64,000 nucleotides of DNA from an uncultured Gammaproteobacteria bacterium (GTDB taxonomy: Bacteria > Patescibacteriota > Patescibacteriia > Magasanikbacterales > GWA2-37-8): the NCBI GenBank assembly GCA_964536725.1, contig CAZHYJ010000002.1, positions 27,219-91,218 of the forward strand, given 5' to 3'. The notes below the pieces were generated by a model, which made no database searches, was not told the DNA's origin, and was given only the letters and a program-made list of their open reading frames with translations. How positions within the stretch are numbered: position 1 is the stretch's first letter; each line of letters starts with the position of its first letter. Made by a program: the position numbers and the translations under genes. Positions 1-64,000 of the stretch are shown here, in pieces.

Positions 1-132
1 CCTTTGTCGTGCAGCTCTTTAATGAGCAGGTAGTCATCGTAGTCTTTGTCTGGTTTGTCACGATCTCTCAGCCAGCGGTAGTAACCACTGCGTGATACGC
101 AAGCGATGTTGCAGAGTAAACCAATGTCCATT
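1..132 (-). CDS. IS3-family transposase OrfB (integrase), N-terminal fragment continuing beyond the window.
   Basis: Reverse-strand translation gives MDIGLLCNIACVSRSGYYRWLRDRDKPDKDYDDYLL, the YYRW motif region of IS3 OrfB. Confidence 0.55.
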
Positions 133-317
133 ACTATCTTCCTAATTAATCGATATTTCTGTCCTGGCCTAAGTTTTACTCCGCTCGTTTGGCCCGGAGT
201 TTGGCTAAAAAATCGTTTTCGGCTTTAAGGTAGGCAACCTTTGCTTCTAGATATTTAATTTTGTTAGCATCGGTTAATTCTTCTACCTTACTTTCCCATC
301 TGTTCTTACCTCTAACC

Positions 318-587
318 TCATTTTGTAATCCCCCCAAGTCCTTTTATTCTAAATATTTTTCGCCAACGTTTTAAACAACCTTTAGCAACGTCTTTGCCAA
401 TTACATTTAAATCAAACCCTGCTTCTTTAAATATCCCCCTCGCCGTCTTGCCTTCTTCGTTGTATTGTTTAACGGCTCTAATCTTAAACTCCTTGTTGTA
501 GGTGATCGCCCTGTCACTACACTTATCCACATTGCAATTAACCAACAACACCTTGATTTGTTCCTCAGAAAATTTACTTTTGTTCAT
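318..587 (-). pseudogene. IS3-family transposase OrfA, frame broken at a G6/C6 homopolymer (about 322-330).
   Basis: The ORF-track product ends ...KGLGGITK*. Removing one G restores ...GLQNEVRGKNRWESKVEELTDANKIKYLEAKVAYLKAENDFLAKLRAKRAE, the canonical OrfA C-terminus. Confidence 0.6.
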
Positions 588-626
588 ATATGTTTAGTTA
601 GGTGATTATATTTTACCTGTAAATAC

Positions 627-657
627 AAAAAGTGGACACTATTCGTGTCCACTTTTT
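627..657. repeat. Perfect 13-bp inverted repeat, AAAAAGTGGACAC-tattc-GTGTCCACTTTTT, at the IS boundary.
   Basis: Read directly from the sequence. It is either the IS terminal structure or a terminator that the IS inserted next to. Confidence 0.5.
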
Positions 658-860
658 GGGGTACAGATCATAGGTGCGGGGATTGAGACTATTTCTTTTT
701 ACTTGCTTTTGGTTTTTTTACTTTTTTCTGTTGAGCGTTGTTTCCTTTTGCCATATAGGTTAAATATTAAAAATTAAGTTAGGAATATTATACCATAAAT
801 TTGTATTGTTGCATAATATTTTACGACAGGGTAAAATACAGGCAATATTAAAAAAATATT

Positions 861-1568
861 GTGATAAAAGAGTTCAAAAATGCGTTGTATAAATTTTCTA
901 ATCCTGCAAAAGCAAAACTTTTGCAGCGGTTTTTTAAAACCGGGAAAGGGGAATACGGAGAAGGGGATCGGTTCTTAGGGATAGTGGTTCCAGACATTCG
1001 TCGAACGATTAAAATCTTTTGGGACAAACTATCTTTAGTTGAGGTGGTTTCAATTTTGCGCTCTTCTTTTCACGAGGAGCGCTTAGCCGCCCTGCTTGTT
1101 TTGGTAGAAAAATATCGGCACGGATCAGACAAAGAAAAGGAAAAGATTTTTAAATTATATTTGAGAAATATTAAAAAATATATTAATAACTGGGACTTGG
1201 TTGATTTGACTGCCCCACATATTGTTGGTGATTTTCTTAAAAATAAAAACAGAAAAATTTTGTTTAGCTTGGCACAATCGAAAAATCTATGGGAAAGACG
1301 CGTGGCGATATTAGCTACTTTTAATTTTATTTATTTCGGAGAGTGTACAGAAACACTTAAAATTGCCAAAATCTTACTTACGGATAAACAGGATTTGATT
1401 CACAAAGCGGTTGGTTGGATGTTGCGAGAGGCGGGCAAGAGATGTTCCGAAGAAGCGTTGGAAGACTTTTTACAAAAAGAGGTTTGTAATATGCCGCGCA
1501 CTATGTTGCGCTATGCAATCGAACGTTTACCTGATAAAAGGCGGCTATTTTGGCTAAAATATAAGTAA
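861..1568 (+). CDS. DNA alkylation repair protein (AlkD/AlkC-like HEAT-repeat glycosylase family), GTG start.
   Basis: LLQRFFKTGKGEYGEGDRFLGIVVPDIRRT and WDLVDL motifs typical of Pfam DNA_alkylation family proteins. Confidence 0.6.
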   Translation: MIKEFKNALYKFSNPAKAKLLQRFFKTGKGEYGEGDRFLGIVVPDIRRTIKIFWDKLSLVEVVSILRSSFHEERLAALLVLVEKYRHGSDKEKEKIFKLYLRNIKKYINNWDLVDLTAPHIVGDFLKNKNRKILFSLAQSKNLWERRVAILATFNFIYFGECTETLKIAKILLTDKQDLIHKAVGWMLREAGKRCSEEALEDFLQKEVCNMPRTMLRYAIERLPDKRRLFWLKYK

Positions 1569-1580
1569 AAAAAGGTTTTT

Positions 1581-2321
1581 TTGTGGACAAAATATCGTTT
1601 TTGTGCTATACTTATCCCTGTAACTATGTTATCAGCATTTTGGTTTTACTTCCTCTATCAACCGCTATTCAACGCTCTAATCTGGATATATAGCAACATC
1701 GCCGACCTTAACTTGGGTTGGGCGGTTGTTTGGTTGACTATTTTTTTGCGCATTATTCTTTTACCTCTATCTATTATTTCTGAGCGTAATGTCGGTCGTG
1801 AAGAAGAAGCTGAGGCTGAAGCGGAAAAAGCTGTAGCTGCTTTAAAGTCTGATTCGGTGGCACAAAAAGAGGCTGTGCGTCAGATCATGAAAAAGCACAA
1901 AATATCTCCATGGGCAAAGGTGCTCACATTGGGTATTCAATTGTTAGTTTTGGTTTTGCTTTACCAAGTGTTTGTGCGTGGTATTACTGGTGAAAAAATG
2001 GCCAAGATTTTGTATCCGATGATTGATTTTCCTGGTAAGATTAACACTCTTTTTTACGGTTTTGAGATTGGTGCTGTGCATGATGTTTTCTGGGCGGGGG
2101 TTTGTGCGGCTTATTTATTCATTACAATTATTGTTGAGAATCGCAATCGCAAACATTGGCAACCGGGTCAAGCGGTGTTTCTTTTTATCTTTCCGATTTT
2201 TACTTTTGCGTTGCTTTGGGTGTTGCCGATGGTTAAGTCCCTCTTTATTTTGACTTCAATGGTGTTCTCTAGTATAATAGACTTATTCCGTTGGATATTT
2301 TTCTCATCTAAACCAAAATAA
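1581..2321 (+). CDS. yidC: Membrane protein insertase YidC/Oxa1, short form.
   Basis: Multi-TM protein with the LTIFLRIILLPLS motif matching the conserved YidC TM2 region. Confidence 0.65.
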   Translation: MWTKYRFCAILIPVTMLSAFWFYFLYQPLFNALIWIYSNIADLNLGWAVVWLTIFLRIILLPLSIISERNVGREEEAEAEAEKAVAALKSDSVAQKEAVRQIMKKHKISPWAKVLTLGIQLLVLVLLYQVFVRGITGEKMAKILYPMIDFPGKINTLFYGFEIGAVHDVFWAGVCAAYLFITIIVENRNRKHWQPGQAVFLFIFPIFTFALLWVLPMVKSLFILTSMVFSSIIDLFRWIFFSSKPK

Positions 2322-2322
2322 T

Positions 2323-2895
2323 ATGGCCGGAGATTCATTAGATAAATTGATGTATTCGTTTGTTGTGGAGGATGTTTTAAAAGGCTTTTTTATTTACGTT
2401 CCACCGGGGTATGTGGCTTGTGTGTATGATTTGGGTCGGGGAGTATTAAAAAAAGTTTTGACTCCGGGATTACATTTAAAAATTCCGTTTTGGCAGAAGG
2501 CTAAATTGTTTAATGTTCAGACTTTGGAATATAGTATCAATCGCCAGTTTCAGGTGGAGAACGAAAAAGCATTGGGTGATATTCCGATTGCCGCCGTTAC
2601 TCAGGATGGTAAGCGTGTGGGCACTGAAGGTACAATTTTGCTCCGTTTAGACGTGCACCAGATTCCAAGTATTTGGCAGACAATTGGTGAGGATTTTGTT
2701 GCCAAGATTGTTCGTCCTACTATTCGTAGTCGGGTGCGCATGGTTTTTTCTCGTTTTGATTATCAAGATATTATCGGTCCAAAACGTGATGCCGTGGAGA
2801 TGGAGTTGAAGAACGAGCTAGAAAGAATCTTCTATTCGCGCGGGATCTACGTGGAAAACATCTTGCTCTCAGAAATTGGCACGATTAACTCCTAA
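2323..2895 (+). CDS. SPFH/band-7 (prohibitin/HflC-like) domain protein, short.
   Basis: VPPGYVACVYDLGRGVL...PGLHLKIPF pattern of SPFH-domain proteins. Confidence 0.5.
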   Translation: MAGDSLDKLMYSFVVEDVLKGFFIYVPPGYVACVYDLGRGVLKKVLTPGLHLKIPFWQKAKLFNVQTLEYSINRQFQVENEKALGDIPIAAVTQDGKRVGTEGTILLRLDVHQIPSIWQTIGEDFVAKIVRPTIRSRVRMVFSRFDYQDIIGPKRDAVEMELKNELERIFYSRGIYVENILLSEIGTINS

Positions 2896-2906
2896 ATTAT
2901 TTCAAC

Positions 2907-2935
2907 TCGGACTCCCCTTAATTGGGGAGTTTTTT
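2907..2935 (+). terminator. Intrinsic terminator, GGACTCCCC-ttaa-TTGGGGAGTTTTTT.
   Basis: Hairpin followed by a T-run. Confidence 0.6.
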
Positions 2936-3006
2936 GCTTGTGTATACCGAAGGCATGCTTCGCAAAGCCATAGCCCAAAGGGCGACGGCTTGTGGATAAC
3001 TTTACC

Positions 3007-3036
3007 CTTGACCTAGGCAAAAACAGGGTGTATATT
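3007..3036 (+). promoter_or_regulatory. Sigma-70-type promoter of the hrcA operon (TTGACC-18-TATATT).
   Basis: -35 and -10 hexamers read from the sequence immediately upstream of the CIRCE element. Confidence 0.5.
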
Positions 3037-3061
3037 ATCACTCGTAAGTTTAGAGTGATAA
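3035..3061 (+). promoter_or_regulatory. CIRCE-like HrcA operator, TTATCACTC-N9-GAGTGATAA.
   Basis: Perfect 9-N9-9 inverted repeat overlapping the -10 and ending 2 nt before the hrcA ATG. It differs from consensus TTAGCACTC-N9-GAGTGCTAA by a single compensated G to T change. Confidence 0.75.
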
Positions 3062-3062
3062 T

Positions 3063-3737
3063 ATGGATAAACGCCAAGAAACCTTAATGAAACTAGCTGT
3101 AGAAAGCTATATCAACACTGCCGAACCGGTGGGGTCAAGGTTTTTGTTGGCTGAATCTGAGCTAGACTGTGGTGAAGCCACGGTTCGTAACGAGCTTAGG
3201 GCTTTGGAAGAAGAAGGGTATTTAACTCATCCACATACCTCGGCTGGTAGAATTCCGACTGAGAAAGGCTATCGTTTCTATCTATCACAGATCAATTTCG
3301 ATAAGGTAAATATTTCTAAAAAAGACGCAGAGTTTTTTCAAAACTTGGTTGGTGCTCTGTCTGGCGAAGACAAGGCCAAAGCGATTGCTAAAGGTTTAGC
3401 TGAATCAGCCAACGCAGCTGTGTTGGTAGCTTTTGGTCTTGATAGGTTTTATTACACTGGATTATCTAACCTTTTCAGTCAGCCAGAATTTAAAGAATTA
3501 GATTTGGTAATGGACGTATCAGCGATGTTTGATCGTTGTGAAGAATGTTTACATGATTTTTGTGACAAAGTGAATGATGCTCCGGGATTTTATCTAGGCA
3601 GTGATCATCCCTTTGGTACGGCACTGAGTGTAGTTTCGTATCGTTTAAACGATGGTTTAATCGCTCTAATGGGGCCGATGCGGATGGATTACAAAAGAAA
3701 TTTTAGTTTAATGAATAAAATTAAAGAATTAATATGA
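3063..3737 (+). CDS. hrcA: Heat-inducible transcription repressor HrcA, short 224-aa form.
   Basis: N-terminal wHTH LMKLAVESYINTAEPVGSRFL...TVRNELRALEEEGYL. Heads a grpE-dnaK-dnaJ operon behind a CIRCE element. Confidence 0.8.
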   Translation: MDKRQETLMKLAVESYINTAEPVGSRFLLAESELDCGEATVRNELRALEEEGYLTHPHTSAGRIPTEKGYRFYLSQINFDKVNISKKDAEFFQNLVGALSGEDKAKAIAKGLAESANAAVLVAFGLDRFYYTGLSNLFSQPEFKELDLVMDVSAMFDRCEECLHDFCDKVNDAPGFYLGSDHPFGTALSVVSYRLNDGLIALMGPMRMDYKRNFSLMNKIKELI

Positions 3738-4297
3738 GTGACAACCAAAAACCATTAGACGAAGAAAATACTGATGCTGAATCGGCTGAAACAGTCGAAC
3801 CAGTGGAAGAAGTCAAGGATGAGCCCGAAGAGAAAAAGAAAAGTTTTTTCTCGCGTGATTGCAAAAAATGCGAAGAGACAAAAAAAGAATGTGAAGAATA
3901 CAAAACCGGTTGGCAAAGAGCGTTGGCCGATTACAAAAATTTACAAAAAGAAATCTCTGCTCGTCGCAGTGAGTGGATACAGATGAGTGAACAGCAAATT
4001 TTGGAAGAGTTTATTCCGGTTTATGACCATTTAAAAATGTCGGTAATGGGCGTGGTAGAAACAAGTCCGTGGGTAGAAGGAGTAAAACATGTGTTGCGAC
4101 AATTTACGGAAATATTAAAAAGCCACGGAGTAGAAGAGGTAAAAACTGTGGGAGAAAAGTTTGATCCAACAAAACATGAGGCGGTGAGCGAAGAAGAAGG
4201 CGAAGGAGAGACAGGGACAATTATCAAAGAAATATCGAGTGGGTATATTATGGGTGGTCGGACAATTAAGGCGGCGAAGGTAGTGGTGAATAAATAA
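3734..4297 (+). CDS. grpE: Nucleotide exchange factor GrpE.
   Basis: Acidic N-terminus, coiled coil, and a C-terminal ...FDPTKHEAV...IKEISSGYIMGGRTIKAAKVVV beta-domain. Overlaps the hrcA stop. Confidence 0.85.
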   Translation: MSDNQKPLDEENTDAESAETVEPVEEVKDEPEEKKKSFFSRDCKKCEETKKECEEYKTGWQRALADYKNLQKEISARRSEWIQMSEQQILEEFIPVYDHLKMSVMGVVETSPWVEGVKHVLRQFTEILKSHGVEEVKTVGEKFDPTKHEAVSEEEGEGETGTIIKEISSGYIMGGRTIKAAKVVVNK

Positions 4298-4350
4298 AAT
4301 TTTAATTTACTTAGGTATTGCACGATGCCTGAGTAATAAAGGAGAAGTTT

Positions 4351-4800
4351 ATGTCTATCGTTCGTTGGGCCCCCATGTGGGATCCATTTGAAGAGATGGA
4401 ATCGGCCATGGGCCAATTCCCAGCAATGGCTAATTTAAGCCAGATGCAAAAGGCATTTACTCCAGCTATGGATATCTATCAAACCGACAAAGCGGTGATG
4501 GTAGAGACTCCGCTCGCTGGTGTTCGTCCAGAAGATGTTGAAGTCACCGTTGAAAAAGGTGTCTTGACAGTGAAGGGCGAAAGTAAAAAAGAACACGAAG
4601 TGGACGAAAAGGACTATTATCGCAAAGAAGTCCGCTCTGGTTCTTTCTTTCGTCAGGTTGCTTTGCCTACACCCGTAGTTGAGGGCGAAGTTTCTGCTGA
4701 GTTTACCGATGGGATATTAAAAATTACCTGTCCTAAAGCCCAGCCAACCATCGCGAAGAAAATTGCGGTGAAGGTGACAAAAAAAGAGGAGAAGAAATAG
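4351..4800 (+). CDS. Hsp20/alpha-crystallin small heat-shock protein.
   Basis: PAMDIYQTDKAVMVETPLAGVRPEDVEVTVEKGVLTVKGE...GILKITCPK. SD sequence AAAGGAGAAG upstream. Confidence 0.85.
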   Translation: MSIVRWAPMWDPFEEMESAMGQFPAMANLSQMQKAFTPAMDIYQTDKAVMVETPLAGVRPEDVEVTVEKGVLTVKGESKKEHEVDEKDYYRKEVRSGSFFRQVALPTPVVEGEVSAEFTDGILKITCPKAQPTIAKKIAVKVTKKEEKK

Positions 4801-4803
4801 TTT

Positions 4804-4849
4804 GTCTTTTTACCGAGTTCCGATTTAGTCGGGATTCGGATAAAAAGAC
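4804..4849 (+). terminator. Composite hairpin (GTCTTTTTA...CCGAGTTCCGA-tttag-TCGGGATTCGG...TAAAAAGAC) between hsp20 and dnaK.
   Basis: Nested inverted repeats. It is one of three copies of the CCGA-TTWAG-TCGG terminator motif in the window. Confidence 0.5.
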
Positions 4850-4885
4850 AATAAAATATTTAATAATTTATATAAAATAATATAT

Positions 4886-6796
4886 ATGTCAAAAGTACTT
4901 GGAATCGATTTGGGAACAACTAACTCTTGTGTGGCGGTCATCGAAGGTGGCCAGCCAAAGGTGTTAGAAAACAAAGAGGGGGCACGCACCACGCCGTCCA
5001 TTGTGGCTGTGTCAAAATCCGGCGAACGTTTGGTGGGTCAACTGGCTAAACGTCAGGCGGTAACTAATCCGGAAAATACTTTGTATTCTATCAAGCGTCT
5101 TATCGGTCGCAGATTTGGCGATGCGGAAGTACAACGTGATTTGAAGTTGATGCCCTACAAAATTACCCAATCGGGTGATGCTGTAACAGTAGCGTTACAG
5201 GGCAAAGCACATTCTCCACAAGAAATTTCCGCAATGATCTTACAGAAATTAAAAGCGGATGCGGAAGAACGTTTAGGCGAAAAAATTACTGAGGCGGTTA
5301 TCACCGTACCAGCATATTTTGATGACTCACAACGTCAGGCTACTAAAGATGCCGGTGAAATTGCTGGTTTGAAAGTTTTGCGTATTATCAACGAACCAAC
5401 TGCTGCCGCTTTGGCCTATGGTTTTGATAAAAAAATTGAACAAAAAATTGCTGTCTATGACTTGGGTGGTGGTACCTTTGATATTTCCATTTTGGAAGTA
5501 GCCCCAGATAATGTACAGGTATTGTCTACCAATGGTGATACTCATTTGGGTGGTGATGATTTTGATCAGAAAATTATTCATTGGATTTTGGATGAATTCA
5601 AACGTGATCAGGGGATTGATTTAAGTAAAGATCCGTTGGCCCTACAACGTATTAAAGAAGCCGCTGAGAAAGCCAAGATCGAACTATCTACTTCTCAAGA
5701 AACAGAAATCAATCAGCCGTTTATCACTTCTGGTGCCGATGGACCAAAACATTTGGTAATAAAAATGACTCGTGCGAAAATGGAAGAACTGGTGGGTGAG
5801 TTGGTGGAAGCTACTTTTGTCCCAGTGCGCAAAGCGATGGAGGACGCTGGGTTGAAAACAGCTGATTTACACGAGGTAGTAATGGTTGGTGGTATGACTC
5901 GTATGCCATTGGTATTAAAGAAAGTAGAAGAATTTTTTGGCAAAAAGCCTAACATTAGTGTTAACCCAGATGAGGTTGTGGCCGTTGGCGTTGCTATTCA
6001 AGGTGGTGTGTTACACGGCGATGTTAAAGATGTATTGTTGTTGGATGTTACCCCACTTTCTCTTGGTATTGAAACCATGGGTAGTGTGATGACTAAATTA
6101 ATTGAGCGCAATACTACTATTCCAACTGCAAAGTCGCAAGTGTTTTCTACCGCCGCTGACAGTCAGCCTAGTGTAGAGATTCACGTGTTACAAGGTGAAC
6201 GTCCGATGGCGACCGACAACAAAACTCTTGGTCGGTTTATCTTGGATGGAATTCCACCTGCTCCCCGCGGTGTGCCACAGATTGAAGTAACTTTTGATAT
6301 TGACGCTAATGGTATCTTGAGTGTAAAAGCAAAAGACAAGGCTACCAGCAAAGAGCAATCGATTCGTATCGAGGCTTCCTCTGGTTTGTCGAAAGAAGAT
6401 ATTGAAAAGATGAAAAAAGATGCAGAGGCACATGCCACTGAGGATAAACAAAAACAAGAGTTGATTGAAGCACGCAATTTGGCGGATACCATGGTCTATA
6501 CCACTGAAAAGATGATGAAGGATGTTGAGGAAAAGAAAATTGATGTGACTGAAGAAGAAAAAAACAAGGTGAATGAAGCTCTTAAGGTTGTTAAGGAGGT
6601 AAAAGACAAAGACGATGTGGAAGCAATCAAAAAAGCGGGCGAGGAATTGTCTAAAGTCGCTCAAGCTGTCGGTATGAAGATGTACCAACAAGAGCAGGCG
6701 AGTAAGACTGAAAAGCCAGCCGACCAACCACCAACCGATCAGGGCGGAAACACCCCTCCAGAGCAAGGACCGATTGAGGGTGAAGTGGTGAAATAA
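4886..6796 (+). CDS. dnaK: Molecular chaperone DnaK (Hsp70).
   Basis: [13 protein letters not shown] and DLGGGTFD motifs, full length. Confidence 0.97.
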
Positions 6797-6841
6797 AAAA
6801 CAAATTGTGATAGAATGTAAGGGCCCCGTTTTGGGGCTCTT

Positions 6842-7108
6842 GTGAATAATTATATGAATCCAGAATCTGCGCGTGGAAATAATTTGGGATCCGCATCAGA
6901 TATTGAACTTGCCGCTTATTGGGCAGGGGAGTTGGAGCATCCTTGTGCTGACCCAAGCAATCCAGGGTGCACTATGCGTCTTGATTGGTTGCGTGAGGCG
7001 AAGGCGGTTTTAGCTGACATGGAGGCTAAGCCAGTTAGCGAACAAAATCCTTTTGCAGTTAAATTGTTGCAAGATGCTATTTCTAAATACGACCAATCAG
7101 AAAAGTAA
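6842..7108 (+). CDS. Hypothetical small protein (88 aa) inserted between dnaK and dnaJ.
   Basis: ORF with slightly elevated GC and a Cys-containing HPCADPSNPGC segment. No SD sequence. An imperfect hairpin (AAGGGCCCC-gtttt-GGGGCTCTT) precedes it. Confidence 0.35.
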   Translation: MNNYMNPESARGNNLGSASDIELAAYWAGELEHPCADPSNPGCTMRLDWLREAKAVLADMEAKPVSEQNPFAVKLLQDAISKYDQSEK

Positions 7109-7110
7109 CT

Positions 7111-8223
7111 ATGTCCAAAGATTATTACAAAATATTAGGTCTAGAAAAAAACGCTTCAGCAGATGAGGTTAAAAAAGCTTTTAAAAAGATGGCGATGGAA
7201 CATCATCCTGATCGACCGGGTGGAGATGAAAAGAAGTTTAAAGAGATCAACGAAGCTTTTCAAGTCCTAAGCAATCAAGAGAAGCGTCAAAAATATGACC
7301 AGTTCGGCTCTGACTTTGAACAGCAGGGTGGTTTTGGTGGTGGTGCGAATTGGGAAGATTTTATGCGCGCGGCTCGTGGCCAAGGTGGTCAGGGTGGATA
7401 TGGTGGTGCCAATTTTGATTTTGGCGGAGTTGATCTCGGTGATATCTTTGGTGATCTTTTTGGTGGTGGCGGACGCGGTCGTGGCCAACGTCAACAGGCA
7501 CGTGGTCGCGACATTCAGGTTGATGTAGAGATGGATCTCAAAGAGGCAGTATATGGAGTGGAGCGTGAAATATCTTTACGTAAACAGTCAACCTGTGATG
7601 TCTGCAACGGCTCTGGCGGCGAGCCAGGCAGTAAAATGGACACTTGCGCCACTTGTCAGGGGCAAGGCCAGGTGGTGCAACACCAGCGGACGTTTTTGGG
7701 TACTATGCAAACAGTGGTTGCCTGTCCAGATTGCCAAGGGCGAGGACAAAAGACAAGTAAAAAATGTAAACACTGCGGTGGCGATGGAATCTTGTCCAAA
7801 CAAACAACAGTTAAAGTAAAAATACCAGCTGGTATTGATAACGGCGAATCAATTCGCTTAACGGGTTATGGTGAAGCTGCGCCACATGGTGGGGTTAGTG
7901 GCGACCTGTATGTTCGGGCTCATGTTCGTTCGCACAAAGGGCTGCAACGTGAGGGTTTCGATATTTATTCAGAAAAAGAAATCAGTTTTGTACAAGCAGT
8001 ATTGGGAGATAAAGTGGAAGTAGAAACTGTTGATGGGGTAGTAAATTTAATGATTCCAGAAGGTGTCGAATCTGGTCAGTTGATTAAAATTAAAGGTAAG
8101 GGTGTGACGCATTTGGGTCGTAGCACTCGTGGTGACCAACTGGTAAAAGTAAAAATTCGCGTACCAAGAAAACTGAGTCGCGATGCCAAGAAGAAACTGG
8201 AAGATCTGAGAGGGGAGTTGTAG
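7111..8223 (+). CDS. dnaJ: Chaperone DnaJ.
   Basis: J-domain with HPD, G/F-rich region, and four CxxCxGxG zinc-finger repeats. Confidence 0.95.
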   Translation: MSKDYYKILGLEKNASADEVKKAFKKMAMEHHPDRPGGDEKKFKEINEAFQVLSNQEKRQKYDQFGSDFEQQGGFGGGANWEDFMRAARGQGGQGGYGGANFDFGGVDLGDIFGDLFGGGGRGRGQRQQARGRDIQVDVEMDLKEAVYGVEREISLRKQSTCDVCNGSGGEPGSKMDTCATCQGQGQVVQHQRTFLGTMQTVVACPDCQGRGQKTSKKCKHCGGDGILSKQTTVKVKIPAGIDNGESIRLTGYGEAAPHGGVSGDLYVRAHVRSHKGLQREGFDIYSEKEISFVQAVLGDKVEVETVDGVVNLMIPEGVESGQLIKIKGKGVTHLGRSTRGDQLVKVKIRVPRKLSRDAKKKLEDLRGEL

Positions 8224-8226
8224 TTT

Positions 8227-8262
8227 TAGAGACATTTAAAAGTATACCTGAAATATGGTATA
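8227..8262 (+). terminator. Terminator hairpin, AAAAGTATACC-tgaaatat-GGTATACTTTT.
   Basis: 11-bp perfect stem followed by Ts, after dnaJ. Confidence 0.55.
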
Positions 8263-8270
8263 CTTTTGTT

Positions 8271-8771
8271 ATGCCTTCCAAAAGAGAGTTTGAAAAGTTT
8301 TATTTGGCCAATTTTGATAAAATTTATCGTTTTGTTATTTTTCGTGTTGGACACAACAAAGAATTAGCCGAGGATTTGGTCTCGGAGATATTTATGAAAG
8401 CGCTCGGTGGTTTTGATAGTTACGACCCTAAAATTAGTGCCAGCGCTTGGGTTTTTACAATTGCTAAGAATCATTTGGCCAACTATTGGCGCGATTTAAA
8501 ACCGATGAATCAGTTGCCGGATGAGGAAGAGGGAATAGGATTGGACAAAAAATGGCTAGATTTAGCCAAAAAAGAAGCAGAGAAATCACAGGAAATATTG
8601 GAAATATATGATCTTTTGGAGAAATTATCGCCGGAAGAACAAGAAATTGTAACTTTTCACTACCTTTTTGGGTATAGTTATTTAGAGGTTGCCAAAATGC
8701 GTGGTATGACTGAGGGGGCGGTTAAGGTAGCAGCTCATCGTGCTGTTGATAAACTAAGGAAAAACATATGA
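8271..8771 (+). CDS. ECF-type RNA polymerase sigma-70 family factor.
   Basis: Region 2 (FVIFRVGHNKELAEDLVSEIFMKAL) and region 4 HTH (YSYLEVAKMRGMTEGAVKVAAHRAVDKLRK). Confidence 0.8.
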   Translation: MPSKREFEKFYLANFDKIYRFVIFRVGHNKELAEDLVSEIFMKALGGFDSYDPKISASAWVFTIAKNHLANYWRDLKPMNQLPDEEEGIGLDKKWLDLAKKEAEKSQEILEIYDLLEKLSPEEQEIVTFHYLFGYSYLEVAKMRGMTEGAVKVAAHRAVDKLRKNI

Positions 8772-9403
8772 TTTTAAAGGTCTGGTACAATTTATTATCA
8801 AAGAGAAAAGAATTAAGTGCTGATTCTAAATTCAAAAAAGAGCTGTGGTGCGATTTATCCAGTCGTTGGCAACAGGTCTATCACACCGATTTAAATTGGT
8901 ACCAAACTTTTTCTTTTCGAATGGCTGTGTCTGGTTTAATTGTAATTATCGTGTTGGGAGGTTTTGGCACTGGCGCTTATGCCTATACAAGTTCAGAAGT
9001 TACCTCCGATAATATTCTTTATCCGGTAAAGAAAAGTTTAGAAAATATTGAGGGTTTAACAAAAATAACTCCGCAAGCAAAAGCAAAATTTTATCTAAAG
9101 ACTATTGAAAAGCGAGAAAAGGAAAAGAAGATTTTAGAGAAAAGAAAACAAGCTGTTGTACAAATAGTTATTGAAAACACCGAAAAACAAATTGAACAAA
9201 TAGAGGAGAAGTTGATAAAAATAAATAAAGATATATCAAAGGACGACAAGGTTAAAACAAAAGTAGAAAAACAAATCGAAAAAAGACAAGAACGTTTACA
9301 AGAAAAAATAAAAAAAATAGAGGAGAGAGAAAAAAACAAAGGTCGAAATAACGTTTTTGACCAATCATCTGAAGAAAAAAAGTCAGATGAAAAGAGAGAT
9401 TAA
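8768..9403 (+). CDS. Putative anti-sigma factor: membrane-anchored, with a K/E-rich coiled-coil tail.
   Basis: ATGA start/stop overlap with the sigma gene, a single TM (VSGLIVIIVLGGFGTGAYAY), and a charged repetitive C-terminus. Confidence 0.45.
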   Translation: MILKVWYNLLSKRKELSADSKFKKELWCDLSSRWQQVYHTDLNWYQTFSFRMAVSGLIVIIVLGGFGTGAYAYTSSEVTSDNILYPVKKSLENIEGLTKITPQAKAKFYLKTIEKREKEKKILEKRKQAVVQIVIENTEKQIEQIEEKLIKINKDISKDDKVKTKVEKQIEKRQERLQEKIKKIEEREKNKGRNNVFDQSSEEKKSDEKRD

Positions 9404-9417
9404 TTAACTCTAAATAT

Positions 9418-9915
9418 ATGAAAAAAACATTAGTAACTTTAACAATCGCTGGTTTGTTGCTCGCTGTATCTCCAGCGCTAGCCGATACTACAACTGCTTC
9501 CAACACTAGTACAGTTCGTGCGGAGAAAACTGCTTTAGTAGAACAATTAAAAAATTTAAGAAAAGAGTTAGGCGATAAGATTAAGGCCGCTCGTGATGCC
9601 GCTAAAACAAAGACAGAACAATTGCGTGCTGAAAATAAGGTTAAACAGACCGCTGTGTCCAATGCTTTGAAAGAAATGCAAGCTGCTAAAAAAGCTGCTT
9701 TAGAAGCGCGTAAGATTGCTTATAAAGCTGCTCAAGACAAATATTTAGCAGCTTTAAAAACTGCTTTGGAGGTTCGTAAAACTGAATACAAAAAAGCACA
9801 GGATACTTATTTGGCTGCTATAAAGGCTGCGCAAGATAAATACAATCAAACAAAAAATGTTGTTGCTTCGTCTACTGCTACCACCTCTACTCCAACTACC
9901 TCCACCACACCTTAA
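9418..9915 (+). CDS. Secreted repetitive coiled-coil protein with a Thr-rich C-terminal tail.
   Basis: Signal peptide MKKTLVTLTIAGLLLAVSPALA, then repeated AAQDKYLAALK-type heptads. Confidence 0.5.
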   Translation: MKKTLVTLTIAGLLLAVSPALADTTTASNTSTVRAEKTALVEQLKNLRKELGDKIKAARDAAKTKTEQLRAENKVKQTAVSNALKEMQAAKKAALEARKIAYKAAQDKYLAALKTALEVRKTEYKKAQDTYLAAIKAAQDKYNQTKNVVASSTATTSTPTTSTTP

Positions 9916-9964
9916 TAATTGGTTTTTAAAACTCTACCTTTTGATAGGGTGGAGTTTTTTTGGC

Positions 9965-10366
9965 TTAAATATTTTTGTCCAGTGTGTCGTTTACTAATCT
10001 GTCGGCCTCTTTATTTTTTGCACGTAGGACATGTTTGTAATTTACTTTTTGAAAGACAGCGGCAGCATTGTATGCCTGGATAAATAGTTTTTGTAGCGTT
10101 GCTTCACGTACTCGATATTCTTGTTTCATCTGTTTGGTAACGAGTTCGCTATCCAAAATACAATTTACCTCTGTTGCACCCAAACTCCTTGCTCTTTTTA
10201 ATCCCGATATTAATGCCATGTATTCGGCGTAGTTATTTGTTTGTTCTCCCAAATATTCACCGTAAGCGGCCAATATTTTACCCGCTTCGTCTTTTATAAC
10301 AACTCCTGTAGCCGCTGGTCCGGGATTTCCGCGCGCTCCACCATCGGTAAATATTGTTAATTTCAT
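9965..10366 (-). CDS. Ribonuclease HI family protein.
   Basis: TDGGARGNPGPAATG...TNNYAEYMALISGL catalytic motif pattern. Confidence 0.75.
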   Translation of the reverse strand: MKLTIFTDGGARGNPGPAATGVVIKDEAGKILAAYGEYLGEQTNNYAEYMALISGLKRARSLGATEVNCILDSELVTKQMKQEYRVREATLQKLFIQAYNAAAVFQKVNYKHVLRAKNKEADRLVNDTLDKNI

Positions 10367-10385
10367 AGTTCGTTTGGTAAGGTTA

Positions 10386-11756
10386 TTAATATTCTAATTG
10401 CCAGATCCCACTTTGTTTTGGTTGGTTGGTGGAATAATAAAATATCTTATTATTACCTTCAACTGCACTGCTGTTTATTTGTTTGTCTACCAAAGTATGC
10501 CCAACATCGTAGTAGGGGAAAAATATCGTGGCCTTGTCGCTCCAAATCAATGCTAGAGTGTTGTATTCGTCTAATGGCCAAACCTGGCGCAGCTGTTCTC
10601 CTGAACGATTAAGCAGTACCGGCTCATTGTTTTCGCTAAAAGAAATTAATTCCCATGGTGTCCAAATTAACCACCAAGAATTGTAGTTGGAGACAAGTGA
10701 ATGTTCGCCGTTAATAGTGAAGTATTTGTCGGAATTGACAAGGACCATTTCGTTGGTACCAGACTTTTTAATCAAAGCAGTATTTCCTTTTGCTGTTTGT
10801 AGTGACCAACTATTATTTTCAAGGTTAGTATTGTCTGATAAGGAAATTTTGGTAGTTATGTCTGTAGCAAATCCTAAAGTATCTTTGATTATTTTTATCT
10901 GTTTAGTGGTAGAATTAGTTTGCAGCGTCCATAGTGCGCCGTTTTCCACTGTCCAATCTAAGTATTTATTATCTGTCATCTTGATTATTTTCTGCGTGCT
11001 TGGTCGGGCAACAAATATTTTTTGGGTTGTACTGAAAATTAATTCTGGCTCAACTGTTACCTGCCACTCATATTGATTGATTTCTTTTTCGTCAGGGCTG
11101 GCGACCGACCATTGTTTTTGGTTTTCTGCATCAATTATTAATATGTCGTTACTGTTTTTTCTAGCCACTGCTAGGTAAGATAATTTTTTTGACCACCGTA
11201 ATTCAGGTATTTCTTTTCCAAGCAGTTTTAGAACAGCTTTTTCTGTCTGAGTATTGCGATCATACACCCAAATATTTTGTTCTGAATAATAGGCAAGGTA
11301 GCGTCCGTCAGCAGAGAGGGACAGATTGTCTCCCGAGCGATTTATTATCTTTTTTGGTTCGTTGTTTTTTAACAAGGATATTTCTTTGATGTAGGTGGTC
11401 TGTTTGTTTTTTACCTCGACCTCTTTCTGCCAATCATAATATCCCAAAGCAGTAATTTTGATCACGTATTTACGAGGAGTAATGTTGTTTAATCGTACTG
11501 GAACGCTTCCCTTAATTTCAATATCATTTAGAAAGACTTTGGCATTGGCTGGCTTAACATCAATGCTGATTGATCCGGTTTCGCGCAAGAGGCCGTTTTT
11601 CCAATCATAGCGATAGCCGGCAGCGAGCATAACGATAATGGGGAATAAAACAAAAAAGAGCACAAAACAAGCGATTAGCAGTGCGCGTCTCCATGGTTTA
11701 GTAAGATGACTACCAGGATATTCCATAATTGCCAAAAAGACATTTTTAAGATACAA
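10386..11756 (-). CDS. PEGA-domain membrane-anchored protein with a C-terminal beta-rich domain.
   Basis: N-terminal TM, then a PEGA-like segment ISIDVKPANAKVFLNDIEIKGSVPVRLNNITPRKYVIKITALGYYD. Confidence 0.45.
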   Translation of the reverse strand: MYLKNVFLAIMEYPGSHLTKPWRRALLIACFVLFFVLFPIIVMLAAGYRYDWKNGLLRETGSISIDVKPANAKVFLNDIEIKGSVPVRLNNITPRKYVIKITALGYYDWQKEVEVKNKQTTYIKEISLLKNNEPKKIINRSGDNLSLSADGRYLAYYSEQNIWVYDRNTQTEKAVLKLLGKEIPELRWSKKLSYLAVARKNSNDILIIDAENQKQWSVASPDEKEINQYEWQVTVEPELIFSTTQKIFVARPSTQKIIKMTDNKYLDWTVENGALWTLQTNSTTKQIKIIKDTLGFATDITTKISLSDNTNLENNSWSLQTAKGNTALIKKSGTNEMVLVNSDKYFTINGEHSLVSNYNSWWLIWTPWELISFSENNEPVLLNRSGEQLRQVWPLDEYNTLALIWSDKATIFFPYYDVGHTLVDKQINSSAVEGNNKIFYYSTNQPKQSGIWQLEY

Positions 11757-11791
11757 TTACTATAATTTAAAACCTAAGATAAGTCAATTTT

Positions 11792-13096
11792 ATGCCATAT
11801 TTATCCATTCACGGTGGAAAGAAATTATCTGGTAGTATTACTAATCAAACCGCCAAGAATTCCGCTCTGGCTATTATTTGTGCCAGTTTGATGATTAAAG
11901 GAAAAACTACCATGGTTGATCTTCCGGAAATTGAGGAGGTAAAGCGCATGTTAGAGCTACTATCCAGTATTGGCGTTGTTTGTACTTGGCAAGGGAATGG
12001 TAAATTGACTATTGATGCCTCACGACCACTGCAGATGGAAAAAATGGATCGGGTGGCTGCAGAAAAGATGCGTTCTTCTTTGTTTTTGTTTGGTGCATTA
12101 GCGGCGCGAGAGAAAGATTACAAACTATACAAATCGGGTGGTTGTAAATTAGGGGCACGGACAATTCGCCCACATCTTTTTGCGTTGGAAAAAATAGGTG
12201 TACAAGTAGAATCGAAAGAACATTTTTATCAAGTAAATAACAGTCCGTTAAAGTCGGCTGATATTGTGATGTATGAATCGGGTGATACGTCAACAGAAAA
12301 TGCGATCATGGCGGCAGTGTTGGCTACTGGTGTAACAACGATTAAAATGGCGTCTTCAAATTACATGGTACAAGACCTGTGTTACTTCTTGTTGAAAGCT
12401 GGGGCAAAGATAAAGGGGGTAGGCACTACTACTTTAATAATCACCGGAGTTAAATCACTAAGGCCAGTAAAAAATTATCCGATAATTCCAGATCCGATTG
12501 TAGCGATGACATATTTAGCAGTAGCGATTACTACAGAATCGCGTTTAACAATAAAAAATTGTCCACTAGATTTTCTCGAATTAGAATTGTGCAAATTAGA
12601 AGTGATGGGACAAAAATATGAATTGAAAAACAAGCGAAAGAGCAAAAATGGCAAGTTTGTAATTGTGGATATTGAAACTACGCCCAGTCGTCTAATTGCT
12701 TTACCAGACAAAATTGAAGGTCGGCCTTTCCCAGGGTTAAATATCGACAATTTACCTTTGTTTGCGCCGATTTTGGCTCGTGCTGAGGGGCGGACGCTGA
12801 TGCATGATTGGGCCTATGAAAATCGGGCAAATTATCTATTAGATTTACAAAAATTGGGAGTAAAAGTTACTTTGTTGGATCCGCATCGTGTGTGGATTGA
12901 AGGGCCTACCAAGTTTGTTTCCAATGAAATGGTCGCGCCGCCAGCATTGCGTCCAGCGGTAAATGTACTTGTTTGTATGTTGGCAGCTAATGGACATTCG
13001 ATTTTACATAACCCTTATGAGATTGACCGAGGTTATGAGAATATTTATGAAAACTTAAACCGCGTTGGTGCGGATATTAAAATAGTAAAAGAATAA
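11792..13096 (+). CDS. murA: UDP-N-acetylglucosamine 1-carboxyvinyltransferase MurA.
   Basis: EPSP-synthase-family architecture with N-terminus IHGGKKLSGSITNQTAKNSALAIICASLM. Confidence 0.8.
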   Translation: MPYLSIHGGKKLSGSITNQTAKNSALAIICASLMIKGKTTMVDLPEIEEVKRMLELLSSIGVVCTWQGNGKLTIDASRPLQMEKMDRVAAEKMRSSLFLFGALAAREKDYKLYKSGGCKLGARTIRPHLFALEKIGVQVESKEHFYQVNNSPLKSADIVMYESGDTSTENAIMAAVLATGVTTIKMASSNYMVQDLCYFLLKAGAKIKGVGTTTLIITGVKSLRPVKNYPIIPDPIVAMTYLAVAITTESRLTIKNCPLDFLELELCKLEVMGQKYELKNKRKSKNGKFVIVDIETTPSRLIALPDKIEGRPFPGLNIDNLPLFAPILARAEGRTLMHDWAYENRANYLLDLQKLGVKVTLLDPHRVWIEGPTKFVSNEMVAPPALRPAVNVLVCMLAANGHSILHNPYEIDRGYENIYENLNRVGADIKIVKE

Positions 13097-13099
13097 ACT

Positions 13100-14353
13100 A
13101 TGTTGGAAAACAACTCTTCTCCTCAAAGGTCACGTGCGAAGAAGTACGCCGGATTTTATCTTGGGGTAATTTTGTTTATCATTGCTTTCGGTTTGGGGAT
13201 ATTGGCCGGTCAACGCATGGCAATGAAAAACAATCCTCAACAAATCGCTGGTGAAGCGGGAATTTCCAAAGTGTTAAATCTCTATTCAGCTAGTCGCAAA
13301 GTGGACAGTGTTGATTTTGAACAGTTTTGGAAAGTTTGGGACGAAGTGAAGGAGAAATACTACAAACAGCCGGTAAGCGATTCTGATCTTTTTTATGGCG
13401 CAATTCAGGGTATGGTCTATGCGCTTAATGATCCATACTCAATGTATTTACCCCCGACTGCAGCGGCAGATTTTATGAAAAGTTTATCAGGAGAATTCAG
13501 TGGTATTGGTGCTGAAATTGGTGTAAAAAATAATCAATTGGTAGTGGTTGCGCCGATAGCAAACACGCCAGCAGCCAAAGCAGGGCTTCGACCAGGAGAT
13601 AAAATTTTGGCAATTGATAAAATAGATACTGCCGGAATGGATGCTAGCGCTGCAGTAGAAAAAATTCGTGGTGAGGCCGGTACAACGGTTGTTCTGACAA
13701 TTTCACGAGATGGCTGGACTAAAGCAGAAGAAATTAGTATTGTGCGTGCCAAGATTAGTGTGCCAGCAGTCTCGTGGGAAGAAAAACCTGGGAGCGTAGC
13801 CTATGTTCGTATTATGCAGTTCAACGATGATACGACGCCGATGTTTACTAAAGCAGTTAAACAGATAAAAAACAAAGGGATAAATAAGATGATTTTGGAC
13901 TTGCGCAACAATCCAGGAGGATATTTAGATGGTGCGATTGAGATGGTAAGTGAATGGGTTTCAGAAGGGAAAATTGTTAGTGAAAAATTTAGCGATGGTA
14001 AAATGAATGATCAAATGGCTTTGGGAAATCCAAAATTGGGTGGGTTTAAGACGATAGTTTTAGTTAATGGGGGTTCAGCCTCAGCGTCGGAAATTGTTGC
14101 TGGTGCTTTGCAAGATTATCAGAAAGCAACAATAGTTGGCGAGAAAACATTTGGCAAAGGATCGGTTCAAGATTACGAACCATTTTCTGATGGCTCTGCG
14201 TTAAAAATTACTGTGGCTGCATGGTATACGCCCAAAGGAAAATGTATTAATGAACTGGGGATCACGCCGGATGTGGAAGTAAAAGAAGATTGGTCCAAGG
14301 AAGATGTTGGTGTTGATAAGATGGTTGATAAGGCGTTGGAGCTACTTAAGTAA
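13100..14353 (+). CDS. ctpA: Carboxyl-terminal processing protease (S41, PDZ domain).
   Basis: GIGAEIG, PDZ segment (AKAGLRPGDKILAIDKIDT), and the catalytic region with ILVNGGSASASEIVAGALQD. Confidence 0.8.
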   Translation: MLENNSSPQRSRAKKYAGFYLGVILFIIAFGLGILAGQRMAMKNNPQQIAGEAGISKVLNLYSASRKVDSVDFEQFWKVWDEVKEKYYKQPVSDSDLFYGAIQGMVYALNDPYSMYLPPTAAADFMKSLSGEFSGIGAEIGVKNNQLVVVAPIANTPAAKAGLRPGDKILAIDKIDTAGMDASAAVEKIRGEAGTTVVLTISRDGWTKAEEISIVRAKISVPAVSWEEKPGSVAYVRIMQFNDDTTPMFTKAVKQIKNKGINKMILDLRNNPGGYLDGAIEMVSEWVSEGKIVSEKFSDGKMNDQMALGNPKLGGFKTIVLVNGGSASASEIVAGALQDYQKATIVGEKTFGKGSVQDYEPFSDGSALKITVAAWYTPKGKCINELGITPDVEVKEDWSKEDVGVDKMVDKALELLK

Positions 14354-14365
14354 TTAATCAAAAAA

Positions 14366-14395
14366 ATATTCTCGATTAAGTCGGGAATATTTTTT
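14366..14395. terminator. Bidirectional terminator, AATATTCTCGA-ttaag-TCGGGAATATT plus T8.
   Basis: Hairpin between the convergent ctpA and era genes. Member of the CCGA-TTAAG-TCGG family. Confidence 0.6.
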
Positions 14396-14403
14396 TTGAG
14401 TTT

Positions 14404-15297
14404 TTAAATTCTTTCCTGCCAATGTTTGTCCGTTTCTACTTCTAATTCGAGGAAGACTTTTTTGTTCATAGCGGTGGACAATTCTTTCCTTGCGGCAATG
14501 CCGATTTCTTTAATGGCCCGACCACCGGCACCGATAATCATACTCTTGTAACGACTATCATTGGTATAGATCGTGGCCTTGATTACTATCACATCTCCCT
14601 TGTCTTCTAAGCTACCCACTTCGACATGTACAGAGTAAGGCACCTCTTGGCGTAAAGCCAAAAGAATTTTTTCGCGAATTATTTCTGCCGCCCAAAAATT
14701 TTTGTCGATATTGGTGATTTGATTGTCTAAATACAGTTCGCCACCTTCTGGTAAAAGTTCAAGTACCTTTTGGCGTAATGGTTCAACGTGGCGATCGAGT
14801 AGGGCAGACAATTCGAGGGTGGCGACAAAGCCTTCATCGAGAGCTTTGTAATCATCGAGATATAGTTTTTGTTTTTCTGGTAAGTCGGATTTGTTTATCA
14901 CCAAAATTTTTGGTGCTTTAAGTTTTCGAAGTAATGCCAAGATATATCGCTCCTCAACTCCGATTGATTTGGTTGGGTCGACGACATAAATCGCGACATC
15001 TACATCTTGTACTGCCTCTTTTACCCGTTCTTCCAATTTGCCATTGATGGAACTGTGTCCACCTTTAAAAACACCAGGGGTATCGATAAAAACAGCCTGG
15101 CCTTCTGGTCGGTTTAGTACCCCGTGTATAATGGTTCTGGTAGTCTGGGGCTTGTGCGTCACCGCCGCCACTTTCGTACCTATCAGGGAGTTTAAAAGAG
15201 TGGATTTACCCACATTAGAACGGCCGATTAGAGTAACAAAACCGGACTTAAACGGGGCTTTTTCTTCTGTTTTTTGCATATAGAATTTAGTTGTCAA
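14404..15297 (-). CDS. era: GTPase Era.
   Basis: G1 (GRSNVGKST), G-domain motifs, and a C-terminal KH domain. Confidence 0.9.
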   Translation of the reverse strand: MTTKFYMQKTEEKAPFKSGFVTLIGRSNVGKSTLLNSLIGTKVAAVTHKPQTTRTIIHGVLNRPEGQAVFIDTPGVFKGGHSSINGKLEERVKEAVQDVDVAIYVVDPTKSIGVEERYILALLRKLKAPKILVINKSDLPEKQKLYLDDYKALDEGFVATLELSALLDRHVEPLRQKVLELLPEGGELYLDNQITNIDKNFWAAEIIREKILLALRQEVPYSVHVEVGSLEDKGDVIVIKATIYTNDSRYKSMIIGAGGRAIKEIGIAARKELSTAMNKKVFLELEVETDKHWQERI

Positions 15298-15356
15298 AAT
15301 ATTGCTTAGATGCTATACTAACATAAATAGCATAAAAATCAAGCTAAGGACTATTT

Positions 15357-15794
15357 ATGAAGGTTATTTTACTACAAAAAGTACCAGGAATCGGGGACGT
15401 AGATGAGCTAAAAGAAGTGGCCGATGGCTATGCTCGTAATTTTTTGTTCCCCCACCATTTGGCGGTTCAAGCGTCTGTTTCGGCTGTTGCTCAAGTAAGC
15501 GCACACAAGAAAAAACTGATGAAGGACGCAGAAAATGATTTACAAGAACAACAGTCATTGGCGGATCGATTGGACGGAATGGTGATAGAGATAAAAGAAA
15601 AAGCTAGTGACAAAGGATTGTTGTATGCAGCGGTCGGTCCGCAGCGGCTAGTAGACGAACTGAAAAAGCGCGGTGTGGTCATTTTAAAAACGCAAATTGT
15701 GATGAAACCAATCAAAGAAGCTGGTGAATTTCAGGCCACCGTTCGTTTGCGTCATGGTTTAGAAGCTAACGTTAATATCATTGTCTCCGCTTAA
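15357..15794 (+). CDS. rplI: 50S ribosomal protein L9.
   Basis: [32 protein letters not shown]. Promoter TTGTCA-17-TATACT upstream. Confidence 0.9.
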
Positions 15795-15872
15795 CACTAC
15801 CTGCCCCTACATTGGCAGGTTTTTTATGTTTTAATTTTGTGATATAATCCTTACGTAATTTTAAATTAAATT

Positions 15873-17495
15873 ATGCAGACAAAATATATCTTTGTTTTGG
15901 GAGGGGTGTTGTCAGGAGTGGGTAAGGGGGTAACGAGCGCGTCAGTTGGTCGCATGTTTAAAAACCGTGGTTACAATGTGTCGGCGATTAAAATTGATCC
16001 ATATATCAATGTGGATGCGGGCACAATGAATCCAGTAGAGCATGGCGAAGTATTTGTGACTGACGACGGTGACGAGACCGACCAGGACATTGGTAACTAT
16101 GAAAGATTTTTGAATACTGATATTTTGTCTTTGAACTACATGACAACTGGTCGTATCTATCAGACTGTGATTGAAAAGGAGCGAAGTATGTATTACAAAG
16201 GTAAGTGTGTACAAGTGGTACCACATATCCCACTGGAAATTATTAGTCGGATTAAAAAGGCTGCTGAACATGCAAAGTGTGACATAATGATTGTGGAAGT
16301 TGGTGGTACGGTGGGGGAATATGAAAACATTCTGTTCTTGGAGGCGGCGCGCATGATGAAGTTGGACAATCCGGATGATGTAGCTTTTGTCTTGGTAAGT
16401 TACATGCCAGTTCCAGGACATTTAGGTGAGATGAAAACCAAGCCTACTCAACACGCCGCTCGGGCTTTGAATAACTGCGGTATCCAACCGGATTTCATTG
16501 TGGCGCGTGGAAAAGAAGCGTTAGACAAACCGCGTCGAGAAAAACTTGCTTTCTTCTGTTGGTTGCGTTCAGAAGATGATGTGATTTCCGCACCAGATAT
16601 CGATAGCATCTATGATTTGCCCAATGTTTTTGAAAAACAAAATTTTGCAGCACAGATAGCGAAGAAATTGCATTTTAAATCTAAACCGAAGGTAGATAAC
16701 GCTTGGGACAAATATGCTAACAAGATTAAAACTGTTGGTCGGGTGGTAAAGGTGGCGGTGGTAGGAAAATATTTCGGTACAGGAAAATATACGTTGGCGG
16801 ATTCATATATTTCGGTGATTGAAGCGGTTAAACATGCGGCCGCTAATAGTAGTGTGGTTGTTGAGTTGACTTGGATTGATGCGGAGGAATATGAAAGTAA
16901 CGCCACCAAGGTAAAAGAATTAAAAGACTTTAACGCGATCATCGTCCCTGGTGGTTTTGGTGGTCGGGGAGTGGAGGGGATTATTACCGCAATTCGTTTT
17001 GCACGGGAAAACAAAATTCCGTATTTAGGTTTGTGCTATGGCATGCAATTGGCAACCATCGAATTTGCACGTAATGTTTTGGGGTTAAAGGACGCGAATA
17101 CTGAGGAGATTAATCCGAAGAGTGAAAACCTGATAATCCGTACATCACCTAATCAGGTAGAGAACGTCAAAAACAATCGCTATGGTGGCACAATGCGTTT
17201 GGGGGCGTATAACTGTGATTTGAGAAAGGGTTCCAAAGCCCAAGCAGCTTATCGTGCCGACCAGATCAGCGAACGCCATCGCCATCGCTATGAGTTTAAC
17301 AACGAATACATTAAACCGATGGAAGAAAAAGGGTTGCTGGTGTCAGGAATGAATCCAGAGAGAAATTTGGTGGAGATAATAGAATTGGAAGATCATCCAT
17401 ATTTTATCGGCTCACAGTTTCATCCAGAATTTAAATCTCGTCCGCTCAGTCCGCACCCATTGTTTGTGGGGTTGATAAAGGCGGCGTTGAAATAA
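15873..17495 (+). CDS. pyrG: CTP synthase.
   Basis: N-terminal KYIFVLGGVLSGVGKGVTSAS, C-terminal GATase domain (GLCYGMQ), full length. Confidence 0.95.
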   Translation: MQTKYIFVLGGVLSGVGKGVTSASVGRMFKNRGYNVSAIKIDPYINVDAGTMNPVEHGEVFVTDDGDETDQDIGNYERFLNTDILSLNYMTTGRIYQTVIEKERSMYYKGKCVQVVPHIPLEIISRIKKAAEHAKCDIMIVEVGGTVGEYENILFLEAARMMKLDNPDDVAFVLVSYMPVPGHLGEMKTKPTQHAARALNNCGIQPDFIVARGKEALDKPRREKLAFFCWLRSEDDVISAPDIDSIYDLPNVFEKQNFAAQIAKKLHFKSKPKVDNAWDKYANKIKTVGRVVKVAVVGKYFGTGKYTLADSYISVIEAVKHAAANSSVVVELTWIDAEEYESNATKVKELKDFNAIIVPGGFGGRGVEGIITAIRFARENKIPYLGLCYGMQLATIEFARNVLGLKDANTEEINPKSENLIIRTSPNQVENVKNNRYGGTMRLGAYNCDLRKGSKAQAAYRADQISERHRHRYEFNNEYIKPMEEKGLLVSGMNPERNLVEIIELEDHPYFIGSQFHPEFKSRPLSPHPLFVGLIKAALK

Positions 17496-17500
17496 AAATA

Positions 17501-17531
17501 TTTAAAAACTCTCGATTATTTCGAGAGTTTT
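17501..17531. terminator. Bidirectional terminator, AACTCTCGA-ttatt-TCGAGAGTT plus Ts.
   Basis: Perfect 9-bp stem between convergent genes. Confidence 0.6.
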
Positions 17532-18878
17532 TTATCGTCCTTTTAATCCGAGGATAATATTGATTGTGCGCAAGATGATTGCTATATCCAAGAGTGGTGA
17601 GCGATTTTTAATATAGTAGAGATCGTATTCCAACTTGCGGAGATTTTCATCGACGGTGCCGTAATAGTTGTGTTGTAATTGTGCCCAACCAGTTAGGCCG
17701 GGTTTTACTAAATGTCTGATCGCGTAAAAAGGCATCGCCTGAGTGAGAGTGTTAACAAACTCTGGTCGCTCTGGCCGGGGGCCAATCAAAGTCATCTCAC
17801 CTTTAAAGATATTAATTAATTGGGGTATTTCATCTAGACGTGTTAGGCGCAAAAATTTTCCAACAGCAGTAATGCGGTTGTCTTTTTGTTCAGCATATTG
17901 TGGTCCAGCGGTTTCGGCGCTACCGTCAGCGTTTAATACTTTCATTGAGCGGTATTTGTATATTTTAAAAATCTTTCCATCACGTCCAATGCGATCTTGG
18001 GAGTAAAAAATCGAACCAGATGAACCGAGTTTAATTGCTAAAGCAATTATCGGAAAAGTAATGATAAAAAATATGGACATTACCGCGGCAGCTAAATAAT
18101 CTAAAATTAATTTTGCGCGGTCGTAAATCTTTTTATTTTGTTCTTGCAAGTTGGTTAAGAACCAAGTCTCCGACAAAACAAAAGGGGGGACGCGTTTGAT
18201 TATTTTTTCATAAAATTCTGCCAAAGTTTCAATTTGAGCTCGACGGAAAAGATTTTTGTAAAGATGTCTGGTCAGTGCTGGGTCAGCCTCAAAAGCCGGT
18301 GCTACGACCATAACGTCAAATGGGGGTAGCTCTTCTGGGTTTTTGTATTGTGTGATACCAGTAGGGAGATTTTCGGTGTTAGGAGAAAACACTCCGGTTA
18401 TCTTGTATCCAAACTGCGGTCGCTTAATTAAAAAATCAATCAATTCTTTTGTTTCAGGAGTGACGCCAGCAAATGCAATGATTGCTTTCCAGATTGTGGT
18501 AGACAGCAGTCGGTTATATATCGTTCGCCAGATGGCGATAAAAATGAAACCAATGAGTCCAGTTAGCGCCAAAATTGTTCGAGGTGAGGCGGTGGCTTTG
18601 ATGTTTAAATAGAAAAAGATAATACCGGTGACAATCCAGATGCAGACCGCCAAAGTTAATTTACCATACATCTCTGCTTTGTTTTTCAAGCGGGTGACAT
18701 CGTAAAGACCGGTGACAAACATGATGATGGTGGCAAAAAAGAACAACACGGTCATCGGTGAGATGATACCGAGCAGATTATCTAGGTGGCCTTGGCGTAC
18801 AGTTAGGGCCACAAAAAGACCAAGGTAAAGACAAACCAGGTCACCGCCCAAGAGGGTTAGTTGTTTCAATCTGTACAC
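17532..18878 (-). CDS. Polyprenyl-phosphate sugar-1-phosphate transferase (bacterial sugar transferase, WbaP/EpsL-like).
   Basis: Four N-terminal TMs and a C-terminal Bac_transf domain with DEIPQLINIFKGEMTLIGPRP. Confidence 0.8.
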   Translation of the reverse strand: MYRLKQLTLLGGDLVCLYLGLFVALTVRQGHLDNLLGIISPMTVLFFFATIIMFVTGLYDVTRLKNKAEMYGKLTLAVCIWIVTGIIFFYLNIKATASPRTILALTGLIGFIFIAIWRTIYNRLLSTTIWKAIIAFAGVTPETKELIDFLIKRPQFGYKITGVFSPNTENLPTGITQYKNPEELPPFDVMVVAPAFEADPALTRHLYKNLFRRAQIETLAEFYEKIIKRVPPFVLSETWFLTNLQEQNKKIYDRAKLILDYLAAAVMSIFFIITFPIIALAIKLGSSGSIFYSQDRIGRDGKIFKIYKYRSMKVLNADGSAETAGPQYAEQKDNRITAVGKFLRLTRLDEIPQLINIFKGEMTLIGPRPERPEFVNTLTQAMPFYAIRHLVKPGLTGWAQLQHNYYGTVDENLRKLEYDLYYIKNRSPLLDIAIILRTINIILGLKGR

Positions 18879-18898
18879 AAATTTGATATAATAGATGT

Positions 18899-20419
18899 AT
18901 GTCTAAACACTATCATTTTTTAGGGAAAAAATCAATTGCCCTCGCTTTGGCGGTTGTTTTGCTTTTGCCAAGTCTTGTTTTTGCCCAAACTCCTTCGGAT
19001 GACTTCTATCCTAAACAAAAAGAGTTCTGGGATGTAGTTGGAATGGAAAAAGCCTGGGATTTTGCTACGGGTTCTCCCCACGTAGTGGTAGCAGTGATCG
19101 ATACTGGTGCTGATATTTTGCATCGTGATTTAGAAAACAACGTTTGGATTAATCCTTATGAAATTGCAGACAATGGTGTTGATGATGATAGCAACGGCTA
19201 TGTGGATGATGTGAATGGTTGGAATTTTATCGAGGATAACAACAATGTGCGTCCGTCAGTTTTTGAAAATGCTGATGACCCTGAAGCAGTTCGTCATGGA
19301 ACAGTGATTGCCGGTTTGATTGGTGAACAGGGGAATAATGATAAAGATGGGACGGGTGTTAATTGGCAAGTAAAGATTATGCCCTTGCGGGCGATTGGTA
19401 GTGATGGGTCTGGTGTGATGGAAGATGTGGCCAAAGCGGTTGATTATGCTGTTAGCAACGGGGCGATGGTGATCAGTTTGAGTATGGTAAGTTATGAAAA
19501 CAGTGAAATTTTACGGATGAGTTTGCGCGCTGCTTATGAAAAGGGGGTTGTGATCGTGGCTGCCGCGGGTAATGACAGGGAAAGGGTGGATATAAACAAC
19601 CCAGTTTATCCCATCTGTCTGGATCAGGGCGACAAAGAAAATTGGATCATTGGGGTTGGCTCGATCAAGCCGGCTGTTCAAAAGTTAAGTTGGTTTTCTA
19701 ACTACGGTGATTGTGTGGATTTGTTCGCTCCGGGAGATGATATCTTTAGTATTGAAAGATACGCTCCGCAGTTTGGCTACAACGAAGAGTTTGGTGGTCC
19801 GTGGAAGGGGACTTCTTTTGCTACACCAATAGTGGCCGGGGGAGCGGCATTGCTCAAATCAATACATCCTGAATGGAAGGCAGACAAAATTATCGAAACT
19901 CTTTTGGCTACTACGACAAAATTTTATTTAGACAAAGACCAAAAGATGGCGGGAAAAATTATTAATATTGGTGCAGCAGCAGAACTGGCGGCGGAAACAA
20001 AAACACCAGATGAGGCCTATGCTGCCTATACGTATTATTTTACTAAAAATGAAATTCGTCGCAAAGATATGATGCGGCGCGATCGGGGGGCGATTGCACG
20101 TTTACAAGATGTTAAAATAATCGACCTGGCAGTTAAAACTGATTTGTTTGGTCGCACAGATTTGGCGGCATTGATTCAGCGTGGTAAATATTTTTATGTT
20201 CGCTTTTACAAAGAAAATGGTGTTTGGTGGAAAGAGTTTGCCGTTGCTCCGGAAAAGATCGGTAAAGAAATAGGGGCACTCAAAAAGTTAGCGTGGAGTG
20301 GTAATGAAGTGAAATTATCTTTTTCTTTCAAGAAAAAGACACGTTTAGCTTTTTATGATAATTTAGGTAAACGGTTGCGGACCAGTGATCAAACTGGGCC
20401 GGTTTTGGCTAAAAAATAG
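18899..20419 (+). CDS. Secreted subtilisin-like serine protease (S8 family) with a C-terminal extension.
   Basis: Signal peptide, then catalytic D (VAVIDTGAD), H (HGTVIAG) and S (GTSFATPIVAG) motifs. Confidence 0.85.
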   Translation: MSKHYHFLGKKSIALALAVVLLLPSLVFAQTPSDDFYPKQKEFWDVVGMEKAWDFATGSPHVVVAVIDTGADILHRDLENNVWINPYEIADNGVDDDSNGYVDDVNGWNFIEDNNNVRPSVFENADDPEAVRHGTVIAGLIGEQGNNDKDGTGVNWQVKIMPLRAIGSDGSGVMEDVAKAVDYAVSNGAMVISLSMVSYENSEILRMSLRAAYEKGVVIVAAAGNDRERVDINNPVYPICLDQGDKENWIIGVGSIKPAVQKLSWFSNYGDCVDLFAPGDDIFSIERYAPQFGYNEEFGGPWKGTSFATPIVAGGAALLKSIHPEWKADKIIETLLATTTKFYLDKDQKMAGKIINIGAAAELAAETKTPDEAYAAYTYYFTKNEIRRKDMMRRDRGAIARLQDVKIIDLAVKTDLFGRTDLAALIQRGKYFYVRFYKENGVWWKEFAVAPEKIGKEIGALKKLAWSGNEVKLSFSFKKKTRLAFYDNLGKRLRTSDQTGPVLAKK

Positions 20420-20499
20420 GCAAAAAATAAAGCAAAAAACACTTGTATTATCTAGTCGGGGATGCTATAATATCCCCATAAAATAACCCATAATATTCT

Positions 20500-21525
20500 A
20501 TGCCAGCTAATCAAATTTTTGAGAAAAAGAATGTTTTAGTAACCGGTGGTGCCGGCTTTATTGGTTCGCATCTTTGTGAGCGTTTGCTCAAAGAGGCTAA
20601 TGTTATTTGTATCGATGATTTTTCCAATTCTCATCCGGACAATGTTAACCATCTTTTACAATATCCTGATTTTGAGTTTATCAATCATGATATTAATCTA
20701 CCGTTGGACTTAGACAAGTTTGATGAATTAGATAAATTCAAAGTGAAGTTTCAGGGTATTCAGGAAGTTTATCATCTCGCCTGTCCGACTAGCCCTAAGG
20801 ATTTTGAAAAACTAAAAATGAAATCACTTTTAGGTAATTCGGTGGCGATGATTAATACCTTGGATCTTGCCGTGAAGTATCACGCTAAATATGTTTTTGC
20901 CTCTAGTTCAGTGGTGTACGGTGATCCAACTGACAAGGTCAGCGTCTTTCCGGAAGACTATCAGGGAATAGTAAATCATTTAACTCCACGTGCTTGCTAC
21001 GACGAAGGTAAGCGTTTTGCTGAAACTTGTGTGGAAACCTATCGTCAGATGTATGGATTAGATGCAAAAATCGTGCGTGTCTTTACTTCTTATGGTCCAC
21101 GCATGATGTTACGTGAAGGTTTGTTTATCCCAGATTTTACCTTGGATGCATTGAGTGGAAAAGATTTGGTTATTTATGGTGATGACTCGTTTTCTACCTC
21201 GCTTTGTTATGTGTCTGACACAGTCTCGGCCATGGTACGTCTGATGGCTACGGGGCCGGAGGTAAAAATTGTTAATGTGGGTGGTGATCAAATTTATCGT
21301 CTGGTTGATGTGGCTAATATGATTATCAAAATGACAGGTTCTTCGTCAAAGGTAGTCTTTGAACCAGCGTTGCTGTTTGCCACTAAAAAAGGCATGCCTA
21401 ATTTAACTTATACTAAAGATGTTTTAGGTTGGATGCCGCTAGTGCGCTTGGAAGACGGTTTGCAAAAAACAATTGATTATACTATTGCCAACAAAGAAGC
21501 GTTGTTATACAACCACGAAAAGTAG
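20500..21525 (+). CDS. NAD-dependent epimerase/dehydratase (UDP-glucuronate decarboxylase-like SDR).
   Basis: VLVTGGAGFIGSHL Rossmann motif and an extended SDR fold. Confidence 0.75.
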   Translation: MPANQIFEKKNVLVTGGAGFIGSHLCERLLKEANVICIDDFSNSHPDNVNHLLQYPDFEFINHDINLPLDLDKFDELDKFKVKFQGIQEVYHLACPTSPKDFEKLKMKSLLGNSVAMINTLDLAVKYHAKYVFASSSVVYGDPTDKVSVFPEDYQGIVNHLTPRACYDEGKRFAETCVETYRQMYGLDAKIVRVFTSYGPRMMLREGLFIPDFTLDALSGKDLVIYGDDSFSTSLCYVSDTVSAMVRLMATGPEVKIVNVGGDQIYRLVDVANMIIKMTGSSSKVVFEPALLFATKKGMPNLTYTKDVLGWMPLVRLEDGLQKTIDYTIANKEALLYNHEK

Positions 21526-21526
21526 T

Positions 21527-22177
21527 ATGGAGTTAGTTGTTGTCCCTGCCTACAATGAATCCGCCAACATAGGTCGCGTAGTTCGCGACCTTTTTCAACA
21601 TGGTTGGAAAGATGTTTTGGTTGTCAGTGATGGTTCGACTGACATGACTGTTTCTTTGGCAGAAGAGGCTGGTGCGAAAGTGGTATCACATCTGGTAAAT
21701 CGCGGTCAGGGGGCGGTGCTTGAAACTGGCAATGAATATGCTCGACGTAATGGGTATGATATTGTGGTGCATTTTGACGGTGATGGCCAATTGAGCGCTG
21801 CTGACATTAAAGGGGCGATAGAAAAAATTAACGCTGGTTATGATGTGGTTTTAGGTTCGCGTTTCCTCGACGAACGTTCCAAATTACCCTGGACCAAACG
21901 TTACTTGATTCTTCCGGTCGCACGTTTGATAAACTACTTTCTCACGGGCGTGCGTTTGTCTGACGCCCACAATGGTTTTCGTGTTTTAAACAAAACGGCC
22001 TTGGAAAAAATTCGCATCGCGCAAAGTGGTATGGCACACAATTCAGAAATTGTGGCGGAGATGAAGCGTTTGGGCTTGCGTCATGTGGAACATCCGGTAG
22101 AGATTAAATATTTAGAATATGGTCAGGGAGTGACCGGAGGAGTTAAAATTATTTTTGATTGGATATTTAAAAATTAA
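21527..22177 (+). CDS. Family 2 glycosyltransferase (dolichyl/polyprenyl-phosphate sugar synthase-like).
   Basis: LVVVPAYNESANI and VVSDGSTD motifs. Start moved to the internal ATG. Confidence 0.75.
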   Translation: MELVVVPAYNESANIGRVVRDLFQHGWKDVLVVSDGSTDMTVSLAEEAGAKVVSHLVNRGQGAVLETGNEYARRNGYDIVVHFDGDGQLSAADIKGAIEKINAGYDVVLGSRFLDERSKLPWTKRYLILPVARLINYFLTGVRLSDAHNGFRVLNKTALEKIRIAQSGMAHNSEIVAEMKRLGLRHVEHPVEIKYLEYGQGVTGGVKIIFDWIFKN

Positions 22178-22179
22178 AT

Positions 22180-22512
22180 ATGTTAGCAATACAAATTATT
22201 TTATTAGTTTTTTTCTTGTTTGCCTGGAGTCGAGTATTAAAGAATTATCGTTTAGGTGAGATTAAGTTAAAAGAATTAATTATCTGGTCAGTGTTTTGGT
22301 TGGTTGCAGGTGTGGTGGTGATAGTGCCAAATTCTACCAACACCATCGCGAAATTCGTCGGCATCGGTCGCGGAGCCGATTTAGTTGTTTATGCGTCTTT
22401 GGCTTTGATATTTTACATCCTCTTTCGTATTTTTTATCGTTTAGAAGCTATTGAAAAGAATATTACAAAAATTACACGTGAAATTGCACTGAAAGATAAT
22501 AAAAAAGAATAA
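22180..22512 (+). CDS. DUF2304 small membrane protein, a common GT2 partner.
   Basis: Three-TM 110-aa protein directly downstream of a GT2, matching the recurrent GT2-DUF2304 pairing. Confidence 0.55.
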   Translation: MLAIQIILLVFFLFAWSRVLKNYRLGEIKLKELIIWSVFWLVAGVVVIVPNSTNTIAKFVGIGRGADLVVYASLALIFYILFRIFYRLEAIEKNITKITREIALKDNKKE

Positions 22513-22517
22513 AGAAG

Positions 22518-22617
22518 AATTTACAGTTCGAATATTTTTTGAGCGGGTTATGCGCCAAAGCGCATCCTTTTGCCCTCGCGGGCAAAAAAAGCGAAAAAAT
22601 TATTCGAACTGCAAATT
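22518..22617 (+). repeat. Structured repeat, copy B. Conserved core TTTTTTGAGCGGGTTATG...CATCC...AAAGCGAAAAAAT enclosed by a copy-specific 17-bp stem.
   Basis: Direct alignment to copies A and C. See findings. Confidence 0.7.
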
Positions 22618-22633
22618 CTGATAACTATTAGTT

Positions 22634-23761
22634 TTGTTTATGAAAATAGCCCAGGTAGTCTCAACATTTTCTCCACACTTCGGCGGAATGGGTTTGGTCT
22701 GCGAAGAGGAGGCTGATGGTTTAGTGGATCAAGGTCACGATGTTACCGTCTTTACTTTGTGTTACCCGCAAGTAAATTACACACCGGGGTTATTTTTGTT
22801 TAATGTTATCCGATTATTTCCCTGGCTGAAAATGGGGGACGCCGGCATGATTCCGCAGTTAACAAAACATTTGCGTGATTTTGATGTTATTCATTTGCAT
22901 TATCCGTTTTACGGCGGGGCAGAATGGGTATGGTTGGCCAGTGTATTGTACGGAAAAAAATATATTGTGACCTATCACATGATGGCTCGTCCAGCTGGGT
23001 GGGCTAAATGTTTTGTGCAAAAATTGTACGATTGGTTTTGGCAGAAAAGAATTTTGCTAGGAGCGGAAAAAATCTTAGTGGTGGATAAAAAATATTGGCT
23101 TAATTTACCATTTGCCAAAGATGTGTCAGAAAAAAAGGTAGTTGAATTTTCGAATGGAATAAATTTAAAAACTTTTCGATCCTGTTCCGTAGACTGGCAG
23201 GGTATTGGTTTGCAAGATTGGCAAGATAAAAAAATAATTTTATTTGTTGGGAATTTGTTGCCGGTAAAACGGTTGGATTTATTATTAAATTCTTTGGCAC
23301 AGATTAAAAATGATGATTGGCGACTAGTGGTTGTCGGTGGTGGGTATGCGGAATTTGATTATAAGAAATTGGCTGATTCGTTGGGTTTGAGCAGTCGCGT
23401 ACGGTTTGTTGGTTATTGTGTCGATCGAGAAAAATTAGCGGAATATTATAGTGCTACTTGGGTGACTGTTTTACCAACGGACAATGAATCATTTTCTTTG
23501 GTGGCGGTAGAATCGCTTGCCTGTGGTACACCTGTTATCTTGGCAGAAAATTCGGGTGGTGCAAATCGTATTAGTGCCGGGGAAGATGGTTGGCTTTTTA
23601 CTCCTGGTTCGACTGAAAGTTTACGTACCGCTTTGCTGTCTGCTCTTAGTTTGTCGGCTGAAACTCGGCATGCCTGGGGTCTTGCTGGTCGTCAATCAGT
23701 TGTGCAATACGATTGGGATAGTCATGTTGAAAAATTAACCAATATTTATGCCACAATTTGA
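22634..23761 (+). CDS. Family 4 glycosyltransferase (Glycos_transf_1).
   Basis: GT-B C-terminal domain with FVGNLLPVKRLD...VLPT...ESFSLVAVESLACGTPVI. Confidence 0.8.
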   Translation: MFMKIAQVVSTFSPHFGGMGLVCEEEADGLVDQGHDVTVFTLCYPQVNYTPGLFLFNVIRLFPWLKMGDAGMIPQLTKHLRDFDVIHLHYPFYGGAEWVWLASVLYGKKYIVTYHMMARPAGWAKCFVQKLYDWFWQKRILLGAEKILVVDKKYWLNLPFAKDVSEKKVVEFSNGINLKTFRSCSVDWQGIGLQDWQDKKIILFVGNLLPVKRLDLLLNSLAQIKNDDWRLVVVGGGYAEFDYKKLADSLGLSSRVRFVGYCVDREKLAEYYSATWVTVLPTDNESFSLVAVESLACGTPVILAENSGGANRISAGEDGWLFTPGSTESLRTALLSALSLSAETRHAWGLAGRQSVVQYDWDSHVEKLTNIYATI

Positions 23762-24572
23762 TTACGAAAAATCAATTTGGGGTCGTGGTATGGCGTCGTT
23801 GTATGCTTCTGATCCGACGGCTTTTCGGTTGTGGCGCAGTTTGGAGTGGTTGAAAGATCTGCCCACCGACAGTAAAGTATTAGAAGTTGGCGCCGGTGCC
23901 GGGCAATTTATTCGTGCTTTTAAAAAGAAACATGCGGAATGGGAATGTTTTGGTAGCGATATTAGCGCGTCGGCCTTGGAGGAGGCACGAAAGGTAAACG
24001 ACGGTGTCAAATATGATTTGACTAGTGGTGGTGTCTTACCGTATGAGGATAATTATTTTTCGGCAGTATTAATTTTTGATGTTTTGGAGCACGTAGACAA
24101 TCCGCAGATATTGTTAAAAGAAATTTTACGCATTTTAAAACCGGGTGGTAAGTTCTATTGTTTTGTGCCGTGTGAAGGGGACAAATTGTCGATGTGGTAT
24201 TGGTTAAAGGGGTTTAAAAGTTGGGCGGATTTAACCCAAAAATATGCCGGACATATCAATCGCTGGTCGCGTCAGGCTTGGTTGGATCTTTTTACCCAGA
24301 CTGGTTTTAAGATTAGAGCAAAAAATTATAGTGAACATTTTTTTGGGCAGTTGCTTGGTTTGGCAGCCTTTCGTATAATGAATCGTGCGGCTTTAAAAAA
24401 AGGAAGTGTTCAGATTAATAATGAATCTTTTTTTTCTGAGCTATCTTCCGGTCATGGTTGGTTTTGGTTTTTAAAAAATTTGATAAATGACCTTGTTTAT
24501 TTTGAATCAATATTTGGCAGACAAATTCCCTCGCCCAATATGCATGTTTTATTAGAAAAATATGTCGAATAG
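23748..24572 (+). CDS. Class I SAM-dependent methyltransferase.
   Basis: Motif I VLEVGAGAGQF and post-I LKPGGKF. Confidence 0.7.
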   Translation: MPQFDYEKSIWGRGMASLYASDPTAFRLWRSLEWLKDLPTDSKVLEVGAGAGQFIRAFKKKHAEWECFGSDISASALEEARKVNDGVKYDLTSGGVLPYEDNYFSAVLIFDVLEHVDNPQILLKEILRILKPGGKFYCFVPCEGDKLSMWYWLKGFKSWADLTQKYAGHINRWSRQAWLDLFTQTGFKIRAKNYSEHFFGQLLGLAAFRIMNRAALKKGSVQINNESFFSELSSGHGWFWFLKNLINDLVYFESIFGRQIPSPNMHVLLEKYVE

Positions 24573-25182
24573 TCTCCGCGTTCTTCATATTATTCCCGCC
24601 GCATTTGAATATTTTGACGATATTAAAGATTATGCTTTTGGTTTGGTGGGAGAGATGAATAGTTACAATAACATTGTCGCTGATGTTTTTACTTTGCAGT
24701 ATAGTTCACCGACCCGTTTGGAAAAAGCAAGCGTTGAGGCGTTGGCACCAGAGCAAGAATATGTCGGTTTGGAGTCGGTGGAGGAAGCTGTAGATGATTT
24801 TTCATCCTATGATATTATTCATCTTCATGCTCCATTTTTGGGTGGGGCAAAAAGGATTATGCAATGGAAAGATGATCACCCAGAAGTGCCTTTAATTATT
24901 ACTTATTATCGCAGTGTGGATGTTGTTGACTTGATTGCACTAGGGATAAGATGGTATAATAATTACTACTTGAATAAGTTGTTTAAACGAGCTAATTTTA
25001 TAACAGTTTTTCCTTGGAGCGAGAAGCGAGCGCGACAAATTGCGGCGCGGAGTGGGGCAGGGGAAAAGATTGAACTATTGGACGAGTTTAAAGGTGGTAA
25101 TTCTGGGATAGTACTGCATAAACATCTAAAACAAAAAGAGTTGGTCAAACATTTTTTTAATTTATACGGTCAATTTATTTAA
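24562..25182 (+). CDS. Hypothetical protein resembling a glycosyltransferase N-terminal (GT4_N) domain only.
   Basis: LRVLHIIPA...IIHLHAPFLGG pattern with no C-terminal catalytic domain. May be a fragment. Confidence 0.35.
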   Translation: MSNSLRVLHIIPAAFEYFDDIKDYAFGLVGEMNSYNNIVADVFTLQYSSPTRLEKASVEALAPEQEYVGLESVEEAVDDFSSYDIIHLHAPFLGGAKRIMQWKDDHPEVPLIITYYRSVDVVDLIALGIRWYNNYYLNKLFKRANFITVFPWSEKRARQIAARSGAGEKIELLDEFKGGNSGIVLHKHLKQKELVKHFFNLYGQFI

Positions 25183-25196
25183 TTATTTATTTATAT

Positions 25197-26015
25197 ATGG
25201 AAGAAAGAAAAACATTTTTTGCGAGCTTGGAACCAAAGAGTGCGCTTGTCGTTGGTTTGGTAGGTGGGGTATTAGTTCTTTGTACTGTTGGTTTTTTTGT
25301 GATGTTGGGCATGTCGCTTTCCGCTCGCGCTTCTGATAATAAGGCAAGCACGCCAGTAGTGACAGACGGTGAAGTGGCCACAGCGCCAGTAGTAGCAAAA
25401 TCTGACAAACCAAAAGTTGAATTGTTTGTGATGTCGTATTGTCCGTATGGTCTACAAATGGAAAAAGCGTATTTGCCAGCTTGGGAATTGTTAAAAAACA
25501 AAGCTGATATTAGTGTGAAGTTTGTTAATTACGCGATGCACGGCAAGAAAGAGATTGATGAGAACACTAGACAGTATTGCATTGGACAGAATTCGTCAGA
25601 TAAATTGATTGCTTACTTGAAATGTTTTGTTGCGGAGGATAATTTTTCTAAATGTTTGACCGCTGTTGGTTTGACTGATAGTAAATTGGCGGGTTGTGCT
25701 GCGGCTACTGATAAACAATACAAACTAACGGAAATGTTTAACGATAAATCTACCTGGTTGTCTGGTCGTTATCCAGTTTACGGAGTAGACAGTGTTTTAA
25801 ATGAAAAATATGGTGTTCAGGGTTCTCCAACTTTGGTGATTAATGGCTCTCAAGCGGAAGTGGGGCGTACACCAGAAGCTGTGAAACAGGCAATTTGTGC
25901 GGCCTTCAACAATCCTCCGGCAGAATGTCAGAAGACTTTGAGCAATTCTGGATATTCAGCTGGTTTTGGCATGACTGCTAGTGATAATGCTGCCAACGTT
26001 GAATGCGGCAGTTAA
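25197..26015 (+). CDS. Membrane-anchored DsbA-like thioredoxin-fold protein with a non-canonical CPYG active site.
   Basis: N-terminal TM, SYCPYG where DsbA has CxxC, and a cis-Pro loop motif GSPTLVING. Confidence 0.45.
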   Translation: MEERKTFFASLEPKSALVVGLVGGVLVLCTVGFFVMLGMSLSARASDNKASTPVVTDGEVATAPVVAKSDKPKVELFVMSYCPYGLQMEKAYLPAWELLKNKADISVKFVNYAMHGKKEIDENTRQYCIGQNSSDKLIAYLKCFVAEDNFSKCLTAVGLTDSKLAGCAAATDKQYKLTEMFNDKSTWLSGRYPVYGVDSVLNEKYGVQGSPTLVINGSQAEVGRTPEAVKQAICAAFNNPPAECQKTLSNSGYSAGFGMTASDNAANVECGS

Positions 26016-26051
26016 TTTTACCTTTCTTTAATTTCTTTAATTAATAATTTT

Positions 26052-26366
26052 ATGGGTAAATTTAACAAAGGTTTGTTTCTCGGAGGACTAGTGGGTGCCG
26101 CCATGATGTGGCTTAATGCTACCCCTAAGGGCAAAGAGATGCGCGCTAAATTATTGGAACATCTTAATCCGCTTTACAATGAACTTAAGGAAAGTATAAA
26201 ACAATTGGAGGGTCCAACTAAGGAAATGTATGATGCCTTGGTAGAGCGTGCAGTAGAAGAATATGCTGCCAAAAAAGAAATGGCCGTGGATATGAAGGCG
26301 GTGTTGGTTAGAAAATTAAAAAAGAAGTGGGTAGAGTTAGAAAAAGAGATTAAAAAACGCAAATAA
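26052..26366 (+). CDS. YtxH-like protein.
   Basis: Gly-rich N-terminal helix GLFLGGLVGAAMMWL, then a charged coiled coil. Confidence 0.5.
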   Translation: MGKFNKGLFLGGLVGAAMMWLNATPKGKEMRAKLLEHLNPLYNELKESIKQLEGPTKEMYDALVERAVEEYAAKKEMAVDMKAVLVRKLKKKWVELEKEIKKRK

Positions 26367-26368
26367 AT

Positions 26369-27517
26369 ATGCGAACAGTAGGTAGTATGGTTTTGCTTTG
26401 TTCCACTTTGCTTTTGGCTGGGGCGGGTTGTGTTTTTAACAATAGTGTAAAACCAACTGGCACCACTTACCCTGTCGTTATTACCACTAAAAAAGACTTT
26501 TACGTTAATCGAGGCGCAGGCGATAATTTGTCTGTGCCTTTTGCTGATTGGCAGGTTTTCTTTCAAAAGAAATATGGTTGGGAGTTTGCCTATCCCGAAG
26601 GTTGGGTAATACGAACGGAGAAGACTGAAAATCAGCTGCTGATTTTTCTTTCTAATGTGGGCTGCATTAATCAATGTCCACCGGAGTTTGTGGGTTTGAA
26701 AATGAAAGTGGGGGCGATCTATCCGGGCGGAGATTTTATTAAATATATCAAAGGTGAAATTAGTCGTAATAATAAAGGTAAAATTTTTCCGGGTGGTAAG
26801 GTTGAGGATATAAAGATATCTGGAAGATCGGCGGTAAAAGTATCGCGCTCCGATTGGACAGGTGCTGAAGCTGGTCCGGGATATTTTGTTAGTTTGGACA
26901 AAGATTATTACGCTTATATTTCCACTGGGCGAAACAACCTGACTAAGAATGCAGAGAAAGTGATCGGCCAGTTGATTGGTTCAGTTAAAATTCACAGTAA
27001 TTTTATCTTGCGTCCAAAAGTGGTGGAGAGGTTGAATCAGATTAAGGGTGGTATTATTACCGATGTGGATACGGGTGATAGTGGTGATGCGGTAAAAGAA
27101 GAAACAGTCGATAGTATTTACACCAGTCGACGTTACAAATTCACTTTAAACTATCCAGAGCATTGTTATTTTGCTGACATGACCAACCAAACACAGTCGC
27201 CGATCGATTTGGAATTGGCTTTGTGTGGAGTACAGCCCGATGAACGGGTGGTTGGTGTGCGTGTGTACAGGGGTAATATCGATGCCGCCTGGATGAGTGT
27301 TTATAACGGACGGGATTTAAATTACCAAATGCAGAAAGTGCTGGTTTCGGATACGCCGGGCAGAATGTATACGGTGGCCGCTAGTGCACGTAGTCGTACC
27401 GAACGCTGGTTGATGATGGAGAAAAATGGCCGCACTTATATTATCTATGTGATTGATGATGTGAGTAGCTATGCGAATGATTTTGATGAGTTGATTTCTG
27501 GATTTGAGTTTAATTAG
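26369..27517 (+). CDS. Hypothetical lipoprotein.
   Basis: Lipobox LLLAGAGC at the N-terminus. No recognised domain. Confidence 0.45.
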   Translation: MRTVGSMVLLCSTLLLAGAGCVFNNSVKPTGTTYPVVITTKKDFYVNRGAGDNLSVPFADWQVFFQKKYGWEFAYPEGWVIRTEKTENQLLIFLSNVGCINQCPPEFVGLKMKVGAIYPGGDFIKYIKGEISRNNKGKIFPGGKVEDIKISGRSAVKVSRSDWTGAEAGPGYFVSLDKDYYAYISTGRNNLTKNAEKVIGQLIGSVKIHSNFILRPKVVERLNQIKGGIITDVDTGDSGDAVKEETVDSIYTSRRYKFTLNYPEHCYFADMTNQTQSPIDLELALCGVQPDERVVGVRVYRGNIDAAWMSVYNGRDLNYQMQKVLVSDTPGRMYTVAASARSRTERWLMMEKNGRTYIIYVIDDVSSYANDFDELISGFEFN

Positions 27518-27537
27518 AAGATTAAAAGAGTCAAAAA

Positions 27538-27566
27538 AATATCCCGATTAAGTCGGGATATTTTTT
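27538..27566. terminator. Bidirectional terminator, ATATCCCGA-ttaag-TCGGGATAT plus T8.
   Basis: Perfect hairpin between convergent genes. CCGA-TTAAG-TCGG family. Confidence 0.65.
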
Positions 27567-29347
27567 TTAATGTCTTCAATCGTTAGTTGTAATTCACGAT
27601 TACCATTCCACTGGTTAACTCCTACTGTAAACGCCAAGTCAATTTTGTCTCCCGGTTTTAATTCAGTGCGCCATTTTTCGGGATGACGGTTGATATCACC
27701 TAGGCCGAAGCCGATAGTTTTTCGGACTAAGTGAGAATTATGTTTTACTAATAAACGTAAATGTTTGCCATCTTGTCCGACTGGTTCCACAGTAACAATC
27801 GTCAAGCCGCGGGCACAATATTTTGGTGTTTCATTTTTTTGTCCAAAGGGAGCAAATTTTTCTAGGGTATCAAACAGCTCCCAGTTTATTTCCTCCAGAT
27901 CAACTTCGGCGTCAATGTGGATAGTGGGGGACAGATCAACGTGTTTTAATTTTTCTGTAGCGTTGGCGATTAATTTTTCTTTAAACTCCTCCAATTTGTC
28001 TGTCGTTAAAAGAGAAAAACCACAGGCCTGGGGATGTCCACCGAATTTTGAAAATACTTCGGGGATTTCTTGAAGAGCGGCGATTAAGTTGAATTCATAA
28101 ATACTGCGACCTGATCCGGTTATCTCACCATTGGTTTTACCCATCACGATCACCGGACGGTAGTATTCATCCTTAAGACGGCCAGCAATTAATCCCAATA
28201 TTCCAGTGTTCCAATCTTCGTTGTAAACAAACAATACGGGATTTTCTTCCTGTTTAGTTTCTTTAAGTTGTTTACGCGCCTGGTTGGTTATCTGTTCCGT
28301 CAAACGTTGGCGGTCAAGATTGTTTTTGTTTAATTTGTCTGCCAGTATTATCGCTTCTCTCTCATCCTCACAAGTTAAAAGCGCAAAAGCAACATTGGCG
28401 TGATCCATTCTTCCAGCGGCGTTAATTCGGGGTACAAGTTGATACGCAACGGTATCGCTACTAATTTCTGTCTTTTTTAATTTGTCATTTTCATCGGTAA
28501 CGCCGGCAATTTGTAATAGTTTTTGTAAACCAAGGTTTTTTGTTTTGTTCAGTACAGTTAAACCATAACGAGTAATCGTACGTGCCTCGCCAATCAAGGG
28601 CATCATGTCGCCGATAATCGAGATGGCCGCCAGGTCGAGTGACCACTTTTCAAAAGATTCATGGGTTTGGCCGTCAATCAAAGTTGCATTGGTTTTTTGG
28701 TGTTCGCGGAGTAGTCCTTGTAGTAATTTAAAAGCGATACCACCACCAGACAATCCGTGGTCGGGGTAGGTTTCTCCCGGAACAAGTGCATGAATTATTG
28801 CGTCAGCTGGAGGTAATGTTTCTGGTACGGTGTGGTGGTCAGTCACAATCACTTCCATACCCAATCTTTTTGCTTCGGTGACTTCTGCGACGTTACTAAC
28901 ACCGCAGTCGCAGGTGATTATTAAATCAATTTTTTGTTCGGCAAAAAGTTTAACAGTGTTAATGTTTAGACCGTAGCCATCAGTCTCGCGATGAGGTAAA
29001 AATATCCCAACATCTTTTCCGCCTAACTTTTTAATTACCGATACCAATATTGCTCCGGCACAAACACCGTCCGCATCGTAATCGCCGTGGACAACTATTT
29101 TTTTGTTATTCTCAATGGCGGATAAAATTATCTTAACTGCCTTGTTCATGTCACGAAACAAAAAGGGATCGTGAATATTGGAAGAATAGTCAGGGTTCAA
29201 AAATTCATCAATTTCCTTCTGTGTTTTTAATCCACGATTGCGCAAAAGACGGACGGCCAAAGCAGGCAGTTCCGGGTAAGCTTGTCTTTCTGTTTCAGAA
29301 AGTTCGGGTGCGATTAACCAGCGACGTTGCATATTATTTTTTACCAA
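27548..29347 (-). CDS. recJ: Single-stranded-DNA-specific exonuclease RecJ.
   Basis: DHH motifs (VVHGDYDADGVCAGAIL, VTDHH) and a DHHA1 domain. Confidence 0.85.
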   Translation of the reverse strand: MVKNNMQRRWLIAPELSETERQAYPELPALAVRLLRNRGLKTQKEIDEFLNPDYSSNIHDPFLFRDMNKAVKIILSAIENNKKIVVHGDYDADGVCAGAILVSVIKKLGGKDVGIFLPHRETDGYGLNINTVKLFAEQKIDLIITCDCGVSNVAEVTEAKRLGMEVIVTDHHTVPETLPPADAIIHALVPGETYPDHGLSGGGIAFKLLQGLLREHQKTNATLIDGQTHESFEKWSLDLAAISIIGDMMPLIGEARTITRYGLTVLNKTKNLGLQKLLQIAGVTDENDKLKKTEISSDTVAYQLVPRINAAGRMDHANVAFALLTCEDEREAIILADKLNKNNLDRQRLTEQITNQARKQLKETKQEENPVLFVYNEDWNTGILGLIAGRLKDEYYRPVIVMGKTNGEITGSGRSIYEFNLIAALQEIPEVFSKFGGHPQACGFSLLTTDKLEEFKEKLIANATEKLKHVDLSPTIHIDAEVDLEEINWELFDTLEKFAPFGQKNETPKYCARGLTIVTVEPVGQDGKHLRLLVKHNSHLVRKTIGFGLGDINRHPEKWRTELKPGDKIDLAFTVGVNQWNGNRELQLTIEDIKKNIPT

Positions 29348-29795
29348 AAAGTGATTTTAAAGTTGTCTTGCTAAAATCCCAGTAAGAATCGGCGAGGAAA
29401 AGAGTGAAGATGATAAAGAAAGCACGGATGCTCCAGAAGTCGCGGGCGGCGACGGGGGTGGAATAGGTGAGGATCAGCGAAATTCCTAGTGCGATCCAAT
29501 AGATCATTGTTTTAGTAGTAGCTTTTCGACGGCTGGATAGTTCGATGCGACTACGCAAGTGAGAAAGATAAAAGAAATATATTGCCATTAAAGGTAGTGA
29601 TACTAGCCATTCAAAATTGTGTGGGTCAGCGCCAAGATACTCGAGGCCGTAAAAATATGACCAGATGATTAGAATAAAGGCAAAAAAGAGAAAGATAATA
29701 TCCAATTGATATTGGCGCAATATTTTCATACGCAAATTATTGAAACGCTGGCGCAACCGAGAAGAACAGCATTGCCAAGATGCCCAAGATAGCAA
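29334..29795 (-). CDS. Hypothetical four-TM membrane protein. Its stop overlaps the recJ start.
   Basis: Hydrophobic ORF co-oriented with recJ. Confidence 0.4.
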   Translation of the reverse strand: MLSWASWQCCSSRLRQRFNNLRMKILRQYQLDIIFLFFAFILIIWSYFYGLEYLGADPHNFEWLVSLPLMAIYFFYLSHLRSRIELSSRRKATTKTMIYWIALGISLILTYSTPVAARDFWSIRAFFIIFTLFLADSYWDFSKTTLKSLFGKK

Positions 29796-29857
29796 CGACT
29801 GCCCACAATGATTTTAATGTTTTTCTTTTCATGTACTTTTTAATTAAGTTAATATTA

Positions 29858-29962
29858 GGATTTGGGTGTCAAATATTTTTTGAGCGGGTTATGAAGCCCG
29901 CGGCTTCATCCCTGAGGCCTCGCGGCCGAGGAAAGCGAAAAAATTATTTGACACCCAAATCC
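29858..29962 (+). repeat. Structured repeat, copy A. 18-bp outer stem GGATTTGGGTGTCAAATA / TATTTGACACCCAAATCC around the conserved core.
   Basis: Direct alignment with copies B and C. Confidence 0.7.
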
Positions 29963-29971
29963 GGTAATTTG

Positions 29972-31786
29972 TTATCTTTTTAAAACTGCTAAATAAGCTT
30001 CAGAAGGGATGTCAATCTTGCCGTGTGCCTTCATACGTTTTTTACCCTTCTTCTGTTTCTGCAAAAGTTTCATCTTACGGGTGTAATCACCACCTGACAT
30101 TTTTGCCAACACATCTTTGCGGAGTGCAGAGAGGCGTTCGGAAGCAATAACTTTTCCGCCAATGGCCGCCTGGATTTTTAATTCAAATTGTTGTTTAGGT
30201 AAAGCTTCTTTTAATGATTCGACAATTTTTTTACCGACGTGAAAAGCTTCGTCGCGCCAAACCAATATCGATAATGCTTCTACTGGTTCTTCTGCTACCA
30301 AAATATCGATCTTCACCACGTCGGTCGGTTCGTAGCCGCGATATTCGTAGTTCATTGAGGCGTAGCCGGAAGTGTAGGTTTTTAATTTATCATAAAAATC
30401 AGTGATAAGTGAAGCGAGTGGAATTTGATAATGCAACAACGCGCGCTGATCAACGCCAGTACTTAAATATTCGGTGTTAATATATTTACCTTTACGTTCA
30501 GAAATTAACCCCATAATACTACCGACATAATCTTTGGGAGAAATAATATCCAAATTCATCCACGGTTCAGAAATTTCTTGGATGGAGCCGGGGTCGGGCA
30601 TTTCTTGTGGGCTGTGGATGACGATTTGTTCACCGCTGGTTTTAATTATTTGATAAGCAACACTCGGGGTGGTGATAATAACATCGAGCCCATGTTCGCG
30701 ACGCAAACGTTCTTGAAAAATATCCAAATGCAGCATTCCTAAAAAACCGCAGCGGAAACCAAAGCCTAATGCTTGGGAGCGTTCTGGTTCGTAAAATAGG
30801 GAAGAATCATTTAATTTTAGTTTGTCAATCGCATCGCGCAGATCCTGATAGCCGTCACCTTCGTTAGGGAAGATCCCAGCGTAGACCATCGGTTTTACCT
30901 CTTTATAACCAGGTAAGGGGTCTTTTGAGGCGATAATCATTTCTGCCACGTTGTTTATTTTAGTAATAGTGTCACCGACGCGACAATCACGCACTTCTTT
31001 TAATCCGGTAACCACATAGCCGATCTCGCCGTTTTTAATAGATTCGGTCGGAGAAAATTTGGGGCGATAATAGCCGATTTCCAAAATCTCCGCAGGTGTT
31101 TCTGTGGTTATCAAAAATATTTTGTCGCCTTTTTTTAATTCACCATCCGTCATACGAACCGACGCGACCACTCCTTTGTATTCGTTGTAAGTCGAATCAA
31201 AAATTAAAGCGCGTGGCGGATTGGTCGAGTTGTCCTTTGGTGGTGGTACCTTAGCAATGACCGCTTTTAAAATATCTTCCACCCCGACGCCGGTTTTTGC
31301 TGAAGCTAAGATGATATCTTTTTCGTCACAACCGATTAGGTGAACAATTTCCGCTTTGGTTTTTTCCACATTGGCAATTGGCATGTCGATCTTGTTGATC
31401 ACCGGAATGATGGTGAGATTTTGTTCGAGTGCTAAATACAGGTTGCCGATTGTTTGTGCCTGCACACCCTGCGTGGCATCCACCAAAAGAATAGCGCCTT
31501 CCACTGCGGCCAGTGAACGCGAAACTTCGTAACTAAAATCAACGTGTCCAGGAGTGTCGATTAGATTTAAGATATATGGTGTACCTGCTGAGGTGTATTC
31601 CATGCGTACCGGCGTGAGTTTGATAGTAATACCACGTTCACGTTCTAAATCCATGGAATCTAAAAGCTGCGCCTTCATGTCGCGTTTAGAAACAGTGCCG
31701 GTAAATTCCAAAAACCGATCAGCTAAAGTTGATTTACCGTGATCGATGTGGGCGATAATACAGAAATTACGGATTTTGTCATTCAT
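29972..31786 (-). CDS. lepA: Elongation factor 4 (LepA).
   Basis: IRNFCIIAHIDHGKSTLADR G-domain, full length. Confidence 0.95.
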   Translation of the reverse strand: MNDKIRNFCIIAHIDHGKSTLADRFLEFTGTVSKRDMKAQLLDSMDLERERGITIKLTPVRMEYTSAGTPYILNLIDTPGHVDFSYEVSRSLAAVEGAILLVDATQGVQAQTIGNLYLALEQNLTIIPVINKIDMPIANVEKTKAEIVHLIGCDEKDIILASAKTGVGVEDILKAVIAKVPPPKDNSTNPPRALIFDSTYNEYKGVVASVRMTDGELKKGDKIFLITTETPAEILEIGYYRPKFSPTESIKNGEIGYVVTGLKEVRDCRVGDTITKINNVAEMIIASKDPLPGYKEVKPMVYAGIFPNEGDGYQDLRDAIDKLKLNDSSLFYEPERSQALGFGFRCGFLGMLHLDIFQERLRREHGLDVIITTPSVAYQIIKTSGEQIVIHSPQEMPDPGSIQEISEPWMNLDIISPKDYVGSIMGLISERKGKYINTEYLSTGVDQRALLHYQIPLASLITDFYDKLKTYTSGYASMNYEYRGYEPTDVVKIDILVAEEPVEALSILVWRDEAFHVGKKIVESLKEALPKQQFELKIQAAIGGKVIASERLSALRKDVLAKMSGGDYTRKMKLLQKQKKGKKRMKAHGKIDIPSEAYLAVLKR

Positions 31787-31798
31787 ACAAAATATTAC

Positions 31799-33415
31799 CT
31801 AATCTTTCAATTCTACCACCTCTGTAGTAGTGATTTGGGCTGGTTTTAACCAGCGTCGTTTTAAGCTGTTTCTGATCTCTGTGAACTCGGGAACCCTTAA
31901 TATATAACACAAAAGGCAATAAATTACTAGGCCAGCCATACCGGCAACCAGACCTTGTCCCAAAATACCCCAGAAATACTGTTGATCAAAGATATTGGCC
32001 AATGGATGTTTTAAAGCTTGTACCGCCACTGCCATTATTAATGTTGCCACGGAAATTTTCAAAACCAGTGGAATTAGACTTTCTTCCTCTAGAGTTTTGG
32101 TATGAGTGCGTAAGGCGACAACTAACATGATAGCGTTCAAGATCACACCAATGGATGCGGCCAGAGCCAATCCTGGGGCGCCGTATGGTCGCATCAAGAC
32201 CAACGCTGCGATAATACTGACGAGCTCGGCAATTACGCCAATCACAAAAGGAGTTTTGGTGTTTTGCAAAGCATAGAACGCGCGAGCCAAAAGATGAATT
32301 AGTGATTGTGCTAAAAGCCCTAGCGAAAAAAAAGCCAAAGTATTAGCGGTGTTAATTGTTGCGTCCCAATCAAACGTGCCACTACCCAATATTACACGCA
32401 CTATCTGTGCGCGCAGCAAAAGGATTAAAACAGACAAGGGGGCGATTAAAAAAATAATCTGCCGGGCGGTGTTCATTAAATGGGTGACGAATTGTTTGTT
32501 GTCATTTTTCGCAGCAGCAGCGGAAAGGAGTGGAAAAATGGCCATGGCAAAAGGGATGCCAATAATTCCAATTGGTACCGCTTGCAGATTGTTAGCGTAA
32601 TTATAAACAGCAATACTGCCCACTGGTAAAAGCGACGCCAACATGGTAATCACCACTTGATTAACTTGGGTAATAGCTATTCCTAGCGTACGTGGGATCA
32701 TCATTTTTCCGATAGTTCTCGTTTCGGGATCGCGTAAATTAAAAATTGGTTGCCAGCGCCAGCCGGTCTTATAGGCGCCATATAATTGGATGCCAGCATG
32801 TATTCCCGCCCCTAGTACCACGCCAAGTGGTAAACCAATATAACCCCAAGCGTGTACTAATCCAGTAGCACCGGCGATAATGCCGAGATTATAAAAAATT
32901 GGAGCGAGGGCGTAAAGGGTAAAATGTCGCAGTGATTGTAAAATGCCACCAGCCACCATTGAAATACCCAAGAACAACGGAGAGAGAAACATGATACGGG
33001 TGAAGCCAACCATGCGCGTGAAATTCTCTCCAGAAAATCCGGGAGCGAGTATTCGAGAAAGGGGAGCGGTGAAAACCATTCCGAGTGCACAACAAATGAT
33101 TAAGGCGACGCCGGTAATGTTGATAATGTTGTTGGCTAATTTCCAAGCATCCTTTTTATCTTGGTGTTGATAAAATAGTTTGGTGAAACTAGGAATGAAG
33201 CCAGCGGTCAGAGCGCCGACGATTAACAGATTGTAAATTAGATCAGGAATTTTGAAAGAAGCGTAATAGACGTCGATGATTGGACCGGCGCCGAAATAGT
33301 GGGCTAGGACACGGTCGCGGATCACACCCACTGCACGTGATAACAAAGAAGCGGCAGATAATACCAATGCCGCCCCGGTTATCGATTTGTATTGTGAGTT
33401 TATTATCTTAAACAT
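31799..33415 (-). CDS. murJ: Lipid II flippase MurJ (MviN).
   Basis: N-terminus GAALVLSAASLLSRAVGVIRDRVLAHYFGAG and about 14 TMs. Confidence 0.85.
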   Translation of the reverse strand: MFKIINSQYKSITGAALVLSAASLLSRAVGVIRDRVLAHYFGAGPIIDVYYASFKIPDLIYNLLIVGALTAGFIPSFTKLFYQHQDKKDAWKLANNIINITGVALIICCALGMVFTAPLSRILAPGFSGENFTRMVGFTRIMFLSPLFLGISMVAGGILQSLRHFTLYALAPIFYNLGIIAGATGLVHAWGYIGLPLGVVLGAGIHAGIQLYGAYKTGWRWQPIFNLRDPETRTIGKMMIPRTLGIAITQVNQVVITMLASLLPVGSIAVYNYANNLQAVPIGIIGIPFAMAIFPLLSAAAAKNDNKQFVTHLMNTARQIIFLIAPLSVLILLLRAQIVRVILGSGTFDWDATINTANTLAFFSLGLLAQSLIHLLARAFYALQNTKTPFVIGVIAELVSIIAALVLMRPYGAPGLALAASIGVILNAIMLVVALRTHTKTLEEESLIPLVLKISVATLIMAVAVQALKHPLANIFDQQYFWGILGQGLVAGMAGLVIYCLLCYILRVPEFTEIRNSLKRRWLKPAQITTTEVVELKD

Positions 33416-34074
33416 TAGGGTTGAGTTTGGGGGAGATTGACGGTGAGAATGGCAAAGTCGGTTCCGGGTCGAGCGGTTTCGTCACCCTGAACATAAAGCG
33501 AACCACTAGTGCCATCTTCGCGCGTGAAAGAAAATTGACGGACGTTGTTTCCTTCGGATTCTACTTCAATTTTAAAATTTGCTTTGGTTAATTCTTTGCG
33601 ATAATAGGAAATGACAAAACTTGGTTCCGCGTCTAAATTACTCCAATTGATTTGGATGGTATCGCGATGGTCGCTAACGGGTGCAGTGATAACTTGCCAG
33701 ATGCCTTCCCATCTATCAGTGCTAGTGGTAGTTTGGTTTTGTTCCATTTTTACTAACAACGGTGAGAGGATTGCTTTAGGAAAGAAGGCGGCAATCTCAA
33801 TTCCGCGGTTTTTGTATTTTCCGGAGATGATTGTGATATTATCAATCGCGTCTTTGTCATAAACAGGGATGTCAGTAGGGAAGTTCGCTGGTACTGATTT
33901 TACAGCGGTTGGACCTGGGCCAATATAGAGGCGTAGCCCAATGATAGCCAGAATAATAACCAAAAACAGACAACCGCAGCCGCTAAGGCAGGTGCGTTTG
34001 TAGGAGTGTTTTTTGGTCAGTTCATTAAGTGGTGGTTCGATGATTTCGATGTTGTCTAAATTGCGTCGGACCAT
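33415..34074 (-). CDS. Hypothetical membrane-anchored protein.
   Basis: ORF with one TM. Its start codon overlaps the murJ start region. Confidence 0.35.
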   Translation of the reverse strand: MVRRNLDNIEIIEPPLNELTKKHSYKRTCLSGCGCLFLVIILAIIGLRLYIGPGPTAVKSVPANFPTDIPVYDKDAIDNITIISGKYKNRGIEIAAFFPKAILSPLLVKMEQNQTTTSTDRWEGIWQVITAPVSDHRDTIQINWSNLDAEPSFVISYYRKELTKANFKIEVESEGNNVRQFSFTREDGTSGSLYVQGDETARPGTDFAILTVNLPQTQP

Positions 34075-34158
34075 AAAAATGTTTGATTTAATTATAGCAA
34101 ATAGAACTAAAGTTGTATAGGTGATTTTTATCTGATATACTGTTGATAAAGAGGTGCA

Positions 34159-34275
34159 GATTTTGGTTTTTAGGTTTTGGTAATTTTTTCGCTTTCCTCG
34201 GCTGCGAAGCCTCAGGGATGAGGCCTTGGCCTCATAGCCCGCTCAAAAAATACCAAAACCTAAAAACCAAAATCC
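34159..34275 (-). repeat. Structured repeat, copy C, inverted orientation. Outer stem of 24 bp or more (GATTTTGGTTTTTAGGTTTTGGTA).
   Basis: The reverse complement aligns to copies A and B. Confidence 0.7.
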
Positions 34276-34301
34276 ATAGTTTAATCTATATTATCATCAT
34301 T

Positions 34302-35666
34302 ATGCATATAACATTCTTTGGTGCAGCGCGGGAGGTGACGGGGTCTTGTAATCTTTTGCATGCGGATGGTCTGAATATTTTAGTAGATTGTGGGATGTTT
34401 CAAGGTGGTCCAGAACACGAGAGTAAAAACTTTGATCCGTTGGCTTTTAATCCGAAGGATCTAAATTCTGTCTTGGTTACCCACGCTCATCTTGATCATG
34501 TGGGGCGTTTGCCATTGCTTATTCGCGGTGGTTTTACTGGATATTTTCATGCTACACCAGCGACAATTGAATTGGCGGAATTGATCATGGAAGACACCTT
34601 GCATATCATGACCTATAACAATGAAAAACTGGGTACGCCAATTTTGTATAGTCAAACAGATATCGCAGCGGTGATGACACAGTTTAAAGCATTGGATTAT
34701 CACGAACCGTTAATTTTATCTGGTAAAACTGGTGAGGTAAAAATCGAATTTTATGAGGCAGGCCATATTTTTGGTTCGGTGTTTATTGTGATTGATGCGG
34801 AAGGGAAGCGGGTGGTTTTTTCTGGCGATGTCGGCAATGTTAATGTGCCGATTCTGCGTGAGACCGAAAGTTTGCCAAGTGGTATTGATGTTTTGGTTTG
34901 TGAATCTACTTATGGTGATCGTCTGCACGAGACTCACGAAAAACGACAGGAGATTATTCAGCGTATGGTATCGGATGCGGTATTGCATGGTGGGGTTTTA
35001 ATGATTCCGTCTTTCTCTTTAGAGAGAACGCAGGAATTGATTTATGACCTCAACGATTTGATTGATCGTAAACACGAATTACCACGTATGCCGATATTTT
35101 TGGATAGTCCATTGGCAATCGGAGCGACCAAAGTATATCGCAAGTATACCAACTATTACGACGAGGCGGCGAAAAAATTAATTGATAGCGGAGACGAGTT
35201 GTTTGAGTTTCCAGGATTGACAATGTGTGACACTAAAGAAGAATCGAAACGAATTAATCAAGTGCCAGCACCGAAGATGATTATCGCTGGTGCGGGGATG
35301 ATGAATGGTGGTCGGATTGTGCACCATGCGAAAAGGTATTTGTCAGATGAAAGAAGTACTCTGCTGATTATCGGTTATCAGGCCTCTGGCACACTCGGAA
35401 GAAGAATTTTGGAAGGGGAGTCTCCAGTGATGATATATGGCGAACAGGTGCCAGTGCGTTGTCATATTGACGCCATCGGTGCGTTGTCTGCGCATGCTGA
35501 TCAGAAGAAATTGTTGGATTGGATTGGAGGTGCTAAGATGTTACCGAAAAAAGTTTGTTTGAACCACGGTGAACCTTTGGCTTCTGAGGGGTTGGCCGAA
35601 CGATTGAATGAAGATTTGGGGGTGAAGGTTGATGTGGCAAGTTTTGGAATGAGTGTGGAGGTGTAA
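34302..35666 (+). CDS. MBL-fold beta-CASP ribonuclease (CPSF/RNase J-like RNA-metabolising metallo-beta-lactamase).
   Basis: MHITFFGAAREVTGSC and HAHLDHVGRLP motifs. Start moved to the internal ATG. Confidence 0.75.
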   Translation: MHITFFGAAREVTGSCNLLHADGLNILVDCGMFQGGPEHESKNFDPLAFNPKDLNSVLVTHAHLDHVGRLPLLIRGGFTGYFHATPATIELAELIMEDTLHIMTYNNEKLGTPILYSQTDIAAVMTQFKALDYHEPLILSGKTGEVKIEFYEAGHIFGSVFIVIDAEGKRVVFSGDVGNVNVPILRETESLPSGIDVLVCESTYGDRLHETHEKRQEIIQRMVSDAVLHGGVLMIPSFSLERTQELIYDLNDLIDRKHELPRMPIFLDSPLAIGATKVYRKYTNYYDEAAKKLIDSGDELFEFPGLTMCDTKEESKRINQVPAPKMIIAGAGMMNGGRIVHHAKRYLSDERSTLLIIGYQASGTLGRRILEGESPVMIYGEQVPVRCHIDAIGALSAHADQKKLLDWIGGAKMLPKKVCLNHGEPLASEGLAERLNEDLGVKVDVASFGMSVEV

Positions 35667-35691
35667 AAAACACAAAACAAAAAGACAGACT

Positions 35692-35720
35692 AAAATGGTC
35701 TGTCTTTTTTCTTCTCAAAA
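35692..35720 (+). terminator. Intrinsic terminator, AAGACAGAC-taaaatg-GTCTGTCTTTTTT.
   Basis: Perfect 9-bp stem plus T-run. Confidence 0.7.
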
Positions 35721-35816
35721 TTTTTAAGCTTTTAAAAATTTAGTTGAAGGGTCGATTGTTCATGTCGACCAAGCGCGCTCATCAAAAACCTGATGAGTTG
35801 GTTTTGGTTGCTGGGT

Positions 35817-36194
35817 CTAGCAGCTGCGCTTCTCCGTGCGCAACTCCTCTGCTGGCAAGATCCAGAAAAGTACCTGGGTGACCATCAGGATGGTGGAAAC
35901 GATGTTGACCGTCTCTTCGGTGAACCATCCCGTGTACCGAAGCAGCAGAACCAGAATCGAGCAGAGGATGCAGTGGATGAAGCAGATCTTCGCGAAGAGC
36001 TTGAGATGGTCTGCTTTGTAGAAGATCCACCGGAACTCGTTGGTCGGACCGACCTCCATCCATCCGCCAGTCTTGAGGCACTTCCGCACACTCAGAAAGT
36101 GTACGATGAAGGCTAAGAAGCCCACAATCATCCCCTTGACCACCCAGTCGATGTTGCCGAAAAAGTCCAACATACGCCCCTCCCTCCCAACCAT
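35817..36194 (-). CDS. GC-rich foreign-looking small 3-TM membrane protein (125 aa).
   Basis: About 57% GC against about 38% background. Three predicted TM helices. Upstream AT-rich spacer with a terminator. Confidence 0.45.
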   Translation of the reverse strand: MVGREGRMLDFFGNIDWVVKGMIVGFLAFIVHFLSVRKCLKTGGWMEVGPTNEFRWIFYKADHLKLFAKICFIHCILCSILVLLLRYTGWFTEETVNIVSTILMVTQVLFWILPAEELRTEKRSC

Positions 36195-36441
36195 TTTTTA
36201 GTTGAACAACCGTTTTTCTTATATCGTATTTCAACAAAAATGTCAATGTGCTGTATTGTTTTTTTGGTGATGGTTTGAAAAAACAAAATCCGACTTTAGT
36301 AAGTCGGATTTTTGTATGTTATTCTGTCCGTGCTGCCGCAGAATTCAAATTTTAAATTCTATGGCAGGCACACGGACAGAAGGTTTTTCACTTCTTTGTC
36401 GTGCACCCGAAGTGGCGGGTGTGAGGGGTAGTGGGGGGGGG

Positions 36442-36846
36442 CTATCGCTTGTCCGGCACCTCGATGGGCACCAGGGGGTAGTGCCGGTACCCTTCCGGCG
36501 TCCAATCCAGTGCTCCAAGCGAGAATGACGTCCCTTCAGCTGGAACCTCTCGGAGTATTCCACCTCCGAAGGGGTCCAGCTTCGTGGCCTTCTGAACAGA
36601 CTGGACGTTCACTTTGAACGTCCACCCCGCGCCATTGCGCTTGGTGCGCATGACGCGCTCGTCCAGGCCGACGACCTTCCATGTGTCGCCGCTTCTCGCC
36701 TTGGCGAAGCGGAGGTCCTGGAAGTCGATGGTAAAGGGCGGATACCTCCTGGACAGCCACCTCCCAACGATGTTTCCGACCACGCACATGACCAAGAAAG
36801 ACACCCAGGCCCAAACACCTTCCAACATCGCAAAACTCCTCTGCAA
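36442..36846 (-). CDS. GC-rich foreign-looking membrane-anchored protein (134 aa).
   Basis: GGAGG SD 8 nt upstream. N-terminal TM VWAWVSFLVMCVVGNIVG. Codon usage unlike the surrounding genes. Confidence 0.45.
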   Translation of the reverse strand: MQRSFAMLEGVWAWVSFLVMCVVGNIVGRWLSRRYPPFTIDFQDLRFAKARSGDTWKVVGLDERVMRTKRNGAGWTFKVNVQSVQKATKLDPFGGGILREVPAEGTSFSLGALDWTPEGYRHYPLVPIEVPDKR

Positions 36847-37107
36847 CGGTTTTCTTCATCGGCGCACGTTACGCCAACAAATACTCACCGACCACGGGCT
36901 TGGGGAAAATCGTATTCCCGGCCTCGTTTTTGTTTTCTGTTTAAGAAGTCAAAAATGAGGCTAGGAAAACGTAATGTAAAGAACAAATTAACGTTTAAGT
37001 ATAGTACAAAAAAGCGGTTTTGTCAATGTACTTTTGCACTTTTTCTGCATCCCCACTTTTTCCCTTGTTTTAGCCATTTTTTCTGTGGATAACTATGGTA
37101 AAAAATG

Positions 37108-37160
37108 TTGACGAGTGTAGGTAAGTGGTGTAAAATGGAATGTAGTGGGGAAAAGTGGTG
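37108..37160 (+). promoter_or_regulatory. mraZ promoter (TTGACG-17-TAAAAT) overlapping four direct repeats (AGTGGTG, AATGGAA, AGTGGGG, AGTGGTG) at 10-bp periodicity.
   Basis: Read from the sequence. MraZ is known to bind direct GTGGG-type repeats spaced 10 bp apart upstream of mraZ. Confidence 0.55.
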
Positions 37161-37170
37161 AAAAACTAAT

Positions 37171-37602
37171 ATGTTTATCGGCGAATATTCTCACAATTTA
37201 GATGACAAAGGACGCTTGGCCATACCGGTCAAATTTCGTCGTGAGCTCGCCAAAGGGGCGGTTGTTACGCGTGGACTCGACAACTGTCTTTTTTTATACA
37301 CAAAAAAAGAATGGGAGAAGTTAGCAGAAAAATTAGCCACCTTACCGATCAGCCAATCCAACAGTCGCGCCTTTTCTCGTTTGATGTTGGCGGGAGCGAT
37401 GGATGTGGAAGTAGACAAGCAAGGCCGGGTAGTATTGCCGGAATATTTGCGCACCTTTGCTGGTTTAAAGAAAAATACCGTGATCGCTGGTTTGTACAAC
37501 CGTGTTGAAATTTGGGAAGAAAGTAAGTGGACTGTTTACAAACAACAGACCGAAACCAACAGCAACGAGATCGCGGAGAAAATGGCTGAACTAGGAATTT
37601 AA
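37171..37602 (+). CDS. mraZ: Transcriptional regulator MraZ.
   Basis: Two SpoVT/AbrB-like halves. N-terminus MFIGEYSHNLDDKGRLAIPVKFRREL. Confidence 0.9.
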   Translation: MFIGEYSHNLDDKGRLAIPVKFRRELAKGAVVTRGLDNCLFLYTKKEWEKLAEKLATLPISQSNSRAFSRLMLAGAMDVEVDKQGRVVLPEYLRTFAGLKKNTVIAGLYNRVEIWEESKWTVYKQQTETNSNEIAEKMAELGI

Positions 37603-37603
37603 T

Positions 37604-38506
37604 ATGCGTCATATTCCCGTGTTACTAAATGAAGTGATCGATTCCTTACAACTCAAACCTGGTTTCAAAGTAGTTGATTGCACATTGGGTGATGCTGGAC
37701 ATTCCGAAGCGATGTTAGGGAAAATTGGTCCGAAGGGAAAATTACTTGGTATCGATGCTGACGCTGAATCATTGCTGCGCGCAAAAAACAATTTGTATAG
37801 TTTTGCCAGTCAAACCACTTTTGCTCGTAACAATTTTGCCGATTTGAAAAGTACTGCGGAGAAAAATGGTTTTATCCCAGCCGATGCGATTTTGATGGAC
37901 TTGGGTTGGTCCACACCACAATTCAAAGAACGCGGACGCGGTTTCACTTTTGCCGCCGACGAACCGCTAGACATGCGCTTTGACATTAGTGCCAACGTGC
38001 CCACCGCCGCAGAGATTTTGAACACTAACAGTGTCGACGAACTTTACAAAATTTTTCACAATTACGGTGAAGAGAATCTGTCTCTAGAAATTGCCAAAGC
38101 GATCGGAGAGTTTAGAAAAAAAATGGAGATCAAAACCACCGGACAGTTGGTGGAGATAGTTTTACAAGTGTACCGTCAGAAATTACACACCGACAAAGAA
38201 ATCCCGTGGGTGGGCGGAACTCATCCTGCGACCAAAGTGTTTCAAGCTTTGCGCATCGCAGTCAATCAAGAGTTTGAGGTATTAAAACAAGCATTGCCCC
38301 AAGCCCTCGAGGTGCTGGGCAAAGGTGGGCGGTTGGCAGTGATAACTTTTCATTCCTTGGAAGATCGAATCGTTAAACAATTTTTTCAGAGAAATGTTCA
38401 TTTGGTAAAGATGGTAAACAAAAAACCAATTGTGGCCGGAGAAAAAGAGTTGCTGGCCAATCCCAGTGCGCGCTCGGCGAAGCTCCGGGTGGTGGAAAAA
38501 ATTTAA
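37604..38506 (+). CDS. rsmH: 16S rRNA (cytosine1402-N4)-methyltransferase RsmH.
   Basis: HIPVLLNEVIDSL...DCTLGDAGHSEAML. Confidence 0.9.
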   Translation: MRHIPVLLNEVIDSLQLKPGFKVVDCTLGDAGHSEAMLGKIGPKGKLLGIDADAESLLRAKNNLYSFASQTTFARNNFADLKSTAEKNGFIPADAILMDLGWSTPQFKERGRGFTFAADEPLDMRFDISANVPTAAEILNTNSVDELYKIFHNYGEENLSLEIAKAIGEFRKKMEIKTTGQLVEIVLQVYRQKLHTDKEIPWVGGTHPATKVFQALRIAVNQEFEVLKQALPQALEVLGKGGRLAVITFHSLEDRIVKQFFQRNVHLVKMVNKKPIVAGEKELLANPSARSAKLRVVEKI

Positions 38507-38528
38507 ATAAAAAAATTAAAATTAAAAT

Positions 38529-38888
38529 ATGTCACTAAAACGTCGCTTGGAAAATCAATATCAACAATTTACTTTTGCCGTGAAGACCATCACTTTACCA
38601 GCTTGGTTTAGTCACTCATTGGTAAAGGCTGGTCTAGTATCAGTCACGATATTGTTTGGCGTTTTGTATCTTCTGCAAACCAGCAACACTGCGACCAGTG
38701 GTTATGAAATTCGTAATTTAGAAAAGCAGGCTGACGCATTGTCTGCTGAAATTCAGAAAGTGGAAATTGCAGTAGCAGAAGAAAGTGCTATGCCTAATAT
38801 TCAGAAACGTTTGTCTTCGGTCGGAATGGTGCCGGTAGAAAAAATCAAATTTGTTGCTTCGGTTGGTGGTGCGGTGGCTTTGCGCTAG
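38529..38888 (+). CDS. FtsL-like cell-division protein.
   Basis: Small single-TM coiled-coil protein in the mraZ-rsmH-ftsL position. Confidence 0.5.
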   Translation: MSLKRRLENQYQQFTFAVKTITLPAWFSHSLVKAGLVSVTILFGVLYLLQTSNTATSGYEIRNLEKQADALSAEIQKVEIAVAEESAMPNIQKRLSSVGMVPVEKIKFVASVGGAVALR

Positions 38889-38911
38889 TTTTTCACTTTG
38901 ATGCTTGTCCC

Positions 38912-38940
38912 ACTTACTTCGGTGAGTGGGTTTTTAATTA
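38912..38940 (+). terminator. Terminator, CCCACTTAC-ttcg-GTGAGTGGGTTTTT.
   Basis: Hairpin plus T-run. Confidence 0.6.
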
Positions 38941-38997
38941 TTAGTAGTTGTTGTGTATTTTGACTTTTTGTTGTATATTATTAAAGTAATTAGACAT

Positions 38998-39294
38998 ATG
39001 TCCACAGCAGAACTATTAAAAAAGATACAACCCACACTTACCGCCGGCAACGTCCAATTTGCCGCCCTTTTTGGCTCTCGTGCCAAGGGTTCTTTGCGTA
39101 CCAACAGTGACTACGATTTTTTAGTTCGGTTTGCACCGTCTTTTAAGTATACTGTTTTTGATTTATTGGATCTACGCGACAATTTAAGTCGTAATTTAAA
39201 AAAACCAGTCGACGTTATCACCGTTAATGGACTAAATCCTAAAATGAAATCTGAGGTTTACAAAACAATGAAAGTTGTATATGGAAACAGGTAA
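38998..39294 (+). CDS. Minimal nucleotidyltransferase (MntA-type antitoxin).
   Basis: GSRAKGSLRTNSDYDFLV = GSxxxG...SDxD nucleotidyltransferase signature. Confidence 0.7.
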   Translation: MSTAELLKKIQPTLTAGNVQFAALFGSRAKGSLRTNSDYDFLVRFAPSFKYTVFDLLDLRDNLSRNLKKPVDVITVNGLNPKMKSEVYKTMKVVYGNR

Positions 39295-39634
39295 GCGTGA
39301 TTATTTATATTTATCACATATTTTAGACGCCATCGGTGATGTGAATAAATTTTTGCGTGGAATTGAATATGCGGATTTTGCTCACAGTGATCTTTTACAA
39401 AGTGCAGTGATGCGTAAACTTGAGATTATGGGCGAGGCTACCAAGCGATTGAGCTTAGATTTTCGCAAAACACATGCAGATATCCCTTGGAAGAAAATTG
39501 CCGGCATGCGCGACGTCCTAATTCATGATTATTTCGGTGTGGATGCAAAAGCGGTTTGGAATACTGTAAAGGAGGATTTGTCGGATTTAAAGAAGAAAAT
39601 TACGTTGATTACCAAAATGAATCCAATTATTTAA
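39281..39634 (+). CDS. HepT-like HEPN-domain toxin (DUF86).
   Basis: Rx4HxY motif (MRDVLIHDY). The 14-nt overlap with the upstream MNT gene is the typical MntA-HepT operon layout. Confidence 0.7.
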   Translation: METGKRDYLYLSHILDAIGDVNKFLRGIEYADFAHSDLLQSAVMRKLEIMGEATKRLSLDFRKTHADIPWKKIAGMRDVLIHDYFGVDAKAVWNTVKEDLSDLKKKITLITKMNPII

Positions 39635-39758
39635 TTCTTGGTTTTCATATTACTTGGTCGTTCGGTTTTTTGTCCACCATTTCTGCATTTGTTGAAACGG
39701 TGGTTTCTTCATTTTTATGGGAAATAGTGTATAATAACCCAGACATAAAAAAACATAT

Positions 39759-40550
39759 ATGCTTGAAGCAATTAATTTAACAAAAAAATTCGGCGATTTT
39801 GTTGCGGTGGACAACATCTCCTTCAAGGTAGAAAAAGGTGAAATTTTGGCGTTTCTTGGACCAAACGGCGCTGGCAAGACTACCACTATTAAAATGTTTA
39901 CCACCTTGGCGGATCCGACCAGTGGGCATTTAACAATTAATGGTGTTGATCCGGTAAAAGATTCTGATGCAGCGCGTCGATCTTTTGGTATTGTTTTTCA
40001 AGATCAGAGTTTGGATGAAGAGTTGACTGCCTATGAAAATGTCCATATTCATACAGTATTGTACGGTCTAAAAAATCCTCAGAGAAAAGAACGGATCGAA
40101 CAGATGCTGAAGTTCGTTGAGTTGTGGGATCGTAAAGATGAACTGGTTAAAAAGTTTTCTGGTGGAATGCGTCGTCGGTTGGAAATTGCCCGGGCACTGA
40201 CACATCATCCCAAGATCTTGTTTTTGGACGAACCGACTTTAGGTTTGGATCCGCAGACCCGCAATCATATTTGGGAGTATGTCAAAGATTTAAACAAAAA
40301 AGAGGGGATGACGGTGTTTTTTTCCACCCATTATATGGAAGAAGCCGAGCGAGTGGCGGACCGGGTGGTGATTATTGACCATGGAAAAATTATCGGCACT
40401 GGAACGCCAGAGGCTTTGAAGCAACAAACTAATACTGCTAGTTTGGAAGATGCGTTTTTGAGTTTGACCGGTCGAGTCATTCGTGATGAAGAAGTGGGGG
40501 CAGTGGATAATTTACGCCTGCATCGTCGGGCTTGGACTAAGCAGAAATAA
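39759..40550 (+). CDS. ABC transporter ATP-binding protein.
   Basis: Walker A GPNGAGKTT, signature FSGGMRRRL, Walker B LFLDEPT. Confidence 0.9.
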   Translation: MLEAINLTKKFGDFVAVDNISFKVEKGEILAFLGPNGAGKTTTIKMFTTLADPTSGHLTINGVDPVKDSDAARRSFGIVFQDQSLDEELTAYENVHIHTVLYGLKNPQRKERIEQMLKFVELWDRKDELVKKFSGGMRRRLEIARALTHHPKILFLDEPTLGLDPQTRNHIWEYVKDLNKKEGMTVFFSTHYMEEAERVADRVVIIDHGKIIGTGTPEALKQQTNTASLEDAFLSLTGRVIRDEEVGAVDNLRLHRRAWTKQK

Positions 40551-40554
40551 CCAT

Positions 40555-41301
40555 ATGAGCACTATTTATATTTTGTGGTTAAGACAAATTAAACGTTACC
40601 TGCGTTCCAAATCAAGAATTATTGGATCGCTTGGACAGCCACTGTTGTTTTTTATTGCTTTTGGTTTTGGTTTTGGTCCAATTTTTCAAAAAGCCGGCGG
40701 AGGAAACTATATCGAATTTCTCGCTCCGGGCATTATCATCATGAGTATTTTGTTTACTGCGGTATTTTCCGGAATTGAAATGATTTGGGACCGCCAGTTT
40801 GGTTTCTTAAAAGAAACCTTTGTGGCGCCAGTACCACGTTATCAAATCGTGATCGGTCGGATTTTGGGTGGGGCGACAGTGGCGATGTTACAAGGGTTAA
40901 TTGTTTTGGTGTTGGTTTTTGTCGCCGGCTTTCGTGTGAGTAATTTTCTCGCTTTGCCGTTGGCGCTATTGATAATGTTTTTGACCGCACTTTTGTTTAC
41001 TGCCATTGGTACGGCGATCGCTTCTTTCATGGAAGATATGCATGGTTTCCAATTGGTGATAAACTTTCTGATCATGCCGATTTTCTTTTTGTCCGGCGCA
41101 ATGTTCCCGCTTAGTGGTTTACCCAAGGCGTTGACGGTGGTGGCTTCTTTGGATCCACTGTCCTATGGCGTGGATGGTTTAAGGGGTGCGCTGACTAATG
41201 CCGCTCATTTTGGTTTGTCGTTTGATCTGTTTATCTTAGCGGCGGCCTGTGCAGTAATGTTATCGTTTGCAACTTATCTGTTTTCGAAAATTAAGATGTA
41301 A
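40555..41301 (+). CDS. ABC-2 type transporter permease.
   Basis: Six-TM ABC2-like membrane protein following the ATPase. Start moved to the internal ATG. Confidence 0.75.
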   Translation: MSTIYILWLRQIKRYLRSKSRIIGSLGQPLLFFIAFGFGFGPIFQKAGGGNYIEFLAPGIIIMSILFTAVFSGIEMIWDRQFGFLKETFVAPVPRYQIVIGRILGGATVAMLQGLIVLVLVFVAGFRVSNFLALPLALLIMFLTALLFTAIGTAIASFMEDMHGFQLVINFLIMPIFFLSGAMFPLSGLPKALTVVASLDPLSYGVDGLRGALTNAAHFGLSFDLFILAAACAVMLSFATYLFSKIKM

Positions 41302-41381
41302 GTACTTCTTTGGGGTGGTGTGGTGGGGCAGTCATTTTTCTCTGTCCAAGTTTGTGGTATAATATATCCATCAAATTTACT

Positions 41382-41732
41382 ATGTGGATTCTGATTCTAC
41401 AACGATTGGCAATTGAGGCAATTCTTGATGTTTTGTATTTCCCGATCTGGTGGTATACAGGCGGTGTTTGGCATGCGCTGATGTTTTGTTTGGATATGTT
41501 GAAAGAGGGGAATCGTAATTTTGCACCTGGGGTTTGGTTGCGTAATATTTTTGTACCAATGTATGGTCAGTATGATTGGCAGGGGCGGATCATCAGTTTC
41601 TTTATGCGTTTGGCGCAGATTATTGGGCGCACCTTTGCTTTGCTTGTCTGGTTAGTAGTTTGTCTAATTTTCTTTTTAATTTGGTTGGCGTTGCCGCTCG
41701 TCGTGGTAGCGGGAATATTAACTTTACGTTAG
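41382..41732 (+). CDS. Hypothetical small membrane protein.
   Basis: Hydrophobic ORF. The start is uncertain (upstream TTG at 41310 in the track). Confidence 0.35.
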   Translation: MWILILQRLAIEAILDVLYFPIWWYTGGVWHALMFCLDMLKEGNRNFAPGVWLRNIFVPMYGQYDWQGRIISFFMRLAQIIGRTFALLVWLVVCLIFFLIWLALPLVVVAGILTLR

Positions 41733-41733
41733 T

Positions 41734-44505
41734 ATGTTGTTTGAAAAAAAACAACCTTTAAATATTTTAATCTGTTCCACCTGTCGTTCCACCGGTACGG
41801 TTAATTTTCGTAGTTGTCCCGAGTGCCACGGATTGGCGATGGGTTTTACAACCCGTGGGAAATTTTTATTTTGGGGTTTCCCTTTAACACGTTATCATCT
41901 GGCTTTAAGTAAAGCGCGCCGAATATTTAACAAAGTGCGTTTGATAACGATTTTAATTTTGGGGTTAAATTTTTGGTTTTGGTTTGGTTTTGCGGTTTAT
42001 CGAGCAGGGAATTTGAATGCACTGGTTGATGCGCTGTTAAAAAACAATATTACTTTATTTAAAACATTACTGCCTTCAATCTATCTGTTTTGGCTAGGAG
42101 CGATTTGTTTGCTATATTTTTGGTCATTAGCAGTACGCGGTAAAAAACGTCCAGTAATGGTGGAGAAATTTAACTATAACCTGGCGCCAGTTGATGAACC
42201 GAAAGAGTTGGTCTTAAACAATTGGATTGAAGCGCGCAAGATTTCTCGTAGTAGAAAGAAAAACATCGCGGCGGCATATACCGAGGAAGCGCGAATGGTA
42301 CTAGGCGAGGCCTATCGTCTCACCGATCGCAACGGTTACGATTCGGTCACGCCGGCGCATCTTTTTTACGCCTTGCTTTCGTTTAACCGAATTGCAAACA
42401 TTTTTATCCGCCTCGGGATTCCGGCGCATACGATTCAGGGTCAGCTGGGTTTAGCCTTAAAAAAAGAACAGACAAAAAACCAGGCAATGCCACTACCGTC
42501 AGATGATTTGATGCAGATATTGTTTCAAGCCTATGAAGAAGCATATTTAGCACATCAAGAATACGTTAGTGTTACCGAATTGTTATTGGCGACCATTAAG
42601 CAATCTCCGCTGTTGCAAGAAATTCTGTTTGCTTTAAATATTGATAAACAAAAATTACAAAATGTAGTGGAGTGGGTGCGAATTCGTGAGCGGCTTTATC
42701 GTGAGTATCAGTCACATCGTCGTTCTTCGTCCGGGCGTAGTAAAAAAGGGATGGACAAAGCCATGACCGCGATGCAAACACCGTTTTTGGACCAATTTAG
42801 TGAGGATATGACTTTGAGTGCAATGTATGGCAATGCTGAGCCATGTATTGCGCGCGAAAAAGAATTGGAAGAGATTTTCCGGGTGGTTGAAGGTGGGCAG
42901 TCTAATGTAATTTTAGTGGGTGATTCGGGGGTGGGCAAAAAGAGTATTATGGAAGGGTTGTCCGAAAGAATGGTGGCGGACGACGTGCCAGCACGTTTGA
43001 AAGACAAACGGTTGGTACGTTTGAGTGTTTCTTCGTTGTTGGCAGGTACTTCACCGGCTGGTGCAGTGGAACGTCTGCTGTCGATTATTTATGAAATCAA
43101 TCGGGCGGGGAATATTATTTTGTTTGTTCACAATATTCACGATTTAATCGGCGTAACTACCGGTGCTGGTGGTGGGTTGGATGTGGCCAGTTCTTTAGCG
43201 GAAAAATTATCGAGCGGACGTTTTTTAACTTTTGCCACTACCGATTCGGATGCTTTTACTAAACATATCACCAACTCGCCTTTGGGTGGAGTATTTACCA
43301 AAGTTGAGATTCGTGAAATGGATGAAAATCAAGCGATCCAGGTTTTGGAATCGAAGGTTGGTTATGTCGAATACAAAAACAATGTTTTCTTTTCGTATGA
43401 CGCGCTAGCCAAAGCGGTTTCTTTATCACGCCGTTTTCTGCATGATGTCTATCTGCCCGGGAGTGCTTTGGAGGTTATGACCGAAACGGCTGCCTATACC
43501 CACAACCACAAAGGACTAAACTCGTTGGTAACTGGCGAAGAGGTGGGGGCAGTAGTGGCAGAAAAAACTCATATCCCGGCATCCACAGTATCGTCGGATG
43601 AAAGTCAAAAATTGTTAAACTTGGAAACAGAAATGCACAAACGTGTCGTCGGGCAAGTTGAGGCGGTGGATTTGGTGGCCAATGCTTTGCGCCGGGCACG
43701 AGCGGAGATTCGTTCGACCAGCCGTCCGATTGCCAACTTTTTGTTTTTGGGTCCGACTGGTGTGGGTAAAACCGAATTAGCCAAAACAATTGCCGAAGTA
43801 TATTTTGGTGGTGAACAAAGAATGATCCGGCTTGATATGAGTGAATATCAAGACAAGTCTGGTATCTATCGGTTACTTGGTGCGCCCGGTGAAAAAGGCA
43901 CGGGCATTTTAACAGAAGCCGTGCGTAAAAATCCATTTGCTTTGCTTTTGTTGGATGAGGTAGAAAAAGCCGACAAAGATATTTTGAATTTGTTTTTGCA
44001 AGTAATGGATGATGGGCGCTTAACGGATAGTACGGGAAAAGTGGTAGATTTTACCAATGTGATTTTGATTGCCACTTCGAATGCAGGTACCGCCTATGTA
44101 CAAGAACAATTGCACGCCGGCTTGTCTTCAGAAGCGATTAAAGAGCGGATGTTACACGGCGAACTCGGACAATATTTTCGTCCGGAGTTTTTAAATCGTT
44201 TTGATGGGATTGTATTATTTAAATCTTTGGATCGTGAAGCGATTAAAAAGGTGGCCGGCATGATGTTAAAACGGGTGGCAAAAGATTTGGAAGCCAAGGG
44301 TGTGGAGTTGAAAATCGAAGAGGGGGCTTTAGAGTTTTTGGCAGATGTTGGGTTTGATCCGGATTTTGGTGCCCGTCCGATGCGTCGAGCGATTCAGGAA
44401 CGAATTGAGAATCGTTTGGCAGAATTGGTTTTGTCTGGTAAATTAGGGAGACAGGATATTGTGGTAGTAGGCGCTGGAGGAGAAGTGCGAGTGGAGGCCA
44501 AGTAG
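41734..44505 (+). CDS. Clp/Hsp100-family AAA+ ATPase (ClpC-like) with an N-terminal zinc ribbon, two TM helices, and a degenerate D1 ATPase domain.
   Basis: CSTCRS...CPEC at the N-terminus, then TMs and Clp_N repeats. D1 is degenerate (Walker A GDSGVGKKS, Walker B position HN instead of DE). D2 is intact (GPTGVGKTE, LLLDEVEKA). Confidence 0.75.
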   Translation: MLFEKKQPLNILICSTCRSTGTVNFRSCPECHGLAMGFTTRGKFLFWGFPLTRYHLALSKARRIFNKVRLITILILGLNFWFWFGFAVYRAGNLNALVDALLKNNITLFKTLLPSIYLFWLGAICLLYFWSLAVRGKKRPVMVEKFNYNLAPVDEPKELVLNNWIEARKISRSRKKNIAAAYTEEARMVLGEAYRLTDRNGYDSVTPAHLFYALLSFNRIANIFIRLGIPAHTIQGQLGLALKKEQTKNQAMPLPSDDLMQILFQAYEEAYLAHQEYVSVTELLLATIKQSPLLQEILFALNIDKQKLQNVVEWVRIRERLYREYQSHRRSSSGRSKKGMDKAMTAMQTPFLDQFSEDMTLSAMYGNAEPCIAREKELEEIFRVVEGGQSNVILVGDSGVGKKSIMEGLSERMVADDVPARLKDKRLVRLSVSSLLAGTSPAGAVERLLSIIYEINRAGNIILFVHNIHDLIGVTTGAGGGLDVASSLAEKLSSGRFLTFATTDSDAFTKHITNSPLGGVFTKVEIREMDENQAIQVLESKVGYVEYKNNVFFSYDALAKAVSLSRRFLHDVYLPGSALEVMTETAAYTHNHKGLNSLVTGEEVGAVVAEKTHIPASTVSSDESQKLLNLETEMHKRVVGQVEAVDLVANALRRARAEIRSTSRPIANFLFLGPTGVGKTELAKTIAEVYFGGEQRMIRLDMSEYQDKSGIYRLLGAPGEKGTGILTEAVRKNPFALLLLDEVEKADKDILNLFLQVMDDGRLTDSTGKVVDFTNVILIATSNAGTAYVQEQLHAGLSSEAIKERMLHGELGQYFRPEFLNRFDGIVLFKSLDREAIKKVAGMMLKRVAKDLEAKGVELKIEEGALEFLADVGFDPDFGARPMRRAIQERIENRLAELVLSGKLGRQDIVVVGAGGEVRVEAK

Positions 44506-44509
44506 TGCT

Positions 44510-44935
44510 ATGCAAGTTTACAAGACGAAGGCAAAAAAGTTTTCAGGTACAGATTTTCATGAGGTTCACAGCAAGGCTTTTGGTTCGTATACAAAGATAA
44601 AAAAGAAATCAAAACGCCGAACTTATATCAGGTCGGCGTATTTTAAGAAGGATAAAATATTTATTGATTTGTTTTGGCACCATTTGTTTGAAAAGGAAAA
44701 TTGGCGTGATAGGGTGCGGCGTATGAAATATTTTGACTGTGCGTTAGAGCTTATCCAGAACTCATCTTTCAAGCCCAATTCTATCAAAGATCCAAACAAG
44801 TCAACGGAGATGCTTTATCGTTTTTATGGCATCACCGCTGACAACGAACTTTTTTGTGTACAGATTAAGGAAAATTTGAAGAAAAAACAAAAATTTTTAA
44901 TTTCAGTTTTTCCTACCAATGGGCCTAATATGTAA
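44510..44935 (+). CDS. Hypothetical basic protein (141 aa) translationally coupled to the Clp ATPase.
   Basis: Starts 5 nt after the Clp stop and has its own downstream terminator. Lys/Arg-rich N-terminus. No recognised domain. Weak RelE/ParE-like pattern (MLYRFYGITADNELFCVQI). Confidence 0.4.
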   Translation: MQVYKTKAKKFSGTDFHEVHSKAFGSYTKIKKKSKRRTYIRSAYFKKDKIFIDLFWHHLFEKENWRDRVRRMKYFDCALELIQNSSFKPNSIKDPNKSTEMLYRFYGITADNELFCVQIKENLKKKQKFLISVFPTNGPNM

Positions 44936-45037
44936 ATAAAACAAAAAAGAACTTTCCGCTAAGTGTGGTGTAGAAACCACGGCCGAAAGTCTTTTTCTTG
45001 GTTATATGCTACCATATATATGGAGTAATGTCAAATT

Positions 45038-46063
45038 ATGATATATTTTATCGCCGCACTAGTTCTATCGTTAATTTTCTCTGGGCTTGTCAAACGCACC
45101 ATGCTAAAGTTGCGGATTGTTGACGTGCCGGATGGAACCAGAAAGTTACACCGCGGACCGGTGGCGTTGGGCGGCGGGGTTGCTTTGTTTTTATCGTTTT
45201 GGTTAGTAGTGGGGTACATTGTATTTTTTACAAACTTGCTTGGTAAAAATTTAAACCCAGCAGATTTGGTTGGGGTGTTTTTTGGCAGTCTACTTTTGCT
45301 CATTATTGGTCTGTGGGATGACAAGAAAAATATTTCGGCGCGGTGGCGATTACTAGCAACAGTGGCAGCAGTGCTGATGGCCGTTTTGGGAGGAGTGGGG
45401 ATTGATAAAATCACTAACCCATTTGGCGGAGTTTTGTCTTTAGGAAATATTTTGTTGTTGGCGGATGTTTTGGTTTTTTGTTGGATTTTGGGAATGACTT
45501 ACACAGTCAAGATTTTAGATGGGCTAGATGGCTTGGCTACCGGTATTACCGCAATTGGTGCTTTGGTAATTTATGGTGTAGCCAGTGGGGAACGTTGGCA
45601 TCAGCCGGATATGGCATTGCTCGCGTTAGTTTTTGCCGGTGTCTGTTTGGGCTTTTTGTTTTGGAATTTTTCTCCTGCCAAGATTTTTCTCGGTGAAGGC
45701 GGGGGATTGTTTTTAGGATATATCTTGGGTGTGTTGGCAGTAATTTCTGGCGGTAAAATTGCCACAGCACTTTTGGTAATGGCCATACCGATTTTAGATT
45801 TAATCAGAGTGGTGATCATCCGTTTTCGCCGGGGTCAGCCGATTTTTCAAGGCGATCGGGAACATTTGCATTTTTGGTTACGTGATCATGGTTTTTCGGA
45901 AAAGACCACTGTGCTCGGATTGTATGCCGTTGCCATTATCTTTGGTTCGTTAACTTTATTTTTACAAAGCATTGGTAAACTAGTCGCACTCTTATTTTTA
46001 TTTTTGTTAATGGGTATCGTCGCCTTAGTTATTCAAAGCAAAAAACCATATGTCCAAAAGTGA
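45038..46063 (+). CDS. GT4-family polyprenyl-phosphate N-acetylhexosamine-1-phosphate transferase (WecA/TagO-type rather than MraY).
   Basis: IVDVPDGTRKLHRGPVALGGGVAL matches the WecA/TagO N-terminal pattern, not the MraY K..TPTMGG pattern. Ten TMs and a DGLDGL motif. Confidence 0.65.
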   Translation: MIYFIAALVLSLIFSGLVKRTMLKLRIVDVPDGTRKLHRGPVALGGGVALFLSFWLVVGYIVFFTNLLGKNLNPADLVGVFFGSLLLLIIGLWDDKKNISARWRLLATVAAVLMAVLGGVGIDKITNPFGGVLSLGNILLLADVLVFCWILGMTYTVKILDGLDGLATGITAIGALVIYGVASGERWHQPDMALLALVFAGVCLGFLFWNFSPAKIFLGEGGGLFLGYILGVLAVISGGKIATALLVMAIPILDLIRVVIIRFRRGQPIFQGDREHLHFWLRDHGFSEKTTVLGLYAVAIIFGSLTLFLQSIGKLVALLFLFLLMGIVALVIQSKKPYVQK

Positions 46064-46532
46064 AAACGAAACCGGAGGCAAAAAGCCAAGTTGGCAGGTT
46101 GTTTTTGTTTTGATCATTATCGCCCTAGCCATCGGTTTAAAACTTTATTCATATTACTGGCCAAAGGCGGAAATCAAAGTTAGCGGCGAGCTGTTAAAAG
46201 TTTTGGTAGCCAAAGATTACAAGCATTTGGTCAAAGGGTTGAGTGGACGCAAAGATTTGGGTGGTTATGACGGTATGTTGTTTGTTTTTGGGAACAGTAG
46301 CCAACATACGATGGTGATGCGTGATATGGAGTTTTCAATTGACATTATCTGGATTGATAAAGGGCAGATCGTGGATATTGCTCCGAGCGTTCCAGTTGAG
46401 CCCGGAAAGACTGAAGGGGAGTATTTCCCTTATCTCGCCCGTAGCGCTTCTAGCCACGTTTTAGAGGTGCCAGCAGGGACCGCTGTAAGGCAGGGTTGGA
46501 AGATTGGGGACAAGGTGGATTTCTACCCTTGA
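46050..46532 (+). CDS. DUF192 domain protein (COG1430).
   Basis: N-terminal TM, then GMLFVFGNSSQHTMVMRDMEFSIDIIWIDKGQIV, which is DUF192-like. Confidence 0.55.
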   Translation: MSKSENETGGKKPSWQVVFVLIIIALAIGLKLYSYYWPKAEIKVSGELLKVLVAKDYKHLVKGLSGRKDLGGYDGMLFVFGNSSQHTMVMRDMEFSIDIIWIDKGQIVDIAPSVPVEPGKTEGEYFPYLARSASSHVLEVPAGTAVRQGWKIGDKVDFYP

Positions 46533-46594
46533 CTTTTAGTGGCTTTTCCTGTATATTATGAGCACTTAGCACTCAATTATTAATAACTATTATT

Positions 46595-46900
46595 ATGTTA
46601 GCTGTTATTGCTACCGGTGGAAAACAATATTTGATTAAAACCGGCGAAGAAATTAAAATCGAAAAACTACTTGCCAAAGAGGGTGAGACAGTAAAATTTG
46701 AAGAAATTTTACTTACTGCCAATGATGACGGTTCAAACGTCAAGCTTGGTAAACCGTTTGTTGAAGGCGTGAGCATCACCGCAACGGTGGTAAAGCAAGG
46801 CAAAGCTAGAACTGTGCGCGTGGAGAAATTCAAACGCAAAGTCCGTTACCACAAGGTGTATGGTCACCGCCAACCTTTCACTGCAGTAAAGATTGCCTAA
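46595..46900 (+). CDS. rplU: 50S ribosomal protein L21.
   Basis: MLAVIATGGKQYLIKTGEEIKIEKL. Promoter CTTGACT-17-TATATT upstream. Confidence 0.9.
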   Translation: MLAVIATGGKQYLIKTGEEIKIEKLLAKEGETVKFEEILLTANDDGSNVKLGKPFVEGVSITATVVKQGKARTVRVEKFKRKVRYHKVYGHRQPFTAVKIA

Positions 46901-46904
46901 AAGA

Positions 46905-46945
46905 AATTTTCAAAATCATCCGCCAACAAGTGGGTGATTTTTTGT
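46905..46945 (+). terminator. Terminator after rplU, AATCATCCGCC-aacaa-GTGGGTGATTTTTT.
   Basis: Hairpin plus T-run. Confidence 0.55.
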
Positions 46946-47014
46946 TTTAAAATATTGTTTTTGGGTTGGTGGGGTGGTATAATAAAAGCCAGCTTAAGAC
47001 ATAAGATTTCATAT

Positions 47015-48568
47015 ATGAATAGCGAGAGAGGGCACTCTTTCTTGCCGGTAGAAAAAATTAAAAAGGAGTCTGTGGGTGATCGTTTTAATGGGGCAGTGGT
47101 AAAAGAGATGGAAAAAAAATTTGATGCTACCCATGATGTAACTGGTGATTATTTTACCCATGCTTTTCCTTTTGATAATTTGGCGAGTATTGTAAATGTA
47201 GGTGGGTTGGTTACACCAAATGAATTAAGGAGGAGAAAGGTTGGTTTTAAGAGGGGGAGCGATGCTTCTTTCGGGTCAACGATATTCTTTTCTAAAAATG
47301 AAATTCAGGGTTACAGTATTTCACAGATGGGAGATAAAAAAGATAAGGTTATTTCTGCTGCGATTCTCGTTCCAACACAAGAGTTTCATAGGGTAAGTAG
47401 AACAAGAAATGATTTGGTTGGATCGCATGTGTTTAAAGAAGGCGACTATCGAGACCCAAATGCGAGGTCTGTTTCTAATGAATTTCCTTTATATACAGAA
47501 CATGCATATATGGTTAGTGATCGAGCAGTTCGTGCAGCTGAAGAAATATCACAAAAATTACTAAAACAAAAAATTGACAGAAGTAAGAATCTGTTAGATA
47601 AAATAATCGCACAAGCAGAGGCAGATTTTAAGGATGGAGTTGAAAGTTTGTCTGCCATCTCTGTGAACGAACGAGACAGTGTCATGAAGGAACTGGGTAG
47701 AGGTTATCATTTTGACGAAAACCCTTTTGTTTATTCGGTAGAACGAGGGATAAAAGAATTAGAAAATTTGATTCAAACAAAAGAAAAAGCTTTTAAAGAT
47801 TTAGAAATTGACTGTGGTTTTCAAAAAGAGACTATTCGGTTTTTTTTAGATCAAAAAAAGCCGAGTTTCTTACAAAATGTTGTTGAAAATTTGGGGTTTA
47901 AAACTAGGCGTCAATCAGATGTGGTAGGATTAGAAAAACAAGCGAAGGAGCAAGATGGAATTTTAGTTTCTGCCCAGGAAGAAATTGCCAAATTGAGAGA
48001 GCAGTTGTTAGAAAGTAAACAAAGGTATGAGCAGTTAAAGGTTGCTTACAAATTATTGATGGAAAAAAGAAGGGCGATAGGTGTAGCTCAACGTGCTTAT
48101 GATAATAGCGTCAATGAGTTTAAAAAATATTATAGGACAGAACCGGAGTATGATATGTTCGGTATAAACGCACTTGGTGAAGGTTTTTTAAAGGTGCTAA
48201 GTCAAATGAGAAAAGCTTATGGGGTTCCAGAGCTTGAAAGGGTAGCTAAAGTAAATATTGATCATTCTATAATATTAGTTGAAATTGAAGGGGCAGAGGA
48301 TGCTGTAAAAGCAACAGAAAATAAACCGGGTTTACGTTCTAGAATTATTTTATTTGATGGAAAAAAACTCTCAAAAGAAATAGAGGATAGAGTTTCGAAG
48401 GATGACCACAGTTTAGGAGATAGTGTGGATGTTTTAAATATATTAACCAAAACAGAGGATGGCTTTGCAATATTAAAAGCAGCACAGTCTGGGTCAGTAG
48501 GAGGCCAAAAGTTAAATGGCCTTATTTCGTTAGCAGATTATTTAGTTGATCAAAAAAAATTTAATTAA
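47015..48568 (+). CDS. Large hypothetical protein (518 aa) with an N-terminal globular region and a central coiled coil.
   Basis: Long ORF with its own TATAAT promoter. No motif recognised. Start set at the internal ATG (the track ORF begins at 46934). Confidence 0.5.
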   Translation: MNSERGHSFLPVEKIKKESVGDRFNGAVVKEMEKKFDATHDVTGDYFTHAFPFDNLASIVNVGGLVTPNELRRRKVGFKRGSDASFGSTIFFSKNEIQGYSISQMGDKKDKVISAAILVPTQEFHRVSRTRNDLVGSHVFKEGDYRDPNARSVSNEFPLYTEHAYMVSDRAVRAAEEISQKLLKQKIDRSKNLLDKIIAQAEADFKDGVESLSAISVNERDSVMKELGRGYHFDENPFVYSVERGIKELENLIQTKEKAFKDLEIDCGFQKETIRFFLDQKKPSFLQNVVENLGFKTRRQSDVVGLEKQAKEQDGILVSAQEEIAKLREQLLESKQRYEQLKVAYKLLMEKRRAIGVAQRAYDNSVNEFKKYYRTEPEYDMFGINALGEGFLKVLSQMRKAYGVPELERVAKVNIDHSIILVEIEGAEDAVKATENKPGLRSRIILFDGKKLSKEIEDRVSKDDHSLGDSVDVLNILTKTEDGFAILKAAQSGSVGGQKLNGLISLADYLVDQKKFN

Positions 48569-48582
48569 ATATTTTAAAAATT

Positions 48583-48978
48583 ATGACCACCTACACTTGG
48601 TATCAACAGCTCATTAAACCATCCTGGGCTCCACCATCATATTTGTTTGGTCCGGTTTGGTCGGTGTTGTATGTTCTGATCGCGATTTCTTTTGGCAAAG
48701 TGTTTCTGATGTTTTTTGGCAAACAAATTAAGTGGTATATACTTTTACCGTTTGTATTGAATATCATTTTTAACCTAATTTTTACCCCCATCCAATTTGG
48801 GTTGCAGAATAACTATCTAGCGGCTTTAGATATTTTATTGGTACTTGGTACCTTGATCTGGGCGATGGTGGCAATTTTTCCTTTTATGCGTTGGGTGACT
48901 TACCTGCAGATTCCATATTTGTTGTGGGTTAGTTTTGCGACGGTTTTGCAATTGACGATTACGGTGTTGAATAGATAA
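48583..48978 (+). CDS. TspO/MBR family tryptophan-rich sensory protein.
   Basis: Five-TM protein with WYQQLIKPSWAPPSYLFGPVWSVLY. Confidence 0.75.
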   Translation: MTTYTWYQQLIKPSWAPPSYLFGPVWSVLYVLIAISFGKVFLMFFGKQIKWYILLPFVLNIIFNLIFTPIQFGLQNNYLAALDILLVLGTLIWAMVAIFPFMRWVTYLQIPYLLWVSFATVLQLTITVLNR

Positions 48979-48981
48979 AAG

Positions 48982-49554
48982 ATGAAGAGCTTGATTAAGA
49001 AGAAAATATTATTAGCCGGTAACGAAGTCGAATACCTATTACAAAAAAGTATTCGGGCTGGGCGCATGCGTCTGTCGGTTGGATTCGGAGCGGTTGTTAC
49101 TGTGACAATTCCGTGGTATTTCAGTGAACGTAAAGTTGAGATGTTTTTGCGCGACAAGGCGGGGTGGATTTTAAAGAAGATGGCGCATTTTAAAAAGATT
49201 GGTAACGTAGTTAGAATTGGTGGAGGAAGAAAAGACTATTTAAAACACAAAGAACAGGCGAGACAGTTGGTGTTGCGAACGATTGAAGATATAAACAAAG
49301 ACGGACAGTTTGTGTTTAATCGCATTGCCATCCGAAACAACAAGTCGCGTTGGGGTAGTTGCTCAAAAAAAGGAAATTTAAATTTTAATTATCGGATTAT
49401 TTTTCTACCTGAACATTTGGTAAAGTATCTAGTGGTGCATGAACTGTCTCACTTAAAAGAATTTAATCATTCACATCGTTTCTGGAATTTGGTGGGGGAG
49501 TATGTGCCGGATTACAAAAAAGTAACGAAAGAATTGAAGAAAAATATATTTTAA
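48982..49554 (+). CDS. YgjP-like metal-dependent hydrolase (DUF45/M48 family, HExxH).
   Basis: RWGSCSKKGNLNFNYRIIFLPEHLVKYLVVHELSHL. Confidence 0.75.
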   Translation: MKSLIKKKILLAGNEVEYLLQKSIRAGRMRLSVGFGAVVTVTIPWYFSERKVEMFLRDKAGWILKKMAHFKKIGNVVRIGGGRKDYLKHKEQARQLVLRTIEDINKDGQFVFNRIAIRNNKSRWGSCSKKGNLNFNYRIIFLPEHLVKYLVVHELSHLKEFNHSHRFWNLVGEYVPDYKKVTKELKKNIF

Positions 49555-49573
49555 TATTTAATAGTGTAAATAT

Positions 49574-49873
49574 ATGAAAGGTTTTTTAAATTTTATTCGT
49601 GAACAAGGAGTGGTTGGACTGGCAGTCGGTTTTTTATTAGGCGGAGCAGTATCTCGAACAGTGACTTCTCTGGTGGACAATGTAATTAATCCATTAGTCG
49701 GTTTGTTACTGGGCAAGGTAAGTTTGGTAGATCGAGCTGTTGTTTTTGGTAATGCTTCTTTAAAGTATGGTGCATTCATTTCTTCGATCATTGATTTTGT
49801 TATTATCGCTGCAGTTATCTACTTTGGTATCAAATTGATAGGGATAGATCGGTTGGATAAAAAGAAGGAATAA
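49574..49873 (+). CDS. mscL: Large-conductance mechanosensitive channel MscL.
   Basis: FIREQGVVGLAVGFLLGGAV TM1, TM2, and a charged C-terminus. Confidence 0.85.
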   Translation: MKGFLNFIREQGVVGLAVGFLLGGAVSRTVTSLVDNVINPLVGLLLGKVSLVDRAVVFGNASLKYGAFISSIIDFVIIAAVIYFGIKLIGIDRLDKKKE

Positions 49874-49921
49874 TTTTTTAAATTATTTTAAAATCACTCA
49901 ATTTGTTTGGGTGATTTTTTG

Positions 49922-49950
49922 TTGACAGATAATATGTGATGTGGTGTAAT
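49922..49950 (+). promoter_or_regulatory. Promoter TTGACA-17-TGTAAT in front of the GC-rich ORF.
   Basis: Read from the sequence. Confidence 0.4.
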
Positions 49951-49982
49951 ATTTCAGGCTTCTTTCTTCGAGGAGGGAGAAA

Positions 49983-50243
49983 GTGTCTAGTAAAAAGTCT
50001 CCGTTGAGGCTGGAGCTGGAGGAGAGCCTTACCTTAGAAAAGTTGAAGTTCGTGTTCGAAGAGGGTAGGGGTGTATTCCTTCATGACTGGGAAGGGCTGA
50101 TCAAGAGCCATCCTCGCAAGAGGGGCGTGGTCGCGAGGTATCTCGCGACGGTCGTTGGCAGTCATGTCCAGATGCCCGTCGAGGTGACGGGTTGGACTAG
50201 TGCCGGCGAAGGACGATATCAGCTGCACTACAAGCTGATCTGA
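49983..50243 (+). CDS. GC-rich foreign-looking small protein (86 aa), GTG start.
   Basis: Strong SD GAGGAGGGAGAAA, about 55% GC. Followed by the hairpin CCCCCGAA...TTCGGGGG. Confidence 0.45.
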   Translation: MSSKKSPLRLELEESLTLEKLKFVFEEGRGVFLHDWEGLIKSHPRKRGVVARYLATVVGSHVQMPVEVTGWTSAGEGRYQLHYKLI

Positions 50244-50349
50244 AGGAGGGTGGCGAGTTGGAAACTCGCAATTACCCCCGAACGCGCGAACCTGCTCTTC
50301 GGGGGTTCGCTTTATATAAACCCAAGAGACGATAAAACAACAATTTTAA

Positions 50350-50385
50350 AACCGCCCCAGTTGGAGCGGTTTTGTTTTTTTACTG
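50350..50385. terminator. Bidirectional terminator, AAACCGC-cccagttgga-GCGGTTT.
   Basis: Hairpin flanked by A-run and T-run, downstream of recR (minus strand). Confidence 0.5.
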
Positions 50386-50976
50386 ATGTCGATGCTTCAA
50401 TGCGTTCCCCAGCGTAATCTCATCCGCATACTGAATATCACTCCCCGTCGGCAACCCACGTGCTAAACGTGTTGTTTTTATCTTAGGAAATTTTTCTTTT
50501 ATCTCCTTTTCCAAATACATCATGGTAGTCTCTCCCGCCATATCAGGATTAAGCGCTAAAATCACTTCTTGTATTTCCGTACTTTTTAATCTTTCCAGTA
50601 ATTCCGATATTTTTAGATTACCAATCTGGTCTAGGTCAGTTGCGTCAATCGTCCCGCGTAAAATATGGTAAGTGCCTTTGTATTCACCGGTACTTTCTAA
50701 TACAGGTACGGCCTGTGGATCGGACACCACGCAAATAATATTTTTCATTCGAGTTTTATCTTGGCAAATTGGACAAGGATTGGTGTCGGAGAAATTCCAA
50801 CAGGTTTCGCAACTTTTTACTTTAGCTAGAAGTTCTTCCAGTGAGTTCACCGTCTCCATCACTTCTTTTTTACCGGAGTTTAACCAATAAAAAACAAACC
50901 TTTCCGCGGTGTGTTGACCAACGGAAGGAAGTCTTTTCAAGACGGCAATCAATTTGTCAATTGAAGGCGAGTACAT
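50380..50976 (-). CDS. recR: Recombination protein RecR.
   Basis: C4 zinc finger (CETCWNFSDTNPCPIC) and Toprim domain. Confidence 0.9.
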   Translation of the reverse strand: MYSPSIDKLIAVLKRLPSVGQHTAERFVFYWLNSGKKEVMETVNSLEELLAKVKSCETCWNFSDTNPCPICQDKTRMKNIICVVSDPQAVPVLESTGEYKGTYHILRGTIDATDLDQIGNLKISELLERLKSTEIQEVILALNPDMAGETTMMYLEKEIKEKFPKIKTTRLARGLPTGSDIQYADEITLGNALKHRHQ

Positions 50977-50977
50977 G

Positions 50978-51283
50978 TTAACTTAGGCCGGGAATATTGA
51001 AGTCACCGGATTTTTGCATCTTCATCGCGATGGTGCGTTGCATTTTTTTCAAAGCGTCAGCGTGTGCTTCTTTGATCGCATTTTGTAATTTTTCTTTTTT
51101 GTCCGGTGTTAACATTTCATCATCAATTACAACTGCGGATAGTTCCAAATTACCATTCATTGTTAAAACAACTTTATCGTTAGCGGTACGGACAGTGACA
51201 GATTCATCCGCCAACAAGCTTTGCATTTTTTTACCTTGTTCACGTAAATCTTTAAACTGTTTTAATTTATTTAGCATTGACAT
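50978..51283 (-). CDS. ybaB: Nucleoid-associated protein YbaB/EbfC.
   Basis: About 100 aa, co-oriented immediately upstream of recR, with the characteristic sequence pattern. Confidence 0.8.
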   Translation of the reverse strand: MSMLNKLKQFKDLREQGKKMQSLLADESVTVRTANDKVVLTMNGNLELSAVVIDDEMLTPDKKEKLQNAIKEAHADALKKMQRTIAMKMQKSGDFNIPGLS

Positions 51284-51308
51284 ATTTTTTAGTTAAAATT
51301 TAATATTA

Positions 51309-52808
51309 TTAGTATTCTATTGATGCCCCAGCAGAATCATCCGGCGGTCGGGGAGCGTGATTTTGTTGACCTGGTCGGATAAAAGCCGACTTTGGTTTCA
51401 AGGCTGGGGGTGCAGCGGGTGCAGCTGGTTTGTTAACGTAGGAGTTGTCCAAATTTCTAAATGACGCAAACTGTTCGTTAAAAACACATTTTACTATACC
51501 AGTCGGACCATTTCTGTGTTTGGCGATATGAATTTCGGCAATATTTTTTTCATCGGGTGAAACATCCTCCGGACGATAGTTGCGATCGGCGGATTTTCGG
51601 TAGATGAATAATACCACATCTGCGTCCTGTTCGATAGACCCAGATTCACGCAAGTGTGAGAGTTTTGGAATAGCCGGCGTGCTTTGTTCTACCACACGTG
51701 ACAACTGAGACAGGGCCAAAACAGGAATACTTAATTCGCGGGCAATACCTTTTAAACCGCGGGTAATTTCTGCCACTTCTTGCACACGATTGTCGCCTCC
51801 GCCTTTTCCTTTTGATTCCATCAACTGCAAGTAGTCGATAACGATCAAGCCCAAACCATGCTCAGCCTGCAAACGGCGAGCTTTTGTTCTGATCTGCATG
51901 ATGTTCACGTTGGGGGAGTCATCAATAAAAATCGGGGCTTCAGAAAGCGAACCAATCGCATGGCCAATGCGCGGAAAATCATCAGAATCGGGACTGTCGG
52001 AAAGTTTGCCGGTACGCAAACGCCAAAGATCAATGTTGGCTTCTGAACACAACATACGATCTACCAACTGTTCCTTGCTCATTTCAAGAGAAAACAAACC
52101 CACTGGTATTCTCAATTTGGAGCCGATGTGTCTGATCATATCCATCGCCAGAGCAGTTTTACCCACACTCGGACGAGCAGCCAAGATAATCAAATCGGAT
52201 TTTTGTAAACCAGCCAGAAGATTGTCTAAACCGGTGAGACCAGTTGGCACACCGCGTAGCTTGCCTTTGTTTTTGTGTAGTTCGTCAATGCGGTCAAAGG
52301 CATCAGCCAAAACGCCGCGGATGGGAGTAAAAGTTTGTTTAAAATATATTTGTGAAACACCAAACAAATGTTGCTGGGCTTCGTCCAAAACATCTTCAAT
52401 TTCATTACTTTCATTGTAACCTAAACGGATAATCTCATGTGAAGCATTCAAAAGACGGCGACGAATGGCTTTGCGATGAACGATGCGGGCGTAGTTTTCA
52501 ACATTTGAAGCGGTTGGTACGGTGTTGGCCAAGGTGGCTAAGTAGCTGCGCCCACCAACACTATCTAAAGAATTTTTTTCTGTTAAACGATTGCTCAAAG
52601 TCAATAAGTCAATGGAATCGTTGCGCGAATACATTTCCAAAATCGTTTCGTAAATTCTTCCGTGACTTTCTTTATAAAAATCATCCGCGCGAGTGGTGTC
52701 GGCAATTTTTAATAGGGCCTCTTTATCCAAAAGAATTGAACCCAAAAGAGACATTTCTGCTTCCAGACTTTGGGGTGGTATTTTTTCGATGTCGTTGTTG
52801 TCGGACAT
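51309..52808 (-). CDS. dnaB: Replicative DNA helicase DnaB.
   Basis: Walker A LIILAARPSVGKTALAM and RecA-like C-terminal domain, full length. Confidence 0.9.
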   Translation of the reverse strand: MSDNNDIEKIPPQSLEAEMSLLGSILLDKEALLKIADTTRADDFYKESHGRIYETILEMYSRNDSIDLLTLSNRLTEKNSLDSVGGRSYLATLANTVPTASNVENYARIVHRKAIRRRLLNASHEIIRLGYNESNEIEDVLDEAQQHLFGVSQIYFKQTFTPIRGVLADAFDRIDELHKNKGKLRGVPTGLTGLDNLLAGLQKSDLIILAARPSVGKTALAMDMIRHIGSKLRIPVGLFSLEMSKEQLVDRMLCSEANIDLWRLRTGKLSDSPDSDDFPRIGHAIGSLSEAPIFIDDSPNVNIMQIRTKARRLQAEHGLGLIVIDYLQLMESKGKGGGDNRVQEVAEITRGLKGIARELSIPVLALSQLSRVVEQSTPAIPKLSHLRESGSIEQDADVVLFIYRKSADRNYRPEDVSPDEKNIAEIHIAKHRNGPTGIVKCVFNEQFASFRNLDNSYVNKPAAPAAPPALKPKSAFIRPGQQNHAPRPPDDSAGASIEY

Positions 52809-52925
52809 AGTTTTGTTTGCCCGTATATGTTAACTCAAAGAGGGTGTTTTAAGCAAGGCGGGGGTGGGGGTGAATTGTGATTAAAATGTGTGTATATAAA
52901 GTTGTAGCCGCGACGGGTATCGCGG

Positions 52926-53738
52926 CTACTTGTTTCCACGGGACTTGAAACGGGGGGTGATGTCGCTGATTAAGCGTCTGATGAGGTCGGCGGCAATGGG
53001 GAGGATCGGGGTGTGGTGCTTTTCGGTCGTTTGGTGCTTCGCCTTTTTTTCCGCGTACGATTTCCAGGAAAGCGGAATCGAAGCGAGGAAGGTGAACACA
53101 CCGACAGTGCCGATCACGCTGGTAGGCTCGTTGATGGAGCACATCATCAGCATGATTCCAGCGGACTGCAAGATCATCTTGATCTTCCCGGAGAGGGTAG
53201 ATGCAAGTGCTCGTGTGTCTGGGTGGTTTTGCACCACCTCGTAGGCGAAGTCGGCCAGGCGAATCTTCGTCAGCTTGACCTCCAGATAGGCGAAGCCGAA
53301 GAAATCTGTCGCAAGGACGACCCAGTACCACCACTCGACGGGGATGCTGTCTGCTACCACAAGGGCAATGATCACGACGGCGAGGCTGAATTGCGAGAGC
53401 AGTGTCAGAATCTGCGCTTTGTCAGCCAGCGGGTCTGAGACCTTGCCCAGTGCGGTGCAGTTCCGTCGGTAGCGTGCCAGCGCTCCGTCCAGAGCGTCTA
53501 GCAGCAGGGTGAACAAGAGTGCCACCACTCCGAGCCAGATCAGCACGTTGCTGTTGAGCACTGCCCCCAGAAGAAACAGCACGAAGACAAAAGGCGTCAT
53601 CGGCAGCACTCTGAAGACAGTGATCATGTTCGGCGTAATCCACACTGGAATGATCTTGCAGATCGGTTCCAGCAAGCGGTCGAAAATCCCAGCCGGGAAT
53701 TCCGATGTGCCGTTGTAAACGGCATTTTTCAAGTCCAT
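52926..53738 (-). CDS. CDP-alcohol phosphatidyltransferase family protein (PgsA-like phospholipid headgroup transferase). GC-rich and foreign-looking.
   Basis: Perfect DALDGALARYRRNCTALGKVSDPLAD = D-G-x2-A-R-x8-G-x3-D-x3-D signature. GGAGGG SD. CTG/GGC-biased codon usage. Confidence 0.75.
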   Translation of the reverse strand: MDLKNAVYNGTSEFPAGIFDRLLEPICKIIPVWITPNMITVFRVLPMTPFVFVLFLLGAVLNSNVLIWLGVVALLFTLLLDALDGALARYRRNCTALGKVSDPLADKAQILTLLSQFSLAVVIIALVVADSIPVEWWYWVVLATDFFGFAYLEVKLTKIRLADFAYEVVQNHPDTRALASTLSGKIKMILQSAGIMLMMCSINEPTSVIGTVGVFTFLASIPLSWKSYAEKKAKHQTTEKHHTPILPIAADLIRRLISDITPRFKSRGNK

Positions 53739-53816
53739 GGTTTTCCCTCCAATCAACTGATGGGAATAGTACAGGCGCTTTGCCTTTTTTGTCAACATTG
53801 AGTATAATCTATATGT

Positions 53817-55973
53817 ATGAATCAATGGAAACAATTGCTTAAACCGGTAGTTTTTTTGTTAGTGTTTTCGATTTTAATATTTCTTTCTTGGTCAAAATAT
53901 TTACCACAATTTTTTGGTATCTTTTTTGGGTTAATATTATTCTTCCGTATTGCCTCCTGGTGGCGTCATTCTCTCGGAGAAATGTTTGATATTCCACTGC
54001 GTTCTTTCCGGGCTTGGGTTTTCTCTGTCTTTTGGACGTTAGTTAATATCGGCACGTTTGCTGGAGTTGCCCTGTTCTTTGGTCGGTTGGATGCGTTGAC
54101 TGGTTCACTCGGTCTATTCTTTAGTGGTCTAGTGGCGGTAATATTTAAAAAATATAATTTCACTCGTGAGTCACGAACTATTGAAGTAGATGTTAAGGAA
54201 GAACGACCGTTAGACAAAATTTTAGTTTTGGTTTATTTGGTGCTGTTTTTTATCGGTCTTAATATTTTGGTGCACGCCAAAACCGGTTTGGTTGTCTCAA
54301 CACCATGGCAAGTGATTCCGGAAAATTATTTAATAATATATTTTCTTGCCACCGCCGCACTTCTACGTATTCTTTTTTCTGAATTGTCTGCCAAAGCAAC
54401 TTTGGTGTTGATTGTTTTTCATACTTTTTTAACTGTCTCGTATTTAGCCTTTACTCATGAATTGTTTTATGGCGCTGACATCTGGCGTCATCTGGCAACC
54501 GAAAATGCCATTATTCAAAGTGGTGGCTGGCGTGATGCGGTGGTGACGGGTGTACAATCGGTATTTGATTTTGGTAAATTATCTTACGCCCAGTTTTTGT
54601 CACTCGGCGTTGTTCTCAATCAAGTATTTGGTTTGGATCTTATTTTCATCAACAAATGGTTACAACCAATACTGTGGGCGTTTGTATTTCCAGCTTTGAT
54701 GTTTTCTTTTGCTCGTGAAATGGGGGCAGACAAAAGAGGGGGATTGCTCGCCGCGATTTTTGGTCTTTTGCCTTTTGCTTTACAGGCGTCTGGGTCTTTT
54801 GCTCTGCCGGTAAATTTTGGCTTTTTGGTGTGGTTGTTTTTGGTTTGGTTGTTGTTAAAATTCATGCACGAGCGCTTGAAAATTCAGGCAATATTTTTAA
54901 TTACTTTTGGTGCGTTATTAATTTTTAGTTACTCTTTGTATTTTGTCCTTTTTTGGCTTTTGTGGTTTGTGTTAGAGATTGCACGAGCAACGGGTGAGTG
55001 GTCACGTTGGAAAAAAATATTAACGAGTCTTGGTTTGTTCTTGATTGTTGCCGTTTCTATACCAGCTATAGAGTTGATATTTAATTTTGGTCATTTGCCT
55101 CGAACTTGGGATTTGCTATCAGGATTAAAACAATTTTTTGGCAACTTGTCCGGTTGGTATTTGGCTTTTGGTCCACGGTCGCATGATATTGCTACCGGTA
55201 ATATTCTATTTAATCAAACACCGGCAATGGCCTTTGTTCCCAATTTTCTAACTGTCGATCGCTATTGGTTAATCGCCGCTGCATTAGTTTTTTGGCTTTC
55301 CAGTTTGTTTGGTTTGATAAACGGTTTAAGGAAAAAAGATTTTCGTCTCAACGGTTTGGCTCTACTGATCGTCGGTTTGTTCTTTGGATATTTTTTCAGT
55401 CGTTATCTAATGGTGGGCGACAATATTTTAGCACGTCGTTTAGAGGTGGTATTAGCATGTCTGTCGGTATTTTTCGGTGCCCGATTTTGGATGGGGGTGT
55501 TTCTTAAAAAGCAAGAATTTTTTGCGCGCTTCCGCTATGTGGGTTTGATAATGGTGGTGATATTTAGTGCGGGTGCAATTACGGCTTCATATTCACTCGG
55601 ACCAGATACCAAGACTGTGAGTAGTGACGAATATCAGGCAGCGCAATATATTTGGCAACAAGTTTCGTCGGATAACAAATTTTGTGTTTTAGGTGATACT
55701 TATCCGCTCCTAGCGCTAGAAGCAGAGTCAGCCAAGAAAGTAGTGGGCGGCGGTTTTCCAATTGACACCAACTTTGGTCAGCCAGAGCGGGTGCAATTGT
55801 TTAAAGATTTAACAAATCGGTCGGTAGAAAATGTTTTGACTGACGCAAAGATATTGATAGACACAAAGAGCTGCTGGTTGGTATTTTCAGGTGATAACGG
55901 GAAAGTTAATTTGCGTTATGATAAAAAGAATATTCAAAAAGTTTTTGGTGATGTAATAATATTTAAAAATTAA
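53817..55973 (+). CDS. Large polytopic membrane protein (718 aa), possibly a GT-C-type glycosyltransferase.
   Basis: More than 14 predicted TMs and loop regions. No motif confidently recognised. Confidence 0.4.
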   Translation: MNQWKQLLKPVVFLLVFSILIFLSWSKYLPQFFGIFFGLILFFRIASWWRHSLGEMFDIPLRSFRAWVFSVFWTLVNIGTFAGVALFFGRLDALTGSLGLFFSGLVAVIFKKYNFTRESRTIEVDVKEERPLDKILVLVYLVLFFIGLNILVHAKTGLVVSTPWQVIPENYLIIYFLATAALLRILFSELSAKATLVLIVFHTFLTVSYLAFTHELFYGADIWRHLATENAIIQSGGWRDAVVTGVQSVFDFGKLSYAQFLSLGVVLNQVFGLDLIFINKWLQPILWAFVFPALMFSFAREMGADKRGGLLAAIFGLLPFALQASGSFALPVNFGFLVWLFLVWLLLKFMHERLKIQAIFLITFGALLIFSYSLYFVLFWLLWFVLEIARATGEWSRWKKILTSLGLFLIVAVSIPAIELIFNFGHLPRTWDLLSGLKQFFGNLSGWYLAFGPRSHDIATGNILFNQTPAMAFVPNFLTVDRYWLIAAALVFWLSSLFGLINGLRKKDFRLNGLALLIVGLFFGYFFSRYLMVGDNILARRLEVVLACLSVFFGARFWMGVFLKKQEFFARFRYVGLIMVVIFSAGAITASYSLGPDTKTVSSDEYQAAQYIWQQVSSDNKFCVLGDTYPLLALEAESAKKVVGGGFPIDTNFGQPERVQLFKDLTNRSVENVLTDAKILIDTKSCWLVFSGDNGKVNLRYDKKNIQKVFGDVIIFKN

Positions 55974-55980
55974 TTTTAAT

Positions 55981-56388
55981 ATGTCCGACTGTATCTTTTG
56001 TAAAATTGTCGCCGGAGAAATTCCCAATCATACGATTTACGAAGACGAAAACTTTCTAGCTTTCCTGGATGTTTTTCCGCACGCTCTGGGGCACACGGTG
56101 GTGATACCCAAAGTGCATCGTCATAATTTTATGGAGTTAAACGACTTGGAAATAGAAAAAATTATGTTGGCGGTAAAAAGAGCGATGGAAAAAATTAAGG
56201 CAGTTTTAAATCCAGATGGTTTCAATGTGGGGTGGAACGATGGTCCGGCAGGTGGGCAAGTGGTACCACATCTGCATGTGCACATTTTTCCGCGATATGA
56301 GGGTGATGGTGGTACAAGCGTCCATTCAATTATTAAAAATCCCGGCGCTATTTCCGTTGCGGAAGTAGCCGAAAAGTTTAAAATATAA
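55981..56388 (+). CDS. HIT-family (histidine triad) nucleotide hydrolase.
   Basis: CIFCKIV...HLHVHIFPR histidine triad. Confidence 0.85.
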   Translation: MSDCIFCKIVAGEIPNHTIYEDENFLAFLDVFPHALGHTVVIPKVHRHNFMELNDLEIEKIMLAVKRAMEKIKAVLNPDGFNVGWNDGPAGGQVVPHLHVHIFPRYEGDGGTSVHSIIKNPGAISVAEVAEKFKI

Positions 56389-56403
56389 ACAAAGATTAAA
56401 AAT

Positions 56404-56973
56404 ATGCTAAAACGTTGGAAAAAAATTTCTTCACAACTTAAAGAGGATAATACCTTCTGGAAATATTCTTCGGATATTTTTGAACTGCCCAGTGGTGAAC
56501 GACAGGAATATTTTTATGGCGAGATTAATGACGGGGCATTAGTTGTGCCGGTATTAGACGATGGTCGGTTGGTGTTGGTAATGCAATATCGATATTTGCG
56601 CGACAAACAGAGTGTTGGTTTTCCCAAGGGAAGGTTGCTGAGTGGTGAATCCGCCCAGGTGGGAGCGGAACGAGAGATGCGTGAAGAAATTGGTTTTACT
56701 TCTTCCAATTTTGTTAAGACTGGTTCGTTTGACAGTTTAGATAGTCACTTCAAAGAAACGATGCATATATTTGTGGCGGATGAATTGTCGCAGGTGCCCA
56801 AACCACCAGCCGAAACCACAGAAGATGTTGAAGTGATTATTCGTCGGGTTGAAGAATTTGAAGAAATGATTCGCCGCGGTGAAATTTGGGATGGACACAC
56901 CTTGGCCGCTTGGACTTTGTCTCGTGAACAGGTGTTAAAAAAGATTTATGAACGACAGCAACAGCAAAGTTAA
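56404..56973 (+). CDS. NUDIX hydrolase.
   Basis: Nudix box GFPKGRLLSGESAQVGAEREMREEIGF. Confidence 0.8.
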   Translation: MLKRWKKISSQLKEDNTFWKYSSDIFELPSGERQEYFYGEINDGALVVPVLDDGRLVLVMQYRYLRDKQSVGFPKGRLLSGESAQVGAEREMREEIGFTSSNFVKTGSFDSLDSHFKETMHIFVADELSQVPKPPAETTEDVEVIIRRVEEFEEMIRRGEIWDGHTLAAWTLSREQVLKKIYERQQQQS

Positions 56974-57775
56974 GATTGCTTGGTGGGGGAAACATTTTGG
57001 TGAAGAGCCACCACTCGTGGGTAGTAAAGATCAAGGTGCAGGTGGAATGTTCTTTTCTGGCTGTAATTTGCGCTGTGTTTTTTGTCAGAACAAACAAATT
57101 TCTCAAGAAAATCTCGGTCGCGATTATTCAATTGAAGAATTGGTGGAAATGATGTTAGTGTTACAAAAGCGGGGAGCGGTAAATATCGATTTGGTTACGC
57201 CGACAATTTGGTGGCAACAAATTAAGGCGGCGATTATTTTAGCCAAAGAAAAAGGTTTAACCATTCCAATTGTCTGGAATTCCAATGGCTATGAAGCGGT
57301 GGAAATTTTGCAAGAGATGAAAGGGTTAGTGGATATTTATCTGCCTGATTTTAAATACAGTGACGACGAATTAGCGTGGAAATATTCGGGTATTAAAAAA
57401 TATTTGGCAGTAACAAAAAAAGCGATTGAAGAAATGTATTCTCAAGTTGGTTTGTTTAAAGAAAACAATGAGGTGGGGGAGAGTGGTTTGATTGTTCGCC
57501 ATATGGTGTTGCCAGGGGCGGTGGAAAACAGTTGTCGTGTGTTGGAAGAGTTGGCTAGTATCGATACGCGCATACATGTTGCCTTGATGAATCAATATTG
57601 TCCGTTGTATGGAGCCAAAGATTTTCCGGAGATTGATCGAACGATAACGACCGAAGAATATGAGCTGGTGTATAACAAACTATTGGAGCTAGGATTTACC
57701 AACGGTTGGGCGCAGGGGGAAGAGAGCCCAAATAACTTTGTACCGAATTTTAACAAACCAGATCCGTTTAATTAG
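56948..57775 (+). CDS. Radical SAM enzyme (AmmeMemoRadiSam-like, PflA-like activase fold).
   Basis: GCNLRCVFCQNKQIS = CxxxCxxC cluster motif. 26-nt overlap with the Nudix gene. Confidence 0.7.
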   Translation: MNDSNSKVKIAWWGKHFGEEPPLVGSKDQGAGGMFFSGCNLRCVFCQNKQISQENLGRDYSIEELVEMMLVLQKRGAVNIDLVTPTIWWQQIKAAIILAKEKGLTIPIVWNSNGYEAVEILQEMKGLVDIYLPDFKYSDDELAWKYSGIKKYLAVTKKAIEEMYSQVGLFKENNEVGESGLIVRHMVLPGAVENSCRVLEELASIDTRIHVALMNQYCPLYGAKDFPEIDRTITTEEYELVYNKLLELGFTNGWAQGEESPNNFVPNFNKPDPFN

Positions 57776-57815
57776 TTTTAGTGATTAAACAATAAAATTG
57801 TGGTATAATATTCTT

Positions 57816-59678
57816 ATGGAAGAAAATATCCCAACAAATCCTGTTTCGTCAGCGGCGGAACCAGAGCAATCCGATATTAACTATTTCGGGTTGGTTAACT
57901 ATCGCAACCAAAACCGTAAGTTCGGTATCAAGACTGATGATCGTCGCCGACATATGTATGTTGTCGGTAAAACCGGTATGGGTAAGACGACGATTTTGGA
58001 GAACATGGTTTTGAATGACATCTACGCCGGACACGGCGTTGGTTTGGTTGATCCGCACGGTGACTTTGCCGAAAAAATTATCGACTATATCCCAGCCAAT
58101 CGTATTAATGATGTGGTATATTTTAATCCGGCGGATATTGATTTCCCGATTGGTTTTAATATTTTGGAAACTGTTAAAGCCGAACACAAACATTTGGTAG
58201 CTTCCGGTTTGATGGGAGTATTTAAAAAGATCTGGCCAGATGTTTGGAGTTCGCGTATGGAATATATCTTAAACAACACTCTGTTGGCGTTGTTGGATTA
58301 TCCCGGTACGACTTTACTTGGTATCAATCGCTTGTTAGCGGATGCTGATTATCGCAAGCGGGTGGTGCACAATTTAAAAGATCCGGTAGTAAAAGCTTTT
58401 TGGCAAAATGAGTTTGCGGCTTACAATGATAAATATCGTCAGGAAGCCGTCGCGCCTATCCAAAACAAAATTGGTCAATTTCTGTCTGCTTCGGTTATCC
58501 GCAATATTGTGGCACAGGTCAAATCGCGAATTAACATTCGTGAAATCATGGATACACAAAAAATATTTATCATGAATCTTTCCAAAGGAAGAATAGGTGA
58601 AGATAATTCGCGCTTGCTCGGCGGCATGTTGATCACTAAAATTCAGTTGGCGGCGATGGAGCGCGTTGATATTCCAGAAAAAGATCGTAAAGATTTCTTC
58701 TTGTATGTTGATGAGTTTCAAAATTTCGCGACCGAAAGTTTTGCCAACATCCTATCTGAGGCGCGTAAATATCGTTTAGATTTAACCATGGCACATCAAT
58801 ACATGGAACAGTTGGATGAAATGGTGCTAGCGGCAGTTATCGGTAACGTTGGCAGTATTATCACTTTCCGAGTTGGTTCGACGGATGCGGAAATTTTAGC
58901 TAAAGAGTTTATCCCAACCTTCGTGGAAGAAGATTTGGTGAATTTACCAAAGTATCATATCTATCTTAAATTAATGATCGACGGTATCGCTTCACGGCCG
59001 TTTTCGGCTTTGACGTTGCCGCCAATTGCCAAGACGACTCACAGTGAAGAAAAAGTAGTTAAAGTTTCGCGCGAACGCTATGCAGTGCCACGGGCGAATA
59101 TCGAAGACAAGATCGCGCGTTGGAGTGGAATGGTAATTATCCCGGATGAGGACGCGAGTGAATTAGAAGTGGATGAAGACGAGGAGATGTTTGGAAAGAT
59201 GGAAAAAAAGGTGGAACCGAAGACAGAGTCGAAGGTGGAGAAAAAAATTCCGTTAGAGGTTAAGCCAACAGCAGAAAACAAACCAGAGCCTCGGATTGAA
59301 CCGGCGGTGGCGCAAGTGGTGCCAAAGCCAGTGGTGGTCGTACAGAGTGCTCCAATGCCACAGGTGAATCGAGGGTCCAATGGTTCTTCGTTTGGTAATC
59401 AAAACTCTCAATCTGCTGGCGGGGGTAACAGGAAAAAGAAAAAGAAGAAACACAATAATAATCCGGGAAGTGGGGCACCGGTATCTTTAGTTGATACTAA
59501 TCAAAAAGGGCTTTCATTGAGCAGTCTAAAACCCAAGCTTGGACCAGAGACAATTGGTCTACTGCCCAAAGAGCAGCACGAAAATCCGCCGATTGTAAGA
59601 TCGCAACCTTCCAACCAACAACCCCGTCAACCAATTACGATTTTACCGGATACTGTGAAGAAGGTAGAAGAAAATTAA
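57816..59678 (+). CDS. TraG/VirD4-family coupling-protein-like ATPase (DUF87/TraM-recognition type) with a Pro/Gly-rich C-terminal tail.
   Basis: Walker A VVGKTGMGKTT, the DPHGD motif characteristic of TrwB/VirD4-type ATPases, and Walker B LYVDEF. TGgTATAAT lies 6 nt upstream of the ATG, which implies a leaderless mRNA. Confidence 0.65.
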   Translation: MEENIPTNPVSSAAEPEQSDINYFGLVNYRNQNRKFGIKTDDRRRHMYVVGKTGMGKTTILENMVLNDIYAGHGVGLVDPHGDFAEKIIDYIPANRINDVVYFNPADIDFPIGFNILETVKAEHKHLVASGLMGVFKKIWPDVWSSRMEYILNNTLLALLDYPGTTLLGINRLLADADYRKRVVHNLKDPVVKAFWQNEFAAYNDKYRQEAVAPIQNKIGQFLSASVIRNIVAQVKSRINIREIMDTQKIFIMNLSKGRIGEDNSRLLGGMLITKIQLAAMERVDIPEKDRKDFFLYVDEFQNFATESFANILSEARKYRLDLTMAHQYMEQLDEMVLAAVIGNVGSIITFRVGSTDAEILAKEFIPTFVEEDLVNLPKYHIYLKLMIDGIASRPFSALTLPPIAKTTHSEEKVVKVSRERYAVPRANIEDKIARWSGMVIIPDEDASELEVDEDEEMFGKMEKKVEPKTESKVEKKIPLEVKPTAENKPEPRIEPAVAQVVPKPVVVVQSAPMPQVNRGSNGSSFGNQNSQSAGGGNRKKKKKKHNNNPGSGAPVSLVDTNQKGLSLSSLKPKLGPETIGLLPKEQHENPPIVRSQPSNQQPRQPITILPDTVKKVEEN

Positions 59679-59693
59679 TGTTGTTTTGTTCGT

Positions 59694-60113
59694 ATGAGAT
59701 CCCTGATGCTGCATGTAAATAAATTCGCTGTTAATGTTGTAGAAGAATCTAAAAGGCCAAAGGGTATTAGTCCGGAAAAAAGAAAATCTGATTCTGAAGA
59801 AATGGGTCAGTGCCTTGTGGTATTTTTTTGTGTAGAAGAAGGCGACAGTAAAAAGCAGGTTGAAAAGATGTTTAAAGAAATTTTAAAGACTACTGACGAA
59901 GTTAAAACAAAAAAAATAATGATCTCTCCTTTTGTCCACTTGTCAAAAAATATTGCCAAACCAGAAGTAGCCAAGGATCTTTATGAGAAACTTGTAGAGA
60001 AATTTGTCGGTTTGGATTTTGTAGTCAAGTCATCGCACTTTGGTTATCACAAAAGTTTACTGCTTGATATTAAAGGATATCCCGGGTCGTTTCGTTATCG
60101 AGAGTTTTATTAA
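59694..60113 (+). CDS. Standalone archaeal-type threonyl-tRNA synthetase editing domain homologue (tRNA-Thr_ED, DTD-like fold).
   Basis: Similarity recalled from memory to the Pyrococcus ThrRS N-terminal editing domain: MRxLLxH start, VVFxxVEE, SPFxHLSxxxAKP, FGYxK. Confidence 0.55.
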   Translation: MRSLMLHVNKFAVNVVEESKRPKGISPEKRKSDSEEMGQCLVVFFCVEEGDSKKQVEKMFKEILKTTDEVKTKKIMISPFVHLSKNIAKPEVAKDLYEKLVEKFVGLDFVVKSSHFGYHKSLLLDIKGYPGSFRYREFY

Positions 60114-60125
60114 TGTGGTTACGAT

Positions 60126-60566
60126 ATGAATCAAAAGTTATTTCGTTTTGAAGTAGATCAATCCATCAGAGTCGAAGAATTATCGGGTGATACTATCGTA
60201 GCTTTGGCTAATACCGAAAGAAAGTTTACGGTCATCCTTACAGCCAAGGTTAAGAAGAGGCTGTATGAGCGATTTAGGTGCTTGGGTCAACCAAAGCGTT
60301 TTGCCCCTAAAGTTTTTTCTGCTTTAATTATTTTTATAATTAAAAATTCTGGTTTAAAATTTACTGAACTAGTTATTGACATAGAATATCCTGGGTACGA
60401 AATTTTAATAACAAATTGTTTATCAAAATATTTTCCAGAACTACTGGTGTATTTTAGTGTGATCGGGAAAAAGTCGCCGGCGCATTACGCTGCTTATGGG
60501 GTCCATACGAAAAAAAGTATGGCCGATGTGGCAGTAACCTTAAAAGAGATTTTGAAATTAATCTGA
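60126..60566 (+). CDS. Hypothetical protein (146 aa).
   Basis: ORF with a compatible upstream gene. No recognised domain. Confidence 0.35.
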   Translation: MNQKLFRFEVDQSIRVEELSGDTIVALANTERKFTVILTAKVKKRLYERFRCLGQPKRFAPKVFSALIIFIIKNSGLKFTELVIDIEYPGYEILITNCLSKYFPELLVYFSVIGKKSPAHYAAYGVHTKKSMADVAVTLKEILKLI

Positions 60567-60681
60567 TGAAAAACAAAAAAGACCCCCAGAATTGTTACAC
60601 ATTTAGACTAGCTAAACGATTCGCAATCCACAAGGATCAATTTCTATAATTATTCTAACAAATTTCCTTTTTTTTGTCAAT

Positions 60682-61662
60682 ATGCCCAAAACATCCCACA
60701 TAAAATTTTTCAAAAACATTTCCAAAAGTGATGTTAATATTGCTGGTGGCAAGGGGGCATCACTCGGTGAAATGACCCAAGCAAAAATTCCGGTGCCCAA
60801 TGGTTTTGTAATTTTAGCGGCGGCCTTTGATCGGTTTTTGGAAGAGACACAATTAAAAGAGGAGATTGCAGCACGTTTAGCAGCAGTCAATCCAGACGAT
60901 GCCAACTCGGTGGATAAGGCGAGCAATGTTATCCGCGATGCGATTCACGATCGATCCATGCCTAAAGATTTGGAAAAAGAAATTTTGGCAGGATTTGCAA
61001 AATTGGACACTAAATTTGTTGCGGTGCGTTCATCGGCTACGGCTGAGGATTCGTCGGTGGCCAGTTGGGCAGGGGAGTTGGAGAGTTATTTAAATACCGA
61101 TAAAAAGAATTTGATTGAACGGGTGCGTCGTTGTTGGTCTTCGCTCTATACCCCGCGGGCCATTTTTTATCGTTACGAAAAAGGGTTGATTGATCACTAT
61201 GTTTCAGTCGCGGTGGTGATACAAAAAATGGTACAGTCAGAAATTTCCGGTATTGCTTTTACCGTTCATCCGGTGACGGAGGATTATGATCAGATGATTA
61301 TTGAAGCGGGATATGGGCTGGGTGAAGCGATTGTATCGGGACAAATCACTCCAGACAGTTATGTGATTAGTAAAAGCAGTATGTCGATTGTGGACACTTA
61401 TGTTAGTTCGCAAACGCGACAGCTGATTCGTAAAAAATCTGCCCAGAGCAAAGGAGACAAAGAAAACGCCTCCAATGAATGGGTGGAGTTAGGTAAAAAA
61501 GGTGAAAAACAAAAAGTGGAAAACAAAAAAGTTTTAGCTTTGGCGAAAGTGTTTAAAAGAATTGAAGATCATTACAAGTTCCCTTGTGATATCGAATGGG
61601 CAATGGAAAAAGGGAAAATATATATTACCCAAAGTAGGCCGATTACTACTTTAAGTAAGTAG
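60682..61662 (+). CDS. Standalone PEP-utilising-enzyme N-terminal nucleotide-binding domain protein (PPDK_N, as in PEP synthase/PPDK/rifampin phosphotransferase).
   Basis: NIAGGKGASLGEM...VAVRSSATAEDSSVASWAGELESYLN motifs. There are no swivel or PEP-binding domains downstream, so it is truncated relative to PpsA. Confidence 0.7.
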   Translation: MPKTSHIKFFKNISKSDVNIAGGKGASLGEMTQAKIPVPNGFVILAAAFDRFLEETQLKEEIAARLAAVNPDDANSVDKASNVIRDAIHDRSMPKDLEKEILAGFAKLDTKFVAVRSSATAEDSSVASWAGELESYLNTDKKNLIERVRRCWSSLYTPRAIFYRYEKGLIDHYVSVAVVIQKMVQSEISGIAFTVHPVTEDYDQMIIEAGYGLGEAIVSGQITPDSYVISKSSMSIVDTYVSSQTRQLIRKKSAQSKGDKENASNEWVELGKKGEKQKVENKKVLALAKVFKRIEDHYKFPCDIEWAMEKGKIYITQSRPITTLSK

Positions 61663-61865
61663 AAGATGGTTAAAATACATCTGAAAACCACCCATTGACT
61701 AAATCATATTTTTGTGCTATAATGTCACCAATTAGTGGGCAATGTAGTAAGGGCCTTTAAAGCCAACAGGACGTTCCCAATATATCCAGGCTGGATTAAA
61801 ACCAGTCGGAGGTCGAATTTTATCTATCTCAAACAACATTTTGGGAACAAAACAATCAAAAATAT

Positions 61866-62195
61866 ATGGCTTTTGGTACTGACAGACAAATGTTTGATGT
61901 TGATCTTACCTGCGCTAAATGCGGGGCTCACATCTCTCAGTTGCCTTTTCAACCATCTGGTGATCGACCGGTTTACTGCTCTGACTGCAACCGTGCTTTC
62001 CGCCAGAATCGTCCTGACGATCGTGGTAGCCGTGGTGGTAGTTTTGGTGGACGCTCAGCTGGCCCTCGCCAGATGTTCAGCGTTAACCTAAGCTGCGCTT
62101 CCTGCGGAACTGCGATTACCCAATTACCTTTCCAGCCAACTGGCGATAAACCAGTTTACTGCCGAGAGTGTATGCAGGCTCGTCGTAACGACTAA
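61866..62195 (+). CDS. Tandem zinc-ribbon protein (two zf-trcl-like CxxC...C..C repeats).
   Basis: Two copies of CxxCGxxIxQLPFQPxGDxPVYCxxC. The promoter TGcTATAAT sits about 140 nt upstream and a terminator follows at about 62215-62240. Confidence 0.6.
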   Translation: MAFGTDRQMFDVDLTCAKCGAHISQLPFQPSGDRPVYCSDCNRAFRQNRPDDRGSRGGSFGGRSAGPRQMFSVNLSCASCGTAITQLPFQPTGDKPVYCRECMQARRND

Positions 62196-62269
62196 TTCTT
62201 TCGAGAATGAAAAAAAGAGAGTCCATCTGGACTCTCTTTTGATTTTGGTATAAAATATCAGCATAAAAT

Positions 62270-63337
62270 ATGTCTTTAATGAAAAAAGAGAAAATTTTGG
62301 TAGCGATGAGCGGTGGGGTAGATTCGTCTGTCGTCGCCGCTTTGCTAGTGCGTGCCGGTTATGACGTTACCGGTGCTTTTATGGTCAACTACGATGGTCA
62401 AGTGCCAAACGGGGAATCATGTTGGCACGGAGATTATCAAGACGCACTGCGAGTGGCGGCACATCTGGGTATTCCGCTAATGCGCCTGGATTTTGTGACT
62501 GAATACAAAAAATTTGTTTTGGACTATTTGTATAAAGAATATTCGGCCGGACGAACACCCAATCCTGATGTAATGTGTAATAAATTTGTGAAGTTTGGTT
62601 TTTGGCTAAAAGCGGCTGATAAGTTAGGGTTTGATAAATTGGCGACTGGCCACTATGCGACTCTGGTGAAGCGTGCTGGGAAATTTAAATTGTTGGCGGC
62701 TAAAGATGGTAATAAAGACCAAACATATTTTTTACATCAATTAAATCAAAAACAATTAAGCAAAGTTTTGTTTCCGGTAGGGGAATATACCAAAGACGAA
62801 GTGAGAAAGTTGGCCAAGAAATTTGGTTTGCCCACTGCTGAGAAGGAAGAAAGTATGGGTATCTGTTTTATTGGCGAAGTATCCATGCGTGATTTTCTAA
62901 AAGGCAAGGTCAAGGCCAGTCCAGGTAAGATTATTAACACTCAAGGTGAGGTTGTTGGCAAACATACCGGTTTGCCTTTCTATACTATTGGTGAGCGGGG
63001 AGTAGGTTTGGATAAAAGCGCTGGTCGGCCGTACTTTGTAGTAGGTAAAAATATTAAAAAGAACCAGCTGGTTGTCGGATTTGAAAATGATCCGGCTATG
63101 TTTAAAAAAGAGGTGTTGGTAAAAAGTGTTAATTGGATCAGTGGACAAACACCTAAATTTCCGTTAAAATGCCAAGTGAGGATGCGACATCGCCAGCCTT
63201 TAGTTAACTGTATTCTGCATGCTAACGGTCGCGATGTTTTAATTAATTTTAATAAACCAGAACGCGCTGTCACTCCTGGACAATTTGCTGTTTTTTTTAA
63301 AAACAATGAATGTTTGGGTGGGGGAGCGGTAAAATAA
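62270..63337 (+). CDS. mnmA: tRNA-specific 2-thiouridylase MnmA.
   Basis: PP-loop ILVAMSGGVDSSV and LATGHYA motifs. Confidence 0.9.
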   Translation: MSLMKKEKILVAMSGGVDSSVVAALLVRAGYDVTGAFMVNYDGQVPNGESCWHGDYQDALRVAAHLGIPLMRLDFVTEYKKFVLDYLYKEYSAGRTPNPDVMCNKFVKFGFWLKAADKLGFDKLATGHYATLVKRAGKFKLLAAKDGNKDQTYFLHQLNQKQLSKVLFPVGEYTKDEVRKLAKKFGLPTAEKEESMGICFIGEVSMRDFLKGKVKASPGKIINTQGEVVGKHTGLPFYTIGERGVGLDKSAGRPYFVVGKNIKKNQLVVGFENDPAMFKKEVLVKSVNWISGQTPKFPLKCQVRMRHRQPLVNCILHANGRDVLINFNKPERAVTPGQFAVFFKNNECLGGGAVK

Positions 63338-63338
63338 T

Positions 63339-64000
63339 ATGTCTTTTTTAACCCAAGAGAAAACTCGCTTTGTTCGTCTGGCCTATGTAGGTTTGGCGTT
63401 TTTGGTAGCGGTGTTATATGACCAGTTGTTTTGGAACAAGACACATGGTTTGGGTGCATTTTTATTTGTTGTTATTTATTTAATTGGTTTTATTACACTG
63501 GTGTATTGTACTAAGCATATTAAAAACCGACTTGCATTTTTGATGGTTGTGCCAATTTTGATTTTGGCTTTTGATCAGATGCTTTACACCAATGTATTAG
63601 TGCAATATTTATTACCATTTGTATTATTTGTTTTGTTAGTAGTATTTTCTTTCCTATTAACTTTGCGCAATGAAAACAAATTCCTTTTTTATTTCAGAAA
63701 TATTCCTCTAGTAAAAAATGTTGGTGTAATAATCAAAAATATTTTGGTTGTTTTTCGCGACCTATTTAGTTGGACTAAAAGCACAAAACATAGCGAAAAA
63801 TATAAACAGATTGCTGTGGGTTTAATTATCTCTGTACCAATCCTTTTGCTTTTTGTTTTACTCTTTGCGGGGGCAGACCAGGTGTTTGGCAATGGTATCG
63901 AAAGATTATTTTCGATTAAAATAGATGTTGATCCCTTGCTTACTTGGAGATTTGTCAGAACAGCCATCTTTACTTTTATCGGCGGCGCTTTCTTTTATGC
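63339..64000 (+). CDS. Hypothetical polytopic membrane protein, partial. Open to the window end.
   Basis: Uninterrupted reading frame of about 220 codons with multiple hydrophobic segments. It is absent from the ORF track because no stop codon falls within the window. Confidence 0.5.
   Translation, partial: MSFLTQEKTRFVRLAYVGLAFLVAVLYDQLFWNKTHGLGAFLFVVIYLIGFITLVYCTKHIKNRLAFLMVVPILILAFDQMLYTNVLVQYLLPFVLFVLLVVFSFLLTLRNENKFLFYFRNIPLVKNVGVIIKNILVVFRDLFSWTKSTKHSEKYKQIAVGLIISVPILLLFVLLFAGADQVFGNGIERLFSIKIDVDPLLTWRFVRTAIFTFIGGAFFY

Follow-up and report, generated by a model that had tools for sequence, protein, structure and literature searches.

Several families of small interspersed palindromic repeats are known in bacteria, among them ERIC/IRU, the pneumococcal BOX, RUP and SPRITE elements and the Correia (NEMIS) repeats of Neisseria. 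Compensatory changes in ERIC have been taken as evidence for selection on the fold, and families of the ERIC, BOX and Correia type spread either by unknown means or in trans. The ends of IS200/IS605 elements are not mutual inverted repeats, and their insertion point lies 3' of a tetra- or pentanucleotide of fixed sequence, to which a guide at the foot of the hairpin pairs. Integron attC sites carry conserved boxes (RYYYAAC...GTTRRRY) at their outer ends around a variable centre. In CPR bacteria and phages, TIGR stem-loop arrays display ‘variable but consistently palindromic’ stems around conserved motifs, including tandem G.A (box C/D) (Faure et al. 2025, PMC12045711).

The element described here is non-coding and ~100–120 bp long. 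It shares with ERIC, BOX and Correia repeats, according to their descriptions, a length of ~100–150 bp, the lack of coding capacity, an intergenic location in either orientation, presence or absence between relatives and a long hairpin in transcripts. By the same descriptions it is the termini of those families that are conserved and the interior that is variable or modular, whereas here the termini vary around a conserved three-way junction; no relationship in sequence is evident, and the Patescibacteria host and the absence of a TA or other target duplication further set the element apart. A conserved structured interior combined with hypervariable termini is an unusual inversion, and on these comparisons the element appears to behave like ERIC, BOX, Correia and REPIN repeats while belonging to none of the families tested. 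No description of it was found in the full-text literature searched for CPR repeats, MITEs and the core sequence, and relative to that literature it is previously undescribed.

Three copies were identified in a 64-kb stretch of DNA (the window), a typical Patescibacteria segment of 41% GC with housekeeping genes, whose LepA has its nearest named homologues in Magasanikbacteria/Patescibacteria. An ABC ATPase gene occupies 39.9–40.5 kb of the window (580 nt). Exactly three occurrences of a conserved core with copy-specific inverted repeats were found, and a covariance model detected no fourth; shuffling gives an expectation of 0.21 for the 18-mer TTTTTTGAGCGGGYTATG, which is present three times. 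These sequences and counts confirm the positions of the three copies given in the sequence-only reading, as well as the contexts it described (after lepA, in a glycosylation operon and in a divergent promoter region). Each copy has a three-way junction that is closed by a long outer helix (P1) and bears two short covarying hairpins, P2 (hairpin 1) and P3 (hairpin 2), arranged as follows.

22516–22619, + strand: copy 1, whole hairpin with a type B core, 120 bits with the covariance model
22516–22534, + strand: copy 1, P1 5' arm AGAATTTACAGTTCGAATA, pairing with 22601–22619 over 19 bp with one A.C mismatch
22535–22600, + strand: copy 1, core, with T6 at 22535–40 and GAGCGGGTT at 22541–49
22550–65, + strand: copy 1, core, P2 (ATGCGC-CAAA-GCGCAT), followed by CC
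22568–87, + strand: copy 1, core, P3 (TTTTGCCC-TCGC-GGGCAAAA)
22588–93, 22594–99 and 22600, + strand: copy 1, 3' part of the core, with AAAGCG, A6 and the bulged T, respectively
22601–22619, + strand: copy 1, P1 3' arm TATTCGAACTGCAAATTCT
29858–29962, + strand: copy 2, whole element with a type A core, 133 bits with the covariance model
29858–29875, + strand: copy 2, P1 5' arm GGATTTGGGTGTCAAATA, perfect complement of 29945–29962
29876–29944, + strand: copy 2, core, with T6 and then GAGCGGGTT at 29882–90
29891–29909, + strand: copy 2, core, P2 (ATGAAGCC-CGC-GGCTTCAT), followed by CC
29912–31, + strand: copy 2, core, P3 (CTGAGGCC-TCGC-GGCCGAGG) with tandem G.A
29932–37, 29938–43 and 29944, + strand: copy 2, 3' part of the core, with AAAGCG, A6 and the bulged T, respectively
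29945–29962, + strand: copy 2, P1 3' arm TATTTGACACCCAAATCC
34158–34275, − strand: copy 3, whole element with a type A core, 129 bits with the covariance model
34251–34275, − strand: copy 3, P1 5' arm GGATTTTGGTTTTTAGGTTTTGGTA
34183–34250, − strand: copy 3, core, with T6 at 34250–45, GAGCGGGCT, P2 (ATGAGGCC-AA-GGCCTCAT) and CC
− strand: copy 3, 3' part of the core, with P3 (CTGAGGCT-TCGC-AGCCGAGG), AAAGCG, A6 at 34189–84 and the bulged T at 34183
34158–34182, − strand: copy 3, P1 3' arm TACCAAAACCTAAAAACCAAAATC(T), the last base forming a G.U pair

Copy 1 lies between a DUF2304 gene (22180–22512) and a GT4 glycosyltransferase gene starting at ~22640. Copy 2 is antisense and is flanked by the lepA stop (29972) and by the start (29832) of a conserved 31-aa ORF, and copy 3 occupies the divergent spacer between a 219-aa gene (start 34074, − strand) and a beta-CASP nuclease gene (start 34302, + strand). 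The outer stem of copy 1 had been given as 11 bp and is 19 bp long, and that of copy 3 spans 25–26 bp including the terminal G.U at 34158. Folding energies of copies 1–3 are −40.7, −56.0 and −59.0 kcal/mol, with z = −5.9 to −8.4 relative to dinucleotide shuffles; the complements fold about equally well, as near-palindromes should.

The three loci belong to a wider family. In a scan of 185,579 species genomes the 18-mer matched 36 stretches, among which the full element was confined to three Patescibacteria MAGs (H43-bin188_1, SRP062349_co6_369, labelled ‘Gammaproteobacteria’, and a Paceibacterota MAG), the rest being single chance matches in unrelated phyla. A LepA indirectly linked to SRP062349_co6_369 is 81% identical to that of the window. 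A metagenome scan with a two-block pattern yielded 42 loci, of which 38 were genuine, so that 41 distinct full-length copies were available after both scans, with copies from one sample possibly deriving from several related genomes. The sequence-only reading had proposed a covariance-model search; the pattern scans and the model together clearly gave both further copies and covariation. Run on the flanks of the loci, covariance model R1 added diverged copies (L063:6352–6485, L018:3588–3721 and L002:3483–3597) and a decayed copy at 43 bits (L005:2032–2157). Altogether ~45–47 copies were recovered, all hosted by Patescibacteria MAGs or metagenome contigs, and a viral collection contained no match to the core. 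Rfam 15 gave no match in the whole window at gathering thresholds; with copies 1–3 and a 4-way variant at E<=10, only generic long-hairpin (miRNA-precursor) families matched, on both strands and with 10–36 bits against cut-offs of 39–144. The sequence-only reading had not recognised the motif as any named RNA family, and this holds for Rfam.

The fold is maintained across the family. From its outer end, P1 consists of 8–24 bp that are largely copy-specific, a conserved proximal segment (TYTGRTA/TAYCARA), a one-base bulge and a U6/A6 helix. The junction strands GAGCGGGUU, CC and AAAGCG are near-invariant across copies, an invariance partly imposed by the search patterns used to collect them. 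Both hairpins previously recognised exist, each larger than first drawn: hairpin 1 is lengthened by GG(G)/CC(U) over a UU bulge, and hairpin 2 comprises C-G and Y-G pairs, a tandem G.A/A.G and then 4 bp, that is, the tandem and two pairs more than had been noted. In addition, the GC of GAGC pairs with the GC of AAAGCG, which makes the core a compact three-way junction. In the type B copies (five or six, copy 1 among them) the G.A pairs of P3 are exchanged for Watson–Crick U-A/Y-R, and in L004 and L020 P2 is separated from P3 by an additional hairpin; these variants show that helices are kept, not sequences.

Covariation was quantified on two alignments. In the MAFFT alignment, 88% of cells are paired, compared with 70% after shuffling and 36–48% with slid partners, and 29 of the 44 pairs change on both sides; in the model-based alignment of 42 copies the corresponding values are 90%, 70% and 36–47%, with double changes in 31/44 pairs, and none of 500 shuffles attained the observed value by any measure. 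RNAalifold, run without a given structure, recovered the same architecture; of the 38 pairs in its prediction, 25 are compensated. Compensation extends even to the U6/A6 helix, which in diverged copies reads UUUUCC/GGAAAU or UUUUCUU/AAGAAA. Since the stems covary while the junction strands are fixed, the fold is under selection, and the covariation that had been deduced from three copies is upheld on 41–42 independent ones.

One strand is favoured. Within stems delimited copy by copy, G.U pairs outnumber A.C by 11:2 in P1 and 13:2 in P3, and the U6/A6 helix contains nine U.G cells; a cruder count over all columns, which includes the unpaired flanks of short-stem copies, gives 47:32. The bulge is confined to one side; 32 of 41 copies have it, as a T (U) located 3' in the strand as written. 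A single extra base beside T6/A6 had been noted correctly, but as an A, which is its identity on the complement. The large excess of G.U over A.C and the one-sided bulge together identify the strand reading GAGCGGGUUAUG as the folded strand, and G.U/G.T tolerance alone, which is compatible with RNA or single-stranded DNA, does not by itself distinguish between the two. The distance from ATG to CC in hairpin 1 is 18, 20 or 21 nt among copies, so no reading frame is kept and the element is non-coding, as had been proposed; a small ORF starting at the conserved ATG was rejected on the same grounds. Two further structural candidates were discarded. A hammerhead or box C/D assignment of CUGA...GA fails on motif order, about half of the copies lack CUGA, and other pairs can take the place of G.A. 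A pseudoknot between the L3 loop (UCGC) and the junction GCGA is contradicted by the uncompensated loop variants UUGGC, CUGGC and UCAC.

These properties invite the main rival explanation, namely a multi-copy structured non-coding RNA with a cellular role, such as an RNP RNA, a self-cleaving or ligand-binding RNA or a processing or ‘punctuation’ signal, with P1 as an RNase III stalk and dispersal as a by-product of duplication. The three-way junction with its near-invariant strands and strongly covarying helices would fit such a molecule, as would the tolerance of G.U but not A.C, the conserved U.G and tandem G.A in P3, which are typical RNA behaviour, and the extra hairpin accommodated in L004 and L020. 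Copies also occur inside conserved operons, for example rnpA-rpmH. However, for 21 of the 39 copies with assignable neighbours, transcription from the adjacent genes could not yield the folded strand, no conserved promoter was found upstream of or within the element, no copy is kept at an orthologous site in relatives, degenerate copies exist and the tandem G.A can be replaced by Watson–Crick pairs. Among self-cleaving ribozymes, no known class in Rfam was matched. We consider a cellular RNA of this kind unlikely, though it deserves serious attention.

Genomic context likewise gives no sign of a fixed regulatory position. Relative to the upstream and downstream genes, copies are opposite to both in 14 cases, same/opposite in eight, in the same direction as both in seven and opposite/same in five; that is, 14 are antisense and seven sense within co-directional pairs, eight lie between convergent and five between divergent genes, and orientation is unbiased. 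The same holds for GC skew, the top strand coinciding with the G-rich strand in 19 cases and with the C-rich strand in 17; in the window, where skew is uniformly positive, copy 3 is oriented oppositely to copies 1 and 2. No protein family recurs beside 36 loci. A riboswitch or cis-regulatory leader precedes genes of one recurring class and always in the same orientation; with random orientation and no recurring family, the element is not a conserved cis-regulatory RNA. Copies may flank the same gene on both sides, as in L018 (rpmH, between rnpA and dnaA) and L002 (a tsaC-like gene adjoining prfB). Reading TGRTATTTT at the P1/T6 boundary as an extended -10 was rejected, as the resulting transcript would begin within the core and lack the 5' arm.

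The same contexts bear on whether the copies are elaborate bidirectional terminators or mRNA-stabilising hairpins, an explanation we regard as very improbable. They are intergenic, lie directly after stop codons and form very stable hairpins on both strands, all of which would suit such a role. Against this, an intrinsic terminator consists of a GC-rich hairpin with a U-tract directly after it, and in no copy does a U-tract follow the hairpin on either strand: the flanks contain no T-run after P1, and sigma-70 and terminator scans detected no promoter or terminator consensus inside the copies. Some copies sit in divergent promoter spacers and within operons, the asymmetric conserved junction is unnecessary for termination, and relatives do without the copies.

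A double-stranded or cruciform DNA site for a dimeric DNA-binding protein, acting in nucleoid organization, partition, replication or recombination, would be inverted because both arms fit the same protein. Random orientation accords with this, as do the conservation of the P1-proximal TYTGRTA and T6 sequences although they are paired and the location of one copy in the rpmH-dnaA spacer (L018). Yet the freely varying positions of P1 stay complementary, which a protein reading the arms separately would not enforce; covariation is also seen in the short internal hairpins, P2 and P3, the G.U/A.C asymmetry picks one strand and the core is asymmetric. We therefore give a DNA site of this type little credence.

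Comparison with relatives showed that the copies are insertion-polymorphic. Their contigs were retrieved through LepA and the glycosyltransferase, the latter being 75–77% identical. At the copy 2 site, which is empty in L082 (LepA 98%), L079 (93%) and L080 and L081 (both 88%), the relatives have the lepA stop, 4–18 nt and the conserved 31-codon ORF, and the window is ~120 bases longer, corresponding to the whole hairpin. The copy 3 site is empty in L079 and L080, where the adjoining TGcTATAAT promoter is conserved, and the copy 1 site is empty in L088, L089 and L090, in which 5–14 nt separate the DUF2304 gene from the glycosyltransferase gene. An apparent similarity to the copy 3 arm in L079 proved to be a different, orthologous A-rich segment. 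The flanks of relatives with empty sites differ from the window at 12–25% of nucleotides, which makes the timing loose. In L043 and L053 only a 114-nt unit is common (94.7% identity) and the flanks are unrelated; the duplicated unit is therefore the whole hairpin, outer stem included. As expected of a dispersed repeat, short-read contigs of the same genome, which encode the window's exact proteins, break off within the copy 1, copy 2 and copy 3 cores. We infer mobility solely from presence/absence and this duplicated unit, and ‘empty’ sites would equally result if the relatives had precisely lost an unstable palindrome, so that gain is not formally separable from loss.

These observations also bear on the notion that the core alone is mobile, inserting into the tips of existing palindromes or terminators or copying its target into an inverted duplication, with outer stems of host sequence. 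Identical cores with unrelated outer stems, and elements abutting stop codons, where terminators would lie, could be read in this way. It is contradicted at all three window sites: in the relatives no palindrome and nothing resembling or homologous to an arm is present at the empty sites. Unoccupied palindromes of this type are absent from the window, where ordinary terminators are short hairpins of A-run, GC-stem and T-run, and L043 and L053 have their outer stem in common despite unrelated flanks. Moreover, the arms follow a family-wide consensus, ARRWTTTDNRNGTYTGRTA, and core-only mobility is accordingly extremely improbable.

Taken with the covarying fold and the favoured strand, the empty sites and the whole-hairpin unit lead us to hold, with moderate confidence, that the three loci are copies of a non-autonomous, insertion-polymorphic interspersed hairpin element of one Patescibacteria (CPR) lineage, which would require a single-stranded fold, as RNA or ssDNA, and whose effects on the host would be incidental. 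Whole hairpin units would be gained and lost in short intergenic spacers, in either orientation and with no gene of their own. A folded single strand, either read-through RNA or an ssDNA intermediate, may be recognised by a putative trans-acting enzyme that copies or inserts the element, and P1 would need to pair but not to keep its sequence. The consequence for the host would probably be an incidental 24–30-bp duplex in operon transcripts, a likely RNase III substrate. The sequence-only reading had set a structured RNA against a transposon, an opposition that does not hold: with empty sites, a duplicated unit, random orientation and degenerate copies, the structured element itself behaves as a dispersed, insertion-polymorphic repeat.

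Some features run against this interspersed-element reading. The window and the flanks of the copies yielded neither an enzyme or autonomous partner nor a target-site duplication or target motif. Specifically, the ~70 window ORFs, which are housekeeping genes, include no transposase, integrase or reverse transcriptase; no full-length IS with the same ends occurs in the 64-kb window or among the genome-scan matches; no consistent direct repeat flanks 39 copies or marks the three empty-site junctions; and the flanks show AT-richness only and no target motif. The element is small, non-coding, multi-copy and insertion-polymorphic, as MITEs are. Classical MITEs, however, keep their terminal repeats, and here the termini are the most variable part: they are inverted within a copy but, beyond the proximal 8 bp, differ by 35–85% between copies with near-identical cores, and no target-site duplication of fixed length accompanies them. 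The earlier question of an IS or MITE end thus receives a divided answer, with likeness in behaviour and no sequence match to a known element. Finally, the near-invariant junction strands and the tolerated extra hairpin of L004 and L020 resemble a functional RNA.

Among systems that recognise one folded single strand, REP/REPIN repeats (mobilised by RAYT Y1/HUH transposases) are likewise non-autonomous, with the whole hairpin as the unit of replication and no target-site duplication. Unlike them, the present element shows no GTAG-type tetranucleotide at the hairpin foot in the alignment, no RAYT/Y1 transposase in the 64-kb window or recurring near the 36 loci and no GC-skew bias, and its loop is a structured 57-nt junction instead of a variable spacer. 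Miniatures derived from IS200/IS605 (PATEs) share the lack of terminal duplication, the dependence on a single-strand hairpin and strand asymmetry; in contrast to IS200/IS605, the element has no conserved flank motif, no stem-flank complementarity and no lagging-strand-template bias. Consistently, the variable block was rejected as an IS608-like guide or target, with 12 stem-flank matches against 18.5 expected. With integron attC it shares the character of a folded single-strand recombination-type site, with variable complementary arms and an extrahelical base marking the strand, whereas its boxes are reversed, GTYTGRT...AYCARAC standing beside the core, and the copies are solitary, with no cassette array or integrase nearby. 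TIGR arrays (PMC12045711) are similar in their occurrence in Patescibacteria and in their variable palindromic stems; by contrast, the element is solitary and has neither a neighbouring Tas-like gene nor a RUGAUGA box, and its CUGA, found in no more than about half of the copies, can give way to Watson–Crick pairs.

The outer stem presents the most distinctive variation. Outward from the T-run, the P1 5' arm reads A-T-R-G-T-Y-T-G, four highly variable positions and T-T-T-W-R-R-A, and it is G-rich (172 G vs 66 C). In 13 pairs of copies the cores differ at 0–2 of 55–57 nt, and beyond the proximal block the arms are 35–85% different and still complementary. At finer scale, L063 and L075 differ in a mid-stem block (CCAT/ATGG vs GGAG/CTCC) that is fully compensated, core and proximal stem being otherwise unchanged, and L044 and L059 in a compensated CAC vs TGG. 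The distal-stem variants GGATTTA and AGAAWTTA accompany core types A and B alike, all four combinations being present. Two external sources of the arms were considered and discarded: copying from other loci, since nothing else in the window matches the arms, and phage ‘protospacers’, the one viral 20-mer match being of low complexity, without a hairpin partner and read as chance.

Near-identical cores with divergent complementary stems go beyond what simple copy-and-paste explains. Gene conversion between cores via the invariant blocks could produce them, as could faster, near-neutral compensatory turnover in a long mismatch-tolerant helix than in 5–8-bp helices intolerant of mismatch, or a process in which one arm serves as the hairpin template for correcting or rebuilding its partner. 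The last of these would find its fullest form if the element represented a new class of structure-dependent mobile nucleic acid, in which the junction core serves as a recognition or catalytic module for copying via a single-stranded intermediate and the outer stem is rebuilt at each copying, for instance by fold-back self-templating or hairpin-directed correction. Such rebuilding would explain identical 55–57-nt cores with differing complementary stems, and also the near-identical copies that differ only by a compensated 3–4-bp mid-stem block (L063/L075 and L044/L059). We consider this decidedly doubtful, and the same applies to a variant in which the hypervariable block would be the specificity determinant of a multi-copy RNA.

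The ~45 copies combine a fold kept on one strand with a stem sequence that turns over extremely fast, which makes the family useful for separating RNA-level selection from DNA-palindrome dynamics. The element is also a lead to the putative mobilising enzyme, and covariance model R1 could be used for annotation. Because short-read contigs of this genome stop in the element cores, CPR assemblies and bins are fragmented by it. The element occupies conserved operons and promoter spacers in which relatives are without it. Patescibacteria have tiny, gene-dense genomes that are usually seen as repeat-poor, and a density of ~1 copy per 20 kb in the window shows that selfish or semi-selfish DNA persists in them.

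Assemblies of the source organism are systematically broken by the element. Eight Logan short-read contigs from the same genome (L084–L087 and L091–L094), which encode a LepA or a glycosyltransferase identical to that of the window, start or stop within an element core, and all three window copies (1, 2 and 3) are affected. In the genome record L016, 20 nt separate the element from an upstream run of N (masked bases) at 1024–1033, which fits a scaffolding gap at a repeat. At the site orthologous to that of the L016 copy, the contig L042 carries a different palindromic sequence in place of the element (1290–1420; TGTCATCTTGAGCGAAGCGAAAGATCC ... TCGCTCAGAATGACA), which includes a GCGAAGC mini-hairpin motif and has no further copy among the loci or in the window. 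The sole viral-contig match to a 20-mer from the copy-3 arm, one strand of the outer stem P1, was L095:6307–6326; it was read as a chance match because it falls in a T/G-rich, low-complexity stretch and lacks an inverted partner.

GC skew is positive along the whole window (1–64000; 0.02–0.27), including the block of minus-strand genes at 27.5–34 kb, and the entire window therefore lies on one replichore. In the contig L018 (3588–4053), two copies of identical orientation flank rpmH, one in the rnpA–rpmH interval and the other in the rpmH–dnaA spacer, the latter being the presumed origin region.

Two coding features of the window were also recorded:
29737–29832, minus strand: 31-codon ORF MKRKTLKSLWAVVAILGILAMLFFSVAPAFQ, immediately 3' of lepA
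38953–39634, plus strand: gene pair of a nucleotidyltransferase (Polbeta/NTP_transf_2) and a HepT-like RNase

The 31-codon ORF is kept downstream of lepA in three relatives' contigs (L079, L080 and L082), where it is not annotated as a gene, and its product is probably a small membrane protein. The gene pair is an MNT/HepT toxin–antitoxin module.

Further features were recorded in two other element-bearing contigs, L063 and L074, both from one sample:
L063:776–1510: ORF of 244 aa whose N-terminus has a helix-turn-helix of the MerR/excisionase type (INEAAKLLNVSIDTLRRWDKNGKL); a homologous ORF occurs in L074
L074:9191–9322, plus strand: second hairpin element, whose outer stem pairs perfectly over 22 bp, with T5/A4 and a core of another sequence

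The 244-aa ORF is located near elements in both contigs, and inspection by eye revealed no recognisable catalytic domain. The second hairpin is ~10 nt away from a regular copy (L074:9050–9184) and scores only 36 bits with R1, the covariance model built from element copies; its core, GAAACGAGTACGC...CAGTGAG, is unlike that of the regular element. It may represent a member of a sister family sharing the architecture of the element.

Follow-up and report, generated by a model that had tools for sequence, protein, structure and literature searches.

The element examined here, copy C, lies between two genes transcribed away from each other. On the plus strand, positions 34302-35666 of the window (the whole 64-kb stretch of DNA that was analysed) encode a beta-CASP/RMMBL metallo-beta-lactamase of RNase J-like type, with PF00753, PF10996 and PF07521 matches; the true start of this gene is the ATG at 34302 and not the TTG at 34143. 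On the minus strand, an open reading frame at 33415-34074 codes for a protein of 219 aa. The divergent arrangement reported by the sequence-only reading is thus as described. The two promoters stand back-to-back (34091-34141) with a palindromic -35 region, TTGTATA, in common, and they were kept in five of the five relatives examined. The promoter of the 219-aa gene (34091-34119, minus strand) is composed of TATACA, a 17-nt spacer and TATAAT preceded by TG; it scored 10 of 12 matches in a promoter scan and is also conserved in relatives. The beta-CASP promoter (34113-34141, plus strand) is composed of TTGTAT, a 17-nt spacer and an extended -10 box, TGaTATACT; it was read by eye, falls below the threshold of the scan and is conserved in relatives, its blocks being invariant in the window, L099, L100, L101 and L103. 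Because copy C starts 18 nt past this -10 box, we place it in the 5' leader of the RNase gene, in sense orientation, where it extends the leader from about 45 nt to about 155 nt. Scanning positions 33950-34400 for terminator-like sites returned none, and no T-run follows the stem of copy C on either strand.

Copy C is a long hairpin with a branched apex. Its 5' arm, GATTTTGGTTTTTAGGTTTTGGTA (34159-34182), has its exact reverse complement in the 3' arm, TACCAAAACCTAAAAACCAAAATC (34251-34274), so that 24 nt of copy-specific sequence, which includes GATTTTGGTTTTTAGGTTTTGG, form a perfect 24-bp outer stem (P1) on the plus strand. Inside it, A34183 is bulged and T6 (34184-34189), the inner conserved part of P1, pairs with A6 (34245-34250), which brings the stem to about 30 bp. 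The sequence-only reading had assigned a stem of at least 24 bp to the stretch ending at 34275; the length holds, and base 34275 lies outside the stem. The predicted folding energy was -57.1 kcal/mol for the plus strand (z = -9.4) and -59.0 kcal/mol for the minus strand (z = -8.4), and in both cases none of 200 shuffled sequences folded as well. The left arm (34159-34182) is made of TTTTGG-like units, GATTTTGG TTTTTAGG TTTTGG, a pattern that suggests slippage or stepwise growth of the stem.

We defined the plus strand of copy C as the sense strand. Read in this direction, the family alignment resolves the interior into a junction strand CGCUUU (34190-34195), whose GC pairs with the GC of GCUC (34241-34242); a 20-nt hairpin, P2 (34196-34215), with a GCGA (GNRA) loop at 34204-34207, whose pairs covary in the family; a second hairpin, P3 (34216-34240), likewise with covariation, that reads GG-AUGAGGC, a CUUG loop (34225-34228), GCCUCAU, an AG bulge and CCC; and a second junction strand, GCUC followed by A6 (34241-34250). 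The 55-nt core (34190-34244) recurs twice in the window, in both cases in the opposite orientation. Copy A (22516-22619, sense strand minus) is antisense to flanking plus-strand genes, and copy B (29858-29962, sense strand minus) lies between lepA and the next gene. The outer stems measure 24 bp in copy C, 19 bp with one mismatch in copy A and 18 bp in copy B, with the T6/A6 extension added in each. The earlier statements that the third copy is inverted relative to the other two and that its outer palindrome is the longest were therefore both correct. Copies A, B and C are also the longest local inverted repeats of the 64-kb window. A covariance model of the family (R1) found in the window these three copies and one weak match (36906-36977, plus strand; E = 0.005), an imperfect hairpin with a stem of about 30 bp and a 6-nt loop that carries no cassette. 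The latter could be an example of a core-less stem that a cassette might colonise.

The three copies belong to a repeat family with more than 110 copies in about 20 genomes of Candidatus Magasanikbacteria. We scanned the GTDB species genomes for an exact pattern of three core anchors, which returned 98 stretches, nearly all from Candidatus Magasanikbacteria metagenome-assembled genomes (MAGs), with a maximum of 15 copies per genome. One match within an open reading frame of a Saprospiraceae genome was set aside as a chance match. Applied to these loci, R1 gave 114 matches, about 13 of which the search pattern had missed, and a stricter pattern gave 17 metagenome stretches. Scans of viral contigs, phage records and plasmid records found no member of the family. 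The window gave no Rfam 15 match at the gathering thresholds, and at E values up to 10 only generic miRNA-hairpin matches far below threshold appeared. As far as these scans show, the family is confined to Candidatus Magasanikbacteria. Several TPA_asm records titled "uncultured Gammaproteobacteria" (L003, L004, L014, L016 and others) also carry the element. Some MAGs with this title are syntenic with Magasanikbacteria MAGs at 70 to 90% identity, and the titles look wrong. One of these records also contains a 149-nt hairpin followed by a T-tract (L003:681-829), with a different, larger two-hairpin core and closing helices of the same kind (UUUUGCGA ... UCGCUCAAGAG), which may represent a second family with the same architecture.

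Throughout the family, the sense strand carries the 5' arm of P1, (A)UUUUUU, CGCUUU, P2, GGAUG..P3..CAUAA-CCC, GCUC, AAAAAA(U) and the 3' arm of P1. The conserved part is a cassette of about 70 nt, AAUUUUUU-CGCUUU-P2(GNRA loop)-GGAUG..P3..CAUAA-CCC-GCUC-AAAAAAU, with the fold of a three-way junction, and in every case it caps a long copy-specific stem, up to 36 to 40 bp elsewhere in the family. Within the stem, the inner AATTTTTT/AAAAAAT is common to copies A, B and C and to the 17 metagenome copies. The pairing is supported by covariation. Among 100 aligned copies, 84.7% of the cells held standard pairs, compared to 63.1% in shuffled alignments and 34 to 51% with slid partners, and in 34 of the 45 pairs, with P1, P2 and P3 all represented, changes were seen on both sides. 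The invariance of the junction anchors is partly due to the search pattern, which required them; in the copies that the pattern had missed, the junction showed compensating changes (UUUU-GGC/GCC-AAAA, UUUU-GAGC/GCUC-AAAA, UUUUUU-GC/GC-AAAAAA), and compensated UGC/GCA variants were found as well. These changes set the pairing register (G35-C96, C36-G95), leaving a small C/UC internal loop. Two copies with an extra G (GGGAUG) also have an extra C (AACCCC).

The hairpins of the cassette are constrained in length and loop. P2 is exactly 20 nt long in 90 of the 100 copies and its loop is G(C/U)GA in 90 of the 100, while P3 spans 16 to 20 nt with CUCG, CUUG, UUCG or UGCG loops; in both hairpins, these RNA-type stable loops occur on the sense strand only. 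P1 has a semi-conserved irregularity some 8 bp from the junction; the window copies have a bulged A there and other copies an AC/AA loop, and a P2 tetraloop could perhaps reach it. In class II copies, a CU/UC mismatch in P2 corresponds to a tandem G-A pair on the antisense strand only. With the conserved loop set aside, counts of G-U against A-C favoured neither strand, the excess of A-C coming from the semi-conserved internal loop, and pairing counts did not depend on the transcribed strand. In co-directional antisense copies (for example in L033, L052, L061, L064 and L070), 58% of P1 pairs are Watson-Crick compared to about 81%, a figure measured in the common register and part of which a shift in register may explain. 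Two motif-based candidates were discarded. By eye, class II antisense copies recall a hammerhead (CUGA..GGCC..GGCC-GA-GGAAA, with the tandem G-A pair); the CUGAUGA/GAAA core is incomplete, class I copies lack the motif and Rfam gave no match. A CsrA-like GGAUG site was rejected because its GGA is paired.

We compared sites A, B and C with those of the nearest relatives (77 to 94% protein identity), from which all three copies are missing. Site C is empty in L103, L099, L100, L101/L102 and L033, where the beta-CASP protein is 94%, 89%, 85%, 79% and 64% identical, respectively, and the intergenic spacer measures 94 to 135 nt in these relatives compared to 227 nt in the window. None of these empty sites contains a palindrome, so the whole hairpin, outer stem included, is extra DNA. 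Alignment with L103 and L099 places the putative insertion, absent from L103, at 34171-34279 on the plus strand (about 109 nt, with approximate boundaries). To the right of copy C, the flank (TTTAATCTATATTAT...) has homologous sequence in the L099 and L103 leaders. The outermost 12 to 13 nt of the left arm (GATTTTGGTTTTT) match GATCTTTGTTTCT of L103 in register at 12 of 14 positions, with a rough p of about 0.01 in such T-rich sequence; if this match is real, it would suggest, tentatively, that the outer part of the right arm was newly mirrored from local sequence. In L103, at most half of the copy C stem is present in the leader. The same picture was seen at the other sites, with spacers of 17 nt (L099) and 4 nt (L101) at site B and 14 nt (L108) at site A. 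In about 57 kb from these relatives R1 detected no copy, compared to three in the 64 kb of the window.

Presence also varies elsewhere in the family. A copy found in one genome is missing from another at eight or more further sites, and the empty site usually has no hairpin (L079/L048/L086, L062/L027, L023/L035). One case is different: L053 and L077 apparently share a stem and T-tract, and of the two only L053 has the cassette. Comparison of sites A, B and C with their empty counterparts gave no convincing target-site duplication, only weak AT-rich similarities, and filled and empty sites in other genomes showed no consistent one. The sequence-only reading had proposed a mobile structured element with a preference for existing palindromes, and had suggested looking for an ancestral palindrome split by the insertion and for target-site duplications. 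A structured unit that is gained and lost is what we see; at site C there is neither a split palindrome nor a visible duplication, and the preference for palindromes is not supported there, with hints in its favour only at the level of the family (the decoupling of core and stem, L053/L077 and L067/L068). Copy A and copy B are both fixed in the samples seen from the species of the window itself. In four Logan runs contigs begin inside copy A, two of these end inside copy B, and two contigs from one JGI metagenome behave likewise; in these contigs (L104-L107, L109 and L122) the beginning or end falls within the P2 region of the two copies, so that short-read assemblies are broken by the repeat.

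Core and outer stem behave as separable parts. The core of the metagenome copy L113 differs from that of copy C at two positions, and shares even its rare GGCU/AGCC pair, with an unrelated outer stem; the same was observed for L111/L123, L110/L121 and L120/L124. Over 219 non-orthologous pairs with a core identity of at least 95%, the outer arms were 0.46 identical compared to a background of about 0.42. Conversely, L067:2265-2386 and L068:7482-7600, from the same MAG, have almost identical stems and A/T tracts and carry a class II and a class I core, respectively. Between L040 and L095, both from one MAG, all three stem differences are compensated, and L050/L066 are likewise within-genome duplicates with compensated stem differences. 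At orthologous sites, mean arm identity was 0.62, and core identity was 0.85 compared to 0.74 for random pairs. In L076:2523-2643 and L093:3595-3715, the core is inverted in place between homologous arms, with nearly identical cores and flanks about 88% identical, an arrangement for which assembly error is not fully excluded, although the arms, at about 20 nt, fall short of typical final k-mers. Taken as read, this inversion would show that the arms recombine or template-switch. Five more orthologous sites differ in orientation, and there the arms are unrelated.

Gene context, taken from crude open reading frame calls in the loci, points to the 3' ends of genes. We counted 30 convergent and 8 divergent sites, and 34 sense and 16 antisense copies between co-directional genes, which indicates a preference for gene 3' ends with an orientation bias of only 2:1. 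Many copies have the order A-tract, stem, cassette, stem, T-tract, and in 22 of 31 convergent sites an A-tract is accompanied by a T-tract. The side of the tract was also considered as a guide to gene orientation and dropped; the A and T tracts mostly occur together, so this comparison does not discriminate. In L083, L077 and window 14360-14396, a plain terminator hairpin stands at the orthologous position of a family element in L017, L053 and L071, respectively. Together, these features suggest a terminator-like or 3'-end role for many members. All three window copies lack a U-tract after the stem, so such a role may not apply in the window genome. The window also contains two canonical bidirectional terminators (14360-14396 and 27524-27576; A-tract, stem, T-tract), which have the apex CCCGAYTAAGTCGGG in common. 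Within the 8-kb stretches inspected around copies, the genes flanked by two copies are housekeeping genes. Named by eye, they are SPFH, Sua5/TsaC-like and RmlD-like genes, and no transposase was found between paired copies. In two genomes (L052:5189-6014 and L002:2768-3597), the gene between two family copies is Sua5/YrdC (TsaC)-like, also named by eye.

Several explanations were weighed against these results. The separability of core and stem would follow if the mobile unit were the cassette of about 70 nt, inserting into the loop or centre of hairpins, such as terminators, that are older than the insertion. The like cores on unrelated stems (copy C and L113, L111 and L123, L110 and L121), the arm-identity statistics, the homologous stems and common T-tract of L053/L077, the single stem with different core classes in one genome (L067/L068) and core-less long hairpins in the window such as 36906-36977 all fit this scheme. 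However, none of the three window sites that are empty in relatives holds a palindrome, the spacers at A and B leave only 4 to 17 nt, and the empty sites of L079/L048/L086, L062/L027 and L023/L035 likewise lack one, so that each site would have had to gain a palindrome and then an insertion; we consider this route possible, if unlikely. In a related scheme, the cassette would be a new kind of mobile unit that moves without a stem and then acquires its palindrome, for example by template-switch mirroring. Adjoining target DNA would be copied in inverted form by template switching, and at site C ancestral leader sequence would account for the outer 12 nt of the left arm, with the right arm a new mirror copy. 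We regard this scheme, or alternatively a new GNRA-receptor class of RNA riding on terminators, as doubtful.

The element could also be a structured RNA selected on the sense strand (a protein platform, a processing signal or an unrecognised ribozyme), its copies being kept for function with P1 free to vary. In its favour are the constancy of the P2 loop and length, the UNCG- and CUUG-type loops of P3 on the sense strand only, the possible docking of the P2 tetraloop at the P1 irregularity, covariation that extends to the junction, the 34:16 sense bias of co-directional copies and the poorer stems of antisense copies. Yet one third of the co-directional copies are antisense, cores are inverted at orthologous sites, the nearest relatives lack the element, few conserved nucleotides are unpaired, the wobble and A-C counts single out no strand, and the class II mismatches form their tandem G-A pair on the antisense strand only; overall, selection for such an RNA seems rather unlikely. 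The inverted core between the homologous arms of L076/L093 is the main support for action at the DNA level, as a recombination or inversion site of inverton-like kind or as a hairpin or cruciform in single-stranded DNA during replication, and the orientation differences at five further orthologous sites and the paired changes of L040/L095, such as template switching would give, agree with it. Against it, the 56-nt spacer between the arms is unfavourable to cruciform extrusion, the preference for gene 3' ends and the A/T tracts speak for a link with transcription, no recombinase was found in association with the copies, and the inversion is seen between genomes only and not within a population, which makes a DNA-level role improbable. 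Least credible is a role of copy C as no more than the intrinsic terminator of an adjacent transcript. Most family members do sit at terminator positions, but both neighbours of copy C are transcribed away from it, no T-run follows its stem on either strand, the scan found no terminator-like site and the element lies downstream of a conserved promoter. The sequence-only reading had doubted that a pure terminator would stand here, a doubt that these data bear out.

We therefore favour, with moderate confidence, the reading that copy C arose by a lineage-specific insertion and that the family is a mobile, non-coding hairpin repeat of MITE/REP type. The comparison of filled and empty sites suggests a recent insertion into the leader of the RNase gene, and not into an older palindrome. 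On this mobile-repeat reading, copies would be gained, lost, exchanged between stems and occasionally flipped. They would accumulate at the 3' ends of genes, where family elements may be tolerated or useful and where, with their A and T tracts, many would resemble bidirectional intrinsic terminators or 3'-end stabilisers. Copy C sits about 10 nt past the predicted start of beta-CASP transcription, so it is predicted to be transcribed in sense orientation as a very stable 5'-leader hairpin. Because it has no U-tract it should not terminate, and this lack is to be expected if the insertion was to persist ahead of an RNase gene. The long duplex might serve as a substrate for RNase III, alter the stability of the leader or be neutral. 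Some observations count against a mobile repeat: the analysis revealed no transposase, no conserved terminal repeat and no target duplication, the genes that two copies flank are housekeeping genes, and the identical cores across species could reflect purifying selection on a functional RNA instead of mobility. We infer mobility rather than repeated loss; loss in the relatives, as opposed to gain in the window lineage, is excluded by parsimony only.

REP, Correia and ERIC repeats are known mainly from cultivated proteobacteria and firmicutes. In the literature on Magasanikbacteria, Patescibacteria and the candidate phyla radiation we found neither a description of this element nor an earlier one of interspersed palindromic repeats in that radiation. 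The usual layout is turned round in this family, whose stem varies and whose branched apex is conserved, and which accounts for a visible share of terminator-like sites in genomes of about 1 Mb. Family copies break metagenome assemblies, and in one lineage copy C has altered an RNase gene's leader. Terminators and contig breaks in these genomes would be better annotated with a covariance model of the family. If cassette and stem are truly separate modules, the origin of the stem would point to a new mechanism of palindrome formation.

Among the known systems compared, integron attC sites were rejected because the ends of the family are not conserved; the outer ends are copy-specific and without GTTRRRY, and the copies are dispersed singly between housekeeping genes. 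Both orientations at one locus, as in invertons, were found between two related genomes only (L076/L093), and no invertase was identified. Short mobile non-coding elements with two adjacent hairpins, inserted between genes in either orientation, are known from fungal mitochondrial DNA as double-hairpin elements or GC clusters. The likeness lies in the two adjacent hairpins and in a mobility mechanism of unknown kind, whereas those elements belong to another compartment and other organisms, have no known sequence relationship to the family and are without a long outer stem. The many members in which an A-tract and a T-tract enclose a GC-containing lower stem at the ends of genes resemble bidirectional intrinsic terminators. 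However, terminators have loops of 3 to 8 nt and no common sequence, whereas the family has a conserved three-way junction of 70 nt as its loop.

REP stems are conserved in sequence and recognised by the RAYT transposase. Like the REP/BIME elements of proteobacteria (the REPIN-RAYT system), the family is palindromic, intergenic, present in either orientation and in many copies per genome; unlike them, its stems vary and the conserved part is the branched apex. No RAYT-like gene was seen beside the copies in a limited sample, and the foot of the variable stem holds no conserved tetranucleotide of the REP/RAYT type. REP/BIME elements occupy 3' untranslated regions and the gaps between convergent genes, where roles in the control of mRNA decay and in termination have been proposed (bioRxiv 10.64898/2026.03.23.713779). 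The family was also set beside the miniature elements. MITEs are conserved in their terminal inverted repeats and are flanked by a target duplication, TA for Correia. In contrast, the arms of the family are its least conserved part (identity 0.42 to 0.46, with only the inner T/A tract in common), its apex is conserved, no duplication was seen and no parent IS is known. With Correia (CREE/NEMIS of Neisseria), ERIC, RUP, BOX and RPE repeats, the family has in common a non-coding intergenic unit of 100 to 150 bp with inverted-repeat arms around a conserved core; small mobile sequences of the CREE/MITE kind have been reviewed (PMC2229807). As for CREE and MITEs, presence varies between related genomes, here at A, B, C and the further sites described above. 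MITEs are co-transcribed with their neighbours as long hairpins, as predicted here for copy C, and CREE are reported to be able to create promoters, to bind IHF and to be cut or protected by RNase III (PMC2649163).

Follow-up and report, generated by a model that had tools for sequence, protein, structure and literature searches.

The GC-rich DNA that separates a beta-CASP RNase gene from the mraZ promoter in this Patescibacteria-type genome is best read as two separate single-gene, moron-like accessory cassettes in a long-lived insertion and recombination hotspot, a reading to which we give a probability of about 0.65. Each cassette appears, from its sequence features, to form a minus-strand unit of its own, made up of an AT-rich, host-like promoter of the sigma70 type, an SD sequence and a GC3-rich ORF, followed on the 3' side by a hairpin and an intrinsic terminator (Table 1). 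The two ORFs, here termed ORF-A and ORF-B, are located ahead of the cell-division operon and would encode independent, dispensable envelope proteins, the former with three transmembrane (TM) helices and the latter with an N-out TM anchor and a cytoplasmic beta-rich domain.

The window, i.e. the whole 64,000-nucleotide stretch of DNA that was analysed, has a GC content of 41.1%, with a standard deviation (sd) of 5.4% between 200-bp segments. An earlier inspection of this DNA, the sequence-only reading, had described GC islands in surroundings of 38% GC; the two blocks do exceed 52% (52.7% at 35751-36200, and 57.0% at 36301-36900 with a maximum of 63.5% at 36400-36599), but the background is nearer 41%. 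They are separated by an AT-rich spacer (36197-36321, 28.8% GC), and when the tetranucleotide check proposed by that reading was run on the rest of the window, island B ranked 1st and island A 6th in distance among 424 windows of the same size. Each block holds one minus-strand ORF, on the strand where credible genes had been expected, with a coding-type codon-position signature (GC by codon position of 0.45/0.34/0.82 for ORF-A, 35817-36173, and 0.58/0.46/0.77 for ORF-B, 36442-36828). GC3 of the 56 long ORFs in the window is 0.40 ± 0.07, from which both lie more than 5 sd away. Their codon bias, already noted as unlike that of every neighbouring gene, amounts to a reversal of host usage, viz. 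TTC 83% in the islands versus 15% in host genes, AAG 86% versus 19%, ATC 80% versus 27% and CTG 40% versus 9%. Both islands are compositionally foreign and contain real minus-strand protein-coding genes, the composition of which is that of a genome of about 55–65% GC. At least two more GC3-outlier genes lie elsewhere in the window, and a search for variation at another GC island (the RecR look-up) returned same-strain contigs only.

Table 1. Features of the beta-CASP–mraZ slot, ordered by position in the window.
Feature	Position	Strand	Basis or remark
Predicted bidirectional intrinsic terminator, closing the beta-CASP RNase gene (+) and the ORF-A unit (-)	35679..35709		
10-nt direct repeat TTTAGTTGAA, left copy	35739..35748		GC-rich block begins at next base
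GC island A: foreign segment with ORF-A and SD	35749..36196	-	52.7% vs 41% GC
ORF-A, 118 aa, three predicted TM helices	35817..36173	-	GC3 0.82, SD, hydropathy
10-nt direct repeat TTTAGTTGAA, right copy	36197..36206		
Putative ORF-A promoter: TTGACA (36246-36241), 17-nt spacer, TATAAG (36223-36218)	36218..36246	-	sequence reading
Predicted bidirectional intrinsic terminator AAAATCCGACTT-N4-AAGTCGGATTTT, ends ORF-B unit	36285..36312		
Conserved long imperfect hairpin: 9 bp, 3-nt bulge, 5 bp, AT-rich inner stem	36322..36381		
ORF-B 3'UTR, GC-rich, 62% GC	36382..36441	-	
ORF-B, 128 aa, predicted N-terminal TM helix and beta-rich domain	36442..36828	-	GC3 0.77, SD
5'UTR of ORF-B unit, structured, ~145 nt	36847..36990	-	folds at z = -4.6
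Putative promoter of ORF-B unit, TTGACA-17-TATACT (11/12)	36998..37026	-	kept in L001, L005, L011
mraZ promoter TTGACG-17-TAAAAT, conserved right border of slot	37108..37136	+	

The likely start of ORF-A is an internal ATG at 36173, with the SD sequence GGGAGGGAGGGG at 36177-36188, giving 118 aa; the 125-aa protein proposed earlier would start at 36194, and the three TM segments ascribed to it are borne out by hydropathy. An AF2 model also consists of three helices, at low confidence (pLDDT 66). For ORF-B, the 134 aa counted from a TTG at 36846 are likewise probably 128 aa from an internal ATG at 36828, preceded by GAGGAG at 36836-36841. Since the likely starts of both are SD-preceded internal ATGs, the GGAGG-type SD that had been assigned to ORF-B belongs to ORF-A. 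Hydropathy agrees with a single N-terminal TM segment in ORF-B (AF2 model of low confidence, pLDDT 56); the positive-inside rule would place the C-terminal domain in the cytoplasm, so the segment would be no classical signal anchor, contrary to what had been suggested.

ORF-A is a singleton ORFan with no homologue or family match in any search run, and its promoter is 72% identical over 69 nt to that of the ORF-B homologue in one of the related loci, L009. The terminator that ends its unit has a 12-bp stem between an A run and a T run and folds in the ORF-A 3'UTR. An exact direct repeat, TTTAGTTGAA, brackets island A. Chance alone should produce roughly one repeat of this kind per 1.5 kb, and the pair is therefore no more than suggestive of a microhomology junction or of a target duplication. 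An 11-nt repeat, AACTCCTCTGC (35842 and 36834), considered as a cassette boundary motif, was judged to be chance, because its first copy falls within the coding part of ORF-A and is not followed by a start codon.

The ORF-B family comprises five sequences from five related genomes, found solely in the beta-CASP–mraZ slot: ORF-B itself, P0002 (54% identity), P0006 from L009 (28%), P0007 and a truncated P0001. With an omega of 0.34–0.35 the family is under purifying selection as a protein, and conservation at the protein level exceeds that at the DNA level. The homologues occupy the same position in lineages with saturated housekeeping dS (1.4–2.8), and GC3 is still 0.77–0.87 in every member, a persistence that is not predicted by a one-off transfer followed by amelioration. 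The ORF-B promoter diverges from that of mraZ, where 37021-37200 of the window retains 87% identity to L009. The 5'UTR is kept in the window, L005 and L011 and is missing from L009, L012 and L095; in L001, which has a 305-bp deletion, it has been lost along with the N-terminus of ORF-B.

Both the palindromic terminator and the long imperfect hairpin that had been reported from the spacer were found there (Table 1). A AAAATCCG-type terminator occurs at the equivalent position in L011, L012 and L018, and L009 and L095 have a different terminator stem in this position. The arms of the hairpin are invariant in the window, L011, L012, L009 and L095, with a variable loop, and the 146-nt 3'UTR that includes it folds at -61.3 kcal/mol (z = -9.3). 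It is present as one copy per locus in only one genus-level clade; second copies of the hairpin or of the ORF-B 5'UTR were sought in the 64-kb window and none was found. The hairpin belongs to no Rfam family, the Rfam searches having returned nothing above noise, whether at the gathering score or with E values up to 5. The sequence-only reading overlooked that this hairpin is built into the slot as a conserved element with a constrained sequence.

The placement of both genes, with the terminator of the beta-CASP RNase gene on one side and the mraZ promoter on the other, as first described, is supported by the related loci, as the two flanks are neighbours, ~170–330 bp apart and never more than 350 bp, in 8 of 25 related loci, these eight being of Patescibacteria type (174 bp in L010). 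Across 424 kb of related loci the gap makes up 5.6% of bases and holds 8 of the 17 GC3-outlier ORFs, with 2 more directly upstream of mraZ. These outliers are mutually unrelated, the ORF-B family excepted; closer relatives carry different GC-rich ORFans in the same slot, and several of the slot ORFans are membrane proteins. The beta-CASP–mraZ gap is an insertion and recombination hotspot with conserved core flanks that is empty in some relatives. No mobile-element genes, and no integrase, transposase or other recombinase, were found when sought at 21–56 kb of the window, where the genes are housekeeping ones (among them glycosyltransferases, RecJ, LepA, MurJ, beta-CASP, MraZ, RsmH, ClpB-like, MraY, DnaB and RecR). 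A tRNA gene as a candidate integration site was also looked for and not found.

The comparison with sibling genomes that the earlier reading had proposed revealed slot contents that differ, or are present or absent, among relatives. Island A is 100% conserved in L002–L005, absent in L011 and L012, and replaced by other content in L009. In L005, which retains ORF-A, a 334-bp cassette comprising an unrelated 69-aa ORF with two TM segments and its own hairpin stands in place of window positions 36316-36833, within flanks that are 99% identical; L005 also has a recombination tract, marked by a 200-bp patch of 8.5% divergence where the beta-CASP gene ends. L011 carries an ORF-B allele of 54% identity without ORF-A, and its identity to the window drops from 90–100% to 37–73% at about the ORF borders, with a dS of 1.23 in ORF-B versus 0.145 in the adjacent mraZ. 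L009 has an ORF-B homologue alongside an unrelated 196-aa protein, and L012 a single unrelated gene of 139 aa. Between the window and L009, dS is 1.6 in ORF-B and 1.4–2.8 in housekeeping genes, and dN is more than 10 times higher in ORF-B.

The junctions of replacement lie at the ATG (L005 versus L011) or ~40 nt past the stop codon (L012 versus L009). Thus L005 and L011 have a common 5'UTR through to the ATG, followed by unrelated ORFs, and the 139-aa ORF of L012 is unrelated to the ORF-B family yet has the 3'UTR end and hairpin in common with it, the final ~35 nt of the ORF-B 3'UTR before the hairpin being common to the L009 and L012 cassettes. Breakpoints vary, in that the hairpin was also swapped in L005 and not in L011. 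Within the species, slot contents are exchanged between nearly identical flanks, and the single insert of the sequence-only reading gives way to two separate transcription units with separate histories.

New alleles would enter through homologous recombination in the conserved flanks, probably following DNA uptake, and the original insertions may have arisen by illegitimate or microhomology joining, with the resident promoter and 5'UTR and the 3' hairpin and terminator kept as an expression platform. The exact replacement junctions fit undirected illegitimate recombination only given strong selection for expression. Old alleles in young flanks, together with presence/absence polymorphism, suggest selection of a diversifying or frequency-dependent kind, which would make conflict at the cell surface, either in excluding phages or superinfection or in interacting with the host cell, the most likely role of the cassettes, a suggestion that we make tentatively.

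The abrupt changes in composition and the wrong frames of the Logan gene calls at the islands could both be expected of an assembly chimera, or of high-GC contaminant reads merged into a contig of low GC. However, the junctions are reproduced in contigs of six or more further sequencing accessions (the material, which shows either the junctions or the same architecture, being single-run Logan contigs, one contig each from ENA and JGI, and an NCBI MAG, of different accessions), with identical or 99% identical sequence in SRR11845624/25/26/35/36, SRR27197516, SRR16642447 and ERZ773284, so that independent per-run assemblies from several projects agree; moreover, diverged sequence has the same architecture in L009, L011, L012 and L095, and host-like promoters, SDs and terminators stand in functional register with the GC-rich ORFs to which they are attached. 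The chimera that had been entertained is already refuted, so far as assemblies can show, and its probability is negligible. It is extremely unlikely that the blocks are structured non-coding RNAs and not proteins; a GC-rich stretch within an AT-rich genome is a classic signal of such RNAs and the UTRs do fold into strong structures (z = -9.3 and -4.6), but a three-base periodicity, with GC3 far above GC1 and GC1 above GC2, extends exactly across the full-length ORFs, omega is below 1 in a family conserved more as protein than as DNA, and Rfam has no match. ORF-A and ORF-B had also been likened to a holin-type or membrane toxin/immunity pair, the genes being neighbours on one strand and the proteins small and membrane-associated. 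They do resemble small hydrophobic toxins, holins and superinfection-exclusion proteins in size, TM content and strain variability, and ORF-A, with three TM helices in 118 aa, is generically holin-like, but neither sequence nor profile similarity nor a partner gene supports the comparison: Pfam, PHROGs, PADLOC and NCBIfam hold no match for either ORF, be it to a holin, toxin, defence or phage family or to any other. A bidirectional terminator and a promoter separate the two units, and the genes occur and vary independently in L005, L011, L009 and L012, so that they are not an obligate toxin/immunity pair; a cooperating pair is very unlikely.

Two other explanations take the cassettes as real coding genes and differ on how they came to be there. 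ORF-B, and perhaps ORF-A, could be native, very fast-evolving lineage-specific genes, not imports, in which high GC is actively maintained by selection on mRNA structure or stability, by selection for rare codons throttling a harmful membrane protein, or by GC-biased gene conversion in a recombination hotspot; this would suit the restriction of the ORF-B family to one slot in five related genomes, its uniformly high GC3, the housekeeping-like dS and raised dN between the window and L009, and the host-like promoters and terminators. We consider it doubtful, given that the dS contrast with L011 between ORF and flank indicates alleles that were exchanged and not merely evolving in place, that the L005 and L012 slots hold unrelated ORFs and those of other relatives are empty, that the 3'UTR is GC-rich as well, and that no known mechanism lifts the GC3 of one gene from 0.4 to 0.8 with recombining flanks staying at 29–43% GC. 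Alternatively, the conserved promoter and 5'UTR and the invariant hairpin might be a dedicated landing pad that receives GC-rich ORF cassettes without promoters, drawn from some high-GC reservoir that is unseen, which is improbable, as is, to the same degree, the hairpin-directed, site-specific insertion of integron attI/attC type, by a recombinase encoded elsewhere, that it would use. In its favour are the ORF-precise junctions with a 5'UTR common to L005 and L011 up to the ATG, the 3'UTR end and hairpin common to unrelated ORFs, hairpin arms that are invariant over lineages with saturated dS, the presence in every cassette type of a 3' hairpin that is long, near-perfect and devoid of a U tract, and the 10-nt direct repeat that exactly brackets island A. 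Set against these, integrases and transposases are absent at 21–56 kb of the window and so is the attC R''/R' core signature, the hairpin occurs once per locus rather than per cassette and in one genus-level clade only, each cassette has its own promoter, and the differing breakpoints of L005 and L011 fit homologous recombination better. It is quite doubtful that a Patescibacteria clade keeps an expression slot upstream of mraZ, bounded by a fixed promoter and 5'UTR and by the invariant hairpin with its terminator, which takes promoterless GC-rich ORFs with start-codon precision, later traded among strains, as an integron-like capture without a recognisable integrase, or else that GC is actively kept high. 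Such a high-GC reservoir could be, for example, the bacterium that hosts these epibionts, or else some unknown element.

The preferred reading, of moron-like cassettes in a recombination hotspot, draws on two known systems. Phage morons, in the account of Hendrix and colleagues, are reportedly genes that occur singly, each equipped with a promoter and a factor-independent terminator and often of deviant base composition, and are said to be inserted where related phages have two genes side by side. The cassettes described here are likewise autonomous inserted units of deviant composition, with a promoter, one ORF and a stem-loop terminator between genes adjacent in relatives, and have dispensable, often membrane-associated cargo that varies between close relatives. 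They differ in lying on a cellular chromosome, beside a division and cell-wall operon and not in a phage or prophage, and in having promoters and terminators that look resident, with only the ORF foreign; no phage genes were found within ~15–20 kb of the cassettes, and there were no PHROG matches. As to the concept of chromosomal HGT hotspots, which is attributed to Oliveira et al. 2017 and concerns sites among conserved core genes with contents that are exchanged through homologous recombination in the flanking DNA, the slot resembles such hotspots or flexible islets in its conserved core flanks, sometimes empty state, strain-specific cargo, lack of mobility genes and flank recombination patch, and departs from them in its tiny scale (one or two ORFs of 70–200 aa), in ORF-precise replacement under a fixed 5'UTR and 3' hairpin, and in cargo that is uniformly ORFan and GC3-rich over many lineages. 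Integron cassettes are also small, mostly ORFan, single-ORF units ending in an imperfect hairpin, with contents exchangeable at a fixed site. Here, in contrast, there is no IntI at 21–56 kb of the window and no attI, attC R''/R' core or array, at most two cassettes being present, each with its own TTGACA-type promoter; no RYYYAAC-N30-130-GTTRRRY pair (the attC cores) occurs on either strand at 35600-37200, although the hairpin does have a 3-nt bulge, comparable to the extrahelical bases of attC.

In the literature, genomic islands in Patescibacteria in general have been reported (PMC12455944), and nothing specific was found on GC-rich cassettes upstream of mraZ. The repeat-based hypervariable gene of PMC6851277 was considered as a parallel and is not comparable. 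Word-indexed searches of 5.8 billion proteins gave no homologue of ORF-A, and a profile search added only P0006 and P0007, both from the beta-CASP–mraZ slot. A phmmer scan covering all 1.84 billion representatives yielded two real hits, P0001 and P0002, and three others that were dismissed as repeat artefacts. No relatives were found in PDB sequence searches, by tblastn against plasmids and phages, in IMG/VR scans with the hairpin and both proteins or in INPHARED, and Foldseek against the PDB, using the low-confidence AF2 models, gave no match below E = 0.4; the protein, viral, plasmid and phage collections searched contained no donor homologue of the compositionally foreign cargo. Eight other cassette proteins were compared with the same family databases as ORF-A and ORF-B, and only that of L040 (244 aa, at a distant locus) was matched, weakly, to peptidase M54.

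Patescibacteria have tiny genomes and are dependent on other cells, for which reason their strain-specific acquisition and exchange of genes is poorly known. This locus offers a small, well-delimited and repeatedly sampled case of single GC-rich ORFans that are swapped under resident expression signals. If the cargo consists of genes from the host bacterium, the locus would directly document the passage of genes from host to epibiont, and if high GC is actively maintained it would be a new compositional phenomenon. Standard gene callers miss the frame of these genes, so such genes are under-represented in protein databases.

The two GC-rich islands between the beta-CASP RNase gene and the mraZ promoter are best explained as two independently acquired, moron-like accessory cassettes in a long-lived hotspot of insertion and recombination. 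The sequence-only reading had described GC-rich islands over a lower-GC background, with credible minus-strand genes whose codon bias is foreign to their neighbours, and their composition bears this out. GC content is 52.7% in block A (35751-36200) and 57.0%, peaking at 63.5%, in block B (36301-36900), with a spacer of 28.8% between them and 41.1% for the window (sd 5.4% across 200-bp windows); when 424 windows of the same size are ranked by tetranucleotide distance, island B comes first and island A sixth. One minus-strand ORF coincides with each block, ORF-A and ORF-B respectively, with GC by codon position of 0.45/0.34/0.82 and 0.58/0.46/0.77, against a host GC3 of 0.40 ± 0.07 across 56 long ORFs of the window. 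Host codon preferences are reversed in these ORFs, viz. TTC (83% versus 15% in host genes), AAG (86% versus 19%), ATC (80% versus 27%) and CTG (40% versus 9%). The order GC3 >> GC1 > GC2, limited to a single full-length frame, is the mark of a gene shaped by GC-biased mutation pressure, which argues against a non-coding RNA or chance ORF. The ORFs proposed earlier stand, with probable ATGs at 36173 and 36828 that give revised lengths of 118 and 128 aa; hydrophobicity indicates three TM segments in ORF-A and one, N-terminal, in ORF-B.

Each gene has a separate predicted promoter and terminator, which argues for two autonomous single-gene units and not an operon. High GC is limited to the ORFs and ~20-60 nt on each side, with promoters, spacers and terminators of host composition. 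The palindromic terminator and long imperfect hairpin previously described in the spacer are both present, and the 146-nt 3' region of the ORF-B unit has a predicted folding energy of -61.3 kcal/mol (z = -9.3). An exact 10-nt direct repeat, TTTAGTTGAA, found on both sides of island A is only suggestive, as chance alone would give about one in 1.5 kb.

Predicted features of the two transcription units, and 'double hairpin' 3' ends of alternative cassettes (window coordinates unless a locus is named)
Feature	Position	Strand	Detail or basis
ORF-B unit promoter	37026-36998	-	TTGACA-17-TATACT; 11 of 12 consensus match
ORF-B unit 5'UTR	3' of its promoter	-	~145 nt, structured; fold z = -4.6
ORF-B	36442-36828	-	SD GAGGAG; codon-position pattern
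ORF-B 3'UTR	between ORF-B and long hairpin	-	62% GC; base composition
Long hairpin	36381-36322	read on -	folding
Bidirectional intrinsic terminator closing ORF-B unit	36312-36285	both	stem-loop
ORF-A promoter	36246-36218	-	TTGACA-17-TATAAG; read from sequence
ORF-A	35817-36173	-	SD GGGAGGGAGGGG; codon-position pattern
Several small hairpins	downstream of ORF-A, before terminator	-	ORF-A unit
Bidirectional terminator common to ORF-A unit and beta-CASP gene	35709-35679	both	stem-loop
'Double hairpin' 3' end	L009 7450-7490		
'Double hairpin' 3' end	L005 2110-2155		
'Double hairpin' 3' end	L018 4350-4386		

The finding holds up, with more structure than the sequence-only reading could reveal. An assembly chimera, which that reading had considered, is contradicted by contigs from other accessions, every island junction being present in at least one independent assembly. 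Of the contigs retrieved by look-up of the window's MraZ protein, Logan per-run contigs from SRR11845624, -25, -26, -35 and -36 are 99.97-100% identical over the island portions that each covers, and those of SRR27197516 and SRR16642447 are ~99.4% identical to the window. ENA contig ERZ773284 connects the mraZ promoter with the interior of ORF-B. The same architecture, with diverged sequence, occurs in an NCBI MAG (L009), a JGI contig (L012) and two further Logan runs (L011, L095).

Exchange within the species is evident at sibling loci. In L005 (SRR27197516), with flanks 99% identical to the window and ORF-A unchanged, 36316-36833 (ORF-B and hairpin) has given way to 334 bp that carry a perfect 14-bp hairpin of their own and encode an unrelated two-TM protein of 69 aa (GC3 0.73). 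Left of this swap, 17 of 18 mismatches lie in 35372-35573 at the 3' end of the beta-CASP gene, i.e. 17 substitutions in 200 bp against one in the surrounding 2 kb, a short recombination tract from a diverged relative, adjoining the variable slot between beta-CASP and mraZ. L011 (SRR32414324) lacks ORF-A, having an HD-domain gene of host composition next after the beta-CASP gene, and carries an ORF-B allele (P0002) of 54% identity; nucleotide identity is 90-100% up to ~36850, 37-73% over the ORF and 97-100% again from ~36412. With dS of 1.23 (omega 0.34) in ORF-B against 0.145 in neighbouring mraZ, old alleles sit in young flanks, which indicates allele replacement by recombination, not fast evolution in place. 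A 305-bp deletion in L001 (36683-36987) removes the 5'UTR and TM helix of ORF-B, which is thus dispensable. Since each ORF is found without the other, ORF-A without ORF-B in L005 and an ORF-B allele without ORF-A in L011, the holin-type or toxin/immunity pair suggested earlier is unsupported.

The beta-CASP-to-mraZ gene order is widespread among relatives, and the two genes are only 174 bp apart in L010, a MAG labelled Patescibacteria (beta-CASP 68% identity). Among 25 related loci with both genes the gap is ≤350 bp in 8, 351-1000 bp in 9 and >1 kb in 8. GC3-outlier ORFs (≥80 aa, GC3 ≥0.28 over the local median, coding-type codon-position pattern) number 17 in 424 kb of related loci; 8 lie in this gap, which makes up 5.6% of the bases, and 2 more directly upstream of mraZ, while several of those remaining outside look like antisense artefacts. 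The cargo genes are mutually unrelated, the ORF-B family excepted, and none matched a protein family save one M54-like peptidase. In L009 (beta-CASP 88%) two minus-strand genes of 59-64% GC encode an acidic protein of 196 aa and an ORF-B homologue of 138/154 aa; L012 (MraZ 93%) has one unrelated 139-aa Cys-rich ORF (GC3 0.88), and the ORF of L018 (109 aa) precedes a different hairpin and then a AAAATCCG-type terminator resembling that of the window. Alternative cassettes have a recurrent type of 3' end, in which a long and almost perfect hairpin particular to the cassette (14-17 bp, no U tract) comes before a canonical terminator. The window's organism probably belongs to the Patescibacteria, judging by the L010 label and by gene content. 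The L009 record (CAZHTA010000004.1) bears the name 'uncultured Gammaproteobacteria bacterium', probably through a mistake in labelling or binning; its beta-CASP, MraZ and RsmH are 88-95% identical to, and syntenic with, those of the window and Patescibacteria-labelled contigs.

Homology searches gave ORF-A no recognised relative among protein, viral/plasmid/phage, family and PDB resources, and its AF2 model has three long helices (pLDDT 66). The ORF-B family comprises five sequences, all in the slot: the window's, P0002, P0006 (L009), P0007 (L095) and a truncated P0001; among its conserved motifs are R-x-(Y/H)-P, close to the membrane, and G-x-W-(T/K)-(F/Y)-x-V. The ORF-B model is of low confidence (pLDDT 56) and its fold search was uninformative; basic residues after the TM helix in ORF-B and its homologues would, by the positive-inside rule, place the beta-rich domain in the cytoplasm. 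An omega of ~0.35 in two independent pairs indicates purifying selection, and dN is >10x that of housekeeping genes. Automatic gene calls on public contigs (L002/L003) chose GC1-rich frames, wrong in frame or strand, and give 107-aa ORFs at 35793-36116 (+) and 36536-36859 (-) in place of ORF-A and ORF-B, so that the true proteins escape exact look-ups and genes of this sort are absent from protein databases.

The persistence of foreign composition can be read in two ways. GC3 is 0.77-0.87 in all five ORF-B family members, compared to ~0.32-0.49 in surrounding genes, and the family occupies one slot across lineages with synonymously saturated housekeeping genes (dS 1.4-2.8). One reading is recurrent import of related alleles from a GC-rich reservoir that the databases lack, the other active maintenance of high GC. 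Replacement is also ORF-precise: the 5'UTR of L005 and that of L011 are a single variant as far as the ATG (two differences in the last 25 nt), from which point on the two loci are unrelated, and the unrelated L012 ORF has its hairpin and the final ~35 nt of its 3'UTR in common with the ORF-B family. The hairpin arms, TGTCCGTGCTGCC and GGCAGGCACACGGACA, are the same in five diverged loci whose loops differ, implying constraint on sequence as well as on pairing; the absence of G-U pairs gives no hint of the functional strand. Persistent GC3, precise replacement and invariant arms would all suit a less likely, integron-like capture mechanism; searches for the defining integron features yielded neither an integrase within 21-56 kb nor attC cores around the islands. 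No integrase, transposase or phage gene lies in 21-56 kb of the window, no tRNA gene was found, and the cassette proteins match no defence, phage or toxin family.

For the moron-like cassettes, expression would be from resident promoters and exchange among strains by homologous recombination in conserved flanks. That they lie in the membrane, can be dispensed with, are present in some strains and absent from others, and have alleles of deep divergence suggests diversifying or frequency-dependent selection, for which envelope-level conflict, e.g. phage exclusion or host-cell interaction, would be the most plausible context. HGT hotspots and morons are the nearest known kinds, from which these cassettes differ in their single-ORF scale, ORF-precise swaps under fixed expression signals, ORFan cargo that is GC-rich throughout in Patescibacteria-type genomes of low GC, and conserved slot hairpin.

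Three of the window's 15 matches to AAGTGG(T/G)G cluster at 37051-37160, two as direct copies in and after the mraZ promoter and one inverted beside the divergent ORF-B promoter, together with TAGTGGGG; they resemble published MraZ operator boxes, and MraZ might control the cassette promoter as well. Another accessory insertion near mraZ, within the reduced dcw cluster, is an NTP_transf_2/HepT pair (MNT-HepT type toxin-antitoxin) at 38953-39650, right after the ftsL-like gene. Between the MscL-like gene and recR lies an 86-aa GC3-outlier ORFan (49983-50243, plus strand; GC3 0.68) that has no Logan call. Its TTGACA promoter and its terminator are host-like and its 3' hairpins GC-rich, and it may be followed by a 55-aa ORF (50250-50417) whose SD overlaps the stop codon of the ORFan. 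A CDP-alcohol phosphatidyltransferase gene (PF01066, pgsA-like; 52926-53738, minus strand; 56% GC, GC3 0.72), lies between dnaB and the gene for a 718-aa membrane protein; its promoter is host-like and its 3' hairpin (GTAGCCGCGA...TCGCGGCTAC) GC-rich, and it appears to be a third gene of foreign composition, here with a recognisable function.

Follow-up and report, generated by a model that had tools for sequence, protein, structure and literature searches.

The 506 nt that separate the stop codons of mscL and recR in the 64-kb stretch of DNA analyzed here (the window) hold a segment that was inserted between these two genes, is foreign in composition, occupies an insertion hotspot and bears coding-like signals. 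We explain this segment, with moderate confidence, as a horizontally acquired and self-contained gene cassette of ~420 bp lodged in the mscL/recR terminator hotspot. It is a strain-specific acquisition of an ordinary kind in a Magasanikbacteria (CPR) clade. In the sequence of events that we propose, a foreign GC-rich cassette would have entered the bidirectional terminator at which the core genes mscL and recR converge, bringing with it a promoter-like element, a canonical Shine-Dalgarno (SD) site, an 86-codon open reading frame that starts with GTG (ORF86) and two GC-rich 3'UTR hairpins, with read-out into the terminator shared with recR. Its transcript would be a monocistronic mRNA and the translation product a small, basic and soluble α/β protein. 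Our best guess is an accessory protein that is specific to the strain and derives from a mobile element or a phage-like source, e.g., a small nucleic-acid-binding or conflict-related protein carried in the manner of a phage moron. An earlier note on this DNA had singled out the segment as a GC-rich island; its observation holds up, and so does part of its interpretation.

Insertion at the mscL–recR junction

The interval is laid out as follows, in window coordinates, with L119 to L124 denoting contigs of relatives:

49574–49873 (+): mscL, the conserved upstream flank (Pfam MscL, 8.3e-22); orthologues 84–92% identical in L119–L124
49874–49921 (+): T1, the left copy of the ancestral bidirectional terminator, which ends mscL (inverted repeat I2)
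49922–50335 (+): the inserted segment, ~415–420 nt, missing at empty sites
49922–49950 (+): sigma-70-like promoter candidate TTGACA-17-TGTAAT, read from the sequence, inside the insert
49970–49979 (+): Shine-Dalgarno site GAGGAGGGAG, with a GGAGG core 6 nt upstream of the GTG codon
49983–50243 (+): ORF86, GTG start, 86 aa (ORF list)
50253–50269 (+): 3'UTR hairpin GCGAGTT-gga-AACTCGC (MFE fold of the 3'UTR and direct reading)
50274–50306 (+): GC-rich hairpin ACCCCCGAA-15 nt-TTCGGGGGT (inverted repeat I8)
50336–50382 (no strand): T2, the right copy of the ancestral bidirectional terminator (inverted repeat I3)
50380–50976 (−): recR, the conserved convergent downstream flank (Pfam RecR domains); orthologues 90–91% identical in L119–L122

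The earlier note had described the GTG-started 86-aa frame, the strong SD site ahead of it and mscL as the upstream gene, and each of these is present as described, with the translation of the frame in the sequence and the ORF list exactly as quoted.

Contigs of relatives were retrieved via their MscL homologues, and five states of the mscL|recR junction were recovered, with RecR 90–91% and MscL 84–92% identical. In L120 and L121, whose MscL and RecR are 92% and 91% identical to those of the window, the junction is empty: only 38 nt lie between the mscL stop and the recR stop, and they carry one bidirectional terminator hairpin. L122 is likewise empty, with a gap of 36 nt. The sister genome GCA_964535515.1 (L119) holds 3.1 kb at this junction, much of it with ~55% GC, and in it four genes, two of which encode a radical SAM enzyme and an ICMT/PEMT methyltransferase. 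In L123 an IS200/IS605 Y1 transposase directly follows the same terminator. As one and the same junction is found empty, with ORF86, with four genes and with an IS, it is a hotspot of insertion, and ORF86 is part of an insert. We regard this comparison of relatives as the decisive evidence for insertion. The nearest recR-anchored loci come from Magasanikbacteria or Patescibacteria MAGs throughout.

The insert is bracketed by two diverged copies of the ~40-nt target terminator, whether by target duplication or otherwise. T1, with the hairpin AAAATCACTCAA/TTGGGTGATTTT at 49890–49918 followed by a T-run, aligns to the single terminator of L120 with a score of 19 (shuffles 6.4 ± 2.0), and T2 does so with a score of 16.5 (shuffles 4.2 ± 1.9); two orthologous empty sites aligned to each other score 17, about as well as T1 and T2. 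A search of the insert for a mobility gene or an att site found none that was recognizable, and the 9-nt repeat TCTTCGRGG (D3) was discarded as a target-site duplication, being at chance level. An IS200/IS605 element or a miniature derivative of one was also considered for the insert and rejected, as there is no Y1 transposase or TnpB ORF in it and no blastn similarity to L123. The L123 element itself (1470–2050) is of the IS200/IS605 type, with a 144-aa Y1 transposase and the GC-rich subterminal hairpins ccccgcccgtaagggcgggg and ccacggccgtaaggccgtgg.

These boundaries also bear on the signals that were read from the segment. The promoter candidate noted earlier is present, its hexamers being TTGACA at 49922–49927 and, after a 17-nt spacer, TGTAAT at 49945–49950. 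It had been called native, but it lies within the insert, between the terminator copies, and is missing at the empty sites; it is therefore not native. At position 2 of its −10 hexamer, which is normally invariant and canonically A, it has G, and for this reason a consensus scan made no promoter call. Similarly, the GC-rich hairpin proposed as a terminator does exist, with a 9-bp stem (arms at 50274–50282 and 50298–50306) and a 15-nt loop, but owing to that long loop and a weak T-run it is not a canonical intrinsic terminator. A better terminator is the hairpin of T2, AAAACCGCCCCA/TGGAGCGGTTTT at 50348–50373 followed by a T7 run, which is common to both genes and serves ORF86 on the plus strand and recR on the minus strand. 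The 3'UTR (50241–50310) has two mutually exclusive folds: one contains the hairpin of the earlier note, CCCCCGAA/TTCGGGGG, and the alternative, of minimum free energy, pairs GGAGGGU with ACCCCC and GCGAACC with GGUUCGC. A 5'UTR stem, CUUUCUUC/GGAGAAAG, would leave the SD site and the start codon only partly exposed.

The mscL–ORF86–recR junction, with both flanks, occurs in three independent assemblies, and the samples SRR16642447, SRR11845626 and SRR11845635 contain the element. ORF86 is intact in four copies, and the copies are identical over 49853–50320. Compared with the window, the strain contigs L001 and L003 show patches of 6–7% divergence in mscL (49521–49852) and at the 3' end of recR (50401–50601). 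Each ends at an edge of the island, and ~1 kb of recR and ybaB shows no divergence either. The patches are likely recombination tracts from relatives that do not have the insert, in a mosaic bounded by it.

Foreign composition, Shine-Dalgarno sites and the other islands

Whereas the window has a mean GC content of 41.1% (340-nt windows: mean 0.411, sd 0.045), the stretch at 49970–50309 reaches 0.562, i.e., +3.4 sd relative to the 340-nt windows of the 64 kb, in agreement with the ~55% GC of the island as first described. GC this high is found in just 1% of 340-nt windows, which are confined to three places:

~36300–36960: island 1
49966–50311: island 2
~52900–53750: island 3

A milder GC bump at 6600–7800 was rejected as an island; it corresponds to DnaK/DnaJ.

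The excess extends to codon usage and dinucleotides. ORF86 has a GC3 of 0.68, against 0.29–0.49 in native genes. The log-likelihood ratio of its codons under an island model, built from the genes of islands 1 and 3, relative to a native model is +0.42 bits per codon, a value that falls within the range of the other island genes (+0.28 to +0.68) and outside that of native genes (−0.45 to −0.89). By the composition-normalized dinucleotide signature, ORF86 is nearer to islands 1 and 3 than to native DNA, with a difference of +61 (controls: native segments −47 ± 47, island segments +57 ± 54). The shared signature of the three islands that the earlier note had proposed is thus upheld by both comparisons. 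Its claim of foreign origin is likewise sustained by the empty orthologous junctions, by codon usage, by the dinucleotide signature and by the SD sites.

The SD sites provide the clearest difference between the islands and their surroundings, one that was not in the earlier note. In the window, L119 and L122 alike, the leaders of native genes are AT-rich and lack SD sites, and at best a weak AGGA precedes 2 of the 32 called native genes. In contrast, a canonical SD site stands 5–9 nt before the start of every GC3-rich island gene, in the window as in L119. The GC3-rich, SD-led loci are:

window 35744–36934
window 49970–50310
window 52842–53727
L119 1–1270
L119 10948–13351
L119 16113–16760

A literature search on SD usage or horizontal gene transfer in Patescibacteria or Magasanikbacteria returned nothing relevant. 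The contrast could serve as a simple mark of foreign genes in such genomes, and it raises the question of whether an organism without native SD sites can translate SD-led imports.

All three island sites of the window are GC-rich in L119 as well. At sites 1 and 2 the cargo shows no homology between the two genomes, and at site 3 its identity is only 30%; in L122, sites 2 and 3 are without cargo. Lineage-specific GC-rich cargo at fixed sites supports repeated acquisition at a few hotspots, as the earlier note had suggested. Among the other cargo at the island sites are a CDP-alcohol phosphatidyltransferase, an ICMT/PEMT methyltransferase and a radical SAM enzyme; much of this cargo has to do with membranes or lipids.

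Island 1 (35744–36934) lies upstream of mraZ and consists of two GC3-rich orphan ORFs on the minus strand. The one at 35817–36194 is membrane-like and likely starts at 36173; the one at 36442–36846 has an N-terminal transmembrane helix and likely starts at 36828; neither has a family match. At the site of island 1, L119 (1–1270) carries unrelated GC-rich genes with GC3 up to 0.87. The island 3 gene, a CDP-alcohol phosphatidyltransferase (Pfam, 5e-19) at 52926–53834 on the minus strand, lies between dnaB and a gene for 718 aa. Its SD site suggests that the true start is the ATG at 53738 (270 aa) rather than the TTG at 53834. In L119, a GC-rich enzyme of the same family occupies the same position (16113–16760) and is 30% identical, with flanking genes at 77–96%, and the slot in L122 (8158–8369) has no gene. 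On these sequences, island 3 looks like a xenologous replacement at a fixed slot.

The earlier note had also proposed a single high-GC donor, plausibly a host lineage; the search for a donor found none. Neither ORF86 nor the insert has a protein or DNA homologue in the collections searched: DNA similarity was absent from plasmids, phages and IMG/VR contigs, and from recR- and ygjP-anchored loci of genomes and metagenomes. Island 3 was tried as a route to the donor and abandoned, the best relatives of its protein being 31–45% identical and encoded on low-GC, SD-less, CPR-like contigs of native composition. Viral scans were negative for the island 1 and island 3 proteins, and the radical SAM protein of L119 gave only remote matches (30–34% identity). 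We give a slim chance to a more far-reaching reading, i.e., systematic gene capture in this CPR clade, by which a partner of higher GC, possibly the episymbiont's host, would be the source of small SD-led GC-rich cassettes that repeatedly enter a few terminator hairpins and duplicate them, in a genome whose native genes start translation without SD sites; ORF86 would then be a functional small protein with a new fold and act in host–symbiont or phage–symbiont interaction.

The empty donor search also enters into a very unlikely alternative, in which ORF86 would be a native gene, fast-evolving or arisen de novo, and would owe its GC-richness to some local process, e.g., GC-biased gene conversion at a recombination hotspot. 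In keeping with such a process, the island 3 enzyme has its nearest relatives in low-GC, CPR-like genomes, 6–7% divergent recombination tracts adjoin the island, and the sister genome, too, is GC-rich at these sites. However, the segment is missing at the empty sites and has sharp edges at the duplicated terminators, and the sister genomes have no homology between their cargo at sites 1 and 2. Furthermore, canonical SD sites are found only on GC-rich genes, and mutational bias would not make them.

Coding signals of the 86-codon frame

We consider that the insert is probably a protein-coding cassette, a view that draws on several signals. GC at the three codon positions of ORF86 is 0.575, 0.39 and 0.68, and the phase periodicity is significant (p = 0.0014, i.e., reached in 0.14% of shuffles); the order GC3 > GC1 > GC2 is that of the genes in the other two islands. 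The protein would have a mass of 9.8 kDa and a pI of 9.4 and is predicted to be soluble. Single-sequence AlphaFold2 (AF2) models it with a pLDDT of 70.7 and a pTM of 0.58, whereas the antisense translation, used as a control, gives no fold (pLDDT 43.9, pTM 0.16). In the predicted structure, a disordered N-terminus is followed by a compact β-β-α-α-β-β fold. Pfam matched none of the other reading frames as fragments of known genes.

The main rival to the protein-coding cassette, which we hold to be less likely, is that the insert is inert foreign DNA—e.g., a fragment of a donor genome or a decayed mobile element—in which ORF86 is fortuitous and has no functional product. GC-rich DNA is poor in stop codons: frames of at least 86 codons arise in 6.5% of dinucleotide shuffles of the island, so that length by itself does not set ORF86 apart from chance, and on the opposite strand a frame of more than 100 codons stays open. 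When trained on the other island genes, a codon model fails to separate the sense frame from its shadow, scoring the antisense frame at 0.20 and the sense frame at 0.08 bits per codon, a reversal that also occurs in 9.5% of 85-codon windows of real island genes. In addition, ORF86 has no homologue in the collections searched, and the insert has no SNPs among its copies from which selection (dN/dS) could be read. Against this stand the phase periodicity, a well-spaced SD site exactly at the first start codon, as in all other island genes (the antisense ORF has none), a compact AF2 fold for the sense frame only and a frame that is intact in all four copies. Even if the insert is inert now, these signals point to a real gene in the donor.

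A structured non-coding RNA, whose stems would account for the high GC and in which the ORF would be incidental, is in our view highly improbable. The segment folds strongly (MFE z-scores: −5.4 at 49950–50385, −4.25 in the ORF body), comes with a promoter-like element and a terminator, and lacks protein homologues. However, a coding control, nucleotides 1–300 of recR, folds with z = −4.5, and the folding z-score therefore does not discriminate. Rfam gave no match at all in the whole window at the gathering score and, at E ≤ 10, for which 49850–50450 was scanned, only terminator-like chance matches that all lie outside the ORF body; ARAGORN returned nothing for this segment, and the whole window contains no tRNA genes. 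The element is also missing from all close relatives, hence it is no conserved housekeeping RNA. The three-base periodicity, the SD site and the AF2 contrast favor coding.

The protein-coding cassette is thus the reading that we retain, although its predicted product has no known relatives in the collections searched. The homology search that the earlier note had called for was run and yielded zero homologues in 5.8 billion clustered or 1.84 billion representative proteins. Three short Logan contigs that have the flanks of the window carry ORF86 itself. The one other match, from phmmer against the 1.84 billion representatives, is a 2878-aa invasin-like protein (P0002), with which ORF86 shares the motif YxAxxVGS...GWT. 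This match (E 7.7e-20) was set aside as a repeat artefact: a motif of 22–24 aa recurs 13 times in it at ~29 bits each, and the summed E-value is strong because of that repetition. An assignment of ORF86 to the bacterial Ig-like (Big_1/invasin) domains was likewise dismissed, as Pfam has no match and the AF2 model is helical over part of the motif. ORF86 has no significant match in Pfam, NCBIfam, PHROG, PADLOC or the sequences of the PDB, and Foldseek found nothing significant in the PDB or BFVD. The best BFVD matches, to small uncharacterized phage proteins (E 0.16, TM ~0.5), are a weak lead.

Resemblance to known systems

Integration hotspots and flexible genomic islets between core genes carry strain-specific ORFans. 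The mscL|recR junction resembles them in its conserved flanks, in being empty or holding ORF86, four genes or an IS according to lineage, and in cargo that is atypical in composition and includes ORFans. Unlike them, it has received a very small insert with a single 86-codon gene and no associated integrase, tRNA or att site. Here, moreover, the insertion lies in a bidirectional terminator hairpin that has ended up duplicated, and the recipient is a CPR organism without native SD sites whereas the cargo carries them.

The cassette may also be compared with the phage morons, which, reportedly in the work of Hendrix and colleagues, are genes with their own promoter and terminator that sit between resident genes and differ from them in base composition. 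Our segment has a promoter-like element, one small gene, hairpin terminators, a position between unrelated genes and a clear GC discontinuity. Its flanks, however, are the chromosomal housekeeping genes mscL and recR rather than genes of a prophage, and no phage homologue was found for it, the sole phage link being the weak fold resemblance already mentioned.

A third comparison is with the GC-rich intergenic structured RNAs of AT-rich genomes, the class that is sought by ncRNA discovery based on GC content and intergenic regions. The segment shares with them a GC-rich intergenic position in an AT-rich genome and a strongly negative folding z-score. Unlike them, it has no Rfam match and is not conserved in relatives, and its periodicity, its SD site with a start codon and its foldable predicted protein point to an mRNA.

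Taken alone, ORF86 is one more strain-specific ORFan. Its value lies in being a clean and well-bounded example of gene gain by a very reduced CPR genome, in which the empty, filled and differently filled alleles of one junction can all be compared. The more interesting by-products are the dichotomy between SD-led and SD-less genes and the three hotspots with lineage-specific GC-rich cargo. Organisms of this kind are thought to rely on their hosts for lipids, a dependence to which the membrane- and lipid-related cargo is relevant. Outside the three islands, the 544-aa ORF that lies upstream of tspO (46934–48568) differs much among relatives: its counterpart in L122 has 45% identity, and in L119 an unrelated gene for 187 aa stands in its place; its site may be another variable slot.
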